In this document: one piece after another, positions 1-38,097 of the stretch | How the letters are laid out: every line of letters starts with the position of its first letter | Numbering within the stretch: the stretch's first letter is position 1 | Origin: a virus | Lineage: Duplodnaviria; Heunggongvirae; Uroviricota; Caudoviricetes | IMG/VR virus record: IMGVR_UViG_2778261087_000005 | Length of the DNA stretch: 38,097 nucleotides | Reading direction: 5' to 3' (one strand) | Made by a program: the position numbers and the translations under genes | The notes under the pieces: model-generated | Databases searched by the model: none | What the model was told of the DNA's origin: nothing | What the model saw: only the letters and a program-made list of their open reading frames with translations

Positions 1-1248
1 ATGGCACTGAATATTCCATTCAGAAATGCGTACTATCGTTTTGCATCCAGTTACTCATTTCTCTTTTTTATTTCCTGGTCGCTGTGGTGGTCGTTATACG
101 CTATTTGGCTGAAAGGACATCTAGGGTTGACAGGGACGGAATTAGGTACACTTTATTCGGTCAACCAGTTTACCAGCATTCTATTTATGATGTTCTACGG
201 CATCGTTCAGGATAAACTCGGTCTGAAGAAACCGCTCATCTGGTGTATGAGTTTCATCCTGGTCTTGACCGGACCGTTTATGATTTACGTTTATGAACCG
301 TTACTGCAAAGCAATTTTTCTGTAGGTCTAATTCTGGGGGCGCTATTTTTTGGCTTGGGGTATCTGGCGGGATGCGGTTTGCTTGATAGCTTCACCGAAA
401 AAATGGCGCGAAATTTTCATTTCGAATATGGAACAGCGCGCGCCTGGGGATCTTTTGGCTATGCTATTGGCGCGTTCTTTGCCGGCATATTTTTTAGTAT
501 CAGTCCCCATATCAACTTCTGGTTGGTCTCGCTATTTGGCGCTGTATTTATGATGATCAACATGCGTTTTAAAGATAAGGATCACCAGTGCGTAGCGGCA
601 GATGCGGGAGGGGTAAAAAAAGAGGATTTTATCGCAGTTTTCAAGGATCGAAACTTCTGGGTTTTCGTCATATTTATTGTGGGGACGTGGTCTTTCTATA
701 ACATTTTTGATCAACAACTTTTTCCTGTCTTTTATGCAGGTTTATTCGAATCACACGATGTAGGAACGCGCCTGTATGGTTATCTCAACTCATTCCAGGT
801 GGTACTCGAAGCGCTGTGCATGGCGATTATTCCTTTCTTTGTGAATCGGGTAGGGCCAAAAAATGCATTACTTATCGGAGTTGTGATTATGGCGTTGCGT
901 ATCCTTTCCTGCGCGCTGTTCGTTAACCCCTGGATTATTTCATTAGTGAAGTTGTTACATGCCATTGAGGTTCCACTTTGTGTCATATCCGTCTTCAAAT
1001 ACAGCGTGGCAAACTTTGATAAGCGCCTGTCGTCGACGATCTTTCTGATTGGTTTTCAAATTGCCAGTTCGCTTGGGATTGTGCTGCTTTCAACGCCGAC
1101 TGGGATACTCTTTGACCACGCAGGCTACCAGACAGTTTTCTTCGCAATTTCGGGTATTGTCTGCCTGATGTTGCTATTTGGCATTTTCTTCTTGAGTAAA
1201 AAACGCGAGCAAATAGTTATGGAAACGCCTGTACCTTCAGCAATATAG
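1..1248 (+). CDS. cscB: Sucrose/oligosaccharide:H+ symporter, MFS LacY family (CscB-like)
   Basis: 415-aa ORF beginning at window base 1; multiple hydrophobic helices; the sequence is recalled as matching E. coli sucrose permease CscB (not verified by search). Stop TAG at 1246-1248. Confidence 0.85.
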   Translation: MALNIPFRNAYYRFASSYSFLFFISWSLWWSLYAIWLKGHLGLTGTELGTLYSVNQFTSILFMMFYGIVQDKLGLKKPLIWCMSFILVLTGPFMIYVYEPLLQSNFSVGLILGALFFGLGYLAGCGLLDSFTEKMARNFHFEYGTARAWGSFGYAIGAFFAGIFFSISPHINFWLVSLFGAVFMMINMRFKDKDHQCVAADAGGVKKEDFIAVFKDRNFWVFVIFIVGTWSFYNIFDQQLFPVFYAGLFESHDVGTRLYGYLNSFQVVLEALCMAIIPFFVNRVGPKNALLIGVVIMALRILSCALFVNPWIISLVKLLHAIEVPLCVISVFKYSVANFDKRLSSTIFLIGFQIASSLGIVLLSTPTGILFDHAGYQTVFFAISGIVCLMLLFGIFFLSKKREQIVMETPVPSAI

Positions 1249-1794
1249 ACGTAAACTTTTTCCGGTTGTTGTCGATAGCTCTATATCCCTCAACCGGAAA
1301 ATAATAATAGTAAAATGCTTAGCCCTGCTAATAATCGCCTAATCCAAACGCCTCATTCATGTTCTGGTACAGTCGCTCAAATGTACTTCAGATGCGCGGT
1401 TCGCTGATTTCCAGGACATTGTCGTCATTCAGTGACCTGTCCCGTGTATCACGGTCCTGCGAATTCATCAAGGAATGCATTGCGGAGTGAAGTATCGAGT
1501 CACGCCATATTTCGCTATCAGGATTCTGTGTGATGGTTACATCGCCCGGCTCAGGGCTGTTTAGTCATCAGCGCTTTCTGACAGTGCTGAGATTTCAACC
1601 TGTTGCAGTAAAAATGAGTAGATATAAGGCAAGTGTGCTGCCAAACCCATCTTTTACGGGGTGAAGGTAGATTTCGTTTGAAGGGTATCTGGTGTCCCCT
1701 GCAGACATCATACAGGCAATGTAACCACAGGGGATATAAAAGAATTTGTCGATGTGAGGAAATTTGTGCCCACTGTTGTGCCCGCAAAGGGAAA

Positions 1795-1998
1795 TCACGA
1801 TGCTTTTCTTTGAGGGGAGAGATGACTGAATTTCCAGTGTTGGTAGTCGGCATACATCCACCTGGATGATCGCCCGTACTTGATTGGCTTGGGAAGTTTG
1901 CCGGCCTTGATTTGGTCATAGAAGTATTTGGCCGTGTAGCCAGCATCCTCGATCATGAACTTCATGTCAATGAGTGAGTCATCGCGTAGTTCTCGCAT
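1795..1998 (-). CDS. Excisionase/AlpA-like small DNA-binding protein
   Basis: 67 aa; SD GGAGGA 6 nt upstream of the ATG at 1998; motif KAGKLPKPIKYGRSSRW resembles Xis/AlpA-type winged-helix proteins; last gene of the leftward arm. Confidence 0.5.
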   Translation of the reverse strand: MRELRDDSLIDMKFMIEDAGYTAKYFYDQIKAGKLPKPIKYGRSSRWMYADYQHWKFSHLSPQRKAS

Positions 1999-2078
1999 AG
2001 CTTATCCTCCTAAGCCAATGTCTTATACAGTTGCGGCCCATCCACAGTGGCAGGCCGTAGTTTGTTTTCTTGATGCAC

Positions 2079-2210
2079 CTAGTAGCTTCCCGAGTCCCAT
2101 TTGCACCAGTACTTCGGATGTTCGCTATCTGGTTCGATTAGGCTCTCAACGTATCCATGTATGCCGCCGGTCTTTAGCTGGACTATTGCGCCCACAGAAT
2201 ACTTAGCCAT
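2079..2210 (-). CDS. Small protein, DUF2158-like (MAKYSVGAIVQLKTGG motif)
   Basis: Internal ATG at 2210 of the 2079..2369 ORF gives a 43-aa protein with a V-x-LKSGG-like motif typical of DUF2158 small proteins; start choice is inferred. Confidence 0.4.
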   Translation of the reverse strand: MAKYSVGAIVQLKTGGIHGYVESLIEPDSEHPKYWCKWDSGSY

Positions 2211-2406
2211 TGCACACCTGCCGGTTCGCGTAGAAATGAGATGAGAGCAGCCAGCGCGGTTAGTGCTGCGATGCTCCACATGATGGGATTCGAGTGCATG
2301 GGTAACTCCCAAAAAGAAGCCGCCCGTAGGCGGCAATAACATCAAGGGATGTGAGGCGGTGCATCGCACCCAATAGCCAGCTCATAACTGGCTATCAGTT
2401 GCGCCT

Positions 2407-2706
2407 TTAGTCTTCCTGTACCAGAACAGTGTCATCTGGGACCTTAATAGTAAGGACAACGCTATACCCCTTATCGTGAGTGCTGAACGATGTTTCCCAT
2501 TGTGGGATTGGCACATCTTCATCAACCTGGCAGATACCGATAGACCAACAGCCGATGTCGGTGTATGTGGCGATTACTTGCATTTCACCTTCAGCTGATT
2601 TCAGGTGATAGATGCCCGGATGATTGAAGCAACTAATCTCCTCTCGAATCGCTCCTTCGCACTCGAACAGGTCATCACTTGCTCCATAAAAACGTAATTC
2701 CTTCAT
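2407..2706 (-). CDS. Hypothetical phage early protein
   Basis: 99-aa ORF; SD AAGGAG 5 nt upstream of ATG 2706, overlapping the stop of the upstream gene (operon arrangement). Confidence 0.6.
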   Translation of the reverse strand: MKELRFYGASDDLFECEGAIREEISCFNHPGIYHLKSAEGEMQVIATYTDIGCWSIGICQVDEDVPIPQWETSFSTHDKGYSVVLTIKVPDDTVLVQED

Positions 2707-2715
2707 AATCTCTCC

Positions 2716-3000
2716 TTAGAACGGGCAGCCGGTACGGTGTTCCCAGTCGTATTCCGCCTGGGCGTAAGCAACTGCCGAAATGAAATCGTTGTAGGCCTCG
2801 CCAGCTTTATCGCTGCGAAGTCCTTCGTATGGGCTGGAGTCAATCGGTATGGAGAAGTGGAAGAGGCCGGACGGCTCTTTTGGCATCATGTCGATGATTT
2901 TCTGTGCCCGGTCGTCGATCCACTTCTCTTTCTCGTCGTCGAGCTGCTGCTCAACCCAGCGCCGATCTTCGATTCGGTCGTAAGTGAGGTATGCGTTCAT
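2716..3000 (-). CDS. Hypothetical acidic phage early protein
   Basis: 94-aa ORF; SD AGGAG 7 nt upstream of ATG 3000. Confidence 0.6.
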   Translation of the reverse strand: MNAYLTYDRIEDRRWVEQQLDDEKEKWIDDRAQKIIDMMPKEPSGLFHFSIPIDSSPYEGLRSDKAGEAYNDFISAVAYAQAEYDWEHRTGCPF

Positions 3001-3072
3001 GGCTGAACTCCTGAAATTTGGATGTGCAGATCCCGCCCGCGTAATGCCAGGCCGATCGGTTGAATAGGGTGG

Positions 3073-3270
3073 TTACTGCTGTGCGATGGATTTCGCCGGG
3101 AACTCGCCGTTGCGGAGGATGCTTTCTACCGGCCAGCACTCAGCTGACACTTTCTGCTCTGTAGCTGCCTGGCTGCATTCCTGCTGGCTGTCGTAAACGC
3201 CGAGAATGACATCCTGATAATCACCGTTTGTCATTGCTACGGTCAGGACGAGCGCGAATAAAGTTTCCAT
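3073..3270 (-). CDS. Small hypothetical protein with hydrophobic N-terminus (METLFALVLTVAM...)
   Basis: 65-aa reading from the internal ATG at 3270; that ATG overlaps the stop of the upstream 42-codon ORF as ATGA (translational coupling). Confidence 0.45.
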   Translation of the reverse strand: METLFALVLTVAMTNGDYQDVILGVYDSQQECSQAATEQKVSAECWPVESILRNGEFPAKSIAQQ

Positions 3271-3398
3271 CAGTGAAGAGTCCTCCCGATGGCGACGGCG
3301 TAAAGACGCTTTGCTTCTTCCCACGCCGGAGCATTGCGATGGAGTACCGCGAACGACGCTAGCCGTTGGGCCTCTCTGATCTGCTGCTGGTTTACCAT
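3270..3398 (-). CDS. Small hypothetical protein (42 aa, MVNQQQIREAQRLASF...)
   Basis: Not in the supplied ORF track (below 60 aa); translated by hand; SD AGAGGA 4 nt upstream of ATG 3398; ATGA overlap with the next gene. Confidence 0.4.
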   Translation of the reverse strand: MVNQQQIREAQRLASFAVLHRNAPAWEEAKRLYAVAIGRTLH

Positions 3399-3522
3399 GA
3401 TTTCCTCTTGGCCTTATCGCGGCGAACGGAACGTTAAACAAGACTTCTGCGCTAATGGGCGGTGGATGGCCGCCGGCTGTCATAAATGGGCAGACTCGAA
3501 AATCTGCCTATGTATGGCCGAT

Positions 3523-3543
3523 AAAAAACCCGCCGGAGCGGGT
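3523..3543 (-). terminator. Intrinsic terminator on the minus strand, immediately after the N-position gene (tL1-like)
   Basis: Minus-strand hairpin ACCCGC-uccg-GCGGGU followed by UUUUU; begins 1 nt after the stop codon at 3544-3546. Confidence 0.6.
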
Positions 3544-3699
3544 CTATTTGATGCGTCTTACTAACTGCCCCTGGACATTCACCCCGTCACCCGGCTGCAG
3601 CCTCCATAACTCTGAAAGTTGCAGATCCGTCCATGCGCGAAAATCAATCAACTCACGCAAAGAAAATCCTTTCTGATGATTAACCTCAAATTCTGGCAT
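3544..3699 (-). CDS. Hypothetical small protein in the N position of the leftward early operon
   Basis: 51 aa from ATG 3699 (SD GAGGGTAAGG upstream); the track ORF extends to 3795 only via a TTG start. Followed directly by an intrinsic terminator. No Arg-rich N-like motif, so antiterminator function is not supported by sequence. Confidence 0.45.
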   Translation of the reverse strand: MPEFEVNHQKGFSLRELIDFRAWTDLQLSELWRLQPGDGVNVQGQLVRRIK

Positions 3700-3927
3700 C
3701 GCCTTACCCTCTGTCGTTACCCGCTGATGCGGGAGAAATGCTTTGTGGTGCAGCGCCGGGTGCTTATCTTCCGGTTGCCGTCGATGCAGCTGCAATTCAC
3801 TGCACTACAAAACATTCCAGTTATTGCCGGGGTATTTATCCGCGCCCGGCGCGCGCTTTCCCGCTATTCCCCAACAGCAAGAAATCGCTTACTCTTTAAT
3901 CTCCCCAACAGTAGAAAGGATATATTC

Positions 3928-4149
3928 ATGCAAACCATGCGGACCGTGTGCCCTGACTGCGGAAGTGAGATGTTCAACCAGCCCGATGATTTTGACTTTG
4001 AGACAAATTTCACCGGCGTCAGTTGTGCTGACTGTGGTCGAGAAATCACTAAGGACGATGTTGTCAATCAGGCCACGGACACGGTCAAAAAACAGATCGA
4101 CGACATGCTCAGGAATTCCCTGAAAGGAACTGGCTGGAAGTTCAAGTAA
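3928..4149 (+). CDS. Zinc-ribbon protein (CPDCG...x21...CADCG), Lar-like architecture
   Basis: 73 aa from ATG 3928 with SD AGGA 7 nt upstream; two CxxCG pairs. An antisense 115-aa ORF (3889..4236) with its own good SD overlaps it, so strand assignment is uncertain. Confidence 0.4.
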   Translation: MQTMRTVCPDCGSEMFNQPDDFDFETNFTGVSCADCGREITKDDVVNQATDTVKKQIDDMLRNSLKGTGWKFK

Positions 4150-4580
4150 CTTTAAAAGCTCCCCGGCCTGGGTAAGCACCTCGCTGGCGTCTACGTTAAG
4201 CAGTAGTGGCGCCGTTTTTTTATCTGCCATACACACCCCTCTGTTTGTTTACCGTCAGCCCCTCGCAAAGAGCTGCTGGTAAATCGCTTTGCCATAATTG
4301 CCGCTCTTCCTGAGCCCGCCTATGGTCCGACGCATGGTTTACTGTCGCGCCGTTCGACTGACCAAATCTCCACTTCGCCGCTGGCTAACTTCGCTCAGCT
4401 GTCGATGTTTCGTTTCGATGGATTGATAATGTACCAATAGTTCATTCATGTAAAGTACCATAAGTACATTTTCTGTGAATAGAAAGTTCATATGCAATTA
4501 TCTTTATGAACTTTAAGGAGAAATATTTTTGAGTTTTTTATTGATTGAGGCGAGGGGGGGGATGGGGCTGGTTTGATTTA

Positions 4581-5168
4581 TTAGAGGTTCGTCACATCAA
4601 CAAGCCTTGTGTGACCATTGAAAGTTGCGAAAAGTCCGCCGTCTGGCTCAACTACTGAAAGTTCAGCGTATCGAAGGAAGTCTGTTTTGATAACGGACAT
4701 CAACACCTCTCCGGTATCAATGTTTATGACCTCAAGCCGGTGCGCGTAAAAATCATCTTTGTTTTTGCTGCCGGCAAACGATAGGGCGATGTAGCGCCCA
4801 AATTCAGATATGGACGAACTGATGAGGTGAGTGGAAGTTTCTATCTTGAATAACTCTTTCCCGGTGTTATCCATGACTATGGCTGCAGCCATGTTGTTGT
4901 CTTTGCCGGTATGTATAGAAAATAAAAATCGCCCGTTAACAGCTATGCATTGAGGCTTAGGAGAAAGCTGCCCGCCGAGCTTAACCATAAACATGAATTT
5001 TTCATTCTTCAATACCGCCAGAGTGTCATCTCTGAGATTGCTTTCATCACGCTTGAAAGCACCTAGCTGCCAACATTTATCGTGGCTTAATTTGCAGGTG
5101 ATGAAGTGGTCGCCAAGCTCGTATAAGGCGCTTCCATCACTCAGATCTGTAACCTTAATTGCTTCCAT
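4581..5168 (-). CDS. Unknown 195-aa protein co-operonic with the CI repressor (cargo gene)
   Basis: ATG 5168 lies 11 nt downstream of the cI stop with SD GAGGAAG; no TM segment; visibly more AT-rich than flanking phage genes; no family recognised. Confidence 0.7.
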   Translation of the reverse strand: MEAIKVTDLSDGSALYELGDHFITCKLSHDKCWQLGAFKRDESNLRDDTLAVLKNEKFMFMVKLGGQLSPKPQCIAVNGRFLFSIHTGKDNNMAAAIVMDNTGKELFKIETSTHLISSSISEFGRYIALSFAGSKNKDDFYAHRLEVINIDTGEVLMSVIKTDFLRYAELSVVEPDGGLFATFNGHTRLVDVTNL

Positions 5169-5179
5169 GCTTAACTTCC

Positions 5180-5935
5180 TCAGCTATGAAATCTGTATGC
5201 CCTTGACTGGCTTACCAGCACTTTCGCGCAGATGCGGAGAGAAGAAAAATCACCATCTTCGATGTACCAGGTTTCATATTTTTTATTGTCTGAAATCACA
5301 GCTAATTTTTTGTGCTGCTTTTGAAGTCGCTTTATGTAGAGATCATTGTCCAGAACGAAAATGTATATGCCGTCACCGTCAAAGCAGTCGATGCTGACGT
5401 CGACGAAGATCTGGTCTCGCGGCTCGAACGTGCCAGACATCGAATCGCCATTCACGGCAATCATTTTTATGTGGTCAGCTGGGCGCCCACCAAATACGGC
5501 GCGAGCCTCTTCGGTTGAATACTCTATGGATCGTATTGTTTCAATGAACTCATCTCGCACAAGAATTCCTTGCCCAGCGCTAGCTTGAATATCAAAAACG
5601 TCTACACGGAAAGAATCGTCCCTCATTGCCATATGCCCTTCAGATATGCCATCTGCTGCACTATCGCCTAATAGGTAAGACGAGGATGTGCCAATTATAG
5701 CCGCCAGTTCCTGCAGCTTGCCACGTCTTGGAATAGCCTCCCCATTGAACCACTTGCTTACCGCTTTAGGCGTGAGCTTCATTCGCTTGGCTATTTCAGC
5801 CTGACGTCCATGAGCAGGTAAACCAGCTTTATCACAGGCCAGCGCTAGCCGTTGGGAAAACTCTTTACGCGCTTTTTCTTCTTGAACCATAGGTTCAATC
5901 ATAATATCACTTGCGTGAACTATCAGTTCCGACAT
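5180..5935 (-). CDS. CI-like prophage repressor (N-terminal HTH, C-terminal LexA-type S24 peptidase)
   Basis: HTH region GRQAEIAKRMKLTPKAVSKWFNG; C-terminal AVNGDSM (Ser) and IYIKRL (Lys) dyad motifs. True start may be ATG 5902 or 5890 rather than 5935 (see findings). Confidence 0.8.
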   Translation of the reverse strand: MSELIVHASDIMIEPMVQEEKARKEFSQRLALACDKAGLPAHGRQAEIAKRMKLTPKAVSKWFNGEAIPRRGKLQELAAIIGTSSSYLLGDSAADGISEGHMAMRDDSFRVDVFDIQASAGQGILVRDEFIETIRSIEYSTEEARAVFGGRPADHIKMIAVNGDSMSGTFEPRDQIFVDVSIDCFDGDGIYIFVLDNDLYIKRLQKQHKKLAVISDNKKYETWYIEDGDFSSLRICAKVLVSQSRAYRFHS

Positions 5936-5938
5936 AAT
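5882..5938. promoter_or_regulatory. Immunity-region operators and pR-like promoter
   Basis: Perfect palindrome TTGAACCATAGGTTCAA (5882-5898) and palindrome GAACTATCAGTTC (5917-5929) sharing a TGAAC half-site; the second sits in the spacer of a candidate sigma70 promoter TTGCGT(5911-5916)-16 nt-CATAAT(5933-5938) facing cro. Confidence 0.45.
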
Positions 5939-5970
5939 ATGTACCTACAGTTCAATTTGAGGGTTAACAA

Positions 5971-6198
5971 ATGCAACCTAAGAACCTTGGCGACATCATC
6001 AAGCAAATCCGTGTACCGGTGGTGGCGAAGGCTTGCGGGCGCACTCCCCGCGCTATCTACAAGTGGATTAACAGCGGTTGCCTGCCGCGTACCGATTACA
6101 CCGGCGAAACAGGTTATGCGTCCAAAATCGCAGCTGCATCTGGTGGTCAGTTTACCGAGAACCAGATCCTTGAAATCAGTAAACCAAAAGCCGCTTAA
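5971..6198 (+). CDS. Cro-like HTH regulator
   Basis: 75 aa, divergent from cI; SD GAGGG 8 nt upstream; HTH-like segment RTPRAIYKWINSG. Confidence 0.7.
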   Translation: MQPKNLGDIIKQIRVPVVAKACGRTPRAIYKWINSGCLPRTDYTGETGYASKIAAASGGQFTENQILEISKPKAA

Positions 6199-6227
6199 CG
6201 GCGGCCCTAACCACGAAAGGGAAAGAA

Positions 6228-6794
6228 ATGCATTCACTTGCGTATCAACAGAGTAGCGGACTTGAACAACGTCCGTTGATTTCGATTTATCAAAGTGTTC
6301 CGCGTAATAACCGTAAGCTAACTCGAATACGGGAGGCAGTTAAGGCCTGGCAAAAAGCTACGCCGGGCCAGTCTCAGGTTCACATTTCTCAGCTGGTTGC
6401 GAAAGAGTGGCTGGCGCGCGGCGGGAAGGGGTTGTTACTGGCAGGTTCTGAACACAACACGAAGCAGAACTTCTTCCGGATGATTAACGATCCGGGCCCG
6501 AAGAACGACAAGGGGTTGATGCTACTGATCCCCGTCATTATCGACGTGATGGCGCGGGATAACGAGAAAGTGGCGAGAGAGTTCGGTCTGGTCGCAAAGA
6601 CTGAGGCCGAACTGATAGCCGAGGCCATGAAAGAGTGCACTGAAGCGCATCAGGCGAAGTTACTTGGTCAGCCGATACAACGCCTTGAGAAAGAGGTGAG
6701 AGAAGCTGCTGAAGCACTGCTGCGCTTCCTGCCAACTGAATCAATCGCTGCGGTGGTGACAAGTCTGGCCGCTATGGCGCCGGGAGTTATGTGA
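6228..6794 (+). CDS. Regulatory protein in the cII position (possibly YdaT-like)
   Basis: 188-aa ORF immediately after cro; function assigned from position only; family not confidently recognised. Confidence 0.45.
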   Translation: MHSLAYQQSSGLEQRPLISIYQSVPRNNRKLTRIREAVKAWQKATPGQSQVHISQLVAKEWLARGGKGLLLAGSEHNTKQNFFRMINDPGPKNDKGLMLLIPVIIDVMARDNEKVAREFGLVAKTEAELIAEAMKECTEAHQAKLLGQPIQRLEKEVREAAEALLRFLPTESIAAVVTSLAAMAPGVM

Positions 6795-6883
6795 TGGGAA
6801 GTATCAAAAATGGCGAAAGCCAGTCTGCGCGAACAGAACTGGCCTTCAAATGCAAATCGTGTGCACTCATTGCAGGAGGAATA

Positions 6884-7030
6884 ATGGCAAAAAAACCACG
6901 CTATTCCCATACCGCTGTACATAAAAACATTACCCGCGACCGCTTCATCCGCTCGGTTAATCCGATTGTGGCAGAGAAGATGCGCGCCATTCTGGAAGAA
7001 CTGAAACGTAAGGAGAGTGGTCGTGGATAA
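6884..7030 (+). CDS. Small basic protein (48 aa)
   Basis: Internal ATG 6884 of track ORF 6791..7030, preceded by strong SD AGGAGGA; its 3' end overlaps the O-like gene start. Confidence 0.4.
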   Translation: MAKKPRYSHTAVHKNITRDRFIRSVNPIVAEKMRAILEELKRKESGRG

Positions 7031-8108
7031 CCTCGCAAAAGTAATACCTTTCAGACCGTCTGTAACGGTCGTGGAGCGTCAGGTGGCAGATATCGATGAT
7101 GGGTATACCCGCATCGCTAACGAGCTGCTGGAAGCGGTTATGGCTGCTGATTTAACGGCTCGCCAGCTGAAGGTCGTTCTGGCGGTGATCCGCAAAACTT
7201 ACGGGTTCGGGAAAAAGTTTGACCGCATTACCAATACCCAGATTGCAGCAATGACCGGCATTCACCATACGCATGTCTGCAAGGCCAAGAACGAGATGAT
7301 TGCAATGAACATCATCGTTACCAACGGCCTGGCGATCGGGGTGAATAAGGTGATTTCTGACTGGAATTTCAGCATTAGCCAAAATGGCAAATCATTAGCC
7401 GAAACAGCTAATGAAACATTAGCCAAGTCAGCTAATACCCATAAGCCAACTCAGCTAAACACAAAAGAAACTATTCAAAAGAAAGAAAGAAAAGATCCCC
7501 CTAAATCCCCCCAGGGGGAAAACTCACTCGCTCAGGAAGTGATGGATTACTTCAACGAGCTAACGGGTAGTCGTTGTGCTGCGCTGGCACCTTTCGAGAA
7601 AGCTCTCTCCACGGTGAAGAGCAAAGACCAGTGCTACACCGCTGAAGAGCTGAAACTCGTTATCCGCTGGGCCCATGTGAACTGGGGTCACAGCTTCAAG
7701 CCAGAGAACCTGTGCCGTATGACCCGATTTGATGGATACCTGTCAGACGCCCTGATATGGGCTGATGGTCAGGGAAGCAACCCGGCAGCCTGTCCGCACG
7801 AAGAGATCATCAAGCTCTGGAATGAAAAATTCCCTTCGAAGGCTGTGTCGCTGCATGAGTGGAACCGCCGCCGTCCGGCCTATCGAGACCTGGAAGCTGT
7901 GTGGAACGGCAAAACCACCCAGGGCAACTGGCGAGAGCTGAAGCACATGGGAATGGCCTTCGAGCTGATTAGCAAGTCTTCCCTGTTCGGCACCAGAGGC
8001 GATCAGCCATGGCTGACTCTCGACTGGATACTGAATCCGAAGAACTGGGGATCTGTCTACGAGCAGGCTATCAACGAGCACCGTGAGCGCAAGGGAGTTA
8101 CAGCATGA
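7017..8108 (+). CDS. Replication initiation protein, lambda O-like
   Basis: N-terminal region (TRIANELLEAVMAADLTARQLKVVLAVIRKTYGFGK) resembles the phage replication protein O N-terminal domain; start is probably the GTG at 7023 (SD AGGAG at 7011-7015); stop overlaps the helicase ATG as ATGA. Confidence 0.8.
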   Translation: MVVDNLAKVIPFRPSVTVVERQVADIDDGYTRIANELLEAVMAADLTARQLKVVLAVIRKTYGFGKKFDRITNTQIAAMTGIHHTHVCKAKNEMIAMNIIVTNGLAIGVNKVISDWNFSISQNGKSLAETANETLAKSANTHKPTQLNTKETIQKKERKDPPKSPQGENSLAQEVMDYFNELTGSRCAALAPFEKALSTVKSKDQCYTAEELKLVIRWAHVNWGHSFKPENLCRMTRFDGYLSDALIWADGQGSNPAACPHEEIIKLWNEKFPSKAVSLHEWNRRRPAYRDLEAVWNGKTTQGNWRELKHMGMAFELISKSSLFGTRGDQPWLTLDWILNPKNWGSVYEQAINEHRERKGVTA

Positions 8109-9478
8109 GCCGTTTTATCGATTTGTACGTTGAGCAGGCCGTCATCGGCGGGATCATGCTCGCAGCGGGCCGCACAGACGGCGTTGACATGGCGACTGAC
8201 GCGATTGAGGGGCTGACTGAGGACCACTTCACAGCAACGCCCCATAAAGTGGCTCTGAAGTCCTATAAGCGACTCAACGAATCCGGTTCGAAGATAGACC
8301 TGCTGACGTTGACCAGCGACCTTGAACGGCTTGGCGCGCTGGAAAGTGCCGGGGGATTCGCTTACCTGGCTGAATGCAGCAAAAACACACCGTCGTTCGC
8401 GAACCTTGCCTCGTACTGCGAAAAGTTGCGGGAAATGCATCTCGGCCGCCGGATGACCCTGGCGCTACAGGTAGGGATCCAGAAGCTGTCCGAACCATCC
8501 AGTGAGGGTATCGCTGACATCATCGGCAACATACAGGCCGATATCTCTGGTATTGAGCACAGTGCGGACTATGGCACTGAGCACATCACCACCGGGATCG
8601 ACATGTCGTTAGAGACTATCCAGTCGATTATCAGCGGCGATATCTGGAAGCACAAAACCGAGCTTGGCATGGCAACCATCGACAGCGCTTTTGGCGGGTT
8701 CAACAACACCGATTTCATCGTTGTCGGCGGGCGCCCGGGCATGGGGAAAACCATGTTCAGCACCACCGTGACCGAGACTGTCGGCCTGAAAAACAAAAAG
8801 CCTGTGCTGTTCTTCAGCCTGGAAATGCCAGTTGATCAGATCTCCGAACGTGTCGCGTTCCACCGGGCACGGGTGAGTAAAGAGGATTTACTCAGCAAGC
8901 AGAGCGGCGTAATGGATGGTGCCTGGGGAAAGGTCGGCCACTGCATGAAGGATTTCATCGAAGCCCCGATCTATATCAACGACAAGCCATCCCTCAGCGT
9001 TCATCAGGTGCGAGCGGAAGCCAGGCGAATGAGCAAGAAACTGGGTGGACTTGGTGTGGTCATTGTCGATTACCTCCAGAAGATGCGCATGTCTGACCCT
9101 GAGAACATGAACCGCAGCGTAGGGGAGATCGCCACCGGCCTGAAGAACCTGGCGAAAGAATTGCGTTGCCCGGTCATCGCACTGGCTCAGCTTAACCGTA
9201 AGGTCGAAGAACGTGCTAATAAGCGCCCGGTCGCAGCTGACCTCCGCGAGTCCGGTGTTATCGAGCAGGAAGCCGATGTGATTTTCATGATCTACCGGGA
9301 TGAGAAATACAACCCGAACACCGAACTGAAAGGCATCACCGAAATCATCTGTGTGAAGTCCCGCCATGCGCCGGGGGCAGAAAAGACCTACCACTTCAGC
9401 AGCCGCTACTCAGGCCTGGACCCGGTAGATTTCACCTACAGCGGCCAGATGCAACAGGAGGCTGACTATGAGTGCTAA
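8105..9478 (+). CDS. DnaB-family replicative helicase
   Basis: 457 aa; Walker A GGRPGMGKT and DnaB C-terminal domain motifs; follows the O-like gene as in P22-type replication modules. Confidence 0.85.
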   Translation: MSRFIDLYVEQAVIGGIMLAAGRTDGVDMATDAIEGLTEDHFTATPHKVALKSYKRLNESGSKIDLLTLTSDLERLGALESAGGFAYLAECSKNTPSFANLASYCEKLREMHLGRRMTLALQVGIQKLSEPSSEGIADIIGNIQADISGIEHSADYGTEHITTGIDMSLETIQSIISGDIWKHKTELGMATIDSAFGGFNNTDFIVVGGRPGMGKTMFSTTVTETVGLKNKKPVLFFSLEMPVDQISERVAFHRARVSKEDLLSKQSGVMDGAWGKVGHCMKDFIEAPIYINDKPSLSVHQVRAEARRMSKKLGGLGVVIVDYLQKMRMSDPENMNRSVGEIATGLKNLAKELRCPVIALAQLNRKVEERANKRPVAADLRESGVIEQEADVIFMIYRDEKYNPNTELKGITEIICVKSRHAPGAEKTYHFSSRYSGLDPVDFTYSGQMQQEADYEC

Positions 9479-9782
9479 GACGATGAAAGGCAAACAGGCA
9501 ATTCTGCGTTATCTCGAAACGCACCGGACCTTCACCGCGAAGGATGTGGCCACAGAGTGCGGCATGACCATCAACTGCATCACGAAGAACGCTATCGACC
9601 TGGAGCGGGCCCGCAAGATTGTCCGGGTGAGTAAGGTCTGGCGAACAGTGACTTATCGCCAGGCGACGCCGGAAGAGCAGGCTGGTACCGCGCGCAGCTG
9701 CACCAACGGAATATTTCTGGAGTGCCGGAACAGTCCGGCCATGAAGCGAGTATTGATGGTTTGGGGGAGGGTAGGGGTATGA
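9468..9782 (+). CDS. Hypothetical protein
   Basis: 104-aa ORF; ATG 9468 overlaps the helicase end; stop overlaps the next ATG as ATGA. Confidence 0.6.
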   Translation: MSAKTMKGKQAILRYLETHRTFTAKDVATECGMTINCITKNAIDLERARKIVRVSKVWRTVTYRQATPEEQAGTARSCTNGIFLECRNSPAMKRVLMVWGRVGV

Positions 9783-10067
9783 GTATTATTTACAAGAAAA
9801 CAGTAACACCATCTGAAGATTTGGCCTGAGTACTATTCAGCCGTTCGCGCAGGACAGAAGCGTGCAGAGCTCAGATGGAATGACCGAGATTACCAGGCAG
9901 GCGACAATCTCGATCTGTGCGAGTGGGACCCGAACGAAGAAGCCTTTACCGGTGAATTCACCAAAGTCACCGTTACACATGTCGCTGAACTTGGTAACTG
10001 GATACCGGGTTATGTACTGCTGAGTAACGCTCTTTTATCGCCAGCAGTGGATGTGAAAACGACCTGA
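9779..10067 (+). pseudogene. DUF3850/ASCH-like gene, apparently frameshifted near codon 10
   Basis: ATG 9779 opens a 16-codon ORF (MSIIYKKTVTPSEDLA). The conserved DUF3850-like body (HHLKIWPEYYSAVRAGQKRAELRWNDRDYQ...) is in another frame, preceded by an in-frame TAA at 9804-9806 with no canonical start. Removing one A in GTAACA (about 9802-9807) joins the two frames. Confidence 0.5.
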
Positions 10068-10222
10068 TGCCTTGCCCATACTGCGATGGAAAGGCTGAAT
10101 TTGATTATGACGACGATAACCTCAATTGGATATCTTGTAACGCGTGCGGAATCGCTGCACTTTATGATCATGAGAAGCCCGTGCTGACGGGCACAGAAAA
10201 CAGTACGGGTGCAATAAATTAG
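10067..10222 (+). CDS. Lar-like zinc-ribbon protein (putative restriction alleviation)
   Basis: 51 aa, MPCPYCDGKAEF...x17...CNACG; ATG overlaps the upstream stop (TGATG). Not in the ORF track (below 60 aa). Confidence 0.5.
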   Translation: MPCPYCDGKAEFDYDDDNLNWISCNACGIAALYDHEKPVLTGTENSTGAIN

Positions 10223-10656
10223 TACGAAACAATTATATCAAGCTTTTCTCCAATGATTTTCAAAGAAGAGTAGATGGATTGGCCTGAAGGAGATGGATTA
10301 CTGGAATATGAATTGTTGCCGCCTTCTAAGATGGAAGCTATTAAATTTAGTTGGTGTGACGCTTCAATCACATCGCTGTAAACTGGAGTAAGGCCTATTT
10401 TTGAGAAAAAATTATAGAATGGGATTGCTTTCGATTTTGCAATTAAAAGACCTGATGACGCCTTTAGCTCATGTATTAATTCGCTATTTGGCTTAAAATT
10501 CATTATTTTACTTTGCTCGCGAAGTAAGAGTGACGAAATTCTTCCCAGATGCTCCTTGAACGAGATATACGTTTCCAATGCGCATTTGGTTATTATTTGA
10601 CCTATGACGTAGACGGTCACACCAGTGATAATTGTAGTAAAAACAGTAAGCCACAT
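10219..10656 (-). CDS. Membrane-anchored hypothetical protein (AT-rich cargo gene, antisense to early operon)
   Basis: 145 aa; N-terminal TM helix (WLTVFTTIITGVTVYVIGQII); strongly AT-rich by eye; convergent with the Lar-like gene with overlapping stop codons. Confidence 0.65.
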   Translation of the reverse strand: MWLTVFTTIITGVTVYVIGQIITKCALETYISFKEHLGRISSLLLREQSKIMNFKPNSELIHELKASSGLLIAKSKAIPFYNFFSKIGLTPVYSDVIEASHQLNLIASILEGGNNSYSSNPSPSGQSIYSSLKIIGEKLDIIVSY

Positions 10657-10790
10657 AATCAGTTAACGCCTTTAGCTAAAATGCAATTATGTATCCTATA
10701 GCTCCAGTGATTTGTCCAGATAAATTGGGTGGTCATGGCACATCATCGCCGCGACTATAAGAATACTTTGCTCATACCGTTCGCGCCGCC

Positions 10791-10964
10791 ATGCTTCAGG
10801 GTGCCACGCAAGATAGCAACTCTCCGGTGATTCCGGATGGTTGGGTGATGGTTCAGAAGGAGCCAACGCCAGATATGCTTAATGCCGCCTGGGTGTCACA
10901 TGGCATTTACCATGCATCTGCTTATCGTACGATGCTCGCAGCAGCTCCGCAGCAGGTGAAGTGA
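10791..10964 (+). CDS. Small ORF (57 aa), possibly a gene remnant
   Basis: Hand-translated (MLQGATQDSNSPVIPDGWVMVQKEPTPDMLNAAWVSHGIYHASAYRTMLAAAPQQVK); no clear SD; low confidence. Confidence 0.25.
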   Translation: MLQGATQDSNSPVIPDGWVMVQKEPTPDMLNAAWVSHGIYHASAYRTMLAAAPQQVK

Positions 10965-11001
10965 CGAACAAGTTGACGAGAGTTACCATAGATATAAATC
11001 A

Positions 11002-11024
11002 AGGCCCCTAGGGGCCTTTTATTC
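11002..11024 (+). terminator. Intrinsic terminator
   Basis: AGGCCC-ctag-GGGCCU hairpin followed by UUUUAUU. Confidence 0.6.
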
Positions 11025-11057
11025 TATGATAAACGGACTTTGTTTGAGAGTGACGCT

Positions 11058-11384
11058 ATGAAGCCCAAGAAGCTAAATGCTGAGCAGCAATACAAATTAG
11101 ACCTTGAGTTGGTCAAGAAGAAACCTGCGAACCGTACAGAGGCAAAAGCCCATTTGGCGGCGCAGTTACGGATCAGCAAGTACAAGGCGCAGAACTCATC
11201 AAAAATCCGCGCAGGCAGTTTCAGGGGGCGGAAGAAGGTGCATTTCAGTAAGGCCGAAGACGAGGCCAGGGCAGCACTAAATAAAGCCAATGCCATTAGA
11301 TTTTCCGAAGGGGAGGTCGAATCCGTCGATACGGATCGAATCTCAGAAAGTAACAAACGCTGGCGCGGGAGAACTGCTGACTAA
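11058..11384 (+). CDS. Hypothetical basic (Lys/Arg-rich) protein
   Basis: ATG 11058 within track ORF 11040..11384; stop overlaps the next ATG (TAATG). Confidence 0.55.
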
Positions 11385-11632
11385 TGTCTGACTGGAACAT
11401 TGCAGCAAAGCCGCAGGAAGATCGCGATAAGGTTAACGTTGACCTGGCTGCCTCCGGAGTGGCGTACAAAGAGCGCCTGAATATGCCGGTTATCGCTGAG
11501 GTGGTGATGCGCGAGCAGCCAGAGCATTTGCGTGATTACTTCCTTGAGCGCCTGAAGTTTTATCGCGAGAAGTCGATAACTTTACCGAAAGTTAGCGATC
11601 CGTTTTACCTGAAACAGGAGGAAGGGAAGTGA
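11384..11632 (+). CDS. Hypothetical protein (82 aa)
   Basis: Translationally coupled on both sides (TAATG upstream, GTGA downstream). Confidence 0.55.
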
Positions 11633-12279
11633 TTATTGATGAACATTTTAAGGATAGAGTCTCGAGTCATCTATCTCAGAAAATAATCGAAGACGCATTA
11701 AATGGAAGGGGATTTTTCGCCCGAAATGTGTTGGAGTCCATTCGGCTTCTTGAGGGAATGAAGGTTGCCCCATCAACTTTAGCAATGCGTCATCAAGAGC
11801 GTGAATTAAAGGGTGCGTTGGCCGGATTTCATCATATACATGTTTCAGAGGATAATTTCACTCGAGCTTTCAATGCGTACAGGCAAAAAGGAGAAGCGCC
11901 TGAGAAAAATCCATCCGAGCCGGCTTTACAAGGCCGGGGCAATCGCAATGCTATTCAGATGTTTTTGGAGCAAAATGGAGTTAGTGCTAAAGATGCTTCG
12001 TTTGAAGAACTTATCATAAGATTCCAGGATCTTATTGAACAGATGGGAGAAGAAAATGCAAAAGAGCAAATTTCTCGTATTGCTGCTGAGCTATCTTGGA
12101 AACCGTTTAAGGGTAATGATGTAATTTCTGGAGACTGGCTAGTCTATTGGGTGAGACAGGACGGTGTAAGATTTTATATCGATAGTTTTGAACACATCCC
12201 CGCAACCGATACAAAACTGCAGAATTCCACCGCAAATTCATTACACGCCATTCTTCAAAGCATGGATACCGCCGTTTGA
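11629..12279 (+). CDS. Hypothetical 216-aa protein (AT-rich cargo gene)
   Basis: GTG start 11629 with strong SD AGGAGG about 9 nt upstream; visibly AT-rich compared with neighbours; no family recognised. Confidence 0.65.
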
Positions 12280-12452
12280 TTTTCAAGAATCATCCAGCCA
12301 TAATCATGTCATCGGAGCCTGAACAACTCCGGTGACTTCTGCGCATTTAAGGGGACTTAAATGCGACCACAATCTGAACTCTTCACCTTGTCACAGATGC
12401 AGAAATGCACCTGCGATTTTCTACATTCTGCGGTTTCCAATAAGGAGGCCGT

Positions 12453-12908
12453 ATGACTCTGCCAGTTGACGGAATCAAACTCCATCGAGGCAACTTCGCG
12501 GCCATCGGCCAGCAGATTCAGCCATTGCTGGATGCCGGGCAGTACTTCCGCCTGCAGGTTAAGCCGTGGCGCGAGAAGCGCAGCCTGTCGCAGAACGCGC
12601 TCAGCCACATGTGGTACACGGAAATCAGCGATTACCTGATTAACTCCGGACGCACCGACGCGACTCCTGAGTGGGTTAAGCGCAACCTCAAAAAGACATA
12701 TCTCGGCTGCGAAGAGGTGACCTACACCGACTTCATCACCGGCGAAAAAAACACTACATGGGAACCGCGACATACCGCCAATCTCGATACCGGGGAAATG
12801 CATATTTTCCTGGTAAAGGTTGAAATGTGGTGCGCTCAGTTCGGCCTTGCCCTGACTATCCCGAACGGCTGCGAGTACCAGCAGCTGCGCGATAAGCAGG
12901 AGGCCTGA
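12453..12908 (+). CDS. ninB: NinB-like recombination protein
   Basis: 151 aa; motif REKRSLSQNALSHMWYTEISD resembles the NinB/Orf family; SD AGGAGG 4 nt upstream; lies just before NinG. Confidence 0.75.
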   Translation: MTLPVDGIKLHRGNFAAIGQQIQPLLDAGQYFRLQVKPWREKRSLSQNALSHMWYTEISDYLINSGRTDATPEWVKRNLKKTYLGCEEVTYTDFITGEKNTTWEPRHTANLDTGEMHIFLVKVEMWCAQFGLALTIPNGCEYQQLRDKQEA

Positions 12909-13078
12909 TGTCTACTCCACTTTCCCGCGTTATCAGTAACGAAATCTTCCGCGTTCCGGCGCGCCGCCAGCGCAAGCCCGCGGTTAAGCCGTCCGAAATC
13001 CCGACCATGAAGGACTACACCGCCTGCCTGGTGGATCAGAAATGGCTGCGTCTCGCGGCGAGGAGAGCGCATGGCTAA
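12908..13078 (+). CDS. Small nin-region protein (56 aa)
   Basis: ATG overlaps the NinB stop (TGATG); hand-translated; overlaps the NinG start by 8 nt. Confidence 0.4.
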   Translation: MSTPLSRVISNEIFRVPARRQRKPAVKPSEIPTMKDYTACLVDQKWLRLAARRAHG

Positions 13079-13682
13079 GTTACCGCGCCGCAAGTGCGCC
13101 CATAAAGCCTGTCGCCAGTGGTTCCACCCGGTACGCGACGGGCAGGTAGTTTGCTCATTCGAGTGCGCCAGCGCTATCGGCAAAGAACAGACCGCAAAAT
13201 CCCGTGAAGCCGCTCAGCAGAAGGAAGCGCAGCGTCAGCGCACCGAAGAGAAAGCTGGTCGCCAACGGCGTGCTGCGCGCCGTAATGAACTTAAGCCGAT
13301 ACGTCACTGGGTACAGATGACTCAGCGCGCCTTCAACGACTGGCGTCGCGAAATGCTGCTGGCAGCCGGTCACGGTTGCATCTCTTGCGGAACCAAGACC
13401 GCCTTTGCCTGGCATGCCGGGCATTACCGCACTACGGCCGCCGCACCGCAACTTCGCTTTAACCAGGACAATATCTGGCTGCAGTGCTCCGCCTGCAACG
13501 TTCACAAATCCGGAAACATCGAGGCATACCGCGCCGCCCTGATTGAGCTGATTGGCGAGGAGCGCGTGCTGGCGCTGGAATCCAACAACGAAACCCACCG
13601 ATACACCCGTGAAGAGCTGGATGGCATCCGCGCTAAGGCACGGGCAGATCTTCGCGCATTCAAACAGCAGGTGGCAGCATGA
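13071..13682 (+). CDS. ninG: NinG/Rap recombination-associated protein
   Basis: 203 aa; close resemblance to lambda Rap/NinG, including CISCGT...DAGHYRTTAAAPQLRFN...CNVHKSGN. Confidence 0.8.
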   Translation: MAKLPRRKCAHKACRQWFHPVRDGQVVCSFECASAIGKEQTAKSREAAQQKEAQRQRTEEKAGRQRRAARRNELKPIRHWVQMTQRAFNDWRREMLLAAGHGCISCGTKTAFAWHAGHYRTTAAAPQLRFNQDNIWLQCSACNVHKSGNIEAYRAALIELIGEERVLALESNNETHRYTREELDGIRAKARADLRAFKQQVAA

Positions 13683-14062
13683 GCACAGAAACCGAAATTG
13701 AACTGGGCACGGTTGTCGCGTTCCCGACGAAGAATAACGACCTACAGGACGGGCTGGTTATTCAGCGCGAAGGGCAGAAGGTTATGTGCCTGCACTCCAC
13801 TGTTTGGGTGAATGAAAAAGACCGGACCTTACGCTGCCGGAAGTGCGACACGCTGATCGAACCTTTTGACTTCCTTATGACGCTCTGCGACCAGGAGTCT
13901 CGCTACATGGAGAACGTGAAATATCTCCGCCGGGAAGAAAAGCAGCGCCGTCAGAATATCGAGAAGCTCATTCAGATTGAGAAGAACGCCAAAGCCCGTA
14001 TTCGCCGCGCCGGGGATAAGTCGCCACTTCCTCTCTGGCAGAACGAGAGGGTTGAAGAATGA
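13679..14062 (+). CDS. Hypothetical nin-region protein
   Basis: 127-aa ORF coupled to the NinG stop. Confidence 0.55.
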   Translation: MSTETEIELGTVVAFPTKNNDLQDGLVIQREGQKVMCLHSTVWVNEKDRTLRCRKCDTLIEPFDFLMTLCDQESRYMENVKYLRREEKQRRQNIEKLIQIEKNAKARIRRAGDKSPLPLWQNERVEE

Positions 14063-14175
14063 CGCGTGACCAGATTATGCGGTACCAGGCCGAAAGCGTT
14101 AAGCGCGCCAACCTGCCGCCAGTAGCAAACCACAGCCAGAACAAAACCAACCAGCCACATAAGGAAGCCGCATGA
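14059..14175 (+). CDS. Small ORF (38 aa)
   Basis: Hand-translated; overlaps both neighbours; low confidence. Confidence 0.25.
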   Translation: MTRDQIMRYQAESVKRANLPPVANHSQNKTNQPHKEAA

Positions 14176-14861
14176 ACAGTCAGCAACTGGAATACGTACG
14201 TCAGCAGCTCATTGTGGCGACCGCAGATCTGAGCGGGGCGACGAAAGGGCAGCTGGTAGCTTTTGCCGAGAATGCGCAATTCACCGCGACGGCGCGCAGC
14301 CGGGGCCGGAAAAAGGTATTCGACAAGGATAAGCAGCGCATGGTCAACCCGGATGGTCCGCCGATGAGCGGCAGCCAGTCACGCGCTAAGGGCTCGTCTA
14401 TCGCGCTGGTCAGCCCTGTGGAGTTTGGTACCGCGTCATGGCGCCGCGCCGTCCTGTCGCTGGAAGAACACCAGAAAGCGTGGCTGCTGTGGAACTACAG
14501 CGAGAATATCCGCTTCGAATACCAGGTGGCGATCACCCAGTGGGCGTGGGCAGAGTTCCGGGAACAGCTCGGCGCGAAGAAGGTGGCCGGCAAGACGATT
14601 GAGCGCCTGAAGAAGCTTATCTGGCTGGCGGCGCAGGACGTCAAAGCGGAGCTGGCGGGTAAGGATGTGTATCAGCATCAGGACCTGGCCGCCCTGTGTG
14701 GCGTTAAGCCGGATAACTGGTGTCATAACTACGCCGATTACTGGCTTGCCATGTGCGCCATCTTTAAGCGGCTTGATGGCGATTCACTCCTCTGTACTGT
14801 GAGAACACGATCACAACAAAAAGCGACTTTTTCGCAGCAGGGTATTGCAAAAGTCAATTAA
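14172..14861 (+). CDS. Putative late-gene antiterminator (Q position)
   Basis: 229-aa ORF as the last early gene before the lysis cassette; SD AAGGAAG; assignment is from position, family not verified. Confidence 0.45.
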   Translation: MNSQQLEYVRQQLIVATADLSGATKGQLVAFAENAQFTATARSRGRKKVFDKDKQRMVNPDGPPMSGSQSRAKGSSIALVSPVEFGTASWRRAVLSLEEHQKAWLLWNYSENIRFEYQVAITQWAWAEFREQLGAKKVAGKTIERLKKLIWLAAQDVKAELAGKDVYQHQDLAALCGVKPDNWCHNYADYWLAMCAIFKRLDGDSLLCTVRTRSQQKATFSQQGIAKVN

Positions 14862-14926
14862 ATAGCATACTTTTCATGTAAATCTGATATCTTCGCCATA
14901 GCTTTGTAGGACGACAAAGAATTAAC

Positions 14927-14958
14927 AGCCTCGCCATCGTGCGGGGCTTTGTTTTTTG
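14927..14958 (+). terminator. Intrinsic terminator about 65 nt downstream of the Q-position gene (tR'-like)
   Basis: 8-bp stem AGCCUCGC/GCGGGGCU with a 6-nt loop, followed by UUGUUUUUUG. Confidence 0.55.
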
Positions 14959-15050
14959 TGCTTTCTGTAAACCAAGTGGGCGTTAAAAGTTAAAAATCAT
15001 TATTTACTTATTTAAAATGTGGCCTCCACTTAAAACAGAGAGACCTCATC

Positions 15051-15290
15051 ATGAAGAATTTCCAGCTTTATGTTGGCGGCACTAACAACATCACCTATCG
15101 TTACGAAATTCATAAGATGGATGATGCTTTTAGTGTTCGGATTTTTAATGTCATCGATAAAGCACACAAAGAAGTGGGGGCTAAACTCCTTCGCTCAGTT
15201 TCATCTCACGACGTAATTGATGAGTGCGTGTCACATTACAAAAGGCAAGCGCAAGGCGTTAAGGGTTTTCTTCGCTGGCTTGGATTGTGA
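15051..15290 (+). CDS. Hypothetical 79-aa protein (AT-rich cargo gene in the Q-holin interval)
   Basis: ATG 15051; AT-rich upstream region with promoter-like hexamers; own terminator downstream; no family recognised. Confidence 0.6.
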   Translation: MKNFQLYVGGTNNITYRYEIHKMDDAFSVRIFNVIDKAHKEVGAKLLRSVSSHDVIDECVSHYKRQAQGVKGFLRWLGL

Positions 15291-15308
15291 AAAAGTATCA
15301 GATTAAAC

Positions 15309-15331
15309 AGGTCGCTTAGGCGGCCTTTTTT
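15309..15331 (+). terminator. Intrinsic terminator
   Basis: AGGUCGC-uuag-GCGGCCU (one G-U pair) followed by UUUUU; near-identical to the terminator at 22737. Confidence 0.7.
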
Positions 15332-15335
15332 GTTT

Positions 15336-15608
15336 CTGCACAACAGGAAAGAGCATTTGCAGGGTTCGACTCCCTGCCGTGGGGTTGTGCCACATGATGC
15401 GAGTAATGAGTGCTCTCTCCGTTGTGGTGTAACTCAATTCCCGCTTGCGGGTTAAATGGGTAAAGTAATGCATCAACTGGCATAGCCAGCAGGGCAGGCA
15501 TGATGCTAATGCTGAACCTGAGTATCGGTTCGAGTCCGATCGCCACACACCAGAACCCACTACCTGGGATCCTTCGGCCAGAGAGCCGACATTGCCTTAC
15601 CCTCATCT
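15336..15608 (+). other. Non-coding late-leader region with two tRNA-like T-arm hairpins
   Basis: CAGGG-TTCGACT-CCCTG (15360-15376) and ATCGG-TTCGAGT-CCGAT (15524-15540) match T-stem/T-loop consensus, but no complementary 5' acceptor strand was found at tRNA distance, so no complete tRNA gene is called. Confidence 0.3.
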
Positions 15609-15609
15609 T

Positions 15610-15632
15610 CCCGGCCTGTCGCCGGGTTTTTT
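15610..15632 (+). terminator. Intrinsic terminator about 100 nt upstream of the holin
   Basis: CCCGGC-cuguc-GCCGGG followed by UUUUUU. Confidence 0.7.
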
Positions 15633-15731
15633 ATTCAGGCCGCAGACAATCAATTCCAGATGCCCCGTAGCTATCGTGTCTGACGGCCTTTTCTCAACTA
15701 CCACACAGCACCCCGGACCCGGAGGTGTGGA

Positions 15732-16052
15732 ATGCAACGTATGAACCCAACAAATGGACACGATCTGCCGTACTGGTGGTCGGCGGCCTTGGGCCTGTTC
15801 TCTTTGCTTAGCCTGCAGGATTACGTGTTTATTATCGGCGCGCTGGTATCGGCGTTCTTCACGATAAAAACCTATTACGCAAAACGGAAAGAAGAGCGTA
15901 AGCGTATGGCTGAGGAAAGGAAACGAACCCAGCTGCTGGAAAACTACTTATCTGATGTAGGTAAAAAACCTCACTCCGATCGTCCGGCTGCCGCCGAGGT
16001 GGTTACGGAGGCAATGCGGAGAATTTCCGGTGGCACAGTTGAAACTGAGTAA
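15732..16052 (+). CDS. Holin, two-TM class (pinholin-like)
   Basis: 106 aa; dual-start-like MQRM; two hydrophobic segments and a basic C-terminus; SD GGAGGTG; immediately upstream of a SAR endolysin. Confidence 0.7.
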   Translation: MQRMNPTNGHDLPYWWSAALGLFSLLSLQDYVFIIGALVSAFFTIKTYYAKRKEERKRMAEERKRTQLLENYLSDVGKKPHSDRPAAAEVVTEAMRRISGGTVETE

Positions 16053-16560
16053 GAAAAGCGGCGCGGCGGGCATTGTCTGCTCCGTAGGAACGATCATCGC
16101 CATTGTGGTGAATGCGGGCCATGTCAGGACTAACGAGCGCGGGCTAGAGTTAATCGGTAACGCTGAGTCTTGCCTGCGTGATCCATATGTCTGCCCGGCA
16201 GGTGTGCTGACTGACGGTATGGGTAATACGCATGGCGTAAAACTAGGCACCGTTAAGTCTGACCAACAGATCGCAGCCGAGTGGGAGCGCAACATCCTTG
16301 ATGCTGAGTCCTGTGTTAACCGCTACGGGAATGGCAGAAAGCTATCTGACGATACTTTCTCTGCGGCTGTATCGGTAACGTTTCGTGCTGGCTGCGGAAA
16401 CATGCGAACCTCCACGATGTTCTCTCTTCTCAGAAGTGGAGACATCACGGCGGCATGCAACCAGTTCCCTCGCTGGGTATGGGGTGGAGGCAAGGTTCTT
16501 CCTGGTCTGGTCACTCGCGCCGGGAAAGAAAAGTCGCTCTGCCTGGATGGTGTGAAATGA
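16030..16560 (+). CDS. SAR endolysin (phage lysozyme, P21 R-like)
   Basis: N-terminal signal-anchor-release segment ([21 protein letters not shown]); C-terminal region closely resembles P21-type lysozyme ([35 protein letters not shown]); GTG start overlaps the holin end. Confidence 0.85.
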
Positions 16561-16934
16561 GCCGCCTTACCGCCATCATCGCCGTAGTGGTTGTCTGCCT
16601 GCTGGTTTCCGTGGCTTGGGCGATTAACCACTACCGCGACAACGCCATCACCTACAAAGACCAGCGCGATAAAGCGACGGTTCGGGCCGACACATCGGAA
16701 GCGATCACTAACAACGTGATCACCACGATAAACCTCATTCGTGACATCTCACAGGCTACACAGAATGCAAAGAACGAACTGGCTCGAAAGGGCGAGACGC
16801 GCATTGTCTACATCAGGCAGGCGCTTGAAGGTGATCCGTGCGCTAACCAGCTTGTTCCTTCTGCCGCTGCTGACAGCCTGCGGGAATACGCAGACAGTTT
16901 ACGTTCCGGCCCCGGTGGTGCCGATAAGCGCTGA
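16557..16934 (+). CDS. Rz-like inner-membrane spanin
   Basis: ATG 16557 overlaps the endolysin stop (ATGA); N-terminal TM ([18 protein letters not shown]) and polar periplasmic domain. Confidence 0.65.
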
Positions 16935-17112
16935 CCTGACCGCAGACACGCCGATCCCGGGAATGGTGGTTCCGTTCACTTGGCAGGCAAGTCTGGAGTT
17001 AAACGCTCAGCTTTATACGGCGTTGGGGCAGTGCAATCTAGATAAGGCTGGTATAAGGAAAATCGAGAATTCAAGACTTGGTTCACGAATCAGAATTTTG
17101 AAAGCTAACTAA
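16825..17112 (+). CDS. Rz1-like outer-membrane lipoprotein spanin (overlapping Rz in another frame)
   Basis: Starts inside Rz in another frame (TTG 16825 or GTG 16831); signal peptide with lipobox LLTAC; Pro-rich mature region; extends 178 nt past the Rz stop. Confidence 0.5.
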
Positions 17113-17150
17113 CTATAAGTATGATGTTTTCTCCAACATAAGGAGTGAAC

Positions 17151-17420
17151 ATGGAACGTAATAAACTGGTAAGCACTTTAAGATTCGTAAGCGCAAAAAC
17201 AGCAAACTCATTTAAATATGAAATCTATATCGATTTGGATGGTAATCCGCCTTTTGCGGTTCTTTACACGGAAGTGAAGATGGGTACCGATTTAGACCCA
17301 AGAAACTTAGGTGACCGCTATGTTTGGGTGAAGATTGATGGGTATATTCGCCTAAATGGCCCAGACATTGAGCAGTTAGAAAGTGAGTGCGAGACGCATA
17401 TTAAACAGATGCTTGTTTAA
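17151..17420 (+). CDS. Hypothetical 89-aa protein (AT-rich cargo gene after the lysis cassette)
   Basis: ATG 17151 with SD AAGGAG 5 nt upstream; own terminator; shares motifs with the 79-aa protein at 15051. Confidence 0.6.
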   Translation: MERNKLVSTLRFVSAKTANSFKYEIYIDLDGNPPFAVLYTEVKMGTDLDPRNLGDRYVWVKIDGYIRLNGPDIEQLESECETHIKQMLV

Positions 17421-17432
17421 AGCGTAGTAGAT

Positions 17433-17453
17433 GCCGCCTTCGGGCGGTTTTTT
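17433..17453 (+). terminator. Intrinsic terminator
   Basis: CCGCC-uucg-GGCGG hairpin followed by UUUUUU. Confidence 0.7.
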
Positions 17454-17488
17454 ATTGCTATCACCATGAGTAGGCTCATCGTAATGGC

Positions 17489-17538
17489 AATATCCCTTTC
17501 AAGGGATAAACACCTGAATATCCCTTTAAGCGGATAAA
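17489..17538. repeat. Two copies of a 22-bp motif upstream of the terminase genes
   Basis: AATATCCCTTTCAAGGGATAAA (17489-17510, internally palindromic TATCCCTT/AAGGGATA) and AATATCCCTTTAAGCGGATAAA (17517-17538). Confidence 0.5.
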
Positions 17539-17548
17539 GAGGCTCTCA

Positions 17549-17767
17549 ATGTCCGATATCTACCAAATCACGCTAACCACCCAAACAGACGAAACCTTCA
17601 CAGGCAAGATGTCACGACGTCAGCCTGAGTTGGTTAACGGTTTTGTGCCGCTGGCGAACGAGGATGGTGAGTGGCTGTACTTCATTCCAACTGATGTGAA
17701 GCGCATGAGGTTCACGCCAGTACCGGCAGAGCAGACCGAACAGCCAGCAGAACAAACAACGGAGTAA
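17549..17767 (+). CDS. Hypothetical small protein preceding terminase
   Basis: 72-aa ORF with SD AGAGG 6 nt upstream. Confidence 0.5.
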   Translation: MSDIYQITLTTQTDETFTGKMSRRQPELVNGFVPLANEDGEWLYFIPTDVKRMRFTPVPAEQTEQPAEQTTE

Positions 17768-17770
17768 CGA

Positions 17771-18373
17771 ATGAGCAAACCGGACTGGGAGGCCATCGAG
17801 ACGGCGTACCGGGCCGGAGTGATGTCCCTCCGAGAAATAGCATCACAACATGGGATCAGCGAAGGCGCTATCCGCAAGCGTGCCAAGCGTGACGACTGGT
17901 CGCGTGATCTCAATGCTAAGGTGAAAGAACGCGCTGACGATCTGGTACGCAAAGCTGAGGTACGCAAACAGGTACGCAGTGAAGTTACTTTTAACGAGCG
18001 CGTACTCATCGAGGCGACAGCTGAGGTAATTGCCAACGTCCGCATGGAGCATCGCGGCGACATTAAGCGCGCCCGGCAGATAACCAACGCCCTGTTTGAT
18101 GAGTTGGGCGCGGAGTGCGCAGACGTGGCCGCACTGGAGAGGCTCGGAGAGTTGATGTTTAACCCTGACGATAAGGGCCAGGACAAGCTCAATGAGATTT
18201 ACCACAAGGTAATCAGCATGCCTGAGCGCGTTAAGTCCGTTAAGGCACTGAGTGACGCGCTGAAGAATCTAATCGGGCTTGAGCGGCAGGCATACGATAT
18301 TGACGGGCCGGAAGGCGACAACTCTGTTAAGCAACTTTCTGACCTGATGGATTCACTGTCTCAGGGGGCGTAA
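17771..18373 (+). CDS. Terminase small subunit
   Basis: 200 aa; N-terminal HTH (MSLREIASQHGISEGAIRKRAKRDDW); immediately upstream of the large subunit with TAATG overlap. Confidence 0.75.
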   Translation: MSKPDWEAIETAYRAGVMSLREIASQHGISEGAIRKRAKRDDWSRDLNAKVKERADDLVRKAEVRKQVRSEVTFNERVLIEATAEVIANVRMEHRGDIKRARQITNALFDELGAECADVAALERLGELMFNPDDKGQDKLNEIYHKVISMPERVKSVKALSDALKNLIGLERQAYDIDGPEGDNSVKQLSDLMDSLSQGA

Positions 18374-19845
18374 TGAAACCTGAGCACCTCAAGCTGCTGT
18401 CCGATAAAGGCTGGCGGCTGAATAATCTTTACTGGATCACCGACAAAGAGGGAAAGCCTACGCGGTTCAGGATGACGCCTGAGCAGCGGGAATACTTCGA
18501 GGGGATCCACACCCGCAACATCATCCTAAAAGCACGTCAGCTCGGTTTCACGACTGAAGTCTGCATCATCCAGCTCGACGCAGCCCTGTTCGAGTCGGCG
18601 AAGTGCGCCCTGATTGCCCACACGCTGAATGACGCAAAGCGCCTGTTCCGCGAAAAGGTGAAGTACGCATACGACAAGCTGCCGACTGAGATAAAGGCGG
18701 CCAACCCGGCGAGTAATGACTCTTCTGGTGAGCTCGTCTTTAAGAAGGGCGGATCACTCTACGTAAGCACGTCATTTCGTGGCGGTACGCTGCGTTACCT
18801 GCACGTTTCCGAGTTCGGCAAAATATGCGCCAAGTATCCGGACAAAGCCCGTGAAATCGTCACTGGTGCGTTTGAGGCGGTATCGACTGGATGCTTCGCT
18901 ACTATCGAGAGCACGGCAGAGGGCCGGGCGGGTTACTTCTTCGATTACTGCCAGACGGCAGAGAAAGCGCTGCTGCAGGGTAAAACGCTATCCGCGCTGG
19001 ACTGGAAGTTTTTCTTCTTCTCCTGGTGGAAGAACCCGCAGTACGCAATCGACCCGGTCGAACCTCTTCCTGTGCGCCTGCTGGAATACTTCGCTGAGAT
19101 GGAAGCGAAGCACGGCGTAGTCGTCAACGAACGCCAGAAAGCTTGGTACTACGCCAAAGAGAAAACGCTCGGCGACGACATGAAGCGCGAATACCCGACC
19201 ATTCCGGCCGAGGCGTTCCAGCAGTCGGTCGAGGGTGCGTACTACGCCAAGCAGTTCCGTTGGCTCTACACCAACAAGCGGATCGGCCAAATCCCGGATA
19301 ACTCGCACCTCCCGGTGCACACGTTCTGGGATATCGGTGTGGGTGACTCCACGGCTATCTGGTTCGTTCGCGAGGTTGGCGAAGAATTCCATGTTATCGA
19401 CTACTACGAAAACTCCGGCGAGGGGCTCAGGCACTACATGAAGGTGCTGAAAGACCGCGGCTATGAGTACGGCGAGCATTGGGGCCCGCACGACATTGAG
19501 AACCGTGAATTCGGCGCTGATGCCAAATCGCGCAAAGAGCTCGCGCAGGAAGGCTATGAAATCGACGGCCAGGTGTACTCGATGACCTTCAATGTTGTTC
19601 CGAAAACGGGTGTCGATACCGGCATTGAGTCGGTGCGTGAAATTCTCCCGTCCTGCGTCTTCGATGAGGAGAAATGTGCCGAGGGCATATCTCACCTCGA
19701 AGGCTACCGCAAGGAGTGGGACGACAAGCGCGGATGCTGGAAAGACAAACCGCTTCATGACTTCACATCACACGGTGCTGACGGCTTCCGTTACTTTGCA
19801 GTAGCGAAGAACAACCACAAGCAGGTCGGCGCAGTATTCTTCTAA
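18373..19845 (+). CDS. Terminase large subunit
   Basis: 490 aa; ATPase-like N-terminus and nuclease-like C-terminal domain; conserved position. Confidence 0.85.
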   Translation: MKPEHLKLLSDKGWRLNNLYWITDKEGKPTRFRMTPEQREYFEGIHTRNIILKARQLGFTTEVCIIQLDAALFESAKCALIAHTLNDAKRLFREKVKYAYDKLPTEIKAANPASNDSSGELVFKKGGSLYVSTSFRGGTLRYLHVSEFGKICAKYPDKAREIVTGAFEAVSTGCFATIESTAEGRAGYFFDYCQTAEKALLQGKTLSALDWKFFFFSWWKNPQYAIDPVEPLPVRLLEYFAEMEAKHGVVVNERQKAWYYAKEKTLGDDMKREYPTIPAEAFQQSVEGAYYAKQFRWLYTNKRIGQIPDNSHLPVHTFWDIGVGDSTAIWFVREVGEEFHVIDYYENSGEGLRHYMKVLKDRGYEYGEHWGPHDIENREFGADAKSRKELAQEGYEIDGQVYSMTFNVVPKTGVDTGIESVREILPSCVFDEEKCAEGISHLEGYRKEWDDKRGCWKDKPLHDFTSHGADGFRYFAVAKNNHKQVGAVFF

Positions 19846-19856
19846 GGAGCTCATCA

Positions 19857-21317
19857 GTGAGTGAACAACAAGGCGAGGTTTCATTCCTCGTTAATGCCCT
19901 TGCTGATGCTATCGGGCGGCAGCGCATGCTGTACGCAGGCCAGCCGGGAAACACCAAACGCACGAAGTTGTGGGATGAGTTCGGCTATCCAAACAGTCTC
20001 GAGTTCGACCGCTACTACCGGGCATACGAGCGCAACGCGGTGGCGTTTGCCGCAGTCCATAAGCTTCTTGATTCGTGCTGGGTTGATAACCCGACGATCA
20101 TCGACGGCGACGACGGTAAGGAGTCAACCGAGACAACGGACTGGGAAAAGTCAGCCACTAAGCTGCTGAAGAAGCACTGGCCGAAAATTAAGGACGCGGA
20201 TCGCCGCAATCTCGTTGGCCGATACTCAGCATTGCTCATTCAGTTCCGGGACGGGAGGGAATGGCACGAGCCAGTCGACCGCGCGAAGGTTAAATCCCTA
20301 CGGAATATCGGTAACGGACCCATTGTTAAGCTGATCCCCGCGTGGGAATCGCAGATAAAGCCGGGTAATTTCGATACCGACACGCTTTCAGAAACCTACG
20401 GCCAGCCAGTTTCGTACAACTTCAACGAGCAGCCCGTTGGTGATGATGGCACGTACGGCCCGGTGCGCGGCGTTACCGTACACCCCGAGCGAATCATCAT
20501 CCTCTGCGAAGGCTCAGAAGACGAGAACATGCTCTCTGGCGTGCCATTCCTGCGCGCTGGTTACAACAAACTTCTCGACCTTGAAAAGGTATCGGGTGGT
20601 AGTGCTGAAGGGTTCCTGAAGAATGCCAGTCGCCAGCTCGGGATTGCGTTCGACAAAGAAACCAACATTGCGAACCTGACAAAGGCGGCCACAGACGCAG
20701 GCTACAAAGACCTGGGTGAAGCGCTTAACGACAAAGTCGCCAAGATGAACCGTGGCACAGATGCTGTCCTGGTAATGCAGGCCGGCACGCCGTCGGTGCT
20801 TTCCGTAGCAGCCGCCGATCCATCCCCAACATGGACGGTGGCCGCCAACGAGTTTGCATCCTCGATTCAGTGCCCGTTCACCATACTGTTTGGTCAACAG
20901 ACAGGGCGCCTTGCCTCCGATGAGGACAAAACAGACTGGGCTAAGCGCTGTAACGGCCGCCGCTGGGGATTCCAGTCGACGATTGTAGAGAGCGTGCTGG
21001 AGCGCTTCTGGACCGTAGGCGTCATTGACCCGCCATCATCCGGAGAGGTCACGCTGGCATGGTCTGATCTGCTCGCGCCGAGCGAAAAAGAGAAAATTGC
21101 CAACATGCAGGCAATGGCTGTTGTGGCGAAGGATACTCAGCAGGCATACGGCACACCGGCGGTGGATGAAAACGAAATCCGCGCGGTCGGCGAGCTGGAG
21201 CCTCGCAAGGTCGTTCAGCCACCTAACCCTGATGTAAAGCAAACCGATAAGGATCCGCTGACAGATGATGATGACAGCGCAAACCAGAATCGGGACGCCA
21301 ATCGTACCGCGCAATAA
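19857..21317 (+). CDS. Portal protein
   Basis: 486-aa ORF directly after TerL; GTG start with SD AAGGAG; acidic C-terminus; family (DUF1073-like) recalled, not verified. Confidence 0.7.
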   Translation: MSEQQGEVSFLVNALADAIGRQRMLYAGQPGNTKRTKLWDEFGYPNSLEFDRYYRAYERNAVAFAAVHKLLDSCWVDNPTIIDGDDGKESTETTDWEKSATKLLKKHWPKIKDADRRNLVGRYSALLIQFRDGREWHEPVDRAKVKSLRNIGNGPIVKLIPAWESQIKPGNFDTDTLSETYGQPVSYNFNEQPVGDDGTYGPVRGVTVHPERIIILCEGSEDENMLSGVPFLRAGYNKLLDLEKVSGGSAEGFLKNASRQLGIAFDKETNIANLTKAATDAGYKDLGEALNDKVAKMNRGTDAVLVMQAGTPSVLSVAAADPSPTWTVAANEFASSIQCPFTILFGQQTGRLASDEDKTDWAKRCNGRRWGFQSTIVESVLERFWTVGVIDPPSSGEVTLAWSDLLAPSEKEKIANMQAMAVVAKDTQQAYGTPAVDENEIRAVGELEPRKVVQPPNPDVKQTDKDPLTDDDDSANQNRDANRTAQ

Positions 21318-22248
21318 AGCTGACCCTACGCAGTCCTCGCGGCAGGTCAGCAGGATTTTCAACGATATCGAAGATAGGTATCTGAACATCAAGCGCAGGC
21401 TTAGGGCTCTGCTTGATCTGCGGCTGACCGGGCAGCAGCGTGAGGAGAACGCACAGCAGTCCTGGATGATGTGCAACAACGAGGGCGCAGAGCCTTTGCT
21501 GTATCAGGTCAATGCCGGTAAGTTCATCTATGACATGACCGCCGCTGAGTTGGCCGACCTGTTACAGGTTGTGCAATCTATTCTGGATGACGAGCTTCTC
21601 GATGGTGGTAGTCAGAACCTCTGGGCGATGGATTACGTCATTGCGGAGTATGATCGCGGCACGCTAAACGCCTTCACCAACCTTTCGGTGCAGTCGCAGG
21701 TGTACGCCAGCCAGACGACGCTACAGCAACTTTTAAGCAGCCCGGGCTATCTGAACCAGATAGCGTCAGCCAGGCTGACAACGTTTAGCTACTGGAAGGT
21801 TATCAGCGATACCGCCCGCGCCGATCTGACCAACATCATCACTGACGCAGTAGCGCGCGGGGTTAATCCTCGCGAAACAGCCAGCGTTATCAGTAAGCGC
21901 CTCGATGTGTCGATGTCGAAGGCGAAGAACATCGCTCAGACCGAGCAGGTCGGCGCGCTGCGGCAGGCTCAGTGGAATGAATCGGACTGGGCTGCTGACC
22001 GGCTGGGGCTGAATACCGGCCTGTTATGGCTTTCTGCGCTCAAGCTAACAACGCGAACCTGGCACGCCAGCCGCCACGGCAAGGTCTACACCACTGAAGA
22101 GGTGCGGGACTTCTACGCCGAGAACGGCAACCGGTACAACTGCTATTGCAGTCAGATCCCTGTGCTACTTAATGACGATGGCAGTATCTTCAATGAAGGG
22201 TTGGCAGATAAGCTGAAGAAAGAACGCCAGAAGTGGTCCGCTCGGTAG
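21265..22248 (+). CDS. Head morphogenesis protein (Mu F / SPP1 gp7-like)
   Basis: 327 aa following the portal; start overlaps the portal 3' end; exact start uncertain. Confidence 0.6.
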   Translation: MMMTAQTRIGTPIVPRNKADPTQSSRQVSRIFNDIEDRYLNIKRRLRALLDLRLTGQQREENAQQSWMMCNNEGAEPLLYQVNAGKFIYDMTAAELADLLQVVQSILDDELLDGGSQNLWAMDYVIAEYDRGTLNAFTNLSVQSQVYASQTTLQQLLSSPGYLNQIASARLTTFSYWKVISDTARADLTNIITDAVARGVNPRETASVISKRLDVSMSKAKNIAQTEQVGALRQAQWNESDWAADRLGLNTGLLWLSALKLTTRTWHASRHGKVYTTEEVRDFYAENGNRYNCYCSQIPVLLNDDGSIFNEGLADKLKKERQKWSAR

Positions 22249-22305
22249 ACATTTACGTATTAAATATATATAAAACAGCATTAAAATTTTTACGGATGGA
22301 AAATA

Positions 22306-22746
22306 ATGCGGAAGATTTTGTCTTGGATCGGAGGGCTCATCGCAATAACGTCGGGAGTGGTTACGCTTGTTGCTTTCTTTCTTCCACAGTACGTACCCGA
22401 GCAAACCAGATTAGCCATTGGGCGCTTTCTTGAGTTTATGAAGGTAAACCCATATGGCACTCTTATTACGATTGTGTGCTTAGTACTTTTAGCTGTAGTT
22501 TGGATGTTAAGCAGTAAAGTGATTGAGCTTACTAAAGGAACCAAGCTATTCGCCATGTGCGGATTGTACTGGAGCAAAGACAATCAGCCTTTTTGCCCAA
22601 AGTGTAAAGAACCAGCTTCAGTGCATGACGATGATGAGTCTTATCGCTGTAATTCATGCGGAAGAATTATTTTTCCCAGTTTCGAGTCTAAACAAATATC
22701 CATCACGAAAGCTCTGCAAATAGTAAATTCAAAAAGAGGTCGCTAA
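22306..22746 (+). CDS. Membrane-anchored zinc-ribbon protein (AT-rich cargo gene inside the head module)
   Basis: 146 aa; two predicted TM helices; C-terminal CPKC...x18...CNSCG zinc ribbon; AT-rich; stop codon lies inside its own terminator hairpin. Confidence 0.65.
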   Translation: MRKILSWIGGLIAITSGVVTLVAFFLPQYVPEQTRLAIGRFLEFMKVNPYGTLITIVCLVLLAVVWMLSSKVIELTKGTKLFAMCGLYWSKDNQPFCPKCKEPASVHDDDESYRCNSCGRIIFPSFESKQISITKALQIVNSKRGR

Positions 22747-22762
22747 GGCGGCCTTTTTTTTT
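22737..22762 (+). terminator. Intrinsic terminator
   Basis: AGGUCGC-uaag-GCGGCCU followed by 8-9 U; near-identical to the hairpin at 15309. Confidence 0.7.
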
Positions 22763-22790
22763 GCCAAAAACTCATCAATGAGGACCCAGC

Positions 22791-24185
22791 ATGAAACGCA
22801 ACCGCGTTAACGTGCTGACCGTCGTCAACTCCGCTTCAAACATCACCACCGAAACCATCGACGGCAAGCCACATATCGTGGTTCGCGGCATCACGCCTGT
22901 CGTGGACGATATCGTGATGAACCGGAAGTTGTACCCGGCAGCAGAAATCGAAAAGGCCTACAACACGCTTGAGCGTAACCCGATGCCGCTGGGCCATCCG
23001 AAAGTGGACGGCAAGCATGTTTCGGCGCGCGATGTCCGGGCGGTGAATGAATACCACGTCGGCGCCTGGCTTCAGAACGTCAGCCACAAAGACGGGAAGG
23101 TGACGGGCGACATGTACGTTAACCGCCAGTACGCCGAGTCGAGCGACAAGGGCAAACTCCTCATCAACCGCCTGGATGAGATGCTGGCCGGTACCAACTC
23201 CGACCCTATCCACATTTCCACCGGCCTGCTGTATTCCGGCATTGCCGCCAACGGCGAATCGAAGGGCAAGAAGTACAACGAGATCGCCACGAACATGATG
23301 TTTGACCATGTGGCGGTGCTGCTTGATGAGCCTGGTGCAGGTACGCCGGAGGAGGGCGTTGGCATCTTTGTTAACTCAGAAGGTGATGAGCAACAGATTG
23401 AAGTTGCCCGCCTTACTGATGGTATCGACTGTACCCGCGATGGCCTGCTCAACAAAACCAAATTCTTCTTCACCAATGCCTCCAACTTCTCTTTCGACGA
23501 CATCTCCCGCGCTATCAGCGACAAGCTGCGCGAGGGGGACGCCGAAGATAAGTGGCTTTGGCCTGAAACGGTGTGGCCGGACAGCTTCATCTACCGCAAT
23601 GACACCAAATACCTGAAACAGAAGTACCTCATCGATGATGACGGCAAGGCCGTGCTCGTCGGCGAACCTGTAGAAGTCGTGCGCAAACCCACTGAGTACG
23701 AGATTAAAACCAACGGAGAGAACGATCCGATGAAAGAACTGATTATCAATGCGCTGCAAGCCGCTGGTAAGCCGACTGAAGGCAAGTCCGACGCCGAGCT
23801 GATGGACGCATACAACCAGATGGCCGCCGAAAAGGCAGCGAAAACAGAAACGCCTGAAGAAAAGGCCGCCCGCGAGAAGAAAGAAGCGGACGACAAGAAG
23901 TCGAAAGAGCAGGCCAACAACAACGAAGAAATGCCCGGTTGGGCTAAGTTGCTGAGTGAGCAAGTTACCGCCATTAACAGCCAGCTCAATGCCAACTCTG
24001 ACAAAGAGAAAGGCGAAAAGCGTGCTGCAGTCAAAGCCAAGTTTCTGCTCGACGACATCGCTGTTAACGCACTCGATGGCGCTGCACTCGATGGTCTTTA
24101 TGCGCAGTGCCAGACCTCTGTCGGCCTGAATGGTGCATTCCGCCAGGTCAATTCCTCTCAATCAGTCAGCGAAATGCCGGAGTAA
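22791..24185 (+). CDS. Putative prohead scaffold/protease protein
   Basis: 464 aa; Lys/Glu/Ala-rich coiled-coil-like C-terminal region; position between morphogenesis and capsid genes; SD GAGGA. Confidence 0.5.
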   Translation: MKRNRVNVLTVVNSASNITTETIDGKPHIVVRGITPVVDDIVMNRKLYPAAEIEKAYNTLERNPMPLGHPKVDGKHVSARDVRAVNEYHVGAWLQNVSHKDGKVTGDMYVNRQYAESSDKGKLLINRLDEMLAGTNSDPIHISTGLLYSGIAANGESKGKKYNEIATNMMFDHVAVLLDEPGAGTPEEGVGIFVNSEGDEQQIEVARLTDGIDCTRDGLLNKTKFFFTNASNFSFDDISRAISDKLREGDAEDKWLWPETVWPDSFIYRNDTKYLKQKYLIDDDGKAVLVGEPVEVVRKPTEYEIKTNGENDPMKELIINALQAAGKPTEGKSDAELMDAYNQMAAEKAAKTETPEEKAAREKKEADDKKSKEQANNNEEMPGWAKLLSEQVTAINSQLNANSDKEKGEKRAAVKAKFLLDDIAVNALDGAALDGLYAQCQTSVGLNGAFRQVNSSQSVSEMPE

Positions 24186-24188
24186 AAA

Positions 24189-24623
24189 ATGGCTAAAGAT
24201 GGAAAGCATATCATTCACGCTGGTGGCGTGTTCCCTAATCCGCTGCTTAACCGTGAAGGCGCAGCTGCGGCATCCACTCCACCAGGCACAATTGGCTTCT
24301 TCAGCTCGGCGGATAAGTTTACCGCTTCGGTAGCAGGTAATGAGGCTGCAATCCTTTATGTTGCAAACAAAGATTACCTGCGCTGCTTGTCAGTTGATGA
24401 CGCTATCCCTGCGGGTGAGTTGGTGGTGGGTATTCAACCGCTGCCTGGCATGTTCTTAAACGTACGTGCGGCCGCTGGCACCTACACCAAGGGGCAAGCC
24501 CTATCTATTGCAAACGGCCGAGTCAAAGTGGCTGCTGGCGACGAGTCAGTGCGCTGCTACGTCGAGGAAGACAAATCATACACAACGGCAGCAGGCGATC
24601 TGCTTCGTGTCGTAATCAAGTAA
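24189..24623 (+). CDS. Head-associated structural protein (decoration-like)
   Basis: 144-aa ORF immediately upstream of the major capsid gene. Confidence 0.5.
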   Translation: MAKDGKHIIHAGGVFPNPLLNREGAAAASTPPGTIGFFSSADKFTASVAGNEAAILYVANKDYLRCLSVDDAIPAGELVVGIQPLPGMFLNVRAAAGTYTKGQALSIANGRVKVAAGDESVRCYVEEDKSYTTAAGDLLRVVIK

Positions 24624-24632
24624 GGGGCAGAT

Positions 24633-25730
24633 ATGTTTGTATTCTCCAAGTCTATCGGTGAAAAGACCGGTAACCTCGCGGTTAACCAGGCGCAATGGCG
24701 CGCCCTTGAAGTTGAGCGAAACGCCAGCGCACAGGCTGCGGCTGATTTTCTGGCGCGCACTCAGTTCCGTGGCGATGCAGAAAATGCTCCTTATCTCGAC
24801 GCTGTGAACGCAGTTGACGATATCCGTCGCCTGTATCGCGCTTTCGACACAACTGTGCTTCAGCAGTTCGAGCCGAATACCGAGTTCACTCTGTTGAACG
24901 ATTTGATGCCGCTTTCTCGCTCCGTGCGAATAGAGCAGTCTCGTTACGATTATGCTCGTACCGGCGGTCGCGGCTGGGCTCATACGTCCATGTCCGGCCA
25001 GGTCGGTGCGGCGCTGGATGCTCGCAGCTATTCCTTCGATGGCACTATGGTGCCTATCCACGACTCGGGCTTTAAGTTCGAATGGCGTGATCCAATCTTC
25101 AATAGCCCGCAGGCATTGCAGTCGCAGTCGGATGCGCAGCGTGGATCCGTTGAAGACGTTCAGCGTCGTTACGTTGATTACATTTTCAACGGCTTCCGTG
25201 ACAAAGCTGGCAACTTCGCAGTCTTCGATGGCCTTACCTGGAAAGGATTGCGTGACGATGAGCGTGTAGCGCAGATCGACCTTGGGGCTTCCGGCCTAAA
25301 CATCGATTTCACCTCTGGCACAGCAACGTCAGAGGCAATCCGCGCTGGCGCAATCGCGCTGCGTGATCAGATGCGTCGCGTGAACAACCAGTATGCAGAG
25401 CAGACCTGGTACGTATCAGGTGAAATCATCTCCAACCTGGAGCGTTATTTCTCCGACAACTTCCAGTCAGGCACGATCATGGATGAAATTCTGAAACTGA
25501 CCGGTGTTGCGGCGATTAAAGAAGACAGCCAGCTGTCAGGTAACGAAATCGTCATCGTTCCACTGAGTGCAGGCGTCATCGCTCCAATCGTCGGGCAGGC
25601 TATCGGTACCGTTGCATCTCCGCGCCCGGAGTACAACAGCGACTACATCTGGCGCACCTGGGGTGCAATGGGGTTGATGGTCAAGCAGGACATCAACAAC
25701 AAATACTCCGTAATTCACGCATCAAGCTAA
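24633..25730 (+). CDS. Major capsid protein
   Basis: 365-aa ORF in the canonical position and size; family not verified. Confidence 0.65.
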   Translation: MFVFSKSIGEKTGNLAVNQAQWRALEVERNASAQAAADFLARTQFRGDAENAPYLDAVNAVDDIRRLYRAFDTTVLQQFEPNTEFTLLNDLMPLSRSVRIEQSRYDYARTGGRGWAHTSMSGQVGAALDARSYSFDGTMVPIHDSGFKFEWRDPIFNSPQALQSQSDAQRGSVEDVQRRYVDYIFNGFRDKAGNFAVFDGLTWKGLRDDERVAQIDLGASGLNIDFTSGTATSEAIRAGAIALRDQMRRVNNQYAEQTWYVSGEIISNLERYFSDNFQSGTIMDEILKLTGVAAIKEDSQLSGNEIVIVPLSAGVIAPIVGQAIGTVASPRPEYNSDYIWRTWGAMGLMVKQDINNKYSVIHASS

Positions 25731-25739
25731 GGATAAATC

Positions 25740-26105
25740 ATGGCACTGGTAGAAATCGTGACAAGTAATCTGCACGCCGGTGCCAACCTCCGCAAGCTGG
25801 AGGTTGGTTCCGTGGTAGAGGTAGACGATGAAACGGCAAAGCGCTGGATCAGCACTGGCAAGGCGAAGGACACTGACAAGAAGAAAGGCGAAAAGTTGGT
25901 GTTTGAGGTGGCAACGCCGTCAGCACCCACAGGTGATTTGTCTGACCTGCAAAAGCAACTCGCCGACGCATTGGAGCAGAACCAAAAGCAAATCGCCGAT
26001 GGTGAAGCAAAAGACAAGGCTCACGCCGACGCACTGGCAGCAGAAACCAAACGCGCTGACGAAGCCGAAGCAGCACTGGCGGAAGCAATCAAGAAGGCGA
26101 AATAA
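25740..26105 (+). CDS. Hypothetical head-module protein (Ala/Lys-rich C-terminus)
   Basis: 121-aa ORF. Confidence 0.5.
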   Translation: MALVEIVTSNLHAGANLRKLEVGSVVEVDDETAKRWISTGKAKDTDKKKGEKLVFEVATPSAPTGDLSDLQKQLADALEQNQKQIADGEAKDKAHADALAAETKRADEAEAALAEAIKKAK

Positions 26106-26107
26106 CC

Positions 26108-26488
26108 ATGGCTGACCCAATCACAGCGGCAGACGTGCAGGCGTTCCTCGGTGAATTGGGTTACTCCATCCCGGGTGCGCTGCTGGATCCGATCCTCTGC
26201 GTGGTGAACAAGATTATCCCGTGCCTCGATGGTGCTGGCTATGACGACTGCACTGCGAAGCTGATCTTGATGTACGCCGCCGCGCTTATGGCTACGTCGT
26301 CCGGCGCGCGCCGCATCAAATCGCAGGGTGCGCCTTCTGGCGCGTCCCGTTCGTTTGAGTATGGCGACGACAGTATCACTTGGTTGCGCGACTCGCTGGC
26401 CCGGCTAGATACCAGCGGCTGCACCGGTGAGTTGCCGATCAGCGCAGGTAATAGCGTCGGCCTGTTCATGGTGGTCGGGGGCTGCTGA
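26108..26488 (+). CDS. Putative head-tail connector protein
   Basis: 126-aa ORF; assignment from position. Confidence 0.45.
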   Translation: MADPITAADVQAFLGELGYSIPGALLDPILCVVNKIIPCLDGAGYDDCTAKLILMYAAALMATSSGARRIKSQGAPSGASRSFEYGDDSITWLRDSLARLDTSGCTGELPISAGNSVGLFMVVGGC

Positions 26489-26661
26489 TGACGTACAAAT
26501 CAGTTAAGCACGGGCTGCCGCGCTCGTTCACCCGCGTCTGGGTGATGACCGACACCGGGCGGGAGACTACCGGCTACGTGAAATCGGATGGCGAGTGGTT
26601 CATCAACTGCCCGCGCATCCGGGCGACTGGCGCGAAGGTGCTGAGCTGGAAGGAGGGCTGA
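26488..26661 (+). CDS. Small hypothetical protein (57 aa)
   Basis: ATGA overlaps at both ends (26486-26490 and 26659-26663); hand-translated. Confidence 0.4.
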   Translation: MTYKSVKHGLPRSFTRVWVMTDTGRETTGYVKSDGEWFINCPRIRATGAKVLSWKEG

Positions 26662-27011
26662 TGTCATCGGTAGCGAACTGGAGCTATACCGCCACGGCGA
26701 CCATCTGGCGCAAACTGGAAGGAAATGACGAATACGGCGATCCGCTTGGCTATGCCGAACCTGAGCAAATCCTCTGCGATTACGAGAGCGGGCTCAGTAA
26801 GAAGTTAGCCAGCCTGGGCGCTGAAATCGTCGTTAAGAACACCGTCTGGACAGAGTTCGCGCTGGCGGCCACGGGTGATTACCTGCTGATTGGCGCATCG
26901 ACCGAAGCGGACCCGGTTGTCGCCGGTGCCGACGAGGTGCGGCAGGTTATCCGTTATGCCGACACGTTTGAGCGCCTGGCGGATGACTACGCCATCCTGA
27001 CGGGAGTGTAG
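26661..27011 (+). CDS. Putative head-tail adaptor protein
   Basis: ATG 26661 coupled to the upstream stop; the track ORF 26595..27011 is a longer alternative. Confidence 0.5.
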   Translation: MSSVANWSYTATATIWRKLEGNDEYGDPLGYAEPEQILCDYESGLSKKLASLGAEIVVKNTVWTEFALAATGDYLLIGASTEADPVVAGADEVRQVIRYADTFERLADDYAILTGV

Positions 27012-27013
27012 CC

Positions 27014-27382
27014 ATGGGCATAAAAGTACGCGGTGTTAAGAAGTCGAAAGCCGGGCTCAATCGCATCATTAACGACGTGAAAGGGCGAAAGGTCGCCAGG
27101 GCGCTACAGTCAGTAATGATAATTGGCAGCTCCCAGGCCGCGCTTTATACGCCGATCGACACCTCAACGCTGCTTAATAGCCAGTATCGGGAGTTGATTA
27201 ACAACGGTATTCGACTGACAGGTCGTGTTGGATACACGGCGAACTACGCTGTTTTCGTTCACGACCCTAACGTTTCGCAAACCTTCCGCCGCGCCACAGC
27301 GCAGAAAGAGTTCCTCACTAAAGGCTTTGAAGACACCCGCAGCCAGATTGATGCCGTAATGCGCAAGGAGCTTTCAGTATGA
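27014..27382 (+). CDS. Tail completion protein (HK97 gp10-like)
   Basis: 122-aa ORF; family recalled from sequence style and position. Confidence 0.5.
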   Translation: MGIKVRGVKKSKAGLNRIINDVKGRKVARALQSVMIIGSSQAALYTPIDTSTLLNSQYRELINNGIRLTGRVGYTANYAVFVHDPNVSQTFRRATAQKEFLTKGFEDTRSQIDAVMRKELSV

Positions 27383-27762
27383 CACCTGCCATGTATGAGC
27401 GCGTGCGTAACTACTTCGTTGATGCCGGGCTTACCACTGGCTTCATTGTTCAGTTGCTGGCATGGGACGACACAACGAAGTTAACCGACGCATTCATCGT
27501 GTTCCGGCCTAACGGCGGTACCGACATCCGAAATGACCTCGGATCTGACCACTACGTGCTGGTGGATGTCATTTCCGCCAAGGATAAGCGTCGAGCAGCC
27601 GCTGAGAAGGCTCAGGAAATCATCAATTATGTCGAACAGAACGACATTACCGACGAATGCCTTGGGCTGATTCAAAACCTCGGCAATGTGCCTGCACCTA
27701 TCCTGACTGAAGAGGGCCGCCTGGTCTTCCGACTCCATTTCATGTGCGTTTACGGCGAATAA
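27379..27762 (+). CDS. Tail terminator-like protein
   Basis: 127-aa ORF immediately before the major tail gene. Confidence 0.5.
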   Translation: MTPAMYERVRNYFVDAGLTTGFIVQLLAWDDTTKLTDAFIVFRPNGGTDIRNDLGSDHYVLVDVISAKDKRRAAAEKAQEIINYVEQNDITDECLGLIQNLGNVPAPILTEEGRLVFRLHFMCVYGE

Positions 27763-27781
27763 ACCCATCACCAACCCATCA

Positions 27782-27805
27782 GGCTGCCATCCGGCGGCCT
27801 TTTTT
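27782..27805 (+). terminator. Intrinsic terminator
   Basis: GGCUGCC-aucc-GGCGGCC (one G-U pair) followed by UUUUUU. Confidence 0.65.
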
Positions 27806-27820
27806 ATTTGAGAGGTACAC

Positions 27821-28576
27821 ATGCAAGGCTGTGTTAATGATTTTGGCAAGCTGATCGGGAAAGTAGCTGTGCTACGCATGGCCTTTGGCTGCCCCGACAC
27901 AGTGCCAGCGCTTTCCGAGTGGAAGCGTCTCGGCGCTATGACGACTAAGGGTCTCGATTATTCGATGAACACCATCAACTCCGAGGCAGATGATGCTAAA
28001 GGGCTGGTGGAGAACCTGGTCAACAACATGGATCTGACGATCTCCGGCGAAGGGGAGTTTCGCAAGTCTGATAAAGATAACGAGATTGGCGCATGGCGTC
28101 TGTCGAAGTACATCTTTGACGAAGTACAGGCTGGCCGTCAGCCTAATCTGTGGGTGCGTTTCGACTTCGCGGGTGAGAACGCCGGTACTTATATCCAGGG
28201 TTACATGAACACCACTTCATGGTCTGGTGACTTCGGTACCAACGATATCTCAACTTTCTCCGGCGAGTGGAAGGTCTACGACGCCGACACTGTCGTGTTT
28301 GAAGTCGCTGATTCTATCGCGGCCACTGGCGTTGAAGTTACCCCTGCAACTGCATCTCTGGTCGTTGGCTCAACCCAACAACTCAGCGGCGCGGTTCAAC
28401 CAACCGATGCGACTAACAAGGCGATCACCTGGACTACTTCGGCGCCATCCATCGCCACTGTCAGTTCAACCGGCCTGGTGACAGCAGTTGCCGAGGGCAC
28501 CGCGACTATTACGGCTACCACTGCTGACGGTAATTTCGCCGACACCTGTGCAGTTACCGTTACTGCCGCGCCGTAA
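27821..28576 (+). CDS. Major tail protein with C-terminal Ig-like (Big_2-type) domain
   Basis: 251 aa; C-terminal Thr/Ala/Val-rich segment (VTPATASLVVGSTQQLSG...ITWTTSAPSIATVSSTGLVTAV) typical of Ig-like domains on lambda gpV-type tail tubes. Confidence 0.7.
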   Translation: MQGCVNDFGKLIGKVAVLRMAFGCPDTVPALSEWKRLGAMTTKGLDYSMNTINSEADDAKGLVENLVNNMDLTISGEGEFRKSDKDNEIGAWRLSKYIFDEVQAGRQPNLWVRFDFAGENAGTYIQGYMNTTSWSGDFGTNDISTFSGEWKVYDADTVVFEVADSIAATGVEVTPATASLVVGSTQQLSGAVQPTDATNKAITWTTSAPSIATVSSTGLVTAVAEGTATITATTADGNFADTCAVTVTAAP

Positions 28577-28626
28577 TCACTACAAAGGGCGGCGTGCTGC
28601 CCTTGATACTGGTTATGGAGAACGAT

Positions 28627-29352
28627 ATGACACCTTTGAAAGAAATTGGCGAGTGCCTGATTGGTACTGGAGACAGTGAATACTTCTTCCGCCCATCATT
28701 CCGTAACATGACTCGGATCGGCGAACCAGAACATATCGTCCGCACCTTCTATGCGCTGTTCAATGAGGATGTGGCAAAGATGCTTGAAGCGGCGCGCGAA
28801 ATTCACAGTGCGATACCAGAGCATCAGCGCAGATTTTACGCCCACTATTTCGGTGACGTTTCGCTGCCACGCTGGGCACTTGATGCAGCAGGCTCTGCCG
28901 CGTTTGTGCGTGATGCATTACTCTCGGCTATTAACGTCATTCAGTCCTGCTGTGACGAGGACGTTTCTGAACTGACAGGATGGCATGAGCCATCACGCAC
29001 TGGACGGCGAACGTTTGTATGGCGCCGTGGCGCGCTGCCGCCGGAGAACCTTATTCTGATAGCTCAGTCGCTGATCATGCATGGCGTTATCGGACGGGCG
29101 AAGGTTCGTAAGTTGCAAAAGCACGAAAGCAAGGAAACGACACCGGAGTTCCATGCAACTGAATACATCATGGCGGCGCGAAACCATTTTGGGATCAGCA
29201 GGGAAGAGGCTGAAAACCTTACCATGACCGAATTCGCCATGATGCTTAACGCCAAATACCCTGACCAGAAAGGCTTCACCAGGGAAGAGTACGACGCGGT
29301 TATGGACGATGATGAACGTCGTTGGCAGGAAATGATGAAACGCGAAAATTAA
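28627..29352 (+). CDS. Tail assembly chaperone (G/GT position)
   Basis: ATG 28627 with SD GGAG; lies between the major tail and tape measure genes; no frameshift partner identified. Confidence 0.5.
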   Translation: MTPLKEIGECLIGTGDSEYFFRPSFRNMTRIGEPEHIVRTFYALFNEDVAKMLEAAREIHSAIPEHQRRFYAHYFGDVSLPRWALDAAGSAAFVRDALLSAINVIQSCCDEDVSELTGWHEPSRTGRRTFVWRRGALPPENLILIAQSLIMHGVIGRAKVRKLQKHESKETTPEFHATEYIMAARNHFGISREEAENLTMTEFAMMLNAKYPDQKGFTREEYDAVMDDDERRWQEMMKREN

Positions 29353-29457
29353 AAAAAAGCTATATAGCCATTTTTAGTAGGGGGGATTTGGAGTAGTTCT
29401 ATGATCGTTTTCATCTCTATCTGGTAGCATCCTTTCGAACTAATAGGAGATGTGAAA

Positions 29458-29817
29458 ATGAAAAAAGTCTTTATCCTTGGATTGGGTTTATTATCTTTCT
29501 ATGTCAGTGCCTCTGAATTTTCTGAGCAGGATTTAATCGAGTTAGGAAAAAAAGAAATCCGGACTGAAATCTCATTGCCAACATCTTTTTCACAGGAAAA
29601 ATTTATTCCTGATACTCGTGACAATCCATCTTCTCGAAGTGGAAATGTTTGCCTTAAAGTCTCTGGAAGAAAGAATGACGGAACTGCAATGGATCTAGCT
29701 GTCTACGGAGTGCACATAGCCACAAAAGGTGAACAAGCTACTTTTGGTGAAATTTTTAAATTTATTGGCGAATCTGAAATGCAAAGTTCAGAAGCCAAAG
29801 AATCTTGCAAATTTTAA
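29458..29817 (+). CDS. Secreted hypothetical protein (AT-rich cargo gene before the tape measure gene)
   Basis: ATG 29458 with SD AGGAGA; classic Sec signal peptide MKKVFILGLGLLSFYVSAS/E; AT-rich; own terminator. Confidence 0.65.
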   Translation: MKKVFILGLGLLSFYVSASEFSEQDLIELGKKEIRTEISLPTSFSQEKFIPDTRDNPSSRSGNVCLKVSGRKNDGTAMDLAVYGVHIATKGEQATFGEIFKFIGESEMQSSEAKESCKF

Positions 29818-29867
29818 ATTCGCCATGATGTTATAATACCTCAACATCATTGGATTTCATTAATGAA

Positions 29868-29888
29868 CCCGCTACGGCGGGTTTTTTT
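29868..29888 (+). terminator. Intrinsic terminator
   Basis: CCCGC-uacg-GCGGG followed by UUUUUUU. Confidence 0.7.
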
Positions 29889-29905
29889 ATGCCCGGAGAA
29901 AAGTG

Positions 29906-32233
29906 ATGTCTGAAAAAGCAGGCGAGATTTATTACGACATCGAGGCCGATGTTTCTGGCTTGCTCAAGGCGCAGGGAAAGGCTAATAAGTCGCTCGACTC
30001 CATCGGCAACTCGGCGACCAATGCAGCCAAAAAGATGGGTGAGTTGCAGACGAATATCAACCGCGTCGCAGGGGCTATTGCCGCATCACTTGTTGTTGAC
30101 TGGGGTAAGGCGTTTCTCGTTGCTGCTGACAACATGAGCCAGCTCAACGCGCGTATAGAGAGGCTTACTGGTAGCGCAGCGACAGCCTCTCAGACAATGC
30201 AGAGCCTGATGCGTATCAGTTCGGCAACTGGCGGTTCTCTTCAGGACACTGCGAAGCTGTGGGAAACTCTCAGCACGGCGTTGCGCGATACCGGCGCGAC
30301 GAACGGCCAGATCATTCAGCTCACCGAAACACTTCAGAAAATCGGGCGTATTGGTGGATCCTCATCCGAGGAAATGGCGAATGCGCTCCGTCAGTTCGGC
30401 CAGTCCATATCCTCGGGCACTATCCGTGCTGAGGAGTTCAACTCCATCCTTGAGCAAATGCCAGAACTGGCGCGGCAGATCGCCGCCGGGATGGGTGTAA
30501 GCATTGGAGAACTTCGCCAGCTGATGCTGGACGGGAAACTGACGGCAGAAGAAGCCCTCAACGCTATTCAGAAGCAAACCGGATCAGTCAACGCTGAGTT
30601 CGAGAAACTCCCGCGTACGCTTTCACAGGCTAATACCGCGCTGACAAACTCATTCCTGTCGATGATCGATTCAGTTAACCAGGCAACAGGTGCGAGTAAC
30701 GGCCTGGTGGCAGTTATCGATTCAATGACAGCTGCGCTCGACAGACTGGTTGGTAAGGCAATCTCAGCGGATGCGCAGATTTCAGATCTGAACAGCACGG
30801 CAGAAATGTTTACCCGCCGGGCCCGGACCTGGTCATGGCTGGGGCTTGATGGTTGGGAGGCACAAAACAAAGCGCTGGCTGGGCTGAGCAATAAAGCCGC
30901 GATTCTGGTTGGCGACCTGGCGGCTGTAACCAAAGAATCACAGGCCGCCGCCAACACCAAGCCGATCGAGATAAAAACCACGGCAACGACCACCGGGAGC
31001 AAGTCGAAAGGTGGAGCGTCAGCCGCTAAGAAAGAAGCGGATCAATACGCTAAAGCGCAGGAAACCGTTAACCAAAAACTGGATGAGTTGCGGCAGAAGG
31101 CCGAGCTGTCAGCGGGGAGTGTTGGCGAGTTATCGCGAGCGCAGGCCGTGCTTAATGCACAGCAGTCTCTCGGTAATACCGCCACGCAGGAGCAAATCAT
31201 GCTGGCCGGTCAACTGGCAGGTAAAGCCTGGGACAATGCCAACGCATTGCGTGAGCAGGCCAAGGCTGAACGGGAGCGCACAGAGACTGCCAATAAGTTC
31301 AGCACAATCCAGGGGAAAACCAGCAAAACAGCCGGCCTGGATAGCCAGTACCAGAAAGACATTGCTGACATCCAGCTTTACGCCCAACTTTACCCGCAGA
31401 AGATCGGGGAGGCTGAGGCAGCGCGTGCCGCTATCGAGCAGCAGTATCGTGATCAGCGTAACGCTGCAATGTGGGAAGAATGGGCGCAACAGAACGCGGC
31501 CACTCAGGCAGCGGCAGCGGCTTTCGACTCTCTTGGTTCGGTGGCCAGCAATGCGCTGACTGGCATTGTCACCGGAAGTATGTCGGCCAGCGATGCGATG
31601 CGCAGTATCGGTATGACCGTGCTGAACAGCGTTGTTAACTCGTTCGTTCAGATGGGCATTGAGTGGGTTAAGTCGGCCATTATGGGCCAGACGGCCACTA
31701 CCGCGGCGGTTGCAGCATCCACCACGGCGCAGGCAGCAGGCATCGCAACCACGACAGCTACTTCGACGGCAGCGGCAGCGGCTACTACGGCGGCATGGAC
31801 TCCTGCGGCCATCATGTCCTCCGTGGCTTCATTCGGTGGCGCTGTTGCTATTGGTCTTGGCGCGATGGCTGGCATCCTGGCATTGTCTGGCAAGCGCAAG
31901 AATGGCGGCCCGGTGAGTGCAGGCGGAATGTATCAGGTCGGCGAAGGGGGCATGCCTGAGATTTACCAGGCCAGCACCGGTAAGCAGTACATGATTCCTG
32001 GTGATAACGGTCGGTTGATCAGCAATAAGGACATTACTGCCGGGGGAGGTGGAGGGGTGGTAATCAACATCCAGAACTACACGTCATCCTCTGTCGATGC
32101 GCAGGCCGGTACGGATGCTAATGGTGGCGTGACTGTGGATGTGATCGTCGCTGACCTGAATAACGGTGGGCCCATCAGTAACGCCATTACCAGCAACATG
32201 AACGTTAAACGAACGCCGAGGGGGCAGGGCTGA
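29906..32233 (+). CDS. Tail tape measure protein
   Basis: About 775 aa; long helical Ala/Gln-rich protein with a Gly-rich C-terminal region; SD GGAG 7 nt upstream of ATG 29906. Confidence 0.85.
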   Translation: MSEKAGEIYYDIEADVSGLLKAQGKANKSLDSIGNSATNAAKKMGELQTNINRVAGAIAASLVVDWGKAFLVAADNMSQLNARIERLTGSAATASQTMQSLMRISSATGGSLQDTAKLWETLSTALRDTGATNGQIIQLTETLQKIGRIGGSSSEEMANALRQFGQSISSGTIRAEEFNSILEQMPELARQIAAGMGVSIGELRQLMLDGKLTAEEALNAIQKQTGSVNAEFEKLPRTLSQANTALTNSFLSMIDSVNQATGASNGLVAVIDSMTAALDRLVGKAISADAQISDLNSTAEMFTRRARTWSWLGLDGWEAQNKALAGLSNKAAILVGDLAAVTKESQAAANTKPIEIKTTATTTGSKSKGGASAAKKEADQYAKAQETVNQKLDELRQKAELSAGSVGELSRAQAVLNAQQSLGNTATQEQIMLAGQLAGKAWDNANALREQAKAERERTETANKFSTIQGKTSKTAGLDSQYQKDIADIQLYAQLYPQKIGEAEAARAAIEQQYRDQRNAAMWEEWAQQNAATQAAAAAFDSLGSVASNALTGIVTGSMSASDAMRSIGMTVLNSVVNSFVQMGIEWVKSAIMGQTATTAAVAASTTAQAAGIATTTATSTAAAAATTAAWTPAAIMSSVASFGGAVAIGLGAMAGILALSGKRKNGGPVSAGGMYQVGEGGMPEIYQASTGKQYMIPGDNGRLISNKDITAGGGGGVVINIQNYTSSSVDAQAGTDANGGVTVDVIVADLNNGGPISNAITSNMNVKRTPRGQG

Positions 32234-32730
32234 TGCCAATTATCGACTATCCCGACTGGCTGCCGCTGGCTCAGAAGGCCAGCAAAAACATGACTCTCGA
32301 TACCGGGTTCCAGACCGATCAGCCAGCGGTCGGCCCGGCAATCTTCGAGAATCAAACCGACGACCTGAAAGTGACCTGGTCACTGACGTGGATCTTCACT
32401 CTGGCGCAGGAACGCGCTTTCCAGCAGTGGCTACGCAGCCCGAACTATCTCAACCGGGGCCTGAACTGGTTCCGGATGAATATCAATCTTGGCGGCAGTG
32501 GCCTGCAATTGCAGGAGCTTCACTTCACGCAGATGCCAGTGCAAACCAGTATCGACGGCGGGGTGGTAACCTGGACGGGAACCGTAATTGCCAACCATCT
32601 GTATAACGCCGACGATGAGTTCGACGACATCATTGTTGAGCTGCCGCCGCCGTGGGATTCGTGGCTGGATATCGTGGTTACGGGTTATCCGGATGGGCGC
32701 GATCCGGAAAGTCTTCCGAGGGTTCCCTGA
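32233..32730 (+). CDS. Minor tail protein
   Basis: 165 aa; ATG overlaps the tape measure stop (TGATG). Confidence 0.55.
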   Translation: MPIIDYPDWLPLAQKASKNMTLDTGFQTDQPAVGPAIFENQTDDLKVTWSLTWIFTLAQERAFQQWLRSPNYLNRGLNWFRMNINLGGSGLQLQELHFTQMPVQTSIDGGVVTWTGTVIANHLYNADDEFDDIIVELPPPWDSWLDIVVTGYPDGRDPESLPRVP

Positions 32731-33200
32731 TGCCATCATTCCGTCAATATAAGCAGCAACGGCCGACGCGCGGACTGTACGACACCATTACGTTCTACCA
32801 TCCATCCTTTGGCTACGTCCGCCTGGTCGATAAGCAGTTCTTCCCGAAGACGCTCGGCGGGCAGACGTACACGCCAGCGCGCTTTGAAATCGAAGAGAGT
32901 CAGCAGAGCGGTACTCCGGTGATAGACGCGACGGTGAAGTTAGGGCGGCTGTCGTCGGACATCAAAGCTCTGATGAAGCAGTGGAAGGGGGCGGCCCGGC
33001 TGACGGCCATCACGGCCACAAGGCAGATCTTCGATAGCGGGGACGTGTCTGTGCCGATTAAGTCCTGGCAGTTATACGTCAAGACAGTGGACATCGACGC
33101 TGACTCCGCGTCAGTAACCCTGTCCGTCACCAACCCGCTGAACAACAACATCGGAAGGCTCTATGACCCAACGGAATATACCGGCCTGCAGTACCTCTGA
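32730..33200 (+). CDS. Minor tail protein
   Basis: 156 aa from ATG 32730, which overlaps the upstream stop (TGATG). Confidence 0.55.
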   Translation: MPSFRQYKQQRPTRGLYDTITFYHPSFGYVRLVDKQFFPKTLGGQTYTPARFEIEESQQSGTPVIDATVKLGRLSSDIKALMKQWKGAARLTAITATRQIFDSGDVSVPIKSWQLYVKTVDIDADSASVTLSVTNPLNNNIGRLYDPTEYTGLQYL

Positions 33201-33579
33201 TTTTGTTTGGAAGGTGATCGGCTTGCCGTGGTCTAACCGGGCCTGCTCTTTCGAGGAGGTCGATTGTTGGGGCCTGGTGGTGCTGTATTACCGGCACGTT
33301 CTCGGCATTGAACTGCACCAGACGCCGGACTACGAAGCCGGTGAGGACTTCTTCACCTGCTACCAGGGTGATGTCGTTTTCTGGCGCCCGGTCGACAAGC
33401 CAGTCGAGGGAGGGATATTCGTCGGGTACCGCGGCGCGCAACCGGCACACGTTGGCTTGGTGCTGAACCGAAAAGCCATTCATGCGCGCGGGGAAAACGG
33501 CAGCGTGAAAGAAGATTCGTTGCTGGTCATTCGGCGTGCATTCACCAAAGTGGAGTTTTTCGAATATGGCGCTGGTTGA
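33163..33579 (+). CDS. Tail-associated NlpC/P60-family peptidase (lambda gpK C-domain-like)
   Basis: 138 aa; DCWGLV cysteine motif and downstream His residues consistent with NlpC/P60; SD GGAAGG 4 nt upstream of ATG 33163. Confidence 0.6.
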   Translation: MTQRNIPACSTSDFVWKVIGLPWSNRACSFEEVDCWGLVVLYYRHVLGIELHQTPDYEAGEDFFTCYQGDVVFWRPVDKPVEGGIFVGYRGAQPAHVGLVLNRKAIHARGENGSVKEDSLLVIRRAFTKVEFFEYGAG

Positions 33580-36043
33580 GATATCAAATTTTCCAGGAAC
33601 GCCTAAGCTGCGTTGCAGGGTGTCAAACGGCACCCTTTTTTATGATTGGCTGGCGGCCAATGATGGTAACTTTCACCGCGATCTGCTGATCGTCCGCAAC
33701 GGCGTAAAGCTGGGCGAAGATGATGAGCTGGCGTTTGAGCTATGCGAACTGGACACCATCCAGATTTTCGACCAGCCAAAGGGCATTATTGGCGACATTC
33801 TCAGCCCTATTTTCAAAGTTGTCGGCGCGGTCTTCTCGTTCCTTGCTCCCAAGCCGGCGATCGCCAACACAGGCGGCAACACGATTGACTCGCCAAACAA
33901 TAGCCTGACCGGTCAGACGAATACGGCGCGCGTCTACAAAGCAAAGCCGGACATCTACGGGCAAATCCGTTCGTTCCCGGACCTGATTCAGGAATCACTG
34001 TTCGAATACGTGCGCCAGAGCGACACGGATGGCGGCCTGAAGTACGTTACTGAGTGGATGTGCATCGGGATCGGCAAATATGATTACGAGTCTGTGCGTT
34101 ATTCAGAGTCCAGCCTTGGAAGTATGGCCGGAGCAGAGTTCCAGTTTTACCAGCCGGGGGAAGTGATACCCACCATCAACGAAGGGTACGGTTTCGACGA
34201 CGTGGACGGCCAGGAGGTGCCCGGGCAAAACGAATCGGACAATTTCCCGATCGAGACTGCTACGGCCACCACGGTTGTTAGCGGCACATACTCCGGCGGG
34301 CAGATTGCGGTAAAAATTATCAAGCAGGCTGAGTTTGATTACTTCATGGGTCTGGTCCTGCCGCACGCCGTTACTTTTACGATTAACGTCACCTACAGCA
34401 CGCCAACCGGCAACGTAACGCAGGATGTCGATTTCTCCGGCACGCTGATATCGGCTGTCGAAACAAACGACGGCGCGGTGGTTAACCCGGTCCGGTGGTA
34501 CACATTCACGATGGGGGATCTAATTGGCCCTCCTGACGTGCCGGCAACGGCGACTATTAACACGACGAAGTTCATCCTTAACGATAACGAAGCGCTAGTG
34601 GTAGGCCCGTTCTTCTCGCCGGTCGAATCTGCCCAGTTATGGCTGCACACTCAGGTGCAGCTGGGCGGCAAAAAGTCCGCTGACTGGAAGGTCACAATCT
34701 GGAAAATTGACGATGACTACAACCAGGTGCCGGGTACTCAGCAGACGTTCACGTATCACCAGGGGACGCCGCACAAATCATCCAGCGAAGTGTTTTATCG
34801 CACTGACAAGCTGACGCCGACCGGCGGTTTCGGCAAGTACGCTATTAACTTCCAGCGCACAGATAACTCGAGTGATGCCTCTATCCTGAAGGTTGAGGAG
34901 ATCCACTCGGTCAACGTCAGAACCAACGTCGTGCATCCAACCGATACGCTGGTGCGCGTGAAGGTAAGAGCGACAGAGAACGCGCTGGGCAGTCGTGATC
35001 GCAAATACAACGCCCTGGTGACGCGCCAAACCATCAGTTACAACCTGACGACGCAGGCGGTGGATTACACCCTTAGGGCCTCGCGCTCGTTCGCTGATGC
35101 AGTGGCGCATACCTGGCTGATTATGGGCGAGCAGCCGGTAAGTAGCATTGACCTGTACGGACTGTACTCGATTGCCGAAAGTCTGCCGGATGAGCGCCTG
35201 GGTTACTTCGACTACACGTTTGACGACGAGAACGATTCTCTCGGCGACCGCGTGCAGGCGATCTGCAATGCAGCGTCAGTCATTGCGTACTGGGATGACG
35301 GCGTGCTGACTTTTACTCGCGATCAGAAGGTTGATTACCCGGCTGCCGTATTCAACCGGGCCAACATGAAGACGGACGAGTACAAAATGACGTACGAGGC
35401 CACTCTTCCTGGCGGCTACGACGGCGTGCAGGTGTCCTACGTTCATCCAACCACGAACAACAAGACGTACATCAACTACCGCGTGCTGAACGGCGCTATC
35501 GTCGAGCAGGAAGCGGAGAACCCGAACATAATCGAGATAGTCGGATTTCGTAACGAGTATCAGGCGCGGGAACGCGCACTGCGCGAAACGAAGCGCCTTA
35601 TCTACTCCCGGGTGAAGATGAACGCCAAAGTATTTGAGGACGGGATCATGCAGGTCGGTAGCGTCGTGCAGATTGCGGATATCTACGACAGTAACCAGCA
35701 GCAGGGATACATCACCGGCCGCGCCGGGAATAACTTTGATACAAGCGAGCCGATCGCGTTTACCGGCTCGATGTATGTCCTGGTGACCGACAGCCTGGGC
35801 AACCCGACTCTGCGCTATCCGGCGACGACACGCGCCGACACTAAGTACGGATTCACCGCGGCAATACCCGACATTCAACTCAATATCTGGAACGGAGACA
35901 CTGTACAGCTCCCGTCGCGCTACCTCATAGCAACGGTGGAGGAGCTGAACAGCCAGCTATGGACGGTCAACAGCATCAAGCCGAACACAGATAACACGGT
36001 ATCTCTGACCGTCGCGGAATATAGCGACGCCATCTACCCATAA
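33566..36043 (+). CDS. Tail tip / host-specificity protein
   Basis: About 825 aa from ATG 33566, overlapping the upstream stop; position before the tail fibre; domain identity not verified. Confidence 0.6.
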   Translation: MALVEISNFPGTPKLRCRVSNGTLFYDWLAANDGNFHRDLLIVRNGVKLGEDDELAFELCELDTIQIFDQPKGIIGDILSPIFKVVGAVFSFLAPKPAIANTGGNTIDSPNNSLTGQTNTARVYKAKPDIYGQIRSFPDLIQESLFEYVRQSDTDGGLKYVTEWMCIGIGKYDYESVRYSESSLGSMAGAEFQFYQPGEVIPTINEGYGFDDVDGQEVPGQNESDNFPIETATATTVVSGTYSGGQIAVKIIKQAEFDYFMGLVLPHAVTFTINVTYSTPTGNVTQDVDFSGTLISAVETNDGAVVNPVRWYTFTMGDLIGPPDVPATATINTTKFILNDNEALVVGPFFSPVESAQLWLHTQVQLGGKKSADWKVTIWKIDDDYNQVPGTQQTFTYHQGTPHKSSSEVFYRTDKLTPTGGFGKYAINFQRTDNSSDASILKVEEIHSVNVRTNVVHPTDTLVRVKVRATENALGSRDRKYNALVTRQTISYNLTTQAVDYTLRASRSFADAVAHTWLIMGEQPVSSIDLYGLYSIAESLPDERLGYFDYTFDDENDSLGDRVQAICNAASVIAYWDDGVLTFTRDQKVDYPAAVFNRANMKTDEYKMTYEATLPGGYDGVQVSYVHPTTNNKTYINYRVLNGAIVEQEAENPNIIEIVGFRNEYQARERALRETKRLIYSRVKMNAKVFEDGIMQVGSVVQIADIYDSNQQQGYITGRAGNNFDTSEPIAFTGSMYVLVTDSLGNPTLRYPATTRADTKYGFTAAIPDIQLNIWNGDTVQLPSRYLIATVEELNSQLWTVNSIKPNTDNTVSLTVAEYSDAIYP

Positions 36044-36064
36044 GACCCATCCTGACCAACATAA

Positions 36065-36088
36065 CCCGGCCAATGAGCCGGGTTTTTT
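36065..36088 (+). terminator. Intrinsic terminator
   Basis: CCCGGC-caauga-GCCGGG followed by UUUUUU. Confidence 0.7.
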
Positions 36089-36099
36089 ATGGAATAAAT

Positions 36100-38097
36100 A
36101 TGGCTACTACACCTACCAATCAGCCCGTACCGAGCGAGTCCCCTAGCGACCTTAAATTCAACGCAGGGAAGATTGACCAATTCGTTACCTCAATGGCTCT
36201 TCAGTACATTGATCGTCTTGGGGTATCTCATTACACCATTGAGGGGCTGAAGGAGCTTGTTCTTCAGCAGATCTACAATCTTGGTTGGAATCTGGCAGGA
36301 ACATTCCAGGACGGAGCTATCGTTACGGCAGCTGGTGACCTTCTACAGGATGAAACGACGGGTGTATGGTATCGGTGGGACGATCTCAGCACATTGCCGA
36401 AAACTGTGCCAGCAGGGTCAACTCCAGAATCGTCAGGTGGTACTGGCGAAGGAAAGTGGCAGCCTGTTGATGTTACTGACGTGCTGCGTAAAGACCTGGC
36501 AAAAACTACTGGAGCGGGGCTGTCAGGATTCTCCCCTAGCGAGACATATCCAGACAATACCGTAGGTGCTGCATTAGTGCATACCGACTGGTTCAGCTAC
36601 ATTCAGCGCAATCTCTTGGCAGAAAAGCTGAAAAAATTAAGAGATGGGACTCTTTTCACCCTCACTTGGTATGGCGACTCCAACTCTGTACGAGAGAACG
36701 AAAACGTGCAGGCCCAGTTCAGGGTCGCGATGAATAGCGCATATGGGACAGGGAAAGTAACCACCATCAGCCGAGCTACGTCCGGATTCAGTGCGAAAGA
36801 CGCCTTCGATACATATACCACTAACCACTCGGGTGATGTTTCTCTGATTAACTTCGGCACAAATGACGCTTCGTCGCAGTACGGGTATCCATTTACCGGG
36901 AACATTGCGCAGTACTTGGGCTGGATTGAAAAACTGATAGTCAGAGAGCTGACATGGGGTCACCCAGTGGTGTTGTTGACCCCGCTGCCTCTGCGCTTCG
37001 ATAAGGCTTACGAGACTTACACCACATCGAGCCCAAGCGATCCATTCCCGACAGTAAAGCGTGTCGATGCCCAGCAGATGGGTAACGCGCTGAAATATCT
37101 AGCAGACAAATATTCGGTGCCTGTTATTGATAGCGTCGAGCTAATGGCGGGTTATCGAGACAACATTTATGCATCTACCACTCAGTCTATCAACGTAGGT
37201 ACTCAGTTTGGTGATCCTGTTCACTTGGTTCTAAATGCTTCTTCGGCATGGGGATTCAAGATTGCCGCGGCCTTCATCGGTGAATTGGTCATGCGTAAGA
37301 CAGTTGTATCTGACGGCTCTCAGCTAACCATCAGAAAGCTATATGACCCGGTTGCAATTAACTCGTCACGGTTAGCAAGTGATATCTACAAATACTATGC
37401 GAACTCAGCAGAGGCCGCATTTGCTTATGGGGATAACATTGTTGGCAACAGATGCCTGAACCTAACCGCAGGAGAAAGGGTTACCTGGTCATTCTTCACC
37501 GAGACAGATGAATTGATAGCGTGGCCGGTGCTCTATGTACCATCAGGTTCTGTAGTGAACGTATATCTTGATGGTGACAATATTAGACCCCCTAAGCCAC
37601 TTGATATGAACCGCGACCTCGCAGCCGCTAATGAAACACCGTTAATAGTTATCAACTTTGGTTTCAATACGGTAAACCAGCCAATCGGCTATCTTAAGCC
37701 AACCACTAAGACTGAGATCAATAACTACCTCCGCGTAAACTCTCGCGGGTGGCACACAATTACCGTTAACGTGTCATCTGGAGCGGCCTACTGCTCTGGG
37801 ATAGAGTTCTGGAGCCAGTCACGGATGACTGCTGAGCAAAATAAAAAGGATGCAGGTGATATCTACGACTGGACTACTGGGGATATCCACGGTGCCAGGA
37901 GAGGAGTTTCATATTATGCCTTCCCCGCGTCAACAGGTAAGCCTAGCGGCATAACCGCTGGTATCTTTGATATCAAAGAAAAGGCAAGCGACGCATCGAT
38001 AGGGATTATTCGATTTTATGAGGCAGCCCCAACTCCGGGAAGAGTGTGGACGCAGTTGAAAACGAGTGGGGTGTGGGGAGCCTGGGTCCAGGCATAA
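36100..38097 (+). CDS. Tail fibre/tailspike with SGNH-hydrolase-like (GDSN) motif
   Basis: ATG 36100, downstream of the terminator; the track start 36073 lies inside the hairpin. LTWYGDSNS matches the SGNH block I motif. TAA stop at the last window bases. Confidence 0.65.
   Translation: MATTPTNQPVPSESPSDLKFNAGKIDQFVTSMALQYIDRLGVSHYTIEGLKELVLQQIYNLGWNLAGTFQDGAIVTAAGDLLQDETTGVWYRWDDLSTLPKTVPAGSTPESSGGTGEGKWQPVDVTDVLRKDLAKTTGAGLSGFSPSETYPDNTVGAALVHTDWFSYIQRNLLAEKLKKLRDGTLFTLTWYGDSNSVRENENVQAQFRVAMNSAYGTGKVTTISRATSGFSAKDAFDTYTTNHSGDVSLINFGTNDASSQYGYPFTGNIAQYLGWIEKLIVRELTWGHPVVLLTPLPLRFDKAYETYTTSSPSDPFPTVKRVDAQQMGNALKYLADKYSVPVIDSVELMAGYRDNIYASTTQSINVGTQFGDPVHLVLNASSAWGFKIAAAFIGELVMRKTVVSDGSQLTIRKLYDPVAINSSRLASDIYKYYANSAEAAFAYGDNIVGNRCLNLTAGERVTWSFFTETDELIAWPVLYVPSGSVVNVYLDGDNIRPPKPLDMNRDLAAANETPLIVINFGFNTVNQPIGYLKPTTKTEINNYLRVNSRGWHTITVNVSSGAAYCSGIEFWSQSRMTAEQNKKDAGDIYDWTTGDIHGARRGVSYYAFPASTGKPSGITAGIFDIKEKASDASIGIIRFYEAAPTPGRVWTQLKTSGVWGAWVQA

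Follow-up and report, generated by a model that had tools for sequence, protein, structure and literature searches.

We propose that the lambdoid prophage in the window (the whole 38,097-nt stretch of DNA that was analysed) very probably relies on processive antitermination by a put-type RNA rather than by an N protein. The leftward early transcript carries an RNA that belongs to the put family by sequence, fold, covariation and position, and we infer from experiments with phage HK022 and from the annotation of phage HK639 that this RNA is an antiterminator. The original prediction had described a gene in the position of lambda N that is followed by a strong intrinsic terminator and whose product lacks the arginine-rich motif of N proteins, and had offered two ways of accounting for this: antitermination by a different protein or by an RNA element, or leftward expression that is limited by the terminator. 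The put-type RNA supports an RNA element acting instead of N, with its activity predicted by homology. The mechanism is already known and this type of RNA is already annotated in HK639, such that the window is a new carrier of it with different cargo. The cargo slot in which the small gene sits, and leader modules that are neither put nor nut, are more novel; most of this material lies outside the window. Features are listed in Table 1.

Table 1. Positions of the early control region and neighbouring features in the window, in the order in which they are met from the replication genes leftward.
Feature	Position	Strand	Details
Replication genes	from 7017
cII/YdaT-like gene	6228-6794	+
cro-like gene	5971-6198	+
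cI-like repressor gene	5180-5935	-
Leftward early promoter, pL	4454-4426	-	-35 TTTACA, 17-nt spacer, -10 CATTAT; start ~A4419
Conserved 5' leader of the pL transcript	4419-4360	-	~60 nt, ahead of the put RNA
put-type RNA (antiterminator by homology)	4359-4290	-	Stem I, pseudoknotted, 4359-4328; stem II, ~4326-4290
Third stem-loop	4283-4248	-	Folds at -16.9 kcal/mol; followed by SD GAGGGG and ATG 4230
113-codon ORF, HK639_45 homologue (coding status uncertain)	4230-3889	-	On the pL strand; codon-aligned antisense to the zinc-ribbon gene
Terminator-like hairpin and U7 after the zinc-ribbon gene	4186-4221	+	Centroid fold GGCGUCUAC...GUAGUGGCGCC, then GUUUUUUU
73-aa CxxC...CxxC zinc-ribbon gene, ECs_2282 family	3928-4149	+	Convergent with pL
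Conserved translation-initiation leader of the slot	3702-3733	-	Hairpin CCCGC-AUCA-GCGGG, SD GAGGG
51-aa gene (most likely cargo)	3699-3544	-	Corrected start ATG 3699, SD GAGGG; 51-aa homologues
Intrinsic terminator tL1, abutting the stop codon	3543-3523	-	Fold and shuffle test; HK639 annotation; position of phi80 tL1A
42-aa ORF behind the terminator	3270-3398	-	ORF list
DUF1482 gene behind the terminator	3073-3273	-	Pfam DUF1482, E = 4e-24
gamL (GamL) behind the terminator	2716-3000	-	PGAP annotation of the near-identical GB089 prophage

Results

The early-left region of a mosaic lambdoid prophage

The window holds a lambdoid prophage of E. coli that adjoins a sucrose/oligosaccharide permease gene, and positions 3300-4600 are 99.9% identical to prophages of E. 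coli GB089 and three other strains. The early-left control region most likely belongs to a mosaic lambdoid prophage of E. coli. Compared with the GB089 prophage, which is otherwise 99.9% identical, the window is without ~4.75 kb to the left of gamL, at ~2716; the missing segment encodes RecT, an HTH protein, an exonuclease, DUF1317 and MT-A70. We found no integrase gene between the host permease gene and an xis-like ORF at 1795-1998.

The leftward promoter was found by a promoter scan; it lines up with the HK639 feature labelled "putative pL" and is closely similar to the PL promoter and operator sequence of HK022. Directly 3' of pL, 47 nt (4422-4376) match the beginning of the phi80 pL transcript at every position. 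This 5' leader, which is common to phi80, is kept across loci with different operator regions, and is also present at loci that carry other modules instead of put.

A put-type RNA on the pL transcript

A search for put-like RNA structures, which the original prediction had suggested, found one on the pL transcript, scoring 86 bits with the covariance model described below. The RNA is on the same strand as pL and begins ~60 nt from the transcription start (~+61). Over 126 nt (4352-4227), the window copy has two differences from the "putL-like antiterminator RNA" of HK639 (98% identity), and the wider region (3704-4424), where the HK639 record annotates pL, the putL-like RNA and two terminators, is 94% identical to HK639. 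The RNA also aligns position for position with HK022 putL, which we extracted from the HK022 genome and to which we applied the numbering of PMC9378689, from A3 (4359) to position 72 (4290). It keeps A8, A9, U28, G35, G42-G45 and A63-U65, the residues highlighted in a cryo-EM and mutational study of HK022 putL (PMC9378689), as well as an identical stem I loop and the -10-like AACCAU element; A8, A9, U28, G35, G43, G45 and A64 make contact with RNA polymerase or are required for activity (PMC9378689).

To place this RNA among its relatives, viral contigs were scanned for a 14-nt core, yielding 40 distinct put-like sequences, 29 of them aligned; RNA positions 22-35 are invariant among these relatives by construction of the search pattern. 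We imposed the base pairs of the HK022 cryo-EM structure (stem I, with 3-7/15-19 and 10-14/30-34, and stem II), including those of the pseudoknotted 5' duplex, on the 29-sequence alignment. The pairs are formed in 92.1% of cells, as compared with 76.1% in shuffles, and the covariation score is 0.411, as compared with 0.116 in shuffles and reached by none of 500 shuffles. Ten pairs have changes on both sides among the 29 relatives, and control pairings made by sliding the HK022 pairs were all at most 48% paired. A covariance model built from the alignment gives the window RNA a score of 86.4 bits (E = 4e-19), and recovers HK022 putR, which was outside the training set, at 40.6 bits (E = 4e-8). 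The put-type RNA is nearly unchanged in many phages and prophages that have different immunity regions and cargo.

The bulged U68 of lower stem II is absent in the window and in HK639, both of which have five contiguous pairs instead in the model alignment. Deletion of U68 in HK022 abolishes termination suppression (PMC9378689), and other members of the put family place the stem II bulge at other positions. An Rfam scan of 3000-9000 (E <= 1) matched no put family, its sole match being a spurious one to rsmX (E = 0.86) that was caused by the terminator. The third stem-loop, which is included in the 126-nt put annotation of HK639, was considered as part of put and rejected: loci with non-put modules carry the same stem-loop, and it therefore belongs to the downstream segment rather than to put proper. 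In one viral contig (L099), a boxA-like sequence (…GCGTCGGAACCGCTCTTTAACAATCTGG…) directly abuts put stem I, and this locus looks like a put/nut recombinant.

No N homologue and no nut site

We searched the window with the N proteins of lambda, P22, phi21 and phi80 by tblastn and found nothing below E = 0.2; the lambda, P22 and phi21 query sequences are possibly approximate. A six-frame scan for arginine-rich windows gave only scattered, out-of-context matches, and the PGAP annotation of the 99.9%-identical GB089 prophage includes Q and no N. The original prediction had named boxA/boxB-like nut elements alongside put-like RNA as things to look for, and here only the put half of the search succeeded: no boxA was found on the minus strand of 3380-4430, and the phi80 boxA and nut core lie in the segment that is replaced by put. 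The sole boxA match is on the plus strand and sits inside the reverse complement of put stem II.

For the rightward operon, no putR-like element was found in 5900-16500 (no match above 8.4 bits with filters off), and none was found in HK639 either, so the phage is without the full HK022 scheme. A palindromic terminator-like site lies upstream of the nin/Q region, on the plus strand at 11001-11018 (AAGGCCCCTAGGGGCCTT), and with no putR-like site in the right operon we found no override for it. Two hairpins after cII were considered as a right-operon antiterminator and rejected, since they are an oop/M3-like RNA. This small antisense RNA follows the cII-like gene (~6801-6880, minus strand) and has a terminator hairpin at 6843-6819, then UUUCGCCAUUUUU; its layout is that of the "M3-like RNA" of HK639, with compensatory changes in the stems. 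The M3 RNA of phi80 is annotated as an oop homologue.

The terminator behind the small gene

The minus-strand terminator is a real intrinsic terminator, as strong and as close to the gene as had been predicted. The ORF stops at TAG 3546-3544 and the hairpin, ACCCGC-UCCG-GCGGGU, starts on the next base; it has a 6-bp stem (A3543-C3538 / G3533-U3528) with five G-C pairs, a 4-nt loop (UCCG) and a run of six U residues (3528-3523) that overlaps the hairpin, the first U pairing with A3543. Folded in its 56-nt context it reaches -17.5 kcal/mol (z = -3.3), and none of 200 shuffles was as stable. The hairpin sequence is that of a terminator annotated in HK639, and it occupies the place of phi80 tL1A. 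The likeness to the lambda N/tL1 layout holds as well, since the small gene also uses the phi80 N initiation region: 49 nt (3697-3745) share 98% identity with the sequence ahead of phi80 N.

Two further minus-strand hairpins lie behind tL1, at 3508-3489 (then CAUUUAU) and at 3474-3458. This stretch, 3508-3458, folds with z = -2.95 and is homologous to phi80 and to HK639, where the second annotated terminator sits. Beyond it, the 42-aa ORF, the DUF1482 gene and gamL are most likely the genes that would depend on read-through, given the antitermination that homology predicts.

A conserved 51-aa protein in the position of N

The original prediction began the gene at TTG 3795, a start that was not borne out. 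Homologues have been annotated with a variety of upstream starts and agree with one another only from Met33 on. The preceding 32 codons, which begin at TTG 3795, form a conserved non-coding leader found ahead of unrelated proteins as well, including phi80 "N"; the gene therefore encodes 51 aa from ATG 3699, behind the Shine-Dalgarno sequence GAGGG. It had also been called the first gene of the leftward operon. It is on the pL transcript and is not clearly first, because the 113-codon ORF lies between it and pL; it may instead be the second ORF. The gene encodes a real small protein, since homologues of exactly 51 aa have diverged with conservative substitutions, the lowest identity being ~57% (residues counted by hand). 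Differences from an Enterobacter copy fall 7/5/9 on the three codon positions and are clustered at the 3' end.

The observation that the product has no arginine-rich motif stands: five Arg and two Lys residues are scattered among seven acidic residues, giving a net charge of ~0 and no basic patch. It had been allowed that profile searches might show the protein to be a known, unrelated regulator; Pfam, PHROGs and NCBIfam profiles, run against the 83-aa ORF from TTG 3795, matched no family. A sequence search of the PDB with the 51-aa family alignment gave no match, and HMMER searches of 1.84 billion representatives returned only close 51-aa relatives and three spurious long, repetitive proteins. 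AlphaFold2 models the 51-aa protein as a two-helix hairpin (pLDDT 71), and a Foldseek comparison of this model with viral structures gave no match below E = 3.6.

Members of the 51-aa family are found behind put, behind nutL and, most often in our sample, behind the type 3 module described below. They are also found in Enterobacter prophage remnants, between tail genes and integrase and far from any pL or put. The family is thus not tied to one upstream module, which argues against the 51-aa protein being an antiterminator. The product is most likely a conserved small cargo protein, and neither an antiterminator nor a regulator of the terminator.

A hypervariable cargo slot behind alternating leader modules

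When the 32-nt initiation leader was scanned alone in viral contigs and species-representative genomes, 119 usable loci were obtained. In these loci the exact 32-mer stands ahead of 68 distinct proteins from 35 unrelated families, phi80 "N" included, with lengths from 28 to 212 aa; a Pfam scan of 16 cargo proteins matched two (Nmad5 and DUF551). A terminator-like motif lies within a few bases of the stop codon in all 24 loci checked (the put-pattern set plus phi80), and the terminator of the window follows most cargo genes of the slot. HK639 has a different slot gene, of 149 aa, with put and the terminator as in the window. Since 35 unrelated families occur within the same bracket of ribosome-binding-site leader and terminator, we regard the "N position" as a hypervariable cargo slot.

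Upstream of the slot, after the common 5' leader, at least four modules alternate: the HK639-type put, the phi80-type nutL, and two others that we call types 3 and 4. Types 3 (locus L146) and 4 (loci L177, L251 and L150) are structured leader modules that take the place of put after the conserved pL leader, and, its module apart, L146 has the same sequence as the window from the third stem-loop through the 51-aa gene. The put model, run with filters off, did not match the type 3 and 4 modules; those of L146 and L177 gave no Rfam match, and no arginine-rich ORF follows them. They may be candidate antitermination modules that have not yet been described. In L177, 47 nt between the leader module and the slot (6266-6312, minus strand) match bacterial 16S rRNA 237-283 (Rfam RF00177, E = 5e-6).

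The phi80 "N" (L126 1653-1949) is itself one cargo family, present in 6 of the 18 loci with a phi80-like boxA and nut core and in 4 of the 34 loci with put. Loci with a phi80-like nutL include L145, L184 and L210. In the nutL loci without this family the cargo is unrelated, and no N-like ORF lies between nutL and the slot, which prompts the question whether the 98-aa phi80 "N" is really the antiterminator.

Overlapping ORFs between pL and the slot

The zinc-ribbon gene, which PGAP annotates on the plus strand, matches NCBIfam NF047912 at 83 bits (cut-off 37). When five homologues (38-74% identical) are compared pairwise, every pair differs most often at codon position 3 of this gene, and amino-acid identity is higher in the zinc-ribbon frame than in the antisense frame; indeed, substitutions within the overlap fit the plus frame and not the minus frame of the 113-codon ORF. 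The 113-codon ORF is nonetheless annotated as a CDS in HK639 and four other phages, is open in all five homologues, down to ~40% identity, and has an N-terminal part outside the overlap, with an "IDASE" motif, that is similar in all five. The plus-strand hairpin could also explain the conservation of this N-terminal part. Whether the 113-codon ORF is coding is uncertain, and the two frames may form an antisense overlapping gene pair. Every GenBank depositor of the region has annotated the minus strand. In L116, a different ORF begins at the same ATG. The plus-strand hairpin has a folding energy no better than that of shuffles (z = +0.6), so calling it a terminator depends on its motif.

Discussion

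A model for early-left antitermination

In the mechanism that we propose, host RNA polymerase would initiate at pL, at ~4419, and transcribe the 60-nt leader, after which the next ~70 nt of RNA (4359-4290) would adopt the two-stem fold of put. Homology with HK022 putL predicts that this RNA, while still being made, would bind the beta' zinc-binding domain of its own polymerase and stay bound, such that the polymerase becomes resistant to pauses and terminators. In a study of HK639 putL, read-through was reportedly promoted and dependent on the beta' zinc-binding domain. The modified polymerase would cross the antisense side of the zinc-ribbon gene, then the 51-aa gene, and would read through tL1 and the hairpins behind it, allowing expression of the 42-aa ORF, the DUF1482 gene and gamL. 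Because no phage protein would be needed for this, the slot that holds N in phi80 would be free for cargo.

The original prediction had also allowed that leftward expression is simply limited by the terminator: the put-like RNA would be inactive or weak, most pL transcripts would stop at 3523-3543, the genes downstream would be barely expressed, and the prophage may be decaying. Such a state would fit with an HK639-type stem II that is without the U68 bulge needed in HK022, with three tandem hairpins behind the gene, and with the ~4.75 kb of recombination genes that are missing relative to GB089 and the lack of a visible integrase by the host junction. We nonetheless consider it unlikely, because the RNA is nearly invariant across immunity regions and cargo and its stems covary, because HK639, a viable phage, has this element annotated as an antiterminator, and because the genes behind the terminator are typical early-left genes for which the scan gave no promoter-like site of their own. 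The terminator could also mark the end of an exchangeable cassette, with put read-through being partial, such that attenuation fixes the ratio of cargo to downstream expression. The stop codon always abuts the terminator stem, and the terminator and ribosome-binding-site leader are the conserved borders of the slot, as would be expected of a cassette; we think it very unlikely that this is the better account, and it is in any case compatible with put-mediated antitermination, differing only in degree.

An unconventional antiterminator without an arginine-rich motif, in the form of the 51-aa protein, could in principle replace N: the protein is conserved, and its gene has exactly the initiation region found at phi80 "N", ahead of a terminator of the same kind. 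This is extremely improbable, given that the protein lacks a basic patch and matched neither a family nor a structure, that the slot holds 35 unrelated families behind the same upstream modules, that HK639 pairs the same put and terminator with another gene, and that Enterobacter remnants retain the 51-aa gene at sites remote from any pL or put. Antitermination by the put-type RNA remains the reading that we favour.

Replacement of N and nut by a self-sufficient RNA would free a prime, early-expressed position for cargo. We suggest, tentatively and with considerable doubt, that the N position is a dedicated exchange slot bordered by a ribosome-binding-site hairpin and a terminator, in which cargo with roles in conflict is made first while the upstream RNA modules antiterminate. 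If so, slot proteins would be the earliest made upon induction or infection, with no terminator ahead of them, and would act in phage-host or phage-phage conflict, for example in exclusion, counter-defence or host take-over. Such a slot could exist because antitermination is supplied by exchangeable RNA modules upstream of it. The survey of the slot provides ~35 orphan early protein families and two leader modules as candidates for conflict functions and for RNA antitermination, respectively. When lambdoid genomes are annotated, the combination of a missing N and a strong tL1-type terminator does not have to mean a defective prophage: it would be explained by a put-type RNA of ~70 nt, which is missed by gene callers and by Rfam alike.

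Comparison with known systems

The closest known counterpart is the early-left region of HK639 (NC_016158), which has the same order of parts as the window: pL, the putL-like RNA, HK639_45, HK639_44 and two terminators. The two are 94% identical from the slot leader to pL, their first terminators are identical, and they share the zinc-ribbon region. HK639 also resembles the window in having no putR-like element and an oop/M3-like RNA after cII. It differs in its slot gene, which encodes 149 aa rather than 51 aa, and in the operator/immunity region upstream of the transcription start.

HK022 putL (7XUE, PMC9378689) shares with the window RNA stem I with its 5' duplex, the G35/A9 platform and the middle and upper parts of stem II, and lies downstream of a closely similar PL promoter. 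In lower stem II the sequences differ, the window having compensatory changes that give five contiguous pairs with no bulged U68. The RNA begins at ~+61 in the window and at +3 in HK022, and HK022 has a second site, putR, which the window prophage does not. In HK022, the N position carries nun.

In phi80 (JX871397), as in the window, the stop codon abuts an intrinsic terminator and the region behind the terminator is homologous. However, phi80 has boxA and the nut core where the window has put, and the 98-aa "N" where the window has the 51-aa gene, and its terminator hairpin has a different sequence. The window shares with the lambda N/nutL/tL1 system the logic that a terminator after the first early-left gene must be overridden for later genes to be expressed. 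Unlike lambda, it has no N homologue, arginine-rich motif or boxA/boxB, and we attribute the override to an RNA acting in cis.

Follow-up and report, generated by a model that had tools for sequence, protein, structure and literature searches.

The window examined here, meaning the whole stretch of 38,097 nucleotides that was analysed, is an Escherichia coli prophage of the HK639-like lambdoid type. In its pL-proximal region two open reading frames (ORFs) occupy opposite strands of the same DNA. The plus-strand ORF (3928-4149, ATG at 3928, TAA at 4147-4149) encodes 73 amino acids, an ECs_2282-family zinc ribbon (CPDCG...CADCG) followed by a C-terminal helix, and is preceded by a Shine-Dalgarno sequence, AAGGA, at 3916-3920, 7 nt 5' of the ATG. 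The minus-strand ORF (3889-4230, ATG at 4230, stop at 3889-3891) encodes 113 amino acids, is the homologue of HK639 gene 45, and carries its own Shine-Dalgarno sequence, GAGGGG, at 4236-4241, 5 nt 5' of the ATG. The minus ORF contains the entire plus ORF. The shared stretch measures about 220 bases, and the two frames are codon-aligned, such that position 3 of the plus codons is position 1 of the minus codons. The first 27 minus codons (4150-4230) lie outside the overlap and encode the motif AP-h-x-h-x-h-DA[ST]E. The original prediction had described much of this correctly: the two ORFs on opposite strands with the extent of the plus ORF, both Shine-Dalgarno sites, the two CxxCG pairs and the placement of the minus ORF in the pL operon are all as it had given them. 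Its start at ATG 4230 for the minus ORF also holds, but this start gives 113 residues, and the length of 115 that had been reported requires the alternative start GTG 4236.

The minus ORF is the first on the pL/put transcript. A candidate pL promoter, TTTACA-17-CATTAT, is found on the minus strand at 4426-4454 (9/12 in a consensus scan), about 70 nt upstream of an element that is near-identical to an annotated feature of HK639 (NC_016158). This element, which occupies 4227-4352 on the minus strand immediately ahead of the minus ORF, is a putL-like antiterminator RNA with a putative role in read-through: the window from 4352 to 4227 aligns to HK639 with almost no mismatch, and the predicted fold consists of two stem-loops with a minimum free energy of -42.1 kcal/mol and a z-score of only -1.8. 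A search of Rfam with positions 3000-6500 (E up to 1) returned only a chance rsmX match on a terminator hairpin, and Rfam holds no put family. Further along the pL operon an intrinsic terminator is found at 3523-3545 on the minus strand, consisting of the hairpin ACCCGCUCCGGCGGGU followed by UUUUUU. The order of pL, put and ORF is that of HK639, where gene 45 and its putL-like RNA occupy the same locus; the position of the candidate promoter fits the "putative pL" of that phage, although the sequences diverge there. A 23-nt inverted repeat (3511-3533 and 4211-4233) is also present in HK639. Two roles were weighed for it, in marking an invertible cassette and in pairing RNA over a long range, but it is not conserved in the lineages beyond HK639.

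Upstream of the plus ORF lies a candidate promoter at 3867-3895, with a -35 element TTCCCC (3867-3872), a 17-nt spacer and a -10 element TACTCT (3890-3895). The copy in the window is weak (6/12) and was not reported by the consensus scan. An element made up of TT[TC]CC[AC] and TAnnnT, separated by 17 nt (by 15 nt in one lineage), is nevertheless found 60 to 64 nt upstream of the plus ATG in 14 of the 21 lineages compared (less than 85% nucleotide identity), and in four of them it scores 8-9/12 against the sigma-70 consensus. Overlying this element on the plus strand (3866-3911) are two direct repeats, DR1 ATTCCCCAACAG at 3866-3877 and DR2 TCTCCCCAACAG at 3900-3911, whose copies are 33-34 nt apart. 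In 12 lineages they are kept in the form TCCCCAACA or TCCACAG, and the region lacks 3-periodicity (changes of 9/7/8 at the three positions). A further conserved element, at 3826-3855, consists of GC-rich interleaved helices in the order a-b-a'-b'. Helix A is GCCGGG/CCCGGC in the window and GCCTG/CAGGC or CTGGG/CCCAG in other lineages; helix B is CGCGC/GCGCG in the window and CACGC/GCGTG, CCATGC/GCATGG or CCAC/GTGG elsewhere.

The zinc-ribbon gene on the plus strand

The plus ORF is, by profile comparison, a clear member of the NCBIfam family NF047912 (ECs_2282 zinc-binding family), and is putatively zinc-binding: it scores 83.3 bits against a cut-off of 37, with residues 7-63 aligned to positions 4-60 of the 60-position profile. 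Both knuckles of the predicted zinc ribbon, CPDC and CADC, are present, and among 29 homologues C11, C33 and C36 never vary, whereas conservation of C8 is 90% or higher. The gene had originally been called Lar-like, and the second such gene in the prophage. This identity is not supported by the score of the 73-residue protein against the Lar model TIGR03655 (17.0 bits, cut-off 39.6), and the other zinc ribbon of the window (10067-10222) likewise falls below that cut-off with 19.1 bits. A literature search for ECs2282 gave no papers. The AlphaFold2 (AF2) model of the plus protein has a mean pLDDT of 67, which is moderate confidence only, and neither Foldseek against the PDB nor an HMM search of PDB sequences returned a significant structural neighbour. 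A profile search of genome contigs with the plus alignment gave 3 loci only, and no terminator was found for the plus gene.

Across the overlap, substitutions fall at plus codon positions 3, 1 and 2 in the numbers 106, 45 and 31, position 3 thus being the most variable. Changes that are synonymous in the minus frame and radical in the plus protein were accepted in 0 of 199 cases, whereas those synonymous in both were accepted at 0.46. Purifying selection on the plus frame is clear from these figures and, because that frame dominates substitution across the overlap, the plus ORF is certainly coding. Its Shine-Dalgarno sequence (AGGA/GGAA type) and its ATG are kept in diverged homologues.

The antisense frame on the pL transcript

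The start of the minus ORF is conserved as well. In all 13 of the diverged homologues examined, a purine-rich Shine-Dalgarno sequence and an aligned ATG are retained despite differing flanking DNA, and an in-frame start with the N-terminal motif is found in 17 of the 21 lineages. The codons outside the overlap, judged by their substitutions, evolve like coding sequence: the changes at codon positions 1, 2 and 3 number 38, 23 and 56 (26 of the 27 codons counted), pN/pS is 0.57-0.59, the lowest among the six frames, the motif and its Met are conserved across lineages, and indels are in frame. The tail of the protein past the plus ATG is variable in length and its sequence is not conserved. The presence of both ORFs, each with its start and Shine-Dalgarno sequence, in homologues diverged to about 61% nucleotide and 34-45% protein identity is beyond chance.

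In every context seen, the minus ORF points in the same direction as all the genes around it. It is first after the putL-like RNA in the HK639-type prophage and follows N in N-type relatives, and the spacing after the upstream gene can be short (2 nt in lineage L161; 22 nt after N in L167). Its product is predicted to be an alpha/beta protein of about 100-113 residues, with an AF2 mean pLDDT of 70.8, no worse than that of the plus protein, and of moderate confidence only. Searches of Pfam, PHROGs and PADLOC gave only a weak match to phrog_29546 (22 bits), Foldseek against the PDB and BFVD and an HMM search of PDB sequences gave no significant structural neighbour, and a profile search of genome contigs with the minus alignment gave nothing.

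Selection on the minus protein within the overlap must be read through that on the plus protein, and the naive minus pN/pS there, 1.15, is uninformative as the plus frame confounds it. A more telling comparison concerns the one-step neighbours that are synonymous in the plus frame. By this test, which is a heuristic of our own and is not tree-aware, such changes were accepted at 0.23 when radical in the minus protein and at 0.55 when conservative, a ratio of 0.43 (column-bootstrap 95% CI 0.26-0.59). The corresponding values in six control genes of the same loci were 0.38 and 0.41 (ratio 0.92, CI 0.81-1.03). The depletion of radical changes holds within four-fold codon families and when split by transition/transversion and by amino acid. 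It also persists when each lineage is represented by a single sequence, when the HK639 cluster is left out or taken by itself, and when the two halves of the gene are treated separately. Neither of the other minus frames has such a depletion (0.51 versus 0.44, and 0.35 versus 0.58 with n = 26), and stop-creating changes were accepted there in 27 of 38 cases. The codon choices of the plus gene agree with this pattern in detail: A-ending Gly codons, which place Ser in the minus protein, are used freely, and A-ending codons are avoided for Thr, Ala, Val and Pro, for which the minus residue would be Cys, Tyr or Trp. By these measures the minus frame also shows frame-specific selection.

An open antisense frame by itself is unsurprising here, because the plus protein has just 5 Leu/Ser codons able to give antisense stops (P(open) about 0.4). 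A table of Leu/Ser codon usage was not retained as a stand-alone test, there being too few codons at risk. The minus frame is open across the zinc-ribbon core in 16 of the 21 lineages, against 7.4 expected from local codon usage; the Poisson-binomial P is 7e-5, or 0.02 under conservative usage, in a test that treats lineages as independent. The N-terminal extension is kept in 18 lineages, namely the 17 with an in-frame start and one (L165) in which it is interrupted by a stop, and in 16 of these 18 the open frame extends as far as the plus gene does. In the three that have lost the extension (L158, L162 and L163) the core carries 1-3 stops each and the plus ORF is intact, so that open frame and retained extension are associated (16/18 versus 0/3, Fisher p about 0.0075). 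Pooled over all lineages, synonymous changes that create antisense stops were accepted at 18%, no different from the 19.5% of the controls; a count of 0/41, taken from the open lineages only, was dropped as circular.

This last result is what would be expected if the plus gene alone were functional across the overlap and the minus ORF were a short leader peptide, with 27-34 N-terminal residues that matter and a tolerated run-on. The dominance of the plus frame in overlap substitution, the scarcity of Leu/Ser codons (per-lineage P(open) from 0.14 to 0.70) and the unconserved C-terminal tail are all in keeping with this explanation, as is a Yersinia lineage (L168) in which the minus ORF is cut by a stop to 34 residues with its N-terminus retained. 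A leader peptide is still an unlikely account of the locus: it leaves unexplained why radical changes in the minus protein are depleted in both halves of the overlap, in all subsets and in this frame specifically, and why nearly every start-keeping lineage is open as far as the end of the plus gene.

Alternatively, it might be the act of translation that matters and not its product, with ribosome transit shielding the pL mRNA against Rho, RNase III or duplex formation with the plus mRNA. An ORF with conserved Shine-Dalgarno sequence, ATG and open frame, at the 5' end of the pL operon and opposite a convergent gene, would be well placed for such a role, and neither protein has a recognisable fold relative. 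Protection by ribosomes predicts avoidance of stops, however, and not selection on amino-acid properties. That radical changes are depleted, and that Cys, Tyr and Trp are avoided in the minus protein, points to constraint at the level of the product, as does the conservation of the N-terminal motif as protein. Furthermore, Put-modified RNA polymerase, as known from HK022 put, is expected to be Rho-resistant and should already withstand Rho. This explanation is accordingly improbable.

The reverse reading, in which the minus ORF alone is real and the zinc ribbon is its shadow, has in its favour that gene 45 is the sole annotation of HK639 at this site and that the minus ORF always runs with its neighbours, but it is effectively refuted because minus position 1 is the most variable (106 changes against 45 at position 3), a pattern that no sole coding frame could produce, and it also conflicts with the near-invariance of the four Cys, with the 83-bit match to NF047912, with the survival of the plus ORF in lineages with broken minus frames (L158, L162, L163, L165 and L168) and with the conservation of the plus Shine-Dalgarno sequence, ATG and promoter-like element.

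The best explanation, to which we assign a probability of roughly 65%, is that this is a conserved dual-coding locus in which both ORFs are real genes. The minus ORF would devote its first 27 codons to sequence of its own and then traverse the entire zinc-ribbon gene in antisense, codon for codon. The original prediction held that only one of the two ORFs is likely real; this is contradicted by comparative evidence, namely selection on both frames, the conserved minus start and the coding-like extension. Every distant member of the minus family bears the antisense imprint of CP[DE]C and CxxC, which means that no minus protein has been seen that lacks the plus gene; the plus gene, by contrast, does occur without the minus ORF. 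In one lineage (L169) it is the plus gene that looks damaged (CPDGGS, stop lost), with the minus ORF still open.

Proposed expression of the pair and its relation to known systems

The arrangement suggests how the two genes might be deployed. The zinc-ribbon protein would be read against the early leftward operon from its own sigma-70-type promoter, which appears weak and is probably regulated, the repeated motif lying at -35 and again near +1. The first ORF of the pL transcript, which immediately follows the putL-like antiterminator RNA, would encode the minus protein. While pL is repressed in the lysogen, the zinc-ribbon gene could be expressed. Upon induction, strong antiterminated transcription from pL would yield the minus protein and would silence the plus gene, both by transcriptional interference and by the formation of RNA duplexes. 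Since the two transcription units converge and overlap completely, we infer that their expression is mutually exclusive and depends on the state of pL. It is a tentative suggestion that the lysis-lysogeny switch picks between two functional proteins on opposite strands, and that the nested pair, the interleaved hairpins and the repeat-bearing promoter have moved together between Enterobacterales phages that differ in their systems of immunity and antitermination. The lysogen would then make a zinc-ribbon protein, possibly a defence or regulatory factor, and induction would bring on the antisense early protein and shut the zinc-ribbon gene off.

Several known systems resemble parts of this locus. 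Antisense or convergent control is exerted by lambda OOP RNA on cII, by P22 sar on ant and in the excludons of Listeria, and the silencing of an opposing gene by a strong transcript, as proposed here, is akin to these. The antisense partner in those systems is a non-coding RNA or the mRNA of neighbouring genes, whereas at this locus the antisense sequence seems to encode a protein of its own. With lambda N and HK022 nun the minus ORF shares the position of first gene after pL (after put here, after N in the relatives). Unlike N and Nun, the minus protein is acidic and without an arginine-rich motif, and no similarity to their families was found. The zinc-ribbon protein is reminiscent of Lar of the Rac prophage, which has a CxxC...CxxC ribbon, and of lambda Ral, whose gene lies just downstream of N, in that all are small proteins of the phage early region. 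It differs in being encoded opposite to the early operon and, as described above, in scoring well below the Lar cut-off.

Fully nested antisense pairs of protein-coding genes are rare and often disputed, and most claims for such pairs in bacteria are based on expression data from a single strain. The present case runs the opposite way, with comparative evidence from about 20 phage lineages pointing to selection on both frames. Close parallels are the embedded antisense genes reported in E. coli O157:H7, for example ano, antisense to ECs2385 (PMC5960689), and three more in strain EDL933 (PMC9927249); as at this locus, a protein-coding ORF is embedded antisense in another gene. The O157:H7 cases are reported to be based chiefly on RNA-seq and Ribo-seq from a single strain (PMC5960689, PMC9927249), whereas the pair described here is known from comparison across many Enterobacterales phage lineages, in which it is kept down to 34-45% protein identity and selection is seen on both frames.

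The apparent dual coding has left its mark on public annotation. In HK639 (NC_016158, lineage L012) the minus protein is about 98% identical to that of the window and the plus ORF is 100% conserved, and the GenBank record annotates the minus ORF with no mention of the antisense zinc ribbon. PGAP annotates the plus ORF in identical E. coli prophages and leaves the minus ORF out; its call is moreover lengthened to 157 amino acids (3676-4149), though the conserved start is ATG 3928. Edwardsiella phage Edno5 has the minus ORF annotated as gp50 (34% protein identity), opposite an intact antisense zinc ribbon of 70 amino acids. Some part of the surrounding 1.3-kb region is matched in 456 of 5,426 complete E. 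coli genomes. Dual coding would explain why the annotations disagree, and annotators who kept one ORF only were probably each half right. As the original prediction had foreseen, the choice of strand alters how the pL-proximal region is read, and with HK639 retaining only the minus gene and PGAP only the plus gene, rules that allow one gene per locus therefore lose real information either way. The locus is easy to test, since single-base changes can disable either ORF and leave the other protein unchanged. If the toggle by pL is true, it would be a compact tie of two alternative proteins to the two life-styles of the phage.

Two opposed frames in an HK639-like prophage

In this stretch, a lambdoid E. 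coli prophage resembling HK639, one reading frame lies antisense to the whole of another. The plus ORF (+, 73 aa) starts at ATG 3928, ends with TAA 4149 and contains the motifs CPDCG and CADCG; AAGGA stands 7 nt before its ATG. The minus ORF (-, 113 aa) extends from ATG 4230 to the stop at 3889-3891, with GAGGGG 5 nt before the ATG; a start at the upstream GTG 4236 gives a 115-aa version. The original prediction was accurate on the coordinates, the CxxCG pairs and both Shine-Dalgarno (SD) sequences, and on the minus ORF being co-directional with the leftward early operon: all neighbours share its strand, and the plus gene is the lone opposite-strand gene, in every phage context seen. The frames are codon-aligned, with plus position 3 opposite minus position 1, and shadow ORFs are found most often in this antisense register. 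With no more than five Leu/Ser codons in the plus protein, it is unremarkable (P ~0.4) for a single sequence to be open in that frame.

The locus is already known, its strands having been annotated separately. Identical prophages processed by NCBI PGAP carry only the plus gene, as an "ECs_2282 family putative zinc-binding protein" (an NCBIfam family), and the GenBank record of phage HK639 carries only the minus ORF, as gene 45, with a "putL-like antiterminator RNA" directly 5' of it and a putative pL further out. A limited literature search found no source recognising gene 45 and ECs_2282 as a nested pair, and no matches to ECs2282.

The plus ORF is a genuine gene and is not Lar. The description of it as Lar-like fails on its scores, which are 17 bits with TIGR03655 (cut-off 39.6) and 83 bits with NF047912 (cut-off 37). 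That description also implied a first Lar-like protein, presumably the 51-aa ORF at 10067-10222 (+), a second zinc ribbon in the window (CxxC...CxxC), which falls short of the Lar cut-off (19.1 bits against 39.6), scores 16.5 bits with ECs_2282 and is not a confirmed Lar. The Cys ligands of the plus protein are invariant or nearly so among homologues, and its start is conserved at ATG 3928 with its SD, or in some lineages 3 codons further upstream. The PGAP model (157 aa, 3676-4149) and other database entries (109-120 aa) are longer, the part of the PGAP model upstream of the conserved start shows no conservation as protein, and given that start the longer models are probably over-extended, apparently running through the gene's own promoter region. 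The only lead towards function, not a test, is a pair of weak similarities, one to PDC-M14A, a PADLOC defence candidate (24.6 bits, E = 6e-6), the other to phrog_4852, a longer phage family whose 194-residue profile is matched in its N-terminal part; they may point to a defence-related or domain-sharing family. AF2 models were of moderate confidence for both proteins, giving a zinc ribbon plus helix for the plus protein (pLDDT 67) and a strand-helix-helix-hairpin-helix layout for the minus protein (pLDDT 70.8), and neither had significant structural or PDB-sequence neighbours.

Constraint on both strands

Homologous loci were gathered from viral contigs, genomes, assemblies and phage records into 21 lineages with <85% nucleotide identity between them. 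A purine-rich SD stands 5-10 nt before the aligned minus ATG (GTG in one) in 13/13 diverged homologues examined, among which the DNA further upstream differs. In the 26-27 minus codons outside the overlap, from the minus start to the plus stop, changes by position number 38/23/56, a coding pattern, and pN/pS is 0.57-0.59, the lowest among six frames; the motif AP-h-x-h-x-h-DA[ST]E is conserved and indels are in-frame only. This N-terminal extension is kept in 18 lineages, with an in-frame start in 17 of them, and in one (L165) is broken by a stop. A plus gene accompanied only by a short translated minus leader could give such an N-terminal pattern, and the minus C-terminal tail past the plus ATG, with 9/7/8 changes and a variable end, is not conserved as protein; this reading is nonetheless unlikely. 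The minus frame is open over the whole zinc-ribbon core in 16/21 lineages vs 7.4 predicted by local codon usage (Poisson-binomial P 7e-5, or 0.02 with conservative codon frequencies, lineages being assumed independent). Sixteen of the 18 extension-keeping lineages are open, and the three without the extension (L158, L162, L163), two of which sit among chromosomal genes, have 1-3 core stops and an intact plus ORF (Fisher p ~0.0075).

The pair is also conserved at depth. In Edwardsiella phage Edno5 the annotated gp50 is 34% identical to the minus protein and an intact, unannotated 70-aa zinc ribbon lies antisense to it, and a Klebsiella myovirus-like context keeps both ORFs. A caveat comes from the minus family as a whole, for which a profile HMM run against 1.84 billion representative proteins gave 36 clusters of ~95-125 aa: all distant members keep [AT]-[IVL]-R-[AT] and [AT]xx[AT], the marks that CP[DE]C and CxxC leave on the antisense strand, so that the minus protein is never seen without the plus gene. 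Two lineages are natural reciprocal variants: in Yersinia (L168, 3199-3303) only 34 aa remain of the minus ORF and the plus gene is intact, and in Salmonella (L169, 3001-3264) the plus gene looks damaged (CPDGGS, with a Cys ligand and the stop lost) and the minus ORF is open.

Selection inside the overlap was assessed with a heuristic of our own, not tree-aware, in which a plus-synonymous one-step neighbour is scored as accepted when its own alignment column also contains it, and a change is radical in the antisense frame at BLOSUM62 ≤ -2. In the minus ORF frame radical changes were accepted at 0.23 vs 0.55 for conservative ones (ratio 0.43, 95% CI 0.26-0.59), and in the aligned antisense frame of six control genes at 0.38 vs 0.41 (ratio 0.92, 95% CI 0.81-1.03). 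The depletion persists in four-fold codon families, split by transition/transversion and by amino acid, is present in each half of the gene, and holds with one sequence per lineage (0.39), without the HK639-like cluster (0.42) and in that cluster alone (radical 0/28 vs conservative 40/138). For the same changes the other two minus frames show no depletion (0.51 vs 0.44; 0.35 vs 0.58, n = 26) and accept stop-creating changes freely (27/38). A-ending Thr, Ala, Val and Pro codons, whose antisense residues would be Cys, Tyr or Trp, are avoided, a pattern by amino acid that is not found in the control genes; a general dislike of A-ending codons is ruled out by the free use of GGA (Gly), with antisense Ser. 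The absence of stop-creating changes in open lineages alone (0/41) is circular, and with all lineages pooled their acceptance (18%) equals the control rate (19.5%), so that the stop argument rests on the contrast between lineages that kept and lost the start. That translation of the minus ORF matters and its product does not would fit that contrast, and is improbable given a depletion that follows the encoded residues.

Constraint on the plus frame is plain. Counted over 64 unique homologous sequences, the overlap has undergone at least 106, 31 and 45 changes at minus codon positions 1, 2 and 3, making plus position 3 by far the most variable; minus-synonymous one-step changes that are radical in plus were seen in 0/199 cases, against an acceptance of 0.46 for one-step changes synonymous in both frames, and a minus ORF standing as the only gene can be dismissed as very improbable. 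At the level of sequence, these comparisons show that both ORFs are conserved, that each has start signals of its own and that both frames are under selection. The original view that only one ORF is likely real was not upheld, since constraint falls on both frames, with the minus start, N-terminus and frame-specific radical depletion beside the plus constraint. That both ORFs are genes is the favoured reading, with a probability of about 0.65.

Candidate signals for opposed transcription

The ~130 nt upstream of the plus ATG are conserved above the level of coding sequence and travel with the gene pair, and the non-coding module at 3826-3920 is conserved among phages whose proteins are just 44-60% identical. 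It contains interleaved GC-rich helices (a-b-a'-b', 3826-3855) whose arms change in a compensatory way, a -35-like TT[TC]CC[AC] (3867-3872, +), a 17-nt spacer (15 nt in one lineage) and a -10-like TAnnnT (3890-3895, +), the promoter-like elements lying at a fixed distance from the ATG in 14/21 lineages. The invariant -10 positions, T1, A2 and T6, are the most important consensus positions for sigma-70. A direct repeat, TCCCCAACAG (TCCACAG in other lineages), occurs at 3866-3877 and 3900-3911, its copies 33-34 nt apart, one on the -35 element and the other at ~+1. The element reads as a weak sigma-70 promoter, probably factor-dependent. Among the lineages compared the module is absent from those in orphan and odd contexts, and no terminator for the plus gene was found.

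On the minus strand, alignment to the HK639 feature places an almost identical putL-like antiterminator RNA, whose predicted minimum-energy fold has two stem-loops, at 4352→4227, with a pL candidate upstream (4454→4426) and an intrinsic terminator downstream of the ORF (~3545→3523); the minus ORF is therefore the first on the pL transcript, a position held by N or nun in other lambdoid phages. In every phage context it follows its upstream gene tightly, for example by 2 nt in one lineage (L161) and by 22 nt after an N gene in another (L167). No N gene was seen around 4227-4454. Given the near-identical putL-like RNA and the pL candidate, antitermination in this prophage is probably RNA-based, of the HK022 type. 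The sequence comparisons also show a conserved promoter-like element upstream of the plus gene and, ahead of the minus ORF, a put-type leader.

Several further features surround the pair. A 23-nt inverted repeat (3511-3533 / 4211-4233, 87% complementary), also in HK639 and not conserved in other lineages, has one arm over the minus start codon and first codons; its other arm takes in the downstream terminator's U-tract and tail, which would let the two arms pair inside a pL read-through transcript. The segment 3735-3800 has short matches in P22-like phages, among them one annotated in phage CUS-3 as "bsq5; boundary sequence", a sign that a mosaic recombination joint may lie just downstream of the pair. 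A 195-aa ORF (4581-5168, -) directly follows the CI-like repressor gene (5180-5935), where lambda has rexAB; it has no match in Pfam, NCBIfam, PHROGs or PADLOC and could be a lysogen-expressed accessory gene.

A possible lysogeny-induction switch

Embedded antisense overlapping genes of the same kind have been reported in EHEC (PMC5960689, PMC9927249); those are reported to be backed mainly by expression data, the present pair by deep comparative conservation. The logic proposed here would resemble the convergent or antisense control of OOP/cII, sar/ant and excludons, unlike which the antisense stretch is apparently itself coding. The two transcription units would be convergent and fully overlapping, so that transcription from pL should produce the minus protein and also silence the plus gene. 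In the lysogen, where pL is repressed, the zinc-ribbon gene could then be expressed, and after induction antiterminated pL transcription would yield the minus protein and shut the zinc-ribbon gene off.

Follow-up and report, generated by a model that had tools for sequence, protein, structure and literature searches.

The interval between cI and N in lambdoid phages is a known hotspot, and rexAB and bstA, which both lie there, share the promoter of the repressor (PMC8585504). In lambda the slot just past cI and before oL/pL is occupied by two co-transcribed genes, which encode the cytoplasmic sensor RexA and RexB, a membrane protein described as an ion channel (PMC8585504). In the Salmonella prophage BTP1 a single gene, presumably on the cI promoter, lies past cI and encodes BstA, which is present in prophages across several Gram-negative genera (PMC8585504). 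The prototype moron, HK97 gene 15, occupies the interval between the DUF6246 gene and the tape-measure gene (TMP); it acts in superinfection exclusion and encodes gp15, a small protein that resides in the inner membrane (PMC3594210). Following the definition of Juhala et al. 2000, as summarised in PMC3594210, morons are extra DNA between features that are adjacent in relatives, with a promoter and a terminator of their own and a base composition unlike that of the neighbouring genes. Prophages also encode defences that act as binders and have no effector domain, such as Tab of P. aeruginosa JBD26 (PMC10884400) and Tai of phi80 and PICIs (PMC11364771). Both block tail assembly; Tai stops a tail-assembly step, and in the case of phi80 its target is the central tail fibre (PMC10884400, PMC11364771).

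Here, we describe a gene for a 195-aa protein that occupies the same slot as rexA/rexB in the window, i.e. the whole stretch of 38,097 nucleotides that was analysed. The features of its immunity region are listed below; operators and promoters are consensus-level predictions.

4454 to 4426, minus strand: pL-like promoter, TTTACA-17-CATTAT
4430-4444, 4454-4468 and 4476-4490, minus strand: operator-like sites of oL (oL/pL block 4426 to 4490)
4490 to 4580, minus strand: 3' untranslated stretch, rich in C, poor in G and without structure (MFE 0 kcal/mol)
4538 to 5176, minus strand: discrete insertion (about 0.64 kb), missing from the related immunity regions of E. coli ET846, Citrobacter phage Omnitron and Klebsiella phage Kp4856-1
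4581 to 5168, minus strand: ORF of the 195-aa protein, stop codon included
5169 to 5182, minus strand: junction, with the cI stop TGA at 5182-5180, a Shine-Dalgarno core GAGGA at 5181-5177 and an 8-nt spacer, followed by the ATG at 5168
5180 to 5935, minus strand: cI-type repressor (HTH_3 and Peptidase_S24; phrog_4 match at 9e-51)
5883 to 5954, no strand assigned: oR, three operator-like sites TG(A/T)AC-N5-GT(T/A)CA at 5883-5897, 5916-5930 and 5940-5954
5926 to 5898, minus strand: pRM-like promoter, whose -10 hexamer ends 7 nt ahead of the ATG at 5890

The position equivalent to that of rexAB, which the first-pass annotation had proposed, is borne out: the gene belongs to the immunity region, where cI flanks it on one side and a conserved oL/pL block on the other, and its ORF is the sole one between cI and oL. 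The minus-strand junction reads CATAGC-TGA-GGAAGTTAAGC-ATG, confirming the proposal that the ORF starts 11 nt past the cI stop codon (the spacing is exactly 11 nt) with its own Shine-Dalgarno sequence, a GAGGA core 8 nt ahead of the ATG. The 17 nt of this junction are identical across all five aligned loci (the window, L003 and L013-L015). The ORF itself is real, but the coordinates originally assigned to the gene, 4581-5182, extend too far, as the ORF covers 4581-5168 and what lies beyond is the stop codon of cI with the spacer of 11 nt. The ATG at 5902 or that at 5890, rather than position 5935, is the probable functional start of cI; because 7 nt separate the end of the pRM-like -10 hexamer from the ATG at 5890, a leaderless cI mRNA is predicted.

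Comparison with related immunity regions allowed us to define the insertion to within a few bases. In ET846, Omnitron and Kp4856-1 the homology breaks at the cI stop codon and restarts about 45 nt past the ORF, with breakpoints at 5176/5172 and 4537/4529 and a gap between them of 47-71 nt in these relatives versus 639 nt in the window. The inserted DNA contains the 195-aa ORF alone, flanked by some 8 nt on its upstream and some 43 nt on its downstream side. A promoter would not fit in, and the gene should therefore rely on the cI transcript for its expression. Such a dependence had been suggested before, and it is supported by the finding that only 11 nt lie upstream of the gene and that no promoter-like site was found within cI; nor did we find a terminator between cI and the ORF or an Rfam match in positions 3800-6300. 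The oL/pL block is conserved in four aligned class A loci (the window, L003, L013 and L015) and in relatives without the 195-aa gene, and the stretch downstream of the gene is conserved in the same four loci, whereas genes farther out vary by locus. No intrinsic terminator was found between the ORF and pL, in 4490-4580, so any termination ahead of pL would need Rho.

The gene is thus extra DNA between features that are adjacent in relatives, as the moron definition has it, but the window copy, with 11 nt upstream and no intrinsic terminator, carries neither a promoter nor a terminator of its own. The AT-richness reported in the first-pass annotation is real (the ORF has a GC content of 44.7% versus 52.2% for the window, the 11th percentile among 588-nt windows), yet it is modest and common to cI itself (46.7%). 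We therefore rejected a strong compositional foreignness of the ORF, whose GC content is only about 7.5 points under the window mean and near that of cI. An additional copy of the gene elsewhere in the window was also rejected.

To describe the family we separated close copies with at least 86% identity (class A) from distant copies with 30-52% identity. None of the 40 class A copies is disrupted: each is exactly 195 aa long, there are 31 distinct protein variants among the 40 loci, and a protein identical to the window copy is present on 388 contigs. The dN/dS values of 0.06-0.11, at dS of up to 0.79, reveal purifying selection on the ORF. A chance ORF or a decaying pseudogene, which the missing match in curated family libraries might have suggested, is refuted by these values, by the intact copies of equal length, by the 30-52% homologues in a Klebsiella phage, Serratia, Providencia and Vibrio, and by a confident AF2 model. 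Distant homologues also occur in other E. coli prophages. Every family member is named ‘hypothetical protein’ in the databases, and our literature search, by RefSeq accession and for propeller-type prophage defences, returned nothing on the family.

Close and distant copies differ in where they lie. The gene is found behind the same cI in all 41 loci with a copy of at least 86% identity, and between a DUF6246 (tail chaperone-like) gene and the tape-measure gene in all 16 loci with a 30-52% copy. The corresponding slot of the window phage, 28594 to 32233, contains the following features.

28594 to 29352, plus strand: DUF6246 gene
29452 to 29817, plus strand: 121-aa signal-peptide moron, 36% GC
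29865 to 29884, plus strand: intrinsic terminator
29903 to 32233, plus strand: tape-measure gene

The tail module of the window phage is homologous to that of the tail-slot relatives (48-57% identity for DUF6246 and 40-48% for TMP), and its DUF6246-TMP slot holds no homologue of the 195-aa gene. A role as a tail structural or assembly gene was rejected, since the window phage keeps the homologous module without the gene there. The two placements, together with a window tail module that does without the gene, indicate that it is mobile accessory cargo rather than a structural or regulatory core gene, and the family has moved between the two slots. The accessory status is reinforced by the fact that the distant homologues, unlike the window copy, take the slot that corresponds to that of HK97 gene 15 (PMC3594210). 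In all four phages examined the slot closes with a strong intrinsic terminator just before the tape-measure gene, and a single weak candidate promoter was spotted by eye in the tail-slot relatives. Where examined, the next gene after the tail-slot homologue always codes for a small protein of the exported, lipoprotein or TM type, which is typical of exclusion functions. An obligatory two-gene system with such an exported neighbour was rejected, as these neighbours show no relation to each other and none accompanies the gene in the window.

The 195-aa protein (21.7 kDa, pI 5.7) is soluble and acidic. The absence of a TM segment noted earlier was confirmed (the maximum Kyte-Doolittle 19-residue mean is 1.06), and no signal peptide was found. 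The copy of V. casei carries a TM-like N-terminal extension that depends on an upstream GTG start call, and a membrane-anchored form as the norm of the family was rejected, given this dependence and a V. fluvialis copy of 195 aa without the extension. That the protein belongs to no recognisable family holds for sequence libraries: Pfam, PHROGs, PADLOC and NCBIfam gave no match, and PDB searches with the single protein and with a family profile returned only noise (MotA and CsgG, E about 0.4-0.6). It does not hold for the predicted fold, which is clearly a beta-propeller. The AF2 model (pLDDT 90.9, pTM 0.87) has 18 strands in four-stranded antiparallel radial blades, all of its top structural matches are propellers, and we assign the fold with high confidence, on the strength of this model, to a beta-propeller arc of about four blades. 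Weak multi-stretch phmmer matches fall on WD40-like repeats. Propellers of the WD40, PQQ or YVTN type, in contrast, usually have six to eight blades, and the 195-aa protein has neither a Pfam propeller repeat above threshold (sub-threshold propeller matches occur in one of 17 family members) nor an internal blade repeat detectable by hhalign. The structural matches include designed or natural half-propellers that form rings (6g6q and 6r60), which suggests that the modelled protein may oligomerise. A beta-propeller is a generic scaffold, and the fold does not indicate the target. No enzymatic, nucleic-acid-binding or membrane domain was found in the protein, nor did we find homology to a housekeeping or structural protein, which would have spoken against the candidate as first put forward.

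How does the gene compare with the systems described at these positions? It resembles rexA/rexB in its location in the immunity region and presumably in being expressed from the repressor promoter in lysogens (PMC8585504), co-expression being suggested by the 11-nt gap to cI and by the missing space for a promoter. In contrast to the two rex genes, this is one gene and there is no membrane protein; RexAB has no sequence similarity to the 195-aa protein, and the propeller fold gives no hint of a sensor and ion-channel mechanism. BstA carries an N-terminal KilA-N domain. The 195-aa gene is likewise a single gene past cI, but its product has no sequence similarity to BstA and, according to Pfam, no KilA-N domain, and so does not belong to the BstA family; BstA is an abortive-infection protein, whereas the 195-aa protein has no obvious effector. 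Superinfection exclusion of the HK97 gp15 type keeps the DNA of incoming phages from entering the cell. Unlike gp15, a small protein of the inner membrane, the 195-aa protein is soluble and all-beta, with no TM segment and no sequence similarity to gp15. Tab and Tai are small moron proteins expressed from prophages, and we hypothesise that the 195-aa protein might share their blocking mode, although no sequence similarity to them was noticed, it is longer than Tab (83 aa), the Tab and Tai loci (between terminase genes; upstream of the packaging module) differ from the cI slot and, beside the 195-aa gene, we identified no adjacent counter-defence gene.

Taken together, we tentatively favour, with slightly less than even confidence, the view that the gene is promoter-less moron cargo between the cI stop codon and oL/pL, encoding a propeller binder that is co-expressed with cI and protects the lysogen from phages. 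Accessory cargo placed there would be translated from its own Shine-Dalgarno sequence on a cI mRNA that would start at the maintenance promoter in a lysogen and, early after infection, probably at the establishment promoter. If the gene rides on this mRNA, the protein should be made whenever the repressor is. It would most likely be a stoichiometric protein-binding module, which may self-associate into a full ring, and would shield the lysogen by attaching to a protein of a phage or of the host and blocking it. The blocked step would be DNA entry or virion (tail) assembly, in the manner of HK97 gp15, Tab and Tai and in contrast to RexAB or BstA, which kill the cell. Here we infer that the gene is transcribed together with cI, that its product acts by binding and that the lysogen gains a defence. 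Of the earlier proposal, the position and the expression logic are upheld, on stronger grounds than the sequence alone could offer, whereas a defence activity is so far unsupported: the protein lacks an effector domain and matches no PADLOC model. PADLOC-DB v2.0.0 (defence libraries up to 2023 were covered) yielded no match at E<=1 for the window protein and none for its homologues from the Klebsiella phage and Vibrio; with the Providencia homologue there was a single spurious match (0.0018).

A bolder version of this protective reading is possible, if doubtful, namely that the protein founds a new effector-less single-gene anti-phage family, in which a half-propeller ring sequesters a protein of a superinfecting siphophage or a host entry protein and imposes a block without killing. 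As part of it we would equally tentatively regard the cI-N and chaperone-TMP intervals as the two classical lambdoid moron slots between which one and the same gene family moved. Examples of proteins that such a ring could sequester are the tape-measure or tail-tip complex and a host entry factor. DNA entry or tail assembly would be blocked, by a protein made constitutively with the repressor.

Several alternatives have to be weighed against the protective reading. The protein could be a lysogenic-conversion factor, a propeller that binds a host protein and alters physiology (stress tolerance, metabolism, colonisation) to the benefit of the lysogen. The expression logic and the cargo status would be the same, no defence-associated domain is present, UmuDC and Arc-like genes occupy the DUF6246-TMP slot in Providencia-type relatives, and the known morons of cI-linked and tail slots include non-defence cargo such as lom, bor and sopE (PMC3594210). 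We nevertheless consider it rather unlikely, as the gene family was met solely in prophage or phage contexts, with no chromosomal locus, the tail-slot neighbours examined are of the exclusion type described above, and the characterised cI-linked cargo is mainly anti-phage (PMC8585504).

A stand-alone abortive-infection effector, sensing infection and then killing or arresting the cell as RexAB or BstA do, would suit a gene in the rexAB/bstA slot (PMC8585504), but the known beta-propeller defence protein, the sole propeller in validated E. coli defence found by our literature search, has its propeller fused to an Mrr-family nuclease domain (PMC9519451). Here the model is a plain propeller arc, and the protein lacks a membrane segment as well as any domain of the nuclease, NADase, kinase, pore or KilA-N type. 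Abortive infection is quite improbable; both a binding or blocking mechanism and a non-defence lysogenic conversion are likelier. Anti-defence proteins are typically small soluble binders without enzymatic domains. A counter-defence protein that neutralises host immunity, made early from the establishment promoter or, in relatives, late from the tail operon, would fit this type, and read-through could express the tail-slot gene, which lies in the late operon, in lytic growth. The window gene, however, goes with the maintenance transcript, whose timing does not suit a protein of the infection stage, and the tail-slot cassette has its own terminator, like lysogen-expressed morons, so this alternative is improbable to much the same degree. 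A function for the phage itself, as a modulator of the lysis-lysogeny switch (e.g. of cI cleavage) or as an accessory factor of tail assembly, is suggested by the location of the gene, which adjoins cI in 41 loci and the tape-measure region in 16. It is also quite improbable, since related immunity regions work with the slot empty, the window tail module lacks the gene, the window gene lies outside any late operon, and both positions are hard to account for by one function. 

The post-repressor interval is among the most reliably expressed sites of a prophage, and RexAB and BstA already came from there. In the present case the borders of the insertion are known to a few bases, and the gene must, as far as the layout indicates, borrow the repressor transcript. 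Furthermore, the placement of the family in both textbook moron slots is good comparative evidence of selection for a role in the lysogen. We believe that this uncharacterised beta-propeller-like product is a credible candidate for a new lysogen-protecting protein. If it is not protective, it would be another hypothetical moron whose fold is known; if it is, a propeller-only binder would join the small group of defences that block, rather than kill or cut.

Comparison with related immunity regions that lack it shows that a gene for a 195-aa protein has been inserted behind the cI repressor. In E. coli ET846 and Citrobacter phage Omnitron, homology to the window continues through the 3' end of cI as far as 5177 and 5173, respectively, and in these two and Klebsiella phage Kp4856-1, which carries a related 240-aa cI without the gene directly downstream, it restarts at 4537 or 4529, within the oL/pL block. 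The breakpoints lie 71 nt apart in ET846, 47 nt in Omnitron and 639 nt in the window, the inserted segment (~4538-5176) consisting of the ORF with ~8 nt upstream and ~43 nt downstream. The region contains the following features, of which the operator- and promoter-like sites are consensus-level predictions:

4581-5168, minus strand, the 195-aa ORF (ORF call)
5180-5935, minus strand, cI/LexA-type repressor adjoining the ORF upstream (HTH_3, 9.7e-8; Peptidase_S24, 2.4e-18; phrog_4 'transcriptional repressor', 9e-51)
5883-5897, 5916-5930 and 5940-5954, right operator-like sites, between cI and cro
4430-4444, 4454-4468 and 4476-4490, left operator-like sites, left of the ORF
4454..4426, pL-like promoter (TTTACA-17-CATTAT), among the left operator-like sites
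5926..5898, pRM-like promoter, among the right operator-like sites

The operator-like motif, TG(A/T)AC-N5-GT(T/A)CA, occurs three times on each side. As operator- and promoter-like sites flank it on both sides, the ORF is placed within the immunity region, with cI on one side and oL/pL on the other, that is, in the lambda rexAB slot to which the first-pass annotation had assigned it. The junction with cI reads CATAGC-TGA-GGAAGTTAAGC-ATG on the minus strand, and thus confirms a start 11 nt after the cI stop with its own Shine-Dalgarno sequence (GAGGA core, 8 nt before the ATG). The originally proposed interval of 4581-5182 did contain the ORF, but its remainder is spacer and the cI stop codon. 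Likewise, the suggested AT-richness is real (44.7% GC against 52.2% for the window; 11th percentile among equal-size windows) but modest, cI being similar at 46.7%. In the pRM-like promoter the -10 hexamer, TATGAT, ends at 5898, 7 nt before ATG 5890; the cI mRNA is accordingly predicted to be leaderless, as it is in lambda, and the palindrome TGAACCATAGGTTCA (5883-5897) overlaps this predicted start in the manner of lambda OR3. The listed cI ORF (start 5935, 251 aa) probably extends too far upstream; the related Kp4856-1 repressor starts at the equivalent of ATG 5902.

The inserted segment has no room for a promoter, and our scan found neither a promoter-like site inside cI nor a terminator between cI and the ORF. 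Together, this strongly implies that the gene would be expressed from the cI transcript. The 3' untranslated stretch is C-rich and wholly unstructured (MFE 0 kcal/mol) and contains no intrinsic terminator; termination before pL would presumably be Rho-dependent.

The gene is linked to the immunity cassette. All 41 loci with copies of at least 86% identity, from E. coli, Enterobacter, Citrobacter and 34 IMG/VR contigs, carry it 11 nt after the same cI, itself 96-100% identical. Downstream, oL/pL and the leader are conserved (220-nt alignment of four of these loci), and beyond this flank the outer genes vary. The leader below the pL-like promoter (4360-4420, minus strand), conserved in all four cassettes aligned, contains by eye a hairpin resembling boxB (GCTGAGC-GAAGTTA-GCCAGC), which might represent nutL; an N-like protein was not identified. 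In one Citrobacter genome (locus L014) an IS110-family transposase (7631-8707) has inserted left of the gene, between it and Ral, which is called next in the leftward operon, leaving the cassette intact.

Comparing copies from E. coli, Citrobacter and Enterobacter prophages, we obtained a dN/dS of 0.06-0.11 with dS up to 0.79, revealing purifying selection. The 17-nt junction TGAGGAAGTTAAGCATG is invariant in all five loci aligned, while neighbouring synonymous sites differ by 13-49%. Forty of the loci behind cI yield 31 distinct protein variants, with variation concentrated in residues 1-70 and a length of exactly 195 aa throughout; this uniformity and the dN/dS exclude a chance ORF. A protein identical to that of the window is on record for 388 contigs, and every source names it 'hypothetical protein'.

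All 16 distant copies (30-52% identity) occupy a second slot, between the DUF6246 chaperone-like gene and the tape-measure gene, a position equivalent to that of HK97 gene 15, from which they differ in sequence and fold. They come from Kp4856-1, another E. coli lineage, a Providencia lineage, Vibrio casei, a lineage with a Serratia-named protein cluster and several metagenome or IMG/VR contigs. In all five lineages examined, the product of the next gene is a small protein of exported, lipoprotein or TM type; apart from two copies of the dn110/dn123 type, these products are unrelated between lineages. A strong intrinsic terminator directly precedes the tape-measure gene in four of four phages (the window, L010, L002 and the Vibrio locus). 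In relatives the slot is a multi-gene cargo island:

L002, 3568-5923
L007, 2397-6991
L012, 1095-5796
L058, 4313-6066
L059, 4068-6066

Besides membrane proteins, including one of 190 aa that is multi-TM, and several unrelated lipoproteins or secreted proteins, the cargo includes KilA-N, XhlA-like, Arc repressor and UmuD/UmuC genes and a 192-aa protein with, by eye, an HExxH motif (HEAGH). The window has a homologous tail module (DUF6246 48-57%, tape-measure protein 40-48% identical) and a single copy of the 195-aa family, the one behind cI; in its tail slot there is only a gene of 36% GC for a 121-aa protein with a signal peptide. The gene is thus no tail component but cargo that became fixed in two separate hotspots. 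Of these, the tail slot is probably the older location, as its clade is much the more diverse. The 121-aa protein (29452-29817, plus strand), between DUF6246 (28594-29352) and the tape-measure gene (29903-32233) and followed by an intrinsic terminator (29865-29884), has no family match; it looks like a classical envelope-targeted moron and is a candidate for superinfection exclusion.

A 145-aa ORF opposed to the early-right operon (10219-10656, minus strand; 36.5% GC), located in the strongest AT-rich dip within the first 12 kb, matches nothing in Pfam, NCBIfam or PADLOC and is likely another moron. An ECs_2282-family zinc-ribbon gene (3676-4149, plus strand; NCBIfam 5e-23), weakly matching PADLOC candidate PDC-M14A (6e-6, 73-aa core), is convergent with the pL operon and could for this reason be expressed in the lysogen; the 115-aa ORF overlapping it (3889-4236, minus strand) is probably not real. 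At the left end, 1-1248 encodes a host oligosaccharide MFS transporter (LacY_symp 1e-193), and genomes matching only the leftmost part lose homology near 1713. E. coli GB089 is 99.9% identical over 4400-6300 and has ~4.7 kb, encoding TraR, DUF551, a methyltransferase, an exonuclease and RecT, that the window lacks immediately to the left of gamL (2716). The stretch 1-4400 is contiguous in no complete E. coli genome.

The protein had been described as belonging to no recognisable family. Pfam, PHROG, PADLOC and NCBIfam models indeed gave zero matches and PDB sequence searches only noise, but its predicted fold is a familiar one. AlphaFold2, given a 17-sequence alignment, returned an all-beta model (pLDDT 90.9, pTM 0.87) with 18 strands, forming four four-stranded blades and an N-terminal hairpin. 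Its top structural matches are all beta-propellers, Foldseek searches of PDB and BFVD agreeing, and 140-170 residues align to arcs of rings with six to eight blades; among the matches are half-propeller fragments from which rings assemble (6g6q, 6r60). The blades have diverged so far that hhalign detects no repeat among them. The family is tiny: a set of 1.84 billion proteins yields 11 representatives at 50% identity, the three weakest being generic WD40-type repeat proteins with matches in several stretches, and a profile search of 5.8 billion sequences added only Providencia-type, Serratia-type and Vibrio members. The protein (21.7 kDa, pI 5.7) is soluble, without the TM segment whose absence had been noted before (highest 19-residue Kyte-Doolittle mean 1.06), and no enzymatic, DNA-binding or membrane domain was found. 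From the model, we read it as a protein-binding module that possibly oligomerises.

The cI-N interval is a recognised hotspot holding rexAB and bstA, both sharing the repressor promoter (PMC8585504); the 195-aa gene is equivalent to them in position and different in sequence and fold. That it is lysogen-expressed accessory cargo is highly probable. The protein would be translated from cI mRNA in lysogens and act by binding, to the benefit of the lysogen, and whether that benefit is anti-phage is close to an even call. Since there is no effector domain, we think it more likely that the protein stoichiometrically blocks a phage or host protein than that it causes abortive infection, and an abortive-infection effector seems very improbable. 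Such a block may consist of exclusion at DNA entry or of tail-assembly interference, as in Tab (PMC10884400) and Tai (PMC11364771); this specific form is put forward tentatively. The main rival, a lysogenic-conversion role unrelated to phages, is rather unlikely. An anti-defence protein, or a regulatory or tail role for the phage itself, is hardly to be expected.

The 195-aa gene has the core property of a moron, in that it is inserted between features that adjoin one another in relatives; the window copy has neither a promoter nor a terminator of its own. Many comparable hypothetical morons exist, and the comparative case for this one is clean. We rate it as repressor-linked, probably lysogen-expressed prophage cargo, representing an uncharacterised family with a common fold.

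Follow-up and report, generated by a model that had tools for sequence, protein, structure and literature searches.

The 38,097-nucleotide stretch of DNA analysed here (the window) is a lambdoid prophage, and its positions 5882-5970 are, in our judgement, very likely the right operator (OR) of an immunity region of the HK022 type. Read from the sequence, the cI repressor probably starts at ATG 5890, and would thus be 236 aa long (5180-5890, minus strand). Its maintenance mRNA is likely leaderless or nearly so, after the manner of lambda pRM. Because a third OR site is present and the region is homologous to that of HK022, the arrangement is, as far as its sequence tells, the known HK022 immunity type and comes as no surprise.

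The predicted right operator and its surroundings

The immunity region of the window is 100% identical to that of chromosomal prophages in several E. coli strains, and an Enterobacter soli contig carries an identical repressor. By its HTH_3 and Peptidase_S24 domains, the minus-strand reading frame at 5180..5935 is a predicted repressor of the cI/LexA type. The latter domain (PF00717, E = 2.4e-18) contains both the Ala-Gly cleavage site and the Ser/Lys dyad of self-cleaving LexA/cI-type repressors, and the residues S119, A120, G121, S165 and K202 (251-aa numbering) are invariant in a 28-sequence alignment. The cro-like gene to its right, whose product shares 40 of 73 residues with HK022 Cro (55%, E = 2e-30), is followed by a gene of the YdaT family (phrog_163, 'CII-like'), which takes the place that cII has in HK022, then by a replication O gene and a DnaB gene. 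To the left, a 195-aa reading frame (4581-5168) sits between cI and the left operator (OL) as an insertion relative to HK022, and had no match in PADLOC, NCBIfam, Pfam or PHROGs. The cI frame offers three in-frame ATGs, at 5935, 5902 and 5890, and the longest version leaves 35 bp to the cro start at 5971, in agreement with the original prediction. The features of the region are:

5180..5935, minus strand: longest cI reading frame, 251 aa, with HTH_3 and Peptidase_S24 domains (Pfam)
5883..5897, no strand: predicted OR3 (lambda convention), the cI-proximal site, TGAACCATAGGTTCA, an exact match to TGAACN5GTTCA
5891..5935, minus strand: open extension of cI, 15 codons, coinciding with OR2, the pRM promoter and half of OR3
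5898..5903, minus strand: predicted pRM -10 hexamer TATGAT, from a promoter scan, 7 nt upstream of ATG 5890 and containing ATG 5902
5911..5916, plus strand: candidate pR -35 hexamer TTGCGT, read from the sequence, conserved as TTGnnT in relatives
5916..5930, no strand: predicted OR2, the middle site, TGAACTATCAGTTCC, one mismatch to TGAACN5GTTCA
5921..5926, minus strand: predicted pRM -35 hexamer CTGATA, from the promoter scan, 17-bp spacer, inside OR2
5933..5938, plus strand: candidate pR -10 hexamer CATAAT, 16-bp spacer, its CAT being the reverse complement of ATG 5935
5940..5954, no strand: predicted OR1, the cro-proximal site, TGTACCTACAGTTCA, one mismatch to TGAACN5GTTCA, over the predicted pR start
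5959-5963, plus strand: Shine-Dalgarno sequence GAGGG of cro, anti-Shine-Dalgarno duplex energy -6.1 kcal/mol
5971..6198, plus strand: cro-like gene, 75 aa, matching phrog_35, 55% identical to HK022 Cro

The OR thus comprises three 15-bp dyad sites of the form TGAAC-N5-GTTCA, which are centred on 5890, 5923 and 5947 and hence spaced by 33 and 24 bp. Two of these had been noticed in the original prediction as palindromes centred 33 bp apart, and this register is what we find, the second of them being 5916-5930; the count fell short, as the third site at 5940-5954, the inverted-repeat partner of 5882-5897, had been overlooked. The first had been described as a perfect 17-mer at 5882-5898. It is a palindrome, TTGAACCATAGGTTCAA, with 7-bp arms around a central ATA, but not a perfect one, since seven of its eight pairs are complementary and the inner pair A5889/A5891 is mismatched. 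The same palindrome had been thought to overlap the ATGs at both 5902 and 5890; this is so for 5890, whose A is the dyad centre of OR3, but ATG 5902 (5900-5902) lies 2 nt outside. OR2 contains the pRM -35 hexamer, is invariant among close relatives and keeps its position at -33. As had been proposed, it also lies in the spacer of a pR candidate, which cannot, however, be called a good promoter: TTGCGT-16-CATAAT agrees with the consensus at 8 of 12 positions and stays below the scan threshold.

With up to one mismatch, TGAACN5GTTCA occurs five times in the 38 kb, against 1.34 expected, a number that was reached in one of 100 shuffles. All five occurrences fall into two short clusters (5883-5954 and 4430-4490) that flank the repressor operon. 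The two outside the OR, 4430-4444 and 4476-4490, lie just past the other end of this operon, where the OL of a lambdoid phage is expected, and two further sites, 4454-4468 and 4507-4521, were found there by reading the region rather than by the one-mismatch search:

4430-4444, 4454-4468 and 4507-4521, no strand: predicted OL sites, centres 24 and 53 bp apart
4476-4490, no strand: predicted extra OL site, TGAACN5GTTCA with at most one mismatch
4454..4426, minus strand: predicted pL, TTTACA-17-CATTAT, with an operator site in its spacer

Site for site, the HK022 OR resembles that of the window: it reads TTGAACCATAAGTTCAA, 33 bp, TGTACTATCAGTTCC, 24 bp, TGAACCATAAGTTCA, then cro. In the HK022 sequence used here (L007), these sites occupy 5123-5137, 5156-5170 and 5180-5194, spaced by 33 and 24 bp as in the window; the homologue of OR3 is TGAACCATAAGTTCA at 5123-5137, that of OR2 is TGTACTATCAGTTCC, and that of OR1 is again TGAACCATAAGTTCA, at 5180-5194. 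Both phages have in common the TGAAC/GTTCA half-site, the positions of the pR and pRM hexamers and the placement of the cI ATG on the dyad centre of OR3. The likeness extends to the OL, where centres at 4437, 4461 and 4514 in the window correspond to 4331, 4355 and 4408 in HK022, with spacings of 24 and 53 bp in both. For HK022, an OL2-OL3 distance of 53 bp and looping of OL to OR by CI have been described (PMC8053113). The extra OL site 4476-4490 is present in the window and not in HK022, and the window carries a 58-nt insertion, relative to HK022, between OL and a putL-like stretch downstream of pL; this put-like stretch matched no Rfam family and folded no better than its shuffles. A counterpart of the HK022 far-right operator, located downstream of OR at a distance of about 300 bp, was sought with up to two mismatches and appeared neither in the window nor in HK022.

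In all likelihood, the prophage's own cI repressor binds to these sites, as Cro presumably does too. The best evidence for repressor operators that sequence alone can offer is that half-site and recognition helix of the repressor change together: TGAAC goes with TPKAVSKWFN, TTAAC with S[TE]PG[VI]WKWFN and GTAC with SSKAVSKWLN, which suggests that each palindrome is an operator of its own repressor. The site centres at about 0, -33 and -57 are kept across lineages wherever three sites are visible. That the palindromes are instead chance features, or sites for a host factor, has in our view a negligible probability, given this co-variation, the enrichment and clustering of the sites at OR and OL, and their correspondence to the operators of HK022, to which CI is reported to bind specifically and with high cooperativity (Carlson and Little 1993, in the form in which it is cited in PMC8053113 and PMC7498355).

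The start codon of the repressor

In GenBank AF069308, the HK022 'CI protein' is annotated at 28422..29129 with 235 aa. Its start ATG appears as CAT at positions 5128-5130 of L007, at the middle of the palindrome nearest to cI, and corresponds to ATG 5890 of the window. From this start, the two repressors align from Met1 of both, with 139 of 233 residues identical (60%, E = 2e-109), and the printed N-terminus of one database homologue of the repressor is the same as that of the HK022 frame. HK022 cI has been cloned as '...tagttgaactt ATGGTTCAACAGAAA...', and functional CI was made from that ATG (PMC8053113).

Close E. coli relatives, with an OR 97% identical to that of the window, cannot discriminate between the candidate starts, and we thus compared 80 related, more distant loci. 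ATG is the start codon in every locus examined. The counterpart of ATG 5890 is kept in all 17 distinct sequences of the TGAAC type, and the residue that it encodes, Met16 in the 251-aa numbering, is invariant in the 28-sequence alignment and the sole invariant residue before F26. Of the candidate starts, no other is conserved throughout the relatives. Distant homologues from Edwardsiella, Pantoea, Erwinia and others start exactly at Met16. In the TGAAC-, TTAAC- and GTAC-type lineages alike, a 15-bp palindrome has its dyad centre at the A of the start ATG.

A repressor of 251 aa starting at ATG 5935, as listed in RefSeq (WP_033817244.1), would place pR, pRM and two operators within the coding sequence and make the peptide ELIVH...IEPMVQ a functional extension. 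This start gives the longest frame and is the PGAP call in two genomes; among 120 database homologues, 78 have gene calls that include the 15-codon extension (8 start at Met12 and 16 at Met16), and in the window a weak Shine-Dalgarno-like GUAGGU (-3.7 kcal/mol) precedes the ATG by 6-7 nt. This sequence is not conserved, however, the relatives having GUAAGU, and ATG 5935 itself is the complement of the CAT in the pR -10 hexamer and lies upstream of the predicted pRM start. For HK022 CI, both the annotation and the construct that gave functional protein use the equivalent of Met16. In several loci (L016, L022 and L082-L088), an in-frame ATG upstream is missing altogether. The most telling of them is Enterobacter sp. 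BIGb0383 (L016), which has the same three operators and TATAAT at both -10 hexamers, so that both upstream ATGs are gone; none of its 22 open codons upstream is ATG, GTG or TTG. An in-frame TAA stands two codons upstream of the start ATG in loci of the TTAAC type (many Pantoea species and Rahnella). We regard a start at ATG 5935 as very unlikely, and the view taken in the original prediction that cI does not begin there is borne out by the missing ATGs in L016 and by the TAA in the TTAAC-type loci.

The composition of the extension points the same way. It is open in every TGAAC-type relative, which counts for little because chance would leave about half of them open. The 'residues' that do not vary, E3, L4, V6 and E14, are GAA-CTG...GTT and GAA, and map exactly onto operator half-sites; its positions 10-11 are hypervariable. 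In 12 related sequences, whose kinship makes the result no formal test, the minor alleles at the first, second and third codon positions added up to 10, 12 and 17 in the extension, against 67, 45 and 273 in codons 17-91; this count covered the subgroup free of the one-codon indel seen in the HK022 subgroup. The lack of a third-position bias is suggestive of non-coding-like evolution, and the 15 codons at 5891..5935 are probably not translated.

The third candidate, ATG 5902, would give a repressor of 240 aa, and PGAP annotates this 723-nt version in the E. coli strains 1218KP, 30EVA1, ET846 and H6. PGAP is inconsistent here: with an almost identical OR, the gene is given 756 nt in two genomes and 723 nt in these four. 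ATG 5902 falls within the pRM -10 hexamer and exists because this hexamer reads TATGAT in the window and not TATAGT as in HK022. No Shine-Dalgarno sequence precedes it (-1.4 kcal/mol), and no more than 34 of the 78 extended homologues have the corresponding Met12; besides HK022, it is absent from L016 (TATAAT) and L020 (TATTAT). We consider a start at ATG 5902 extremely unlikely. Of the internal initiation that had been proposed for cI, the part concerning ATG 5890 is upheld by the HK022 annotation and the invariance of this ATG, and the part concerning ATG 5902 has to be given up in view of the -10 hexamer and of the 44 of 78 extended homologues without it. There is a strong probability that the upstream ATGs 5935 and 5902 are both by-products of promoters and that neither is on the pRM transcript. 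The RefSeq entries of 251 and 240 aa probably start too far upstream.

The predicted maintenance promoter and its transcript

A consensus scan of 5600-6300 returned a sole promoter-like match, the minus-strand CTGATA-17-TATGAT, and an independent scan of HK022 returned CTGATA-17-TATAGT at the homologous place. Among relatives, the -35 hexamer of this predicted pRM is conserved as CTGATA or CTGAAA. The -10 hexamer is TATnnT, at a distance of 7 nt from the ATG, in 17 of 17 distinct TGAAC-type relatives; it occurs as TATGAT, TATAGT, TATAAT, TATGCT or TATTAT, and the overlapping 'codons' differ accordingly. An extended -10 sequence, TGaTATTAT (5909..5901), was considered as the pRM -10 and dropped, since the position of TATGAT is conserved in every relative and, in both phages, is where the scan placed the hexamer. 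The pR homologue of HK022, TTGACT-16-CATAAT, matches the consensus at 10 of 12 positions and was likewise picked by the scan; its -35 hexamer TTGACT is replaced by the weaker TTGCGT in the window.

The -10 hexamer TATGAT, 7 nt before A5890, lies at a distance from the start codon (about 6-8 nt) that suits a leaderless cI mRNA of the lambda pRM type, and anti-Shine-Dalgarno pairing at ATG 5890 amounts to +0.4 kcal/mol (no Shine-Dalgarno sequence), against -5 to -9 kcal/mol for neighbouring genes. Because of this conserved -10 hexamer and the missing Shine-Dalgarno sequence, we infer that the cI maintenance mRNA is leaderless or nearly so. Leaderless expression does not appear to be universal in the family, as two loci (L022 and L040) have AGGA at the place of the -10 hexamer.

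These two loci could also be read in favour of a leadered maintenance transcript, which would come from a more distant upstream promoter, to the right, and carry the same start at ATG 5890, used without a Shine-Dalgarno sequence; establishment transcripts, running antisense through cro, would be leadered in any case. The AGGA in L022 and L040 is a Shine-Dalgarno-like motif before the same ATG with no -10 hexamer, the HK022 CI construct has a 20-nt native leader (PMC8053113), and the position of OR2 over the predicted pRM -35 hexamer is an awkward geometry. The scan found no other minus-strand promoter in 5600-6300, however, TATnnT is held at a fixed 7 nt in all 17 TGAAC-type relatives as the flanks vary, and a 'PM -10' is labelled within just these 20 nt before the HK022 cI ATG (PMC8053113). 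We hold a leadered maintenance transcript to be unlikely.

Geometry of the predicted switch and its meaning

In lambda, the cI mRNA from pRM is leaderless. Lambda OR2 is centred near -42, from where the repressor activates pRM, and OR3 lies within the pRM spacer, 23 bp from OR2. The window shares with lambda the divergent promoters pR and pRM, a cI-cro interval with three repressor sites, a repressor that combines an HTH with S24-type self-cleavage, and a -10 hexamer 6-7 nt before the cI AUG with no Shine-Dalgarno sequence (lambda: gatagatttaacgtATG). The DNA-binding domain of the lambda repressor and its operators are unrelated in sequence to those of the window, and the geometry also differs: the cI-proximal site of the window is centred on +1 and on the AUG instead of lying in the pRM spacer, OR2 is near -33, over the -35 hexamer, instead of near -42, and OR2 and OR3 are 33 bp apart instead of 23 bp. 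Since OR2, unlike its lambda counterpart, is centred at -33 over the -35 hexamer, the predicted pRM may be mis-placed or differently regulated. For HK022, it has been noted that the operator arrangement differs from that of lambda and may affect the control of the immunity promoter (PMC8053113).

From these features we infer repressor binding, transcription start points and a regulatory logic that could work as follows. The promoter pR would drive cro rightward. Repressor bound cooperatively at 5947 and 5923 would cover the start and the spacer of pR and thereby switch off lytic transcription. The promoter pRM would fire leftward, starting at or within a few nt of A5890, and at high repressor concentrations occupation of the site at 5890 would cover both the pRM start and the start codon, resulting in negative autoregulation. 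Induction would proceed through RecA-stimulated self-cleavage, as predicted from the Ala-Gly site and the Ser/Lys dyad of the S24 domain.

The conserved coincidence of start codon and dyad centre is an observation; its regulatory consequence is speculation. With the A of the initiating ATG at the centre of the dyad, codons one to three (M-V-Q/K) also serve as an operator half-site, so that the repressor's N-terminal arm is tied to its own operator. It is possible, though we think it doubtful, that the HK022-type switch follows a logic unlike that of lambda which is conserved across the whole repressor family. If so, the cooperative OR1-OR2 pair that silences pR might inhibit pRM too; alternatively, repressor and sigma subunit might share the DNA around -33 from opposite faces, with no activation from -42.

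The main value of these findings is for annotation, since near-identical repressors are now listed as 251 or 240 aa in RefSeq. What looks like a conserved N-terminal peptide would be operator and promoter DNA read in frame, a case of regulatory DNA mimicking protein conservation. For the biology of these phages, the match between the predicted operators of the window prophage and those of HK022 bears on superinfection immunity between such prophages.

The left operator and the region downstream of pL

The left operator (OL) contains three sites whose spacings, 24 bp and 53 bp, are the same in the characterised coliphage HK022, and the window additionally carries a near-consensus site at 4476-4490 to which no site in the HK022 OL corresponds. 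Downstream of the leftward promoter pL lies a put-like stretch, conserved with HK022.

4430-4444, 4454-4468 and 4507-4521: OL sites
4290-4362, minus strand: put-like stretch downstream of pL

The sequence common to this stretch and HK022 reads CGAACGGCGCG...TAAACCATGCGTCGG...GGCGGG.TCAGGA.GA.CGGCAAT. In HK022 this position is that of putL, and given the shared location the window prophage may use RNA-mediated antitermination. The two phages differ in that a 58-nt insertion in the window separates OL from the put-like stretch. Rfam returned no match for 4290-4362, its predicted fold was not better than those of shuffled sequences, and a second copy, putR, was not found in a search with one 15-mer.

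Genes flanking cI and cro, and a distant sRNA match

The window has an additional open reading frame between cI and OL, at a distance of 11 bp beyond the stop codon of cI. A further gene occupies the cII position beyond cro.

4581-5168, minus strand: 195-aa open reading frame between cI and OL
6228-6794, plus strand: 188-aa YdaT-family / phrog_163 "CII-like" protein at the cII position
14877-14950, plus strand: isrJ Hfq-binding sRNA (Rfam match, 54.8 bits; gathering score 37)

The 195-aa frame is preceded by its own Shine-Dalgarno sequence (-6.2 kcal/mol) and had no matches in Pfam, PHROGs, PADLOC or NCBIfam. Lambda has rexAB at the equivalent position, whereas HK022 has no counterpart, since its cI end adjoins OL. 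We regard this frame as a candidate accessory or defence gene expressed in the lysogen. On the other side, the YdaT-family protein stands in place of an HK022- or lambda-type cII, and because similarity to HK022 stops where cro ends, sequence comparison places a mosaic joint between cro and the cII position. The sRNA isrJ is the sole Rfam family detected in the window.

Repressor homologues in other genomes

Among near-identical repressor copies in E. coli RefSeq genomes (L001-L006), PGAP starts differ, giving gene lengths of 756 nt and 723 nt, and the product names vary: XRE family, LexA family, S24 family peptidase or helix-turn-helix regulator. In no case does the annotated gene begin at the counterpart of the ATG from which HK022 CI is read. 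An HK022-like cI/OR region is also present on a 1026-bp contig labelled Streptomyces sp. NPDC002677, which over the part of the sequence compared is very like Kluyvera/Escherichia relatives and is probably enterobacterial or phage contamination in that assembly.

In two related loci, L022 and L040, the pRM -10 hexamer of HK022-type loci is replaced by a Shine-Dalgarno-like AGGA (CCCCAGGAA / CCACCAGGAT), in the interval 8-14 nt before the cI start codon, which suggests a leadered cI mRNA in both lineages.

The loci L023-L074 come from Pantoea, Erwinia and Mixta, about 40 species in all. Most Pantoea species carry a repressor homologue whose ATG lies at the centre of a TTAAC-N5-GTTAA palindrome, the only clear operator visible in such homologues, and the sequence upstream of the ATG is nearly identical among them. 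The Pantoea homologue may represent a conserved, domesticated chromosomal repressor that is autoregulated, rather than a prophage gene.

Follow-up and report, generated by a model that had tools for sequence, protein, structure and literature searches.

Lar of the E. coli K-12 Rac prophage (Lar/RalR, b1348, 64 aa) is the founding member of the families PF14354 and TIGR03655, and scores 53.5 bits against PF14354 over positions 2-58. In the passages of PMC6158711 and PMC4041452 that cite King & Murray 1995, Rac Lar is the only protein credited with relieving type I (EcoKI) restriction and with increasing modification, and the same protein was later described as RalR, a DNase that acts as the toxin in a type I toxin-antitoxin pair with the antisense sRNA RalA (PMC4041452). 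Ral of phage lambda, a functional analogue of Lar, is a small early phage protein with two effects, relief of EcoKI restriction and increased modification (Loenen & Murray 1986 and King & Murray 1995, as cited in the passage concerned of PMC6158711), and this is the function that an earlier note on the present DNA had proposed for a 51-aa ORF. A search of the literature gave no structure-function data on the Lar helix, and no tested Lar-like protein beyond that of Rac.

The 51-aa ORF lies in a lambdoid prophage of E. coli. The window, by which we mean the whole stretch of DNA that was analysed, is 38,097 nucleotides long.

10067 to 10222, plus strand: the 51-aa ORF, ATG...TAG, the same as RefSeq WP_370926444.1 ('hypothetical protein')

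The 51 codons of 10067-10222(+) translate to MPCPYCDGKAEFDYDDDNLNWISCNACGIAALYDHEKPVLTGTENSTGAIN, in which the cysteines are arranged as C3-x2-C6, x17, C24-x2-C27-G28. The earlier note had given the same coordinates and the pattern CPYC-x17-CNAC, and had remarked that the ORF falls under a 60-aa cutoff; the frame reads as described, at 51 aa, and is confirmed as a real feature of the sequence. The note had also placed it in the early-right operon, which agrees with the gene order: a cro-like gene, YdaT, a replication protein, a DnaB-type helicase, ren and DUF3850 come before the ORF, and an opposite-strand hypothetical gene, HolE-theta, YbcN, NinE, NinG and Q follow on its 3' side. The locus is thus the early-right/nin region of the prophage. 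Between 9400 and 10700 the window is 100% identical to four complete E. coli genomes and 99.5% identical to two more.

Rac Lar and the 51-aa ORF are alike in having an N-terminal PCP[FY]C...C-x2-C ribbon and in being small prophage early genes. Rac Lar continues into a helix, EKEALERWNKR, whereas the ORF has an unrelated tail and covers profile positions 5-38 only, and Rac lar is found in the early-left region beside recET, together with the RalA sRNA, while the ORF belongs to the nin region. Lambda Ral is also encoded in the early-left operon, in contrast to the early-right/nin position here, and we claim no sequence relationship to it. The true closest relatives are a third kind of protein, the mosaic nin-region proteins with a Lar module that is internal or N-terminal (the 221-aa gene of the IMG/VR locus L010, and the proteins P0003-P0022). 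They share with the window the position ahead of a 114-aa gene and the HolE-theta gene, and the linkers at both ends of the module. They differ from it in being single ORFs with a complete module and a C-terminal domain, while the module of the window breaks off behind the ribbon and has the C-terminal part 630 bp away.

Lar is the top match of the 51-aa ORF in all three libraries that were searched, Pfam, PHROG and NCBIfam, and the curated cut-off is missed each time. Against PF14354 the score is 26.8 bits, short of the cut-off of 28.6, with residues 2-34 placed on profile positions 5-38 of 58; for TIGR03655 it is 19.1 bits where 39.6 are required; PHROG 599 ('Lar-like') matches with an E of 0.006; and the precomputed Pfam tag on the ORF is PF14354, graded 'weak'. 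The ORF is not a member of NF047912 (ECs_2282 family CxxC protein), to which it scores 16.5 bits against a cut-off of 37. The HMM search against the Lar family that the earlier note had proposed as a check has therefore a divided outcome: Lar is the best match, but at 26.8 bits it remains below 28.6 and covers the ribbon half of the profile only. The four-Cys zinc ribbon of the family (PCPFCG...C-x2-CG) is present, as C3, C6, C24 and C27, and the four residues align to invariant Cys columns in 26 relatives. The C-terminal W-N-x-R helix (profile positions ~40-58) is absent from the ORF, and the whole-protein cut-offs of PF14354 and TIGR03655 are not reached. A BLASTP alignment of the ORF directly with Rac Lar was limited to the PCPYC/PCPFC motif, and a sequence search of the PDB found no solved structure of the family. 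The note's Lar-like label thus stands for the ribbon, which is Lar by descent to judge from the library matches and from relatives that do pass PF14354, but not for the family architecture, as the helix is gone. An anti-restriction role, argued from the family name only, would be unlikely for a copy that is without half of the module. Neither the 51-aa ORF nor the neighbouring 145-aa protein matched a defence-system model in PADLOC.

A word-indexed protein search returned only two near-identical clusters, and it took an exhaustive phmmer search, of a library of 1.84 billion protein representatives, to reveal the relatives. Among its 80 matches the single other full-length one is a 96% identical variant. 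The remaining matches cover residues 1 to about 31 only, with the homology ending at residues 29-34 (74-77% identity, E 4e-10 to 1e-7). They include members that pass PF14354, and the related modules are 76-85% identical at the DNA level, so that common descent of residues 1-31 with accepted members of the family is clear. These relatives are mosaic phage proteins of 136-323 aa, which continue past the matched part as ...CGISTDTAYHTDVDARDKLREVWNRRAAMLQG..GNSPVIPDGW..., and the intact ones score 36-52 bits against PF14354, over positions 1-58 and above the cut-off. Their modules are joined to ead/Ea22-like N-terminal regions, to DUF551 and, in P0015, to a dATP/dGTP pyrophosphohydrolase domain. 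All 26 relatives in the alignment have the four Cys, and the W, N and R of the helix that follows the ribbon are at least 90% conserved; stand-alone family members of 56-67 aa also carry W-N-x-R. An HMM of the module made from the relatives only recognizes the ORF with 64.6 bits (E 3e-19 within the window), but again at positions 2-34 only, and it found no helix-coding sequence in the six frames of the 38-kb window. We also considered that the tail might hide a frameshifted helix, and rejected this, since W-N-x-R is missing from all three frames that follow 10153. Searches of a phage collection, with an intact relative and with the 145-aa protein, gave few matches in both cases, and these were distant.

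The Lar modules of enterobacterial lambdoid phages are mostly embedded in larger proteins rather than stand-alone (P0003-P0022; L010 2674-3339), and recurring linkers flank the embedded modules, APPAPVSVPDENGLLPCP... on one side and ...AAMLQG..GNSPVIPDGW on the other.

The break itself becomes visible when the window is compared by BLASTN with 18 related IMG/VR loci. Window positions 10054-10153 align to L010 2988-3087 at 80%, and 10782-11640 align to L010 3154-4015 at 85%; the loci L011 and L013 give the same two-block alignment. In L010 the two blocks are 66 bp apart and inside one intact 221-aa ORF (2674-3339), after which come the 114-aa gene and the theta gene that the window also has. 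In the window the corresponding blocks are 628 bp apart (10154-10781). The left junction is at 10153/10154, after ...TGCGGAATC, and the right junction at about 10781/10782, before CGCGCCGCCATGCTTCAGGGT. The 22 codons (66 bp) that were lost are exactly the Lar helix, STDTAYHTDVDARDRLRNVWNL, with the pattern DARxxLxxxWNxR. The parts of the broken gene and of what took the place of the helix are as follows.

10054 to 10153, plus strand: ancestral part, the linker and four-Cys ribbon (codons 1-29) of the PF14354 module, 76-85% DNA identity to related prophage modules
10154 to 10781, no strand: replacement segment of 628 bp, 35-38% GC, in place of the 66 bp of the relatives
10177 to 10192, minus strand: hairpin GCCCGTGCTGACGGGC in the foreign tail of the ORF, read from the sequence and absent from the output of the terminator scan
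10219 to 10656, minus strand: gene whose 145-aa product has a hydrophobic N-terminus and matches phrog_7512 over its full length (E 2.6e-37)
10782 to 10964, plus strand: orphaned 3' end of the broken gene, ...RAAMLQGATQDSNSPVIPDGWVMVQKEPT...AAAPQQVK*, placed by alignment to L010
11001 to 11018, plus strand: terminator-like hairpin AAGGCCCCTAGGGGCCTT followed by TTATT, past the 3' remnant, from the promoter/terminator scan

The 66 bp that encoded the helix gave way to 628 bp of AT-rich DNA, which is how the helix was lost, and the ORF therefore consists of a 5' stump and 22-23 foreign codons and is not a small stand-alone Lar gene. Comparison of the related loci makes it very probable that the stump is that of a mosaic gene with a Lar module, the helix segment of which was exchanged for foreign DNA. 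The orphaned 3' end matches the C-terminal parts of phrog_12449, phrog_60 and phrog_5913, and an ORF at 10791-10964, MLQGATQDSNSPVIPDGWVMVQKEPT...AAAPQQVK, corresponds to what comes after the module in the relatives. This ORF of 57 aa begins at an internal Met (10791), is without a Shine-Dalgarno sequence (+1.2 kcal/mol), and appears in two RefSeq genomes as the hypothetical protein WP_157911260.1.

The GC content of 10154-10781 is 35-38%, against about 50-55% in the flanks. The 51-aa ORF takes its codons 30-51 and its stop from the left 69 bases of this segment, with 10154-10219 as its final 22 sense codons, and the last 22-23 residues of the ORF found no match in the library of 1.84 billion proteins by phmmer. 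No terminal inverted or direct repeats were found around the segment, and there is thus no sign of a transposable element. Of 5426 complete E. coli genomes, only 6 have the segment, each time in the identical context.

The 145-aa gene on the opposite strand of this segment has its stop overlapping that of the 51-aa ORF by four bases (10219-10222). Homologues of 141-153 aa, with 48-86% identity, are present in Citrobacter, Klebsiella and Kosakonia, which means that the gene is real and that the RefSeq call, comprising the C-terminal 94 aa only, is too short. In other prophages, too, the full-length homologues are always nin-region genes that run against the operon and adjoin HolE-theta, but the other neighbours differ. 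A core, 10219-10727, has 81% DNA identity to Citrobacter prophages with different neighbours, and the homology is restricted to that stretch. As it begins exactly at the stop codon at 10219, the tail of the 51-aa ORF does not travel with the 145-aa gene. The gene may be a moron that is expressed in the lysogen, and the hairpin at 10177-10192 may serve as a weak terminator for it. The promoter/terminator scan gave counts no higher than in shuffled sequences, and another weak terminator-like hairpin, at 10144-10160 across the left junction, was taken as chance.

The same moron family has interrupted the same family of mosaic genes elsewhere. In L025, a prophage of Citrobacter type, a homologue of the moron (2501-2938) abuts a 36-aa stump at 2975-3085 on the minus strand, MTTNNHPVHGPVSLDRLHQISEILSKA..., which represents the N-terminus of a different Lar-module mosaic protein (P0009/P0013-like). 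As read from the alignment, L025 is a second case of truncation, at a different point. The present case is an example of AT-rich morons entering the small-domain mosaic genes of lambdoid nin regions and splitting them.

Predicted structures agree with a module that has been halved. AlphaFold2, given 10 aligned relatives, models the 51-aa protein as three short strands (pLDDT 75-81) without a helix, with residues 42-51 below pLDDT 50, and the foreign tail is thus predicted to be disordered. For the intact relative P0012 the model has the ribbon and a helix at 47-61, with pLDDT 85-93. A Foldseek search of the P0012 model against the PDB gave no match with E < 0.001 and returned generic zinc ribbons only; about 32 residues of such ribbons (the N-ribbon of RNA polymerase III C11, and ZifS) align to the model with an rmsd of 1.4-1.8, which is a likeness of fold class only.

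L023, a variant in a Logan assembly that is 98.3% identical to the window, allows a comparison of substitutions between the parts of the locus.

Ribbon part of the ORF, window against L023: 2 substitutions, both synonymous
Foreign tail of the ORF, window against L023: 2 substitutions, both non-synonymous (H35Q, T43I)
Opposite-strand gene, window against L023: 3 substitutions, all synonymous

This pattern fits a tail that is unconstrained and a moron that is under constraint, with numbers too small for a test, and constraint on the ribbon would be compatible with it as well. The ORF is open in every copy seen, namely in six E. coli genomes, two IMG/VR contigs and one Logan contig, the latter with an intact upstream gene. 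As all copies are at least 98% identical, this persistence says little in either direction.

The translation signals are poor in the window. The Shine-Dalgarno sequence of the 51-aa ORF has a pairing energy of -4.0 kcal/mol, where ren, theta, YbcN and NinG reach -7 to -12, and with so weak a site of its own the ORF would depend on coupling to the gene upstream.

9779 to 10067, plus strand: the DUF3850 gene, with a frameshift in comparison with L023, as the ACACAC run at 9805/9806 has a deletion of 2 bp

The earlier note had described the ORF as translationally coupled to this gene. The overlap on which that claim was founded exists, for the start ATG of the ORF overlaps the TGA of the DUF3850 frame (cgacc-TGATG-cc, 10065-10069), but the start of the upstream gene has been lost through the deletion. 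The strong Shine-Dalgarno sequence precedes only a 16-aa leader ORF (9779-9829), as the deletion makes the strongly initiated frame end at 9829 after 16 codons, and the DUF3850 frame has no ATG, GTG or TTG before 10047; the RefSeq start is an ATT at 9819, for an 82-aa product. With this frameshift, and with no canonical start before 10047, the stop-start coupling is probably ineffective in the window, and translation of the 51-aa ORF there appears doubtful. In L023 the DUF3850 gene is intact and encodes 96 aa, MSIIYKKTVTHHLKIWPEYY....

We propose the following history. In lambdoid phages of Enterobacteriaceae, mosaic genes of the nin region join a Lar module of about 58 residues, a four-Cys zinc ribbon and an amphipathic helix that ends in W-N-x-R, by short linkers to small domains. 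In the lineage of this prophage, illegitimate recombination or an insertion may have replaced the 66 bp coding for the helix by 628 bp of AT-rich DNA that carried the opposite-strand membrane-protein gene, the putative moron. The old gene was thereby cut in two: codons 1-29 now run into foreign DNA and stop after 22 unrelated codons, giving the 51-aa ORF, and the 3' part (10782-10964) is left without a module. Owing to the upstream frameshift and its own weak Shine-Dalgarno sequence, the stump is presumably poorly translated in the window, and if it is made it would be at most a bare zinc ribbon with a disordered tail, which would no longer perform the function of the family.

That the 51-aa ORF is the 5' stump of a gene with a Lar module, and an inactive remnant rather than a stand-alone Lar gene, is the reading we consider probable. 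It is likely as well, though we say this a little less firmly, that the stump has ceased to act as a Lar-type protein; this judgement, drawn from sequence and model, follows from the loss of the most conserved residues other than Cys, the disordered foreign tail, the poor translation signals and the rarity of the arrangement. As a counterpoint, the four Cys and the ribbon are intact, and the part of Lar that is needed for activity has never been mapped, so that the loss of the helix is no proof of a loss of function. Most likely the ORF is an ordinary remnant of a prophage gene and not a candidate anti-restriction gene. Its main importance is then for annotation, since a short ORF with a weak family match would easily be named 'Lar family restriction alleviation protein', while the intact relatives reveal a broken gene that is without half of the module.

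The alternative that survives best, although it is unlikely, is a functional small Lar-like anti-restriction protein, expressed early from pR, which alleviates type I restriction or enhances modification as Rac Lar does. Lar at the top of the Pfam, PHROGs and NCBIfam matches, with PF14354 as the (weak) precomputed tag, is what such a protein would show, its zinc ribbon is complete and adopts a fold in the model, and in L023, where the upstream gene is intact, stop-start coupling could work. Yet it scores under every curated cut-off, the conserved W-N-x-R helix is deleted, the tail is foreign, unique and disordered, the ORF was born of an event that broke a gene, and the signals for its translation in the window are poor. 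Moreover, Rac Lar is the only member ever tested, and it has also been reported as the DNase toxin RalR (PMC4041452).

We regard it as improbable, slightly more so than the above, that a bare ribbon with an accidental 22-residue tail is made and active, or that the break created a small protein which works with the inserted membrane-protein gene. Were the bare ribbon active, the ribbon alone would be the business end of Lar-type proteins, and an active stump would define a minimal functional unit for the family; nothing here points to activity. The more specific idea, that the stump has acquired a new role with the 145-aa gene, either as a partner zinc-ribbon protein or through its transcript as an antisense regulator, we find very improbable. 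The convergent stops do overlap by four bases (10219-10222), and the ORF is open in all copies with the junction, but homologues of the 145-aa protein occur elsewhere without such a partner, in differing flanks and with a DNA homology that starts at 10219, and neither protein matched a defence-system model. The reverse direction, in which the short form is ancestral and the long mosaic genes arose by later loss of the AT-rich segment, has nothing specific in its favour beyond the fact that only contemporary sequences are compared, and can hardly be credited, as the helix is in the family profile across all lineages (including the stand-alone proteins of 56-67 aa and Rac Lar), the segment has a foreign base composition and is found as a cassette elsewhere, and the arrangement is found in no more than a few near-identical prophages.

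Some other features of the window may be mentioned. The HolE homologue (DNA polymerase III subunit theta; 11384-11632, plus strand) matches PF06440 with 116.8 bits, and a theta gene adjoins the position of the moron in every related prophage examined. No sRNA family was found near the 51-aa ORF at the Rfam gathering threshold, RalA perhaps being outside Rfam, and the sole match in the window is isrJ, an Hfq-binding sRNA, at 14877-14950 on the plus strand (54.8 bits, gathering score 37), directly 3' of the gene for the antiterminator Q (14172-14861). The early-left region encodes another small CxxC protein, at about 3970-4149 on the plus strand, which is a true member of NF047912 and is named by RefSeq an ECs_2282 family putative zinc-binding protein; it scores 9.9 bits against the module HMM and has no relation to the Lar module.

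Follow-up and report, generated by a model that had tools for sequence, protein, structure and literature searches.

An antisense membrane-protein gene in the nin region of an Escherichia coli lambdoid prophage is a candidate moron of an unnamed, widespread family

Introduction

What is a single AT-rich gene doing on the opposite strand of the early-right operon of a lambdoid prophage, and what might its product do for the cell that carries it? The stretch of DNA analysed here (the window, 38,097 nucleotides) is a lambdoid prophage of Escherichia coli. The first-pass annotation of its sequence took one short reading frame, which points against the surrounding early genes, for an inserted lysogenic-conversion or exclusion gene whose membrane-anchored product is expressed independently of the lytic programme. 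Phage genes of this kind have been described as morons, that is, added DNA of deviant GC content with its own promoter and terminator that is expressed from a repressed prophage (PMC3594210). Small inner-membrane proteins acting as moron or exclusion products have precedents in HK97 gp15 and P22 SieA (PMC3594210, PMC10883804).

Results

A lone leftward gene between cro and the late genes

The 1.3-kb region at 9800–11100 is 100% identical to prophages in the genomes GB089, 09-00049, O22:H8 154, and OkiPb01715, and 99.6% identical in two further genomes. According to the RefSeq annotation of the identical prophage of E. coli O22:H8 154, the genes run in the order replication protein, DnaB-type helicase, ren, DUF3850, a 51-aa zinc-ribbon open reading frame (ORF), the antisense gene, a theta homolog, YbcN, NinE, NinG, and Q. 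The antisense gene is the sole leftward coding sequence from cro to the late genes, which bears out its description as lying opposite to the neighbouring early genes. The features at and around this locus are as follows.

10219–10656, minus strand: protein-coding gene for 145 aa with an ATG start (ORF call, phrog_7512 match, homologs, dN/dS, and AlphaFold2 model)
10067–10222, plus strand: 51-aa zinc-ribbon, Lar-like ORF; convergent neighbour, outside the mobile module (ORF call and Pfam; sequence past the stop codon is unrelated in other copies)
10722–10790, no strand assigned: spacer of ordinary composition, outside the mobile module (GC 0.522; unlike the upstream regions of other copies)
10791–10964, plus strand: 57-aa ORF, likely a truncated remnant bordering the module (C-terminal-only matches and a 5' in-frame stop)
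11001–11018, no strand assigned: G+C-rich palindromic hairpin with T-runs on both sides, resembling a bidirectional terminator (promoter and terminator scan of both strands)

As had been described, the gene and its convergent neighbour overlap at their ends: the TAA stop of the antisense gene (10219–10221, minus strand) and the TAG stop of the 51-aa ORF (10220–10222) share 2 nt. The name given to this neighbour is plausible but sub-threshold, as the ORF matches the Pfam family Lar_restr_allev with E=6e-6 and 26.8 bits against a cut-off of 28.6 bits.

The gene has a GC content of 0.365 compared with 0.522 for the whole window, and the segment that we identify below as the mobile module (10219–10721) has 0.364 compared with 0.46–0.54 in the adjacent ORFs. 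The earlier description of this region as the most AT-rich stretch of the window depends on the length compared. With 400-nt windows, 10201–10600 has the lowest GC content of all (0.362); with 438-nt windows, this stretch comes second at 0.358, behind 29429–29866 (0.354), a difference of 0.004 that amounts to a tie. Similarly, only half of the upstream region of about 130 nt that had been called AT-rich is so: within these 134 nt, the proximal 65 nt (10657–10721) have a GC content of 0.354, whereas the distal 69 nt have one of 0.52.

This distal spacer probably remains from a gene of which the 57-aa ORF is the tail. The latter matches just the C-terminal ends of phrog_12449, phrog_60, and phrog_5913, is 45% identical to residues 211–265 of a 268-aa protein of E. 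coli C8, and is preceded by an in-frame stop at 10758–10760; PGAP does not annotate it. From these matches, the 57-aa ORF is probably a leftover of a longer nin-region protein at a recombination joint. The hairpin at 11001–11018 lies further upstream of the antisense gene, and the homologous place in phage HK639 is annotated as a terminator. It would keep leftward read-through out of the antisense gene and, for transcription in the rightward direction, represent a nin-type terminator.

The reading frame encodes a 145-aa protein under purifying selection

The product of the antisense gene belongs over its full length to phrog_7512, a phage protein family of unknown function (E=2.6e-37, 129 bits; residues 3–145 aligned with profile positions 3–139 of 141). 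Close homologs form 24 clusters in Escherichia, Citrobacter, Klebsiella, Kosakonia, and Serratia, with 42–99% identity and near-constant length. Pairwise dN/dS values, calculated for pairs with unsaturated synonymous sites, range from 0.10 to 0.36. The first-pass annotation had named conservation of the reading frame in related prophages as one of its tests, and the frame is indeed kept down to 42% identity, with the third codon position dominating the variation.

These data bear on the simplest alternative, that the frame is a chance ORF in AT-rich non-coding DNA. Such DNA is comparatively rich in stop codons and long ORFs within it draw attention for that reason, and RefSeq gives just a 94-aa piece of the frame or, in some genomes, nothing distinct. 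Against this reading stand the phrog_7512 match, the 1151 family representatives of constant length that we describe below, the dN/dS values, and the codon-position pattern. The conservation data have thus already refuted the chance reading, to which we assign practically no probability, and have shown at the sequence level that 10219–10656 is a real gene under purifying selection.

The RefSeq product at this locus starts at Met52 and therefore comprises 94 aa only, leaving out the N-terminal membrane part; in some RefSeq genomes nothing distinct is called here. Among six diverged copies, codons 1–51 contain 14, 5, and 45 variable sites at codon positions 1, 2, and 3, respectively, and an AAGG element resembling a Shine-Dalgarno sequence (10669–10672) lies 13–16 nt 5' of the first ATG. 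This codon-position pattern, together with the AAGG element, argues that the 145-aa form with its membrane helix is the real product. Judged by these sequence features, the RefSeq start call is wrong.

The product is predicted to span the inner membrane once and to fold into a helical bundle

The single N-terminal transmembrane helix that had been proposed was recovered in our analysis.

10588–10653, minus strand: single transmembrane helix, codons 2–23 (hydropathy; conserved stripe T8-G12-F/Y16-G19-Q20-L/T23)

Residues 2–23 form the sole hydrophobic segment of the protein, with a Kyte–Doolittle mean of 1.7 over 19 residues, and no second segment was identified. None of 73 diverse family members carries a lysine or arginine before the helix, and the 15 residues that follow it contain 2.7 on average. 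Given this charge bias, the protein is predicted to be a single-pass inner-membrane protein with its N-terminus outside and its C-terminus inside. A cleavable signal peptide was considered and rejected, as the sequence lacks both a positively charged n-region and an AxA-type site and its hydrophobic run extends over 22 residues.

Within the membrane helix, Q20 and G12 are conserved in 99% and 90% of the 73 members, respectively, and the residues of the conserved stripe sit on the same side of the helix (permutation p=0.035). Specific packing between helices in membranes is mediated by small and polar residues with such spacing. Based on this one-faced conservation and the known packing role of such spacing, we infer that the membrane helix is likely a working surface for self-association or partner binding, more than an anchor.

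An AlphaFold2 model calculated with the family alignment (pLDDT 78.9, pTM 0.63) contains helices at residues 2–46, 58–77, 93–112, and 128–139, which are arranged as a four-helix bundle; the first 22 residues of the helix at 2–46 correspond to the membrane span. The loop at residues 115–124 is disordered in this model and rich in serine, proline, and asparagine. The cytoplasmic part is thus predicted to be a generic four-helix bundle of about 120 aa, and we found no diagnostic relative for its fold.

The family extends to plasmids and chromosomal islets in several phyla

An exhaustive profile search identified 1151 representatives of 50% identity clusters at E≤1e-3 and 320 at E≤1e-10, almost all of 135–160 aa. 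The window protein has no match at E≤1 in Pfam/NCBIfam or in PADLOC-DB 2.0, and the profile search of the PDB identified no relative. When the 73 diverse members were searched, only two unrelated single matches were obtained in Pfam and four scattered single matches (E 0.004–0.007) in PADLOC-DB 2.0, and no PDB family was hit consistently. Similarities of the YmoB/TomB or RsgI type were dismissed as non-specific. The literature that we searched yielded no paper on the accessions, on phrog_7512, or on IncX4 and phage defence; the literature on morons and exclusion in general provided background only.

In PLSDB, homologs of about 47% identity are present on 342 plasmids, of which 318 are from E. 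coli and 261 are conjugative. Their hosts include IncX4 and IncF backbones and 47-kb phage-plasmids, and the P1-like phage D6 carries a homolog (orf109) between humD and phd/doc. All of these homologs are named “hypothetical protein”, and each of the two plasmid variants that we checked occurs on more than 1000 contigs. The proteins of IncX4 plasmids (WP_000616195.1), of phage-plasmids (WP_016240784.1), and of D6 are true full-length homologs with the same architecture as the window protein, to which they are about 45–48% identical over the core; the IncX4 protein and D6 orf109 align to the family profile with hhalign probabilities of 99.8–99.9%. Unlike the antisense window gene, the plasmid homologs usually point in the same direction as the genes around them, and their promoter is better.

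A more distant clade of 154-aa proteins occurs in Methylobacter, Nitrosomonas, Burkholderiales, Chloroflexota, and Nitrospinota. We inspected its neighbourhoods at six loci on long contigs. The gene adjoins an ApeA HEPN protein at one of these, an integrase and an Abi_C protein at another, and at a third it lies within an integrative element with AlpA, a peptidase S24 gene, and an insertion sequence. At the remaining loci, it is located between a BglII-like nuclease and DUF2726 and adjoins an IS110 element, is followed by RelB/YafQ and HicB modules (L060), or lies among housekeeping genes (L057). Further members are carried by an IncFII/VirB plasmid and by an 84-kb plasmid of Serratia whose content is phage-like, and another adjoins an IS element. 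Across these sequence contexts, the family is not confined to prophages but includes copies on plasmids and in chromosomal islets of several phyla. A two-gene system was rejected because in none of the contexts that we examined (prophages, plasmids, and distant loci) does a partner ORF recur.

Contexts of this kind would also fit a cargo gene with a host role other than defence, that is, lysogenic conversion in the broad sense. Here, the protein would bind a membrane protein of the host (e.g., a transporter, a protease, a divisome component, or an envelope-stress sensor) and modulate it, with an effect on the physiology or fitness of the host. The conserved packing face on the membrane helix and the predicted cytoplasmic bundle would fit such a role equally well, as would carriage by many kinds of mobile DNA, the copy among housekeeping genes, and the lack of resemblance to known defence proteins. 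Several of the distant copies, however, lie in islets with defence or toxin–antitoxin genes, and we could neither name a particular host partner nor see a host gene that co-varies. We regard a host-directed role as unlikely, though it has to be weighed seriously.

The gene and a short leader form a module shared among prophages

Among related viral contigs, we identified 34 loci, to which loci from assemblies were added, and in these the gene is mostly antisense to its neighbours. In 33 of the 34 viral loci, its GC content is 0.35–0.42 compared with 0.49–0.55 in the flanks, which upholds the earlier view of the gene as compositionally foreign. The copies in Citrobacter and Kosakonia prophages occupy the same interval, from the O/P-type replication genes to ninB or theta, with different immediate neighbours, and in Kosakonia cowanii the gene is retained in a degraded prophage. 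Comparison of the window with the Citrobacter copy L002 delimits the shared unit: the two are similar from about 62 nt before the ATG up to the stop codon, past which the sequences of the copies are unrelated. Accordingly, the mobile unit spans about 503 nt (10219–10721) and consists of the ORF and an AT-rich leader of about 65 nt.

10657–10721, minus strand: AT-rich leader that travels with the gene; putative weak promoter region (GC 0.354; shared with L002)

Neither 5426 E. coli genomes nor the phage records contained a relative in which the site is empty, and the description of the gene as inserted therefore draws on its composition and on the module boundaries. A scan of genome contigs with the alignment of close homologs confirmed no locus. 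Taken together, these sequence comparisons are in part consistent with a module that moves as a unit among prophages, phage-plasmids, conjugative plasmids, and chromosomal islets.

A homolog of theta (HolE/Hot) lies near the gene in the window, in L002–L005, and in D6. It is absent from the Kosakonia, IncX4, and environmental loci, and a link between the two genes was rejected; their proximity is probably a coincidence of nin-region content.

Expression signals are conserved in position and weak in this copy

A consensus scan identified no promoter in 10657–10790. The best candidate in the leader is a −10-like TAGGAT at 10693–10698 (−42 from the ATG), which in a position-weight scan for sigma70-type promoters scores 4.8 compared with 6.9 ± 2.0 for shuffled sequence. 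A TAnnAT hexamer recurs at −34 to −44 from the ATG in most loci, including copies with otherwise diverged upstream regions, and the plasmid and phage-plasmid copies have a good predicted promoter of the form TAGACA-N17/18-TA(G/A)GAT. The minus-strand promoter that had been anticipated is therefore favoured by the conserved position of this element and by the plasmid copies, but not by the score of the window copy itself.

Downstream of 10219, no intrinsic terminator was identified on the minus strand. A 6-bp GC hairpin at 10177–10192, inside the Lar-like ORF, has no U-tract. Both the promoter score, which is not above that of shuffled sequence, and the lack of a minus-strand terminator count against independent expression of this copy. 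On the sequence comparisons as a whole, transcription independent of the lytic programme is plausible.

With no terminator after the gene, a leftward transcript would run antisense into the early genes, and the gene is convergent with and overlaps the Lar-like gene. Its transcription might thus interfere with the early-right operon (Lar-like gene, DUF3850, ren, and helicase), or its protein might act in phage development. We give such a regulatory or lytic role only a slim chance, as each related prophage has a different downstream neighbour and as the copies carried by IncX4 and IncF plasmids or located in chromosomal islets lack a lytic operon that they might regulate. Furthermore, the module ends at the stop codon, and purifying selection acts on the protein sequence.

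The whole-window Rfam scan, run at gathering thresholds, identified no RNA family in or beside the gene. This result bears on another alternative, in which the protein serves the mobile element itself, either as a toxin that acts on the membrane for addiction or maintenance and whose antidote (e.g., an antisense RNA) has gone unrecognised, or as a counter-defence or establishment factor. On plasmids and phage-plasmids, toxin–antitoxin modules are often nearby; examples are phd/doc (D6), RelE/ParE (L051), ccdAB (L052), and ParE (L048), to which RelB/YafQ plus HicB (L060) can be added. A lone, small membrane protein whose helix contains polar residues would suit such a toxin. Besides the Rfam result, no antitoxin ORF is conserved next to the gene, nothing is conserved past the stop codon, a possible place for an antisense regulator, and a 145-aa protein with a predicted folded bundle is unlike type I toxins. 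Retention of the gene in a degraded prophage also fits a benefit to the host better. As for counter-defence, to our knowledge such proteins are not usually membrane-anchored or encoded antisense to a lytic operon. We therefore judge an element-serving role to be quite improbable.

Discussion

Comparison with morons and known exclusion proteins

Set against the published definition of a moron (PMC3594210), the module shows the deviant composition and lacks a detectable intrinsic terminator of its own. In partial agreement with a unit of added DNA, the gene and its leader of about 62 nt are found between different neighbours in the E. coli, Citrobacter, and Kosakonia prophages. The gene is a sound and fairly ordinary moron call, and it uncovers an unnamed, very widespread protein family.

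The closest parallel is HK97 gp15, an inner-membrane moron product described as preventing superinfection (Cumby et al, 2012, as summarised in PMC3594210). Like the window gene, gp15 is a small single-gene lambdoid moron with no partner gene and a GC content unlike that of its neighbours. Each product has one N-terminal hydrophobic helix and an inner-membrane location, predicted in the case of the window protein, and gp15 is thought to act from the prophage. However, gp15 comprises 62 aa and is encoded in the tail operon on the same strand as its neighbours with a putative terminator, whereas the window gene is antisense in the nin region with none detectable and encodes 145 aa with a predicted folded four-helix bundle. 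The function of gp15 has been demonstrated, whereas that of the window protein is a candidate function only. Alignment of gp15 with the family profile gave an hhalign probability of 1.1%.

[quoted passage not shown] It resembles the window gene in being stand-alone, of similar size, and leftward, and it is expressed from the prophage with its own promoter, away from the immunity region. It differs in having three predicted transmembrane domains rather than one, in its location between gene 16 and mnt rather than in the nin region, and in sequence (hhalign probability 0.4%). Lambda RexB and the SieB proteins of lambda and P22 are likewise prophage-expressed lambdoid membrane proteins that act against other phages, and RexB, with 144 aa, is nearly equal in length to the window protein. 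RexB is polytopic and needs RexA. Both RexB and SieB are encoded in the immunity or early-left region, in contrast to the nin location of the window gene, and their hhalign probabilities against the family profile are at most 0.5%.

Overall, hhalign comparisons with the 73-member profile identified no homology to lambda SieB, RexA, or RexB, to P22 SieA or SieB, or to HK97 gp15 (probability 0.1–1.1%), whereas true family members used as positive controls gave 99.6–99.9%. By analogy, the gene product may work like proteins of the gp15 and SieA type without belonging to their families.

A possible role in protection against incoming phages

Reading the gene as a lysogenic-conversion or exclusion gene, as was originally suggested, is reasonable from its context. 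We offer exclusion as an interpretation and not as a finding, since none of the known families of exclusion or defence proteins was matched. The reading that we favour, tentatively and at somewhat less than an even chance, is that of a single-gene moron of about 503 nt with a putative weak promoter of its own, whose inner-membrane product protects the carrier cell from incoming phage. It draws on the moron anatomy of the module, on the spread of the gene over every kind of mobile element without a partner, and on the defence and toxin–antitoxin genes that neighbour the distant clade.

Under this hypothesis, the unit would have entered the replication/nin interval by horizontal shuffling, in an orientation opposed to that of the early-right operon, and would be transcribed from its own weak promoter in a lysogen or a plasmid-bearing cell. 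The protein would act at the inner membrane via helix–helix contacts, either by self-association or by binding a membrane component of the host or phage. Protection might then come about by exclusion, with genome entry blocked, or by an abortive response that damages the membrane and is set off via the cytoplasmic bundle.

Several observations count against a protective role. A cytoplasmic bundle is not an obvious geometry against a periplasmic injection conduit. The distant neighbourhoods comprise six loci only, one of which (L057) lies among housekeeping genes. In addition, the fold is generic, the protein has no PADLOC match, and it has no homology to known exclusion proteins.

The wider claim, that these proteins form an unrecognised, very widespread single-gene family of defence against phages or other mobile elements across several phyla, with carriers that range from prophages, phage-plasmids, and IncX4 and IncF plasmids to defence islets, is possible but doubtful. 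According to this claim, the cytoplasmic bundle would sense a component of the invader, and the Gly/Gln-faced helix would then self-associate and thereby open a breach in the membrane or close the channel used for genome entry.

Implications

Nothing that we have in hand would surprise a specialist, and the gene is a good candidate for phage challenge. Whatever its function, an unnamed and widespread family is in need of definition, and the RefSeq start call that yields a 94-aa product is wrong. With about 1150 cluster representatives and no entry in Pfam, PADLOC, or PDB, the family deserves such a definition. If the protective role is true, the protein would represent a compact defence or exclusion determinant, made up of one gene and 145 aa, carried by prophages and by the clinically common IncX4 and IncF backbones. 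It would then bear on the host range of phages used in therapy and on the competition of plasmids and prophages with phages.

Product of the antisense gene and its flanking ORF

The RefSeq/PGAP product for the antisense gene (WP_123282430.1) comprises only 94 aa, starting at Met52 and spanning 10219-10503 (-). The membrane helix is missing from this product but present in the 145-aa form (10219-10656, -). Variable sites across codons 1-51 of the 145-aa ORF are distributed 14/5/45 by codon position, and this pattern, together with the family alignments, shows that the correct product is the 145-aa form and not the 94-aa call. The AT-rich module that carries this gene is bordered by an unannotated 57-aa ORF (10791-10964, +), whose matches are restricted to the C-terminal ends of longer proteins from the nin region (phrog_12449 and phrog_60); with an E. 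coli C8 protein of 268 aa, it shares 45% identity over residues 211-265. At the module border, this ORF probably represents a truncated remnant.

Homologs in Kosakonia and on plasmids

A homolog of the antisense gene was identified in Kosakonia cowanii (CP107077.1, 8001-8447), flanked on one side by tail genes and on the opposite side by a small number of early ORFs and an integrase. Genes for replication or lysis are absent between these two groups, and the element that has kept this homolog looks like a degraded prophage. On the IncF and the IncX4 plasmid alike, the DinQ-like type I toxin gene dqlB was found 2-3 kb downstream of the antisense-gene homolog (7450-7545 in the IncF locus L052 and 8226-8321 in the IncX4 locus L053); this proximity may reflect a common accessory segment or coincidence.

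Left end and early-left operon

The features of this region are as follows.
1-1248: host LacY-family oligosaccharide MFS transporter gene (Pfam LacY_symp, E=1e-193)
2407-2706: 99-aa ORF
2716-3000: gamL

The first bases of the window fall within the host transporter gene, and further E. coli genomes, such as H72-H75, which presumably lack this prophage, align to the window only as far as ~1713; the left prophage junction is therefore predicted near that position. No integrase was seen at this end of the window. Compared with the otherwise matching prophage of strain 154, the window lacks ~4.75 kb of the early-left operon, which in strain 154 encodes TraR/DksA, DUF551, an MT-A70 pseudogene, DUF1317, an exonuclease, an HTH protein and RecT. 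The expected place of this segment is about 2706-2716, between the 99-aa ORF and gamL, and the match to the window is broken at the same point in three other complete genomes. The window copy thus looks like a deletion derivative that has lost the recombination module.

Other candidate genes

Further features of the window are listed below.
4581-5168, -: 195-aa ORF, directly downstream of the repressor gene
5180-5935, -: cI-like repressor
11629-12279, +: 216-aa ORF, no family
14172-14861: Q antiterminator gene
14877-14950, +: isrJ Hfq-binding sRNA family match (Rfam RF01393)
17145-17420, +: 91-aa ORF
22306-22746, +: 146-aa ORF, weak zinc-ribbon matches only
29452-29817, +: 121-aa ORF, GC 0.354 region

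The isrJ match is full length, with a score of 54.8 bits where the gathering cut-off is 37, and directly follows Q at the margin of an AT-rich island that spans 14810-15247. Further AT-rich islands were identified at 29429-29866, 17035-17472 (containing the 91-aa ORF), 22246-22683 and 11629-12279, surrounded by phage DNA of 52-58% GC; their ORFs, which could not be annotated, are likely additional plus-strand cargo genes. The 195-aa ORF, without a match in Pfam or PADLOC, occupies the position where lambda has rexAB and represents a further candidate prophage-expressed gene.

Follow-up and report, generated by a model that had tools for sequence, protein, structure and literature searches.

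The window, by which is meant the whole stretch of 38,097 nucleotides of the IMG/VR record IMGVR_UViG_2778261087_000005 (Caudoviricetes), is a lambdoid prophage. Its replication genes (O, a DnaB-type helicase and ren) extend to position 9782, and ninB (YbcN), ninE, ninG and Q start from 12453, on the 3' side of a three-gene cassette with the following features:

11001-11018 (extending to 11024), both strands: terminator-like GC-rich hairpin AAGGCCCCTAGGGGCCTT with a T-run, identified by a terminator scan
11058-11384, plus strand: ORF1, 108 aa, uncharacterised phage protein
11384-11632, plus strand: ORF2, 82 aa, DNA polymerase III theta homologue, P1 Hot type
11616-11621, plus strand: Shine-Dalgarno sequence AGGAGG of ORF3, within the 3' end of ORF2 and 7 nt before the GTG
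11629-12279, plus strand: ORF3, 216 aa, GTG start, predicted fold of the RelE/ParE superfamily (YafQ/HigB-like), interrupted by a helical module

The stop codon of ORF1 and the ATG of ORF2 have one base in common (TAATG, 11382-11386), and the TGA of ORF2 overlaps the GTG of ORF3 by four bases (GTGA, 11629-11632). The same three coding sequences are annotated by RefSeq in the six of 5426 E. coli genomes that carry an identical segment. ORF3 is compositionally foreign, with a GC content of 0.42 and a GC3 of 0.36, the GC3 of ORF2 and of ninB being 0.62 and 0.73, respectively. Much of this layout had been anticipated in an original prediction made from the letters of the window: the terminator (placed there at 11002-11024), both stop/start overlaps at exactly these positions, the Lys/Arg-rich nature of ORF1 (25% K+R, pI 10.3) and the AT-rich ORF3 with its strong Shine-Dalgarno sequence were all recovered, and translational coupling of the genes as well as the location of the cassette, in a slot of variable content that separates the replication genes from the nin genes, are supported. 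The sizes of 82 and 216 aa were also correct, while the 109 aa given for ORF1 should read 108 aa.

The stem of the hairpin comprises 7 GC-rich base pairs with the T-run next to it, and the element at 11001-11024 is a tR2-like terminator, possibly a bidirectional one, ahead of the cassette. Phage HK639 carries an annotated terminator at the equivalent site, behind which its own theta gene is located at the same position as ORF2. In other E. coli prophages the hairpin and ORF1 move jointly, the matches beginning at query base 5, that is, at window position 10954. No sigma-70-like promoter was predicted between the terminator and ORF3, and a search against Rfam gave no match inside the cassette. 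The best explanation for the arrangement is that the cassette forms a mosaic part of the delayed-early (pR) operon of a lambdoid prophage. In other phages the slot between theta and ninB is occupied by unrelated orphan genes of 73-181 aa; as none of these alternative cargo genes (in L002, L003, L004, HK639 and others) has a Pfam family, the slot yields no clue to function.

ORF1 corresponds to phrog_14068 (E 1e-67), a PHROG of no known function, and had no match in Pfam, NCBIfam, PADLOC or the PDB. Its homologues were found only in enterobacterial prophages, and the C-terminal motif KRWRGRTAD is invariant in their alignment. ORF1 is an uncharacterised but previously catalogued phage family. 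It adjoins theta in 9 and occurs without theta in 15 of the 24 complete E. coli genomes that contain it, and is missing from most of the loci elsewhere that combine theta with ORF3. It is therefore regarded as a separable mosaic unit.

ORF2 was matched by Pfam PF06440 (E 3.5e-34, 116.8 bits against a cut-off of 34.6), by NCBIfam NF008207 (106.5 bits, cut-off 97), by P1 Hot (PDB 1SE7/2IDO; E 9.7e-35, covering 1-79 of its 82 residues) and by PDB 1DU2 (E 1e-20), and is 62% identical to HolE of E. coli K-12. The match to Hot runs over the full length, inclusive of the C-terminal tail, and ORF2 is thus devoid of an extra antitoxin domain. Judged by its sequence, ORF2 is an ordinary theta subunit homologue carried by a phage, of the same type as P1 Hot, and as such of an already known kind. 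It differs from P1 Hot in its setting, the nin region of a lambdoid prophage, and in that its 3' end serves at the same time for translation initiation of ORF3; records of P1-type phages have no ORF3 homologue. By analogy with Hot, ORF2 most likely binds and stabilises epsilon, the proofreading subunit of host Pol III. The structure 2IDO is that of the Hot-epsilon complex, from which epsilon binding was extended to ORF2 by homology. Mobile theta genes are common, with 85 E. coli records at a nucleotide identity of at least 80% and 287 matches on plasmids, and mostly occur without ORF3, the 85 E. coli records with a theta match comparing with only six genomes with ORF3. Theta (HolE/Hot) is the least understood subunit of the Pol III core, and we know of no established reason for its carriage by phages and plasmids.

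Full-length ORF3 matched no Pfam or PHROG family, and ORF1-3 had no meaningful match in PADLOC, the sole stretch of similarity, to Cas10_Id (E 0.015, 11.6 bits), being judged a chance event. A word-seeded search of 5.8 billion proteins recovered 24 ORF3 clusters of at least 58% identity, each from enterobacteria and each labelled 'hypothetical'. When 1.84 billion representatives were searched exhaustively with a profile, only 10 family members were identified, which include five divergent full-length ones of 24-38% identity; those with a named source are from Serratia. No homologues were detected in 50,697 records of isolated phages searched by tblastn with ORF3 and a Serratia homologue as queries, nor in the 72,556 plasmids of PLSDB, and a scan of genome collections added one ORF3 locus only. 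The family is tiny and restricted to the Enterobacterales. The possibility that ORF3 is the lxr gene found next to hot in P1 was considered and rejected, given the lack of a match in the same phage and plasmid records.

All comparable pairs of ORF3 homologues have dN/dS values of 0.09-0.17, and the reading frame is of full length in 14 of the 15 lineages inspected, the copy in L025 being truncated. Fifteen columns (R10, S12, L15, L41, E42, K61, G62, L64, H69, H71, N82, G168, W170, Y183 and H189) are invariant across the family and hold down to 24% identity. An ATG-initiated homologue likewise begins with MIIDE, which confirms the start site of ORF3. These patterns of conservation indicate that ORF3 is a real, constrained and very rare gene. 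Regulation by the SOS response was also considered and was rejected, as no LexA box was found upstream of any homologue.

A motif in the N-terminal half of ORF3 resembles DHPLQGSWKGYRDAHVEP of YafQ, and about 92 residues further on, the stretch GDWLVYW..DGVRFY.DSFEH resembles DWILIYKLTDKLLRFERTGTH of the same toxin; one small domain thus appears to be split. In the untouched protein, RelE_StbE and YafQ are the only NCBIfam matches and are weak (E about 0.1). When residues 75-167 were cut by hand from six divergent members, YafQ_toxin became the top Pfam family in five of the six (E 3e-4 to 0.07) and RelE_StbE was matched in four (E 7e-4 to 0.015), the best scores staying below the curated cut-offs (21.5 bits against 30 for YafQ_toxin, PF15738, and 20.0 against 27.9 for RelE_StbE, TIGR02385). 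Alignment of the insert-deleted profile with E. coli YafQ by hhalign gave a P value of 2.2e-4. Sequence searches of the PDB with the full-length and the insert-deleted profiles returned no RelE/YafQ chain, only chance matches to designed proteins or crystallins.

An AlphaFold2 model of ORF3 was obtained with a pLDDT of 89 (86-89 over the five models) and a pTM of 0.75; an alignment of the 21 close homologues alone had given an unusable model (pLDDT 50), and addition of the five members of 24-38% identity raised the value to 89. The model divides the protein into three parts:

11629-11853, plus strand: residues 1-75, N-terminal half of the core, with modelled helices alpha1 (13-25) and alpha2 (29-41) and a beta strand (68-71); contains R58, K61-G62, H69, H71 and E74
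11854-12129, plus strand: residues 76-167, insert with four modelled helices (76-160) at the beta2-beta3 turn; most variable and mosaic, tentatively SAP-like
12130-12276, plus strand: residues 168-216, C-terminal half of the core, with modelled beta strands (170-175 and 181-187) and a helix (195-211); contains G168, D169, W170, Y183 and H189

The RelE/ParE fold is defined by a compact arrangement of an alpha1-alpha2 pair and an antiparallel sheet of three to four strands that can be superposed on solved members, and the predicted core conforms to this definition. Foldseek searches of the PDB and BFVD gave no match for the ORF3 model, which is attributed to the insertion. The model provides good support for ORF3 as a fold of the RelE/YafQ/HigB type that is interrupted at the beta2-beta3 turn by a helical module of about 90 aa. 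A SAP identity of this module was looked for in its sequence and found no support from the SAP family models.

Catalysis by YafQ is of the acid-base type and employs H50, H63, D67 and H87, the catalytic set including F91 in addition (PMC4652777). The hhalign alignment pairs R58, H71, E74 and D169 of ORF3 with H50, H63, E65 and D67 of YafQ, respectively, and the spacing of 20 residues from D169 to H189 equals that from D67 to H87. H71, D169 and H189, which correspond by alignment or spacing to YafQ H63, D67 and H87, are invariant or near-invariant in the family, and H69, H71, W170, Y183 and H189 do not vary even in members of 24% identity. The position of H50 is taken by a conserved arginine (R58), and no equivalent of F91 is evident. 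Since three of the four YafQ catalytic residues have conserved counterparts, an RNase-type member of the superfamily is favoured over a ParE-type one. The ORF3 of the window has a pI of 5.8 (6.0 for the core) against 9.5 for YafQ, and is devoid of the basic patches with which ribosome-dependent toxins bind 16S rRNA. Other members of the family are basic, with pI values of up to 9.45, and charge is therefore not a family trait. The acidic pI and an insert of about 10 kDa at the beta2-beta3 turn count against a classical ribosome-dependent toxin, and the insert could block entry into the ribosomal A site.

Comparison of ORF3 with relatives of 81-85% identity revealed very different rates of change along the protein. 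The halves of the core show pS values of 0.25-0.32 and an amino-acid identity of 89-99%, whereas residues 96-160 show pS values of 0.80-0.85 and 51-62% identity; against alleles of roughly 60% identity, the insert is 31-34% identical. Alignments thus mark the insert as the variable part of the ORF3 protein, and since divergence peaks here and not in the halves of the core, it must have been exchanged by recombination as a module.

The association of theta with ORF3 was surveyed in about 18 lineages. Seven of them, with ORF3 identities from 100% to 61%, have an intact theta and a 4-nt overlap between it and the start of ORF3. Five lineages (L005, L036, L012, L028 and L029/30), with ORF3 identities as low as 35%, retain theta only as a pseudogene or 3' remnant; the remnants still end in Y[LQ]K[QE]E.[GE]K and a stop codon over GTGA, and the part always kept is the 3' end of theta with the ORF3 Shine-Dalgarno sequence and the GTGATT start. 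About six lineages (L020, L025, L027, L015, L017 and L019) have no trace of theta, ORF3 adjoining ParAB in L015 and an integrase in L017. Several of the theta-less lineages have an ATG start, a Shine-Dalgarno sequence of their own and a long AT-rich upstream region, and the Serratia copies of ORF3 likewise have long private upstream regions. The theta-ORF3 pair is not confined to the nin region but is found also between recT and int in a prophage of another type. On these comparisons, the pair is ancestral and travels jointly. In L026, ORF1 and theta of 92-94% identity are paired with an ORF3 allele of only 61% identity, which places a recombination joint at the theta/ORF3 boundary.

ORF3 is intact and under purifying selection (dN/dS about 0.1) also in the lineages with a decayed theta, as it is in L015, L017, L020 and L027, which have no theta at all. 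This speaks against a need for theta as antitoxin; as a caveat to this argument, the host HolE might substitute for the lost theta. A conserved adjacent antitoxin gene, the hallmark of a type II toxin-antitoxin system, was not found, there being no neighbour of ORF3 that is conserved across the about 18 lineages, of which few have ORF1.

Several known systems invite comparison. The likeness of ORF3 to E. coli YafQ (of DinJ-YafQ) and the wider group of ribosome-dependent RelE, HigB and YoeB mRNA interferases lies in its motif L-x-G-x-x-x-G-[FY]-x-H-x-H-V-x-E ... D-W-[LI]-[LIV]-Y, with His, Asp and His placed like H63, D67 and H87 of YafQ and at identical spacings. ORF3 is distinguished from YafQ by the insert of about 90 aa in the beta2-beta3 turn and an extra C-terminal helix in the model, by Arg in place of H50 and an acidic rather than basic character, by the lack of a cognate antitoxin gene, by scores under every curated family threshold, and by its location in a phage early operon and not in an autoregulated two-gene operon. 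T4 RegB is a phage RNase of the RelE/YoeB fold with two catalytic His residues and no known antitoxin (PMC3014915). As a phage-encoded and early-expressed protein of this fold type, RegB is the best analogy for the way in which ORF3 may act. The two have no sequence relationship, however, and RegB lacks an inserted domain and depends on ribosomal protein S1, whereas ORF3 comes from temperate phages and plasmid-like elements. ORF3 also differs from Cami1 (CARF-RelE) and CapRel, in that its module is an internal insertion and not a terminal fusion, and in that the module is neither a CARF nor any other known sensor fold; neither a defence context nor a PADLOC match was found for ORF3. Within a known superfamily, ORF3 is a new form, bearing an insertion and lacking an antitoxin, which annotation resources have missed.

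RNase activity, time of expression and biological role of ORF3 are inferred. The best-supported reading, to which we give about even credence, is that ORF3 is a solitary endoribonuclease of RelE/YafQ-like type, carried by phages and bearing an inserted module that varies. A YafQ-like acid-base site on the face of the beta sheet would be built from H71, D169 and H189, with R58 and H69 taking part, and the helical insert of about 90 residues would provide recognition of a partner or substrate, or regulation. The protein would act without an antitoxin and would be made along with Hot from N-antiterminated pR transcripts, by way of its own strong Shine-Dalgarno sequence and the 4-nt overlap. It may then cleave RNA during lytic development in a manner analogous to T4 RegB, or exclude competitors. 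Against this reading stand the scores below every family cut-off, the PDB sequence searches that recovered no RelE or YafQ chain, the acidic pI, the possible obstruction by the insert, and Arg in place of H50 with no evident counterpart of F91.

A rather unlikely rival to this scheme is that ORF3 is a toxin-antitoxin protein fused in cis, or a sensor-effector, in which the insert holds the nuclease off until it binds a trigger, for example a protein that an incoming phage supplies. Prophages and plasmids would in that case carry ORF3 as a one-gene determinant of abortive infection or exclusion, with a logic like that of Cami1 or of CapRel, a fused toxin-antitoxin defence protein. The presence of a toxin fold without a separate conserved antitoxin fits this scheme, as do the hypervariable and recombining insert, which is what a specificity or sensor module would be expected to look like, the stand-alone copies on mobile elements beside integrase or ParAB with AT-rich upstream regions of their own, the purifying selection in prophages with a decayed theta, and the foreign, moron-like composition (GC3 0.36). 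PADLOC does not recognise the protein, however, and in the window, where a terminator precedes it within the lytic pR operon and no promoter is predicted for it alone, ORF3 should be silent in the lysogen. It is improbable that ORF3 is instead a non-nucleolytic ParE-like or adaptor protein acting on DNA replication together with Hot/theta; its targets might then be gyrase, epsilon, theta or, through a SAP-like insert, DNA, and it might tune phage replication. The presence of theta or its remnant directly before ORF3 in 12 of the about 18 lineages, at ORF3 identities as low as 35% and in two neighbourhoods, agrees with a replication function, as do the acidic character, unlike that of ribosome-binding RelE toxins, and the location within the replication/recombination part of the phage. 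The sequence likeness is, however, specific to the YafQ/RelE RNase models, and the invariant His and Asp residues match the YafQ catalytic set; ORF3 is kept where theta is dead or absent, the adjacency is equally explained by the 3' end of theta supplying the ribosome-binding site of ORF3, and the SAP likeness has no sequence support. Unlikely to a similar degree is that Hot/theta-ORF3 constitutes a new module, in which a RelE fold is tied to theta-epsilon with the theta-like protein (phage Hot or host HolE) as neutraliser or target, or that the insert-bearing RelE domain is a self-contained, trigger-activated nuclease with an internal sensor for defence or counter-defence.

The original prediction had suggested a functional unit such as a regulator plus effector or a toxin-antitoxin-like module; in such a cassette ORF3 would be the toxin and ORF2 and/or ORF1 the antitoxin or regulator. 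The predicted toxin-type fold of the RelE/ParE superfamily in the last gene supports this suggestion in part, and the tight gene overlaps (that of theta and ORF3 being kept in seven lineages), the small protein upstream of a toxin in the order of relBE and dinJ-yafQ, and the possible replacement of theta by the 62% identical host HolE, which weakens the pseudogene argument, are in line with it. We nonetheless consider such a cassette very unlikely. ORF1 and theta/ORF3 assort independently, five lineages keep an intact ORF3 behind a decayed theta and about six have no theta, ORF2 has no extra antitoxin domain, mobile theta genes mostly occur without ORF3, and no promoter or operator is evident upstream. 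ORF2, taken earlier for a protein of no recognisable family, is the clear theta/Hot homologue described above (116.8 bits) and neither a regulator nor an antitoxin. The three genes do not form an obligate unit either, with ORF1 found without theta in 15 of 24 E. coli genomes and missing from most theta-ORF3 loci, and the proposed defence and toxin-antitoxin searches, with PADLOC and toxin-antitoxin family models, gave no significant match. It had been stated that the idea would fall if the genes occurred independently of one another and matched ordinary nin-region proteins of known function: ORF1 does occur independently and theta and ORF3 do so in part, while no such nin-region protein was found to match ORF3. 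Since ORF3 stays intact where theta is decayed or absent, the three genes very probably do not make up a toxin-antitoxin cassette. Least probable of all is that ORF3 is what remains of a toxin fold, degenerate, inactive and without function, hitch-hiking in a hypervariable slot. Its rarity (6 of 5426 E. coli genomes and 10 members among 1.84 billion representatives), the unrelated orphan genes in the slot of other phages and the one truncated copy, in L025, would be compatible with a relic, but dN/dS values of 0.09-0.17, 15 invariant columns inclusive of the putative catalytic residues, and full-length frames in 14 of 15 lineages count against it.

The ORF3 family is missed by Pfam, NCBIfam, PHROGs and PADLOC, and every copy in the databases is labelled 'hypothetical protein'. 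The cassette also illustrates that a tight stop/start overlap in a phage nin region is by itself no sign of a functional cassette. If ORF3 is an active nuclease, it would add an insertion-regulated, antitoxin-free architecture to the RelE superfamily and would be the second case, after T4 RegB, of phages using the RelE fold for their own ends. This rare family was born in translational coupling to a phage theta, and if ORF3 interacts with theta or epsilon, it would provide a handle on the biology of theta.

The theta (hot) gene, which encodes a DNA polymerase III theta homologue, was found to have undergone repeated pseudogenisation upstream of the ORF3 homologues through internal stops, frameshifts and N-terminal loss, while the ORF3 homologue downstream remains intact in all of the following cases:

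L012, 4393-5004: decayed theta, present as one broken copy together with another 3' remnant
L028-L030, 3750-3992: decayed theta
L036, 1838-1970: decayed theta

In the Serratia marcescens element L027 (4859-5482), a UmuD/HumD-like S24 peptidase gene, preceded by the LexA-box-like sequence CTGCATATAAAAACAG, comes after the ORF3 homologue. This layout resembles the P1 neighbourhood, the gene order of which is hot-lxr-humD; homology to P1 was looked for and was not found.

The features surrounding the cassette in the window, along with those in the Q region, are as follows:

9468-9782, +: Ren-like exclusion protein, 104 aa (phrog_142, E 2e-33)
10219-10656, -: protein of 145 aa whose N-terminus is hydrophobic (phrog_7512, a PHROG without functional label)
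10791-10964, +: 57-aa ORF (phrog_12449, positions 161-215 of 220)
12276-12450, +: non-coding stretch upstream of ninB, 80-97% conserved in many lambdoid phages
12276-12304: promoter-like TTGATT-17-CATAAT
12398-12415: weak terminator-like hairpin
14172-14861: Q antiterminator gene
14877-14950, +: isrJ (RF01393), full-length Rfam match, 54.8 bits

The Ren-like gene lies after the helicase gene and, as judged by its sequence match, one accessory gene of the exclusion type is already present in the region. The minus-strand gene, of which the RefSeq version is shorter (94 aa only), lies within an island of 36-41% GC flanked by the ren-side genes and the cassette, and is moron-like and antisense to the pR operon. 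The 57-aa ORF matches DUF551-type phage proteins at their C-terminal ends only. Since the DUF551 gene in locus L002 is intact and ends shortly 5' of the same hairpin and ORF1, the 57-aa ORF appears, from this comparison of sequences, to be the 3' remnant of a DUF551 gene, left upon acquisition of the AT-rich minus-strand gene.

The counterpart of the non-coding stretch is annotated as 'IR4' in phi80, and that in phage 82 carries a putative -35/-10, a 'possible regulator-binding site' and orf33. A query with 10950-12450 matched 2784 E. coli records, most of which appear to be matched through this stretch only.

The isrJ match, the sole one above the Rfam gathering threshold in a scan of the whole window, starts 16 nt past the Q stop codon, and this placement suggests that the 'IsrJ sRNA' family represents the short pR'-tR' leader transcript of the Q type found in the window.

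Follow-up and report, generated by a model that had tools for sequence, protein, structure and literature searches.

Background

One of the described systems closest to the locus analysed here is that of IsrJ, an sRNA of Gifsy-1, which is a Salmonella prophage (Rfam RF01393; Padalon-Brauch et al. 2008, PMC2330248). IsrJ is a 74-nt RNA that has been detected experimentally and is transcribed under all tested conditions in lysogens (PMC2330248; bioRxiv 10.1101/787010); expression of the Hfq-binding, ~74-nt species has been demonstrated in Salmonella only (PMC2330248). In the case of lambda 6S RNA and StxS, a constitutive-type promoter lies right after Q, an intrinsic terminator follows less than 100 nt downstream, and the late genes beyond it require Q. 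Such PR'-tR' transcripts can function as sRNAs (Sy et al. 2020, PMC7547250).

Two other arrangements, the stx interval and the phage moron, also resemble the locus in part. In 933W-type Stx phages, stx lies downstream of the tRNAs, between Q/PR'/tR' and the lysis cassette. Morons are autonomous accessory cassettes with their own promoter and terminator, as reportedly set out by Juhala et al. in 2000, lambda bor and lom and HK97 providing examples.

We analysed the interval between the Q and holin genes of a Caudoviricetes sequence, which is that of an E. coli prophage. Coordinates refer to the window, i.e. the whole 38,097-nt stretch of DNA, and all features from Q to the holin gene are on the plus strand.

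Putative late promoter and IsrJ-family leader RNA

The gene at 14172..14861 codes for a 229-residue late antiterminator. In profile searches, it matched phrog_304 (E 1.6e-99) and Pfam PF06323 (E 5.4e-83; 278.5 bits against a cut-off of 25), which corresponds to the Q82 family (PMC7171158), with residues 4-220 aligned to profile positions 1-217 of 220. It shares 59% identity with the Q protein of Gifsy-1, whereas the Q proteins of Stx phages are of the 21/933W type.

The end of Q overlaps a PR'-like sigma70 late promoter candidate, TTGCAA-17-TACTTT (14845..14873). Its -35-like hexamer is at 14845-14850 and its -10 at 14868-14873, and the Q stop codon falls within the 17-nt spacer. The preliminary description of this DNA had proposed a sigma70 promoter at the end of Q; the site is indeed present, one base to the left of the position given there, and is homologous to the isrJ promoter. 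It aligns with TTGCAA-17-TATATT of Gifsy-1 (common form TTGCAA-17-TAnnTT), TACTTT being a poorer -10 than the TATATT found in the IsrJ units of relatives. The segment 14843-14893 is conserved in 518 of 5426 complete E. coli genomes, where it accompanies the 3' end of annotated Q genes. This conserved block contains a -10-like TGATAT/GATATC (14885-14891) that would lie at +6 to +15, depending on the start site assumed. In the Q82 family, the loading site near the promoter has a sigma-dependent pause element, with the pause at +25 in phage 82. Consensus scanning yielded promoter-like sites at chance level (2 observed, 2.3 expected), as well as terminator-like sites (6, for 3.6 +/- 2.1 expected). 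As pattern matches alone do not exceed chance, support for these elements rests on homology and conservation. On these grounds, we infer promoter activity at 14845-14873.

The segment 14877-14950 matched the Rfam isrJ model RF01393 over its entire length (54.8 bits, for a curated gathering threshold of 37; E 1.6e-07, model positions 1-75 of 75), and the alignment shows both hairpins. A terminator scan placed the first intrinsic terminator at its end, with a stem at 14927-14948 and a T-run to 14958, which delimits an IsrJ-family unit at 14877..14958. The tR'-like terminator of the preliminary description (14927-14958) is therein, although it belongs to a described sRNA family rather than being anonymous. 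The 74-nt RNA predicted to be driven by the late promoter is an IsrJ homologue. Its first ~17 transcribed bases are identical to those of Gifsy-1 IsrJ and it has the same terminator hairpin, but the middle parts differ (54.8 versus 100.3 bits). The two loci have in common a Q82-family Q upstream and a tRNA slot downstream. In contrast, the isrK-orf45-anrP module between Q and isrJ is found in Gifsy-1 only, and no homologue of the gene described below follows isrJ there. Hfq binding and an invasion phenotype are results obtained with Salmonella IsrJ, whereas the copy found here is known from its sequence. The layout of lambda 6S RNA and StxS, with promoter, nearby terminator and late genes beyond, is also found here, but the RNA has no sequence similarity with StxS.

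IsrJ-like units are present behind Q in the Enterobacter phage vB_EclS_CobraSix (hereafter CobraSix) and in Enterobacter loci; among 65 viral contigs, 57 have one, with an identity of 85-100%. That the leader RNA falls in one family with Salmonella IsrJ suggests that IsrJ may be the late-promoter leader RNA of Q82-type prophages, a role not stated in the full-text literature that we searched for IsrJ together with Gifsy or antitermination. About one in ten complete E. coli genomes has an IsrJ-type element, or at least its promoter-proximal part.

ORF79 and its protein family

The open reading frame that follows, ORF79 (15051..15290), codes for a 79-residue protein. It had been described as AT-rich, which it is (GC 0.42 and GC3 0.43, versus 0.58 and 0.70 for Q and a GC of 0.51-0.55 for the lysis genes), and as having no recognisable family, which proved wrong: it matched phrog_21608 (E 1.2e-44, residues 1-77 on profile positions 1-77 of 80), a family annotated in PHROGs v4 as of unknown function. 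The homologues form 29 clusters with 61-100% identity and are restricted to a small number of enterobacterial genera. They are known from Enterobacter, among them the sequenced phage CobraSix, and from E. coli, Dryocola and Buttiauxella. No significant match came from Pfam, NCBIfam or PADLOC, or from a sequence-profile search of the PDB. A profile search of 1.84 billion representatives added only four sequences aligned with all or most of the profile, one of them a fragment of 52 residues and the others full-length proteins; phrog_21608 is therefore a small family, with no bridge to a known one. The minus-strand and overlapping ORFs of the 15030-15670 region have no PHROG match.

Conservation of the reading frame had been proposed as a check. 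None of the 17 genome loci has a disrupted frame, and most of the 65 viral loci are likewise intact. Differences between homologues are dominated by third-position changes (2540, 1798 and 4947 at the three codon positions), and the median dN/dS is 0.136 over the 17 loci. Residues Y7, Y16-R17-Y18, E58-C59 and H62 are invariant in the family alignment. ORF79 is almost certainly a genuine protein-coding gene.

Two candidate relatives were rejected. Homology with a 62-residue ORF in Gifsy-1 isrI had an hhalign probability of 0.1%, and a second AT-rich ORF of the window (17151-17420) is unsupported as a paralogue (hhalign 1.8%; Smith-Waterman z-score 0.5). By eye, the latter has two features in common with ORF79, a helix motif E-C-x-(S/T)-H and a strand (F/Y)(K/R)YEI; its low-confidence model (pLDDT 50) has the same strand-helix order.

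Predicted structure

AlphaFold2 produced a confident model of the ORF79 protein (pLDDT 83.8), a four-strand meander followed by a C-terminal helix. The protein has a pI of 9.4 and neither a signal peptide, a membrane segment nor any hydrophobic segment (maximum Kyte-Doolittle value of 0.44). We infer that it is soluble, basic and cytoplasmic, and not secreted.

Structure and profile comparisons had also been suggested at the outset. Foldseek gave no match at E <= 0.001 in BFVD or the PDB. Its non-significant matches include MRP1/2, Pur-alpha and T5 PC4-like proteins, and there are weak, generic fold neighbours such as AcrIF24, Gp1.2 and an immunity protein. MmoD (6d7k_H), T7 Gp1.2 (7u65_G), the N-terminal domain of AcrIF24 and the PC4/PUR/Whirly repeats resemble the model in shape only, with 3-13% identity. 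Neither profile searches nor Foldseek linked ORF79 significantly with small four-strand-plus-helix binders, and the resemblance in shape does not establish membership. A function as a binder or inhibitor, suggested by the model, is a tentative proposal.

Candidate expression signals of ORF79

A consensus scan detected a candidate promoter upstream of ORF79, TTAAAA-17-TAAAAT (14990..15018), at the promoter-like sequence that had been pointed out in the preliminary description. Its -35 is weak and the pattern alone is at chance level. However, a TAnnAT-type hexamer is found 34-38 nt before the ATG in all 17 loci, which represent three kinds of context, and TAAAAT is present at -38 in 50 of the 65 viral loci. 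In the Dryocola/Buttiauxella comparison, identity reaches 0.77 at -40..-1; it is 0.65 for third codon positions and drops to 0.26-0.28 beyond -80 or after the stop codon. Judging from this conservation, ORF79 probably has its own promoter. The upstream block (TCATTATT...) was compared by eye with Fur, Zur, LexA and RstA boxes, none of which was a convincing fit.

ORF79 is followed by an intrinsic terminator (15309..15335), as had been proposed. The terminator scan and folding revealed a 7-bp stem with five G-C pairs (15309-15326), followed by a T-run, with a folding energy of -13.1 kcal/mol (z = -3.0 relative to shuffles). The same motif follows ORF79 in 50 of the 65 viral loci.

Folding of the leader also showed an inverted repeat (15017..15049) in which an anti-SD arm, GGCCTC (15021-15026), faces GAGACC of the SD region (15040-15045). 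The repeat is weak here, with a C/A mismatch at 15023/15043 and a z-score of -0.65, while the stem is intact in the CobraSix leader. In single-sequence folds, eight of the 17 homologous loci give a strong hairpin (z <= -2.5); among the Enterobacter loci, substitutions affect just one side of the stem and are often disruptive. RNAalifold predicted no structure for the MAFFT alignment of the ORF79 leader. Pairing of the IsrJ-like RNA with this leader, by analogy with IsrK-orf45 of Gifsy-1, was considered and rejected, as the duplex energies are no better than those of shuffles (z -0.3 to -1.0).

The structural and regulatory observations could be combined into a single scheme, which we regard as improbable as a whole: ORF79 would found a new family of four-strand-plus-helix proteins that stand alone, with a site for a host target, translation that depends on the transcription start site, and an insulated cassette. 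The invariant Y-R-Y strand and E-C-x-x-H helix would form the putative site, possibly metal-bridged and dimeric. The anti-SD arm comes after the -10 hexamer and before the predicted start of transcription. The hairpin would then be contained only in read-through transcripts, whether initiated at the late promoter or in genes upstream, damping their translation, while transcripts initiated at the promoter of ORF79 itself would be translationally open. If this scheme were true, insulation of the cassette would explain that the unit works in chromosomes as well as after Q or after lysis genes.

tRNA relics and lysis genes

A tRNA relic follows the cassette (15338..15391). It comprises GGAAAGAGCA, which is D-loop-like, the T-arm CAGGG-TTCGACT-CCCTG and an acceptor-like stem of 7 bp, but lacks an anticodon arm. 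We read a second fragment from the sequence at 15524..15552, with a T-arm (ATCGG-TTCGAGT-CCGAT) followed by ...CACCA. This second fragment is not a functional tRNA; its only match is an 11-nt identity with the T-loop of phage L tRNA-Asn. Neither ARAGORN nor Rfam, even at E <= 10, detected the relics. In CobraSix, an intact tRNA-Arg(TCT) and spacer, 168 nt in total, are inserted just 5' of the equivalent of the first relic, and an intact tRNA is found ~45 nt past the ORF79 stop codon in 42 of the 65 viral loci.

The scan revealed a third intrinsic terminator at 15610..15632, just upstream of the lysis genes. The segment 15593-15715 is ~77% identical to a pre-holin segment with an annotated terminator in the P22-like phages L and ST64T. 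The lysis genes code for a holin (15732..16052; phrog_1350, E 2.8e-32), then a lysozyme (16030-16560; PF00959, E 4.7e-27) and Rz (16455-16934), in agreement with the RefSeq annotation of an identical prophage.

Distribution of ORF79

The search for homologues and their neighbourhoods placed ORF79 in several contexts, mostly behind a Q82-type Q. This is its position in 57 of the 65 viral contigs, where the IsrJ-like unit always lies between Q and ORF79. The spacing is 192-194 nt in 55 contigs (193 nt here), while Q identity varies (67-100%) and so do the lysis modules downstream. The terminator and then a rare-codon tRNA usually follow, the tRNA being only a relic here. ORF79 together with ~75 nt of upstream sequence is also found between the lysis cassette and terminase, with a lambda-type or 21-type Q upstream, and at non-prophage chromosomal sites, some of them far from any phage gene. 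Each context has its own set of neighbours, and no partner gene is conserved. Most carriers are prophages or chromosomes of Enterobacter, Dryocola and Buttiauxella. The promoter unit occurs with no ORF79 behind it in Gifsy-1 and in the majority of the 518 E. coli prophages; only four of these 518 genomes harbour the gene, and they come from ground beef, lettuce, a bovine rectal swab and bovine feces.

The same ORF and upstream block in such varied contexts indicate that ORF79 behaves as an autonomous moron, and by this comparison of sequences it is likely to be one with its own promoter. Like phage morons, it is a single gene of deviating base composition between essential modules, with its own terminator, a candidate promoter, a variable presence and several genomic contexts. 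Unlike sporadic morons, however, the cassette of one phage lineage is fixed next to Q. The preliminary description had called it a cargo gene. It is a real and horizontally mobile accessory gene, but in most carrier phages comparison of the loci identifies it as a stable resident behind Q, at a fixed spacing, and not as sporadic recent cargo. In CobraSix, the layout Q-IsrJ-ORF-terminator is the same as here, and the phrog_21608 member (gp74, UGO47239.1) is 81% identical to the ORF79 protein; there, the cassette is followed by the intact tRNA-Arg(TCT). The 3' two-thirds of the ORF are far more diverged (dS 1.4) than the ~95% identical flanks, which points to mosaic recombination within the gene.

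The near-constant spacing from Q could also mean that ORF79 is an integral gene of the late operon instead of an independent cassette. As the first gene of that operon, it would be expressed by Q-dependent read-through only and would have a lytic role, such as tuning Q, RNA polymerase or the timing of lysis, rather than one in lysogenic conversion. The constant place of the IsrJ-like unit before ORF79, the spacing that holds while lysis modules vary, and the weak -35 and chance-level pattern of the candidate promoter fit this alternative. However, we consider it rather unlikely, given the copies that follow lysis genes together with their upstream block, the chromosomal copies remote from phage genes, for which their own promoter is the sole possible source of expression, and the many prophages that have the promoter unit alone. 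In addition, a terminator of its own would be pointless for an internal operon gene.

Possible toxin, antitoxin or defence functions

As a small basic protein encoded in an accessory slot of a prophage, ORF79 could be the toxin or antitoxin of a small addiction module, or belong to a catalogued defence or anti-defence system. HicAB is present in other Q-holin intervals, the SD sequence is sequestered in a hairpin in some relatives of ORF79, which recalls type I toxin mRNAs, and AcrIF24, Gp1.2 and an immunity protein are among the fold neighbours. We nevertheless consider such a function distinctly unlikely for ORF79: no PADLOC 2.0 family was detected at E <= 1, no neighbouring gene or antisense ORF is conserved across contexts, the protein is not hydrophobic, and the fold matches are weak and generic.

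The interval had been likened to that occupied by stx, and the resemblance is real in part. ORF79 is located between Q/PR'/tR' and the lysis cassette, on a transcript antiterminated by Q, rare-codon tRNA genes with CAU-type and UCU-type anticodons are found in its viral loci, and all four complete E. coli carriers are from cattle or food. Nonetheless, the position is not equivalent to that of stx, as ORF79 lies upstream of the tRNA slot and stx downstream of it in the 933W layout. There is no resemblance to a toxin either. Stx is a secreted AB5 toxin, whereas ORF79 is predicted to be one small cytoplasmic protein with no homology to it. The secreted A and B subunits with signal peptides that characterize Shiga-like toxins have no counterpart at the locus: the product of only 79 residues has no toxin, Pfam or NCBIfam match, no signal peptide and no membrane segment, there is no gene for a second subunit, and no second ORF on either strand matches a family. 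Most carriers, moreover, are not E. coli. Virulence cargo of the Stx kind, released upon induction or acting on eukaryotic cells, is therefore very improbable. The AT-rich leader DNA, the bona fide sRNA family next to it and the lack of a Pfam family for the protein would fit a chance frame, with RNA as the only functional product. This reading is already refuted by the substitution pattern (dN/dS 0.14, synonymous sites saturated between groups), the intact frame and the confident model with its protein-like pattern of conserved residues, and has next to no probability.

A model for the interval

All the elements listed in the preliminary description, Q, the promoter, the terminators and the 79-residue ORF, are present, with small corrections. 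We favour, as fairly probable, the view that the interval serves as the late-operon leader in a lambdoid prophage of the Q82 type, and that a one-gene moron is lodged in it. In the lysogen, the promoter at the end of Q, which is homologous to that of isrJ, would direct the synthesis of a ~74-80-nt IsrJ-family RNA stopped at the first terminator, the counterpart of lambda 6S RNA, StxS and Gifsy-1 IsrJ. Having its own conserved -10 element and terminator, ORF79 could be transcribed in the lysogen as a monocistronic mRNA of ~300 nt. Upon induction, by established Q biology, RNA polymerase modified by Q would cross all three terminators from the upstream promoter. ORF79 would thereby become the first gene of the late transcript, and being on the path of antiterminated transcription it should be amplified along with the lysis genes. 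In the last step, the weakest, the fold and the context suggest that the protein might act by itself in the cytoplasm, as a binder of some macromolecule of the host or the phage. Its target could be a protein, as for small phage inhibitors, or single-stranded nucleic acid, as for folds of the PC4/PUR/Whirly type; the product would be neither secreted nor a toxin of enzyme size.

The practical importance of ORF79 is modest. The searches made gave no sign of a toxin, defence or anti-defence role, and the gene behaves as an ordinary moron, a frequent type of phage add-on. The locus provides a clean, testable anatomy for the late-operon leader of Q82-type prophages in cattle- and food-associated E. 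coli. In a whole lineage of Enterobacter phages and prophages, ORF79 would be the first protein-coding gene of the late transcript, yet it also occurs alone in chromosomes. The existence of both late-operon and chromosomal copies thus makes it a convenient model for morons that carry their own expression signals.

The interval between Q and the holin gene

The window is a lambdoid prophage in which NinG (13071-13682), a 127-aa ORF and Q (14172-14861) are followed, after a gap of 870 nt, by the holin gene (15732-16052) and then by lysozyme and Rz genes. Q matches Pfam PF06323, which is the Q82 family (PMC7171158), over its full length (E 5e-83). The gap contains a 79-aa ORF (15051-15290, plus strand; hereafter ORF79), annotated solely as 'hypothetical protein' in RefSeq. 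Copies of the interval with 100% identity are present in four of 5426 complete Escherichia coli genomes (GB089, 09-00049, O22:H8 strain 154 and OkiPb01715), which originate from cattle or food. Further genes of the same prophage, seen in its RefSeq copy (L002), are a DNA polymerase III theta homologue, a YdaT-family gene and, upstream of window position 1 (L002 2402-3061), a pseudogene for an MT-A70 family methyltransferase, interrupted by an internal stop.

The promoter that the preliminary description had placed at the end of Q is present, one base away from its reported position: a -35-like TTGCAA (14845-14850) is separated by 17 nt from a -10-like TACTTT. A scan of positions 13500-17000 yielded three plus-strand intrinsic terminator-like sites, one of them with two overlapping registers, all within the Q-holin gap (14927-14958, 15309-15335 and 15610-15632). 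The first two are the terminators already proposed after Q and after ORF79. As bare patterns, neither type of site occurs above chance (two promoter-like sites versus 2.3 expected, and six terminator-like sites versus 3.6 +/- 2.1 expected), and therefore the case must rest on homology.

The short RNA behind Q belongs to the IsrJ family

The initial reading of this region as similar to a late promoter (PR') and its tR' terminator was right, and it can be sharpened: the predicted short transcript is a homologue of IsrJ. Positions 14877-14950 match Rfam RF01393 (isrJ) over the whole model with 54.8 bits, for a gathering score of 37 bits. IsrJ was detected experimentally as a 74-nt RNA encoded by the Salmonella prophage Gifsy-1 (PMC2330248), and in lysogens it is transcribed under all tested conditions (bioRxiv 10.1101/787010). 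Alignment of the window with Gifsy-1 revealed three common features, namely the promoter (TTGCAA-17-TATATT in Gifsy-1), the first ~17 transcribed bases (TGTAAATCTGATATC) and the terminator hairpin. The Q protein of Gifsy-1 is of the Q82 type, with 59% identity to that of the window, and an isrK-orf45-anrP module separates its gene from isrJ. Because the isrK region of Gifsy-1 (L003 2157-2355) matches two Rfam models, C4 antisense RNA and the c4-a1b1 target, the module resembles an immunity module of the P1 type (c4/icd/ant), apparently inserted between Q and the IsrJ promoter.

The block from -35 to about +15 (14843-14893) is found in 518 of the 5426 complete E. coli genomes; 24 of 25 sampled rows place it at the 3' end of an annotated antitermination protein Q gene. 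A late promoter with its Q-loading region is expected to recur behind Q in this way. The initial transcribed region also harbours a -10-like TGATAT/GATATC (14885-14891), invariant across all aligned relatives, which might serve as a sigma70-dependent pause element where Q is loaded; in phage 82 the pause occurs at +25 (PMC9191641). The short transcript is analogous to the 6S RNA of lambda and to StxS (PMC7547250). Our full-text literature search on IsrJ found no statement describing it as a late-promoter leader RNA.

ORF79 is a conserved gene

Contrary to the initial view that the 79-aa protein has no recognisable family, ORF79 belongs to phrog_21608 (E 1.2e-44), whose annotated function is unknown. 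No match was found in Pfam, NCBIfam, PADLOC or PDB sequences. The homologues form 29 clusters with 61-100% identity in E. coli, Enterobacter and Dryocola, further loci are present in Buttiauxella, and the identical protein is encoded on 393 contigs. The family is nevertheless small: among 1.84 billion representatives, a search with the profile added only three full-length proteins and one 52-residue fragment, all counted as matching along most of the family profile. The homologues of ORF79 are coding sequences, with a frame that remains open in 17/17 genome loci examined, differences at codon positions 1/2/3 of 2540/1798/4947 and a pairwise median dN/dS of 0.136. Judging from its sequence evolution, ORF79 is a real gene. 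In the widest alignment Y7, I14, Y16-R17-Y18, I31, G43, E58-C59 and H62 are invariant.

Comparison with the sequenced Enterobacter phage CobraSix (window 15051-15290 versus L001 3190-3432) showed ~95% identity for the first ~85 nt of ORF79 and both flanks, whereas the rest of the gene is heavily diverged, chiefly at synonymous sites (dS 1.4). This pattern points to a putative recombination junction inside ORF79.

Genomic contexts of ORF79

A neighbourhood search distinguished three kinds of context, i.e. behind Q, after the lysis genes and in the chromosome. In 57/65 IMG/VR viral contigs the ORF79 homologue lies behind a Q82-type Q, with an IsrJ-like unit (promoter, short RNA and first terminator; 85-100% identity) in between. 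The distance from Q to ORF79 is 192-194 nt in 55 of these 57 contigs, as in the window, and it is fixed despite Q identities of 67-100% and several unrelated types of downstream lysis modules. The terminator motif found 3' of ORF79 in the window is present in 50/65 loci. In Dryocola and Buttiauxella prophages, the homologue is located between the lysis cassette and terminase; their Q proteins are of the lambda or 21 type, and HicAB occupies the Q-holin gap.

A second AT-rich small ORF of the window (17151-17420, 89 aa, GC 0.40) lies between Rz/Rz1 and genes on the terminase side, where Dryocola prophages have their ORF79 homologues. It has its own terminator (~17431-17455), an anti-SD/SD pair (CTCC 17129-17132, GGAG 17142-17145) and only two other homologue clusters. 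We considered it as a relative of ORF79, since both have an E-C-x-(S/T)-H motif in the helix and strands and helix are predicted in the same order, but the similarity is without statistical support.

Several Dryocola, Buttiauxella and Enterobacter sp. genomes harbour the homologue in ordinary chromosomal neighbourhoods, for example between rstB and zinT/rstA, beside a cytochrome b561-like gene or near pntAB. In Enterobacter sp. R1/Dryocola BD586 (L021 5700-7900), the copy adjoins zinT within a ~1.4 kb insertion that splits rstB from rstA, genes that are adjacent in E. coli K-12. With its invariant Cys and His, the family might conceivably be linked to metal availability.

A mobile unit with a conserved leader

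A TAnnAT hexamer is found 34-38 nt 5' of the ATG in 17/17 loci, in every context. The Dryocola/Buttiauxella group covers different contexts; within it, identity is 0.77 from -40 to -1, 0.50 from -75 to -41, 0.26 beyond -80 and 0.28 after the stop codon, compared with 0.65 at third codon positions of the ORF. Thus, the mobile unit comprises ~75 nt of upstream DNA and ORF79. The proximal leader is evidently under selection, and ORF79 probably has a promoter of its own. Its deviating GC content (0.42 versus 0.58 for Q), its own terminator and its absence both after the Gifsy-1 IsrJ unit and from most E. coli prophages with the promoter block fit the classical description of a moron.

The sequence directly 3' of the -10 hexamer is complementary to the Shine-Dalgarno region of ORF79. 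About half of the loci have a strong leader hairpin (-17.4 kcal/mol, z -4.8, at homologous locus L008; -12.4 kcal/mol, z -3.1, in CobraSix). In the window the hairpin is weak (z -0.65), since A15043 disrupts one of its pairs; this base weakens the Shine-Dalgarno sequence as well. Arm sequences differ by lineage; the variation of one group is mostly G-U tolerant, and changes in the Enterobacter group are one-sided. RNAalifold predicted no structure on a MAFFT alignment of the leaders. If the start site is the usual 7 nt away from the -10, transcription would begin downstream of the 5' arm, and hence this arm might be present only in read-through transcripts.

The tRNA slot and the 3' part of the interval

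In 42/65 viral loci an intact tRNA gene lies ~45 nt after the ORF79 stop; the anticodon is CAT in 25 loci and TCT in 16. CobraSix has the Q-IsrJ unit-ORF79-terminator layout with a tRNA-Arg(TCT). In the window the tRNA and spacer (168 nt) are gone, and fragments alone are left. In a tRNA-like relic at 15338-15391 (L001 3644-3700), GCACAAC (15338-15344) pairs perfectly with GTTGTGC (15383-15389), followed by CA; the interior contains a D-loop-like GGAAAGAGCA and an intact T-arm, with no anticodon arm. The relic can fold into a minihelix of acceptor stem and T-arm (-20.2 kcal/mol, with a z of only -1.2) and is ~98% conserved in CobraSix, with different mismatches.

Positions 15593-15715, including the third terminator, are ~77% identical to the pre-holin leader of the P22-like Salmonella phages L and ST64T, whose layout is Q, terminator, tRNA-Asn, tRNA-Leu, terminator and holin. 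This makes the Q-holin gap a mosaic, Q82-type in its 5' part and P22-like in its 3' part.

Putative function of ORF79

AlphaFold2 gave a confident model from the family alignment (pLDDT 83.8), in which residues 4-48 form four antiparallel strands and residues 52-76 a helix. ORF79 encodes a hydrophilic, basic protein (pI 9.4) whose sequence has no membrane or signal segment. Foldseek hits to MRP1/2, Pur-alpha and a T5 PC4-like protein did not reach significance by E-value; these proteins have a simple four-strand-plus-helix shape and bind protein or single-stranded nucleic acid. As there is no conserved partner gene across the contexts compared, and given the small size and basic surface of the protein, its likeliest mode of action, proposed tentatively, would be stand-alone cytoplasmic binding of a host or phage macromolecule. 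For each of three alternatives, a Stx-type toxin, one half of a toxin-antitoxin pair and a catalogued defence protein, ORF79 lacks a defining feature.

Discussion

The observation at the origin of this work is confirmed, and its architectural interpretation was largely right. The analogy with the position of stx in Shiga-toxin phages holds in part: there is indeed an accessory slot between Q and holin. However, ORF79 differs from Stx in its position relative to the tRNA slot, in the nature of the protein and in its stable linkage to Q. ORF79 is an ordinary case, a conserved moron that occupies a classical accessory slot in a lambdoid prophage, and both PHROGs and a sequenced phage already included its family. 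Of greater interest is a by-product of the analysis, namely that the short leader RNA is a member of the IsrJ family.
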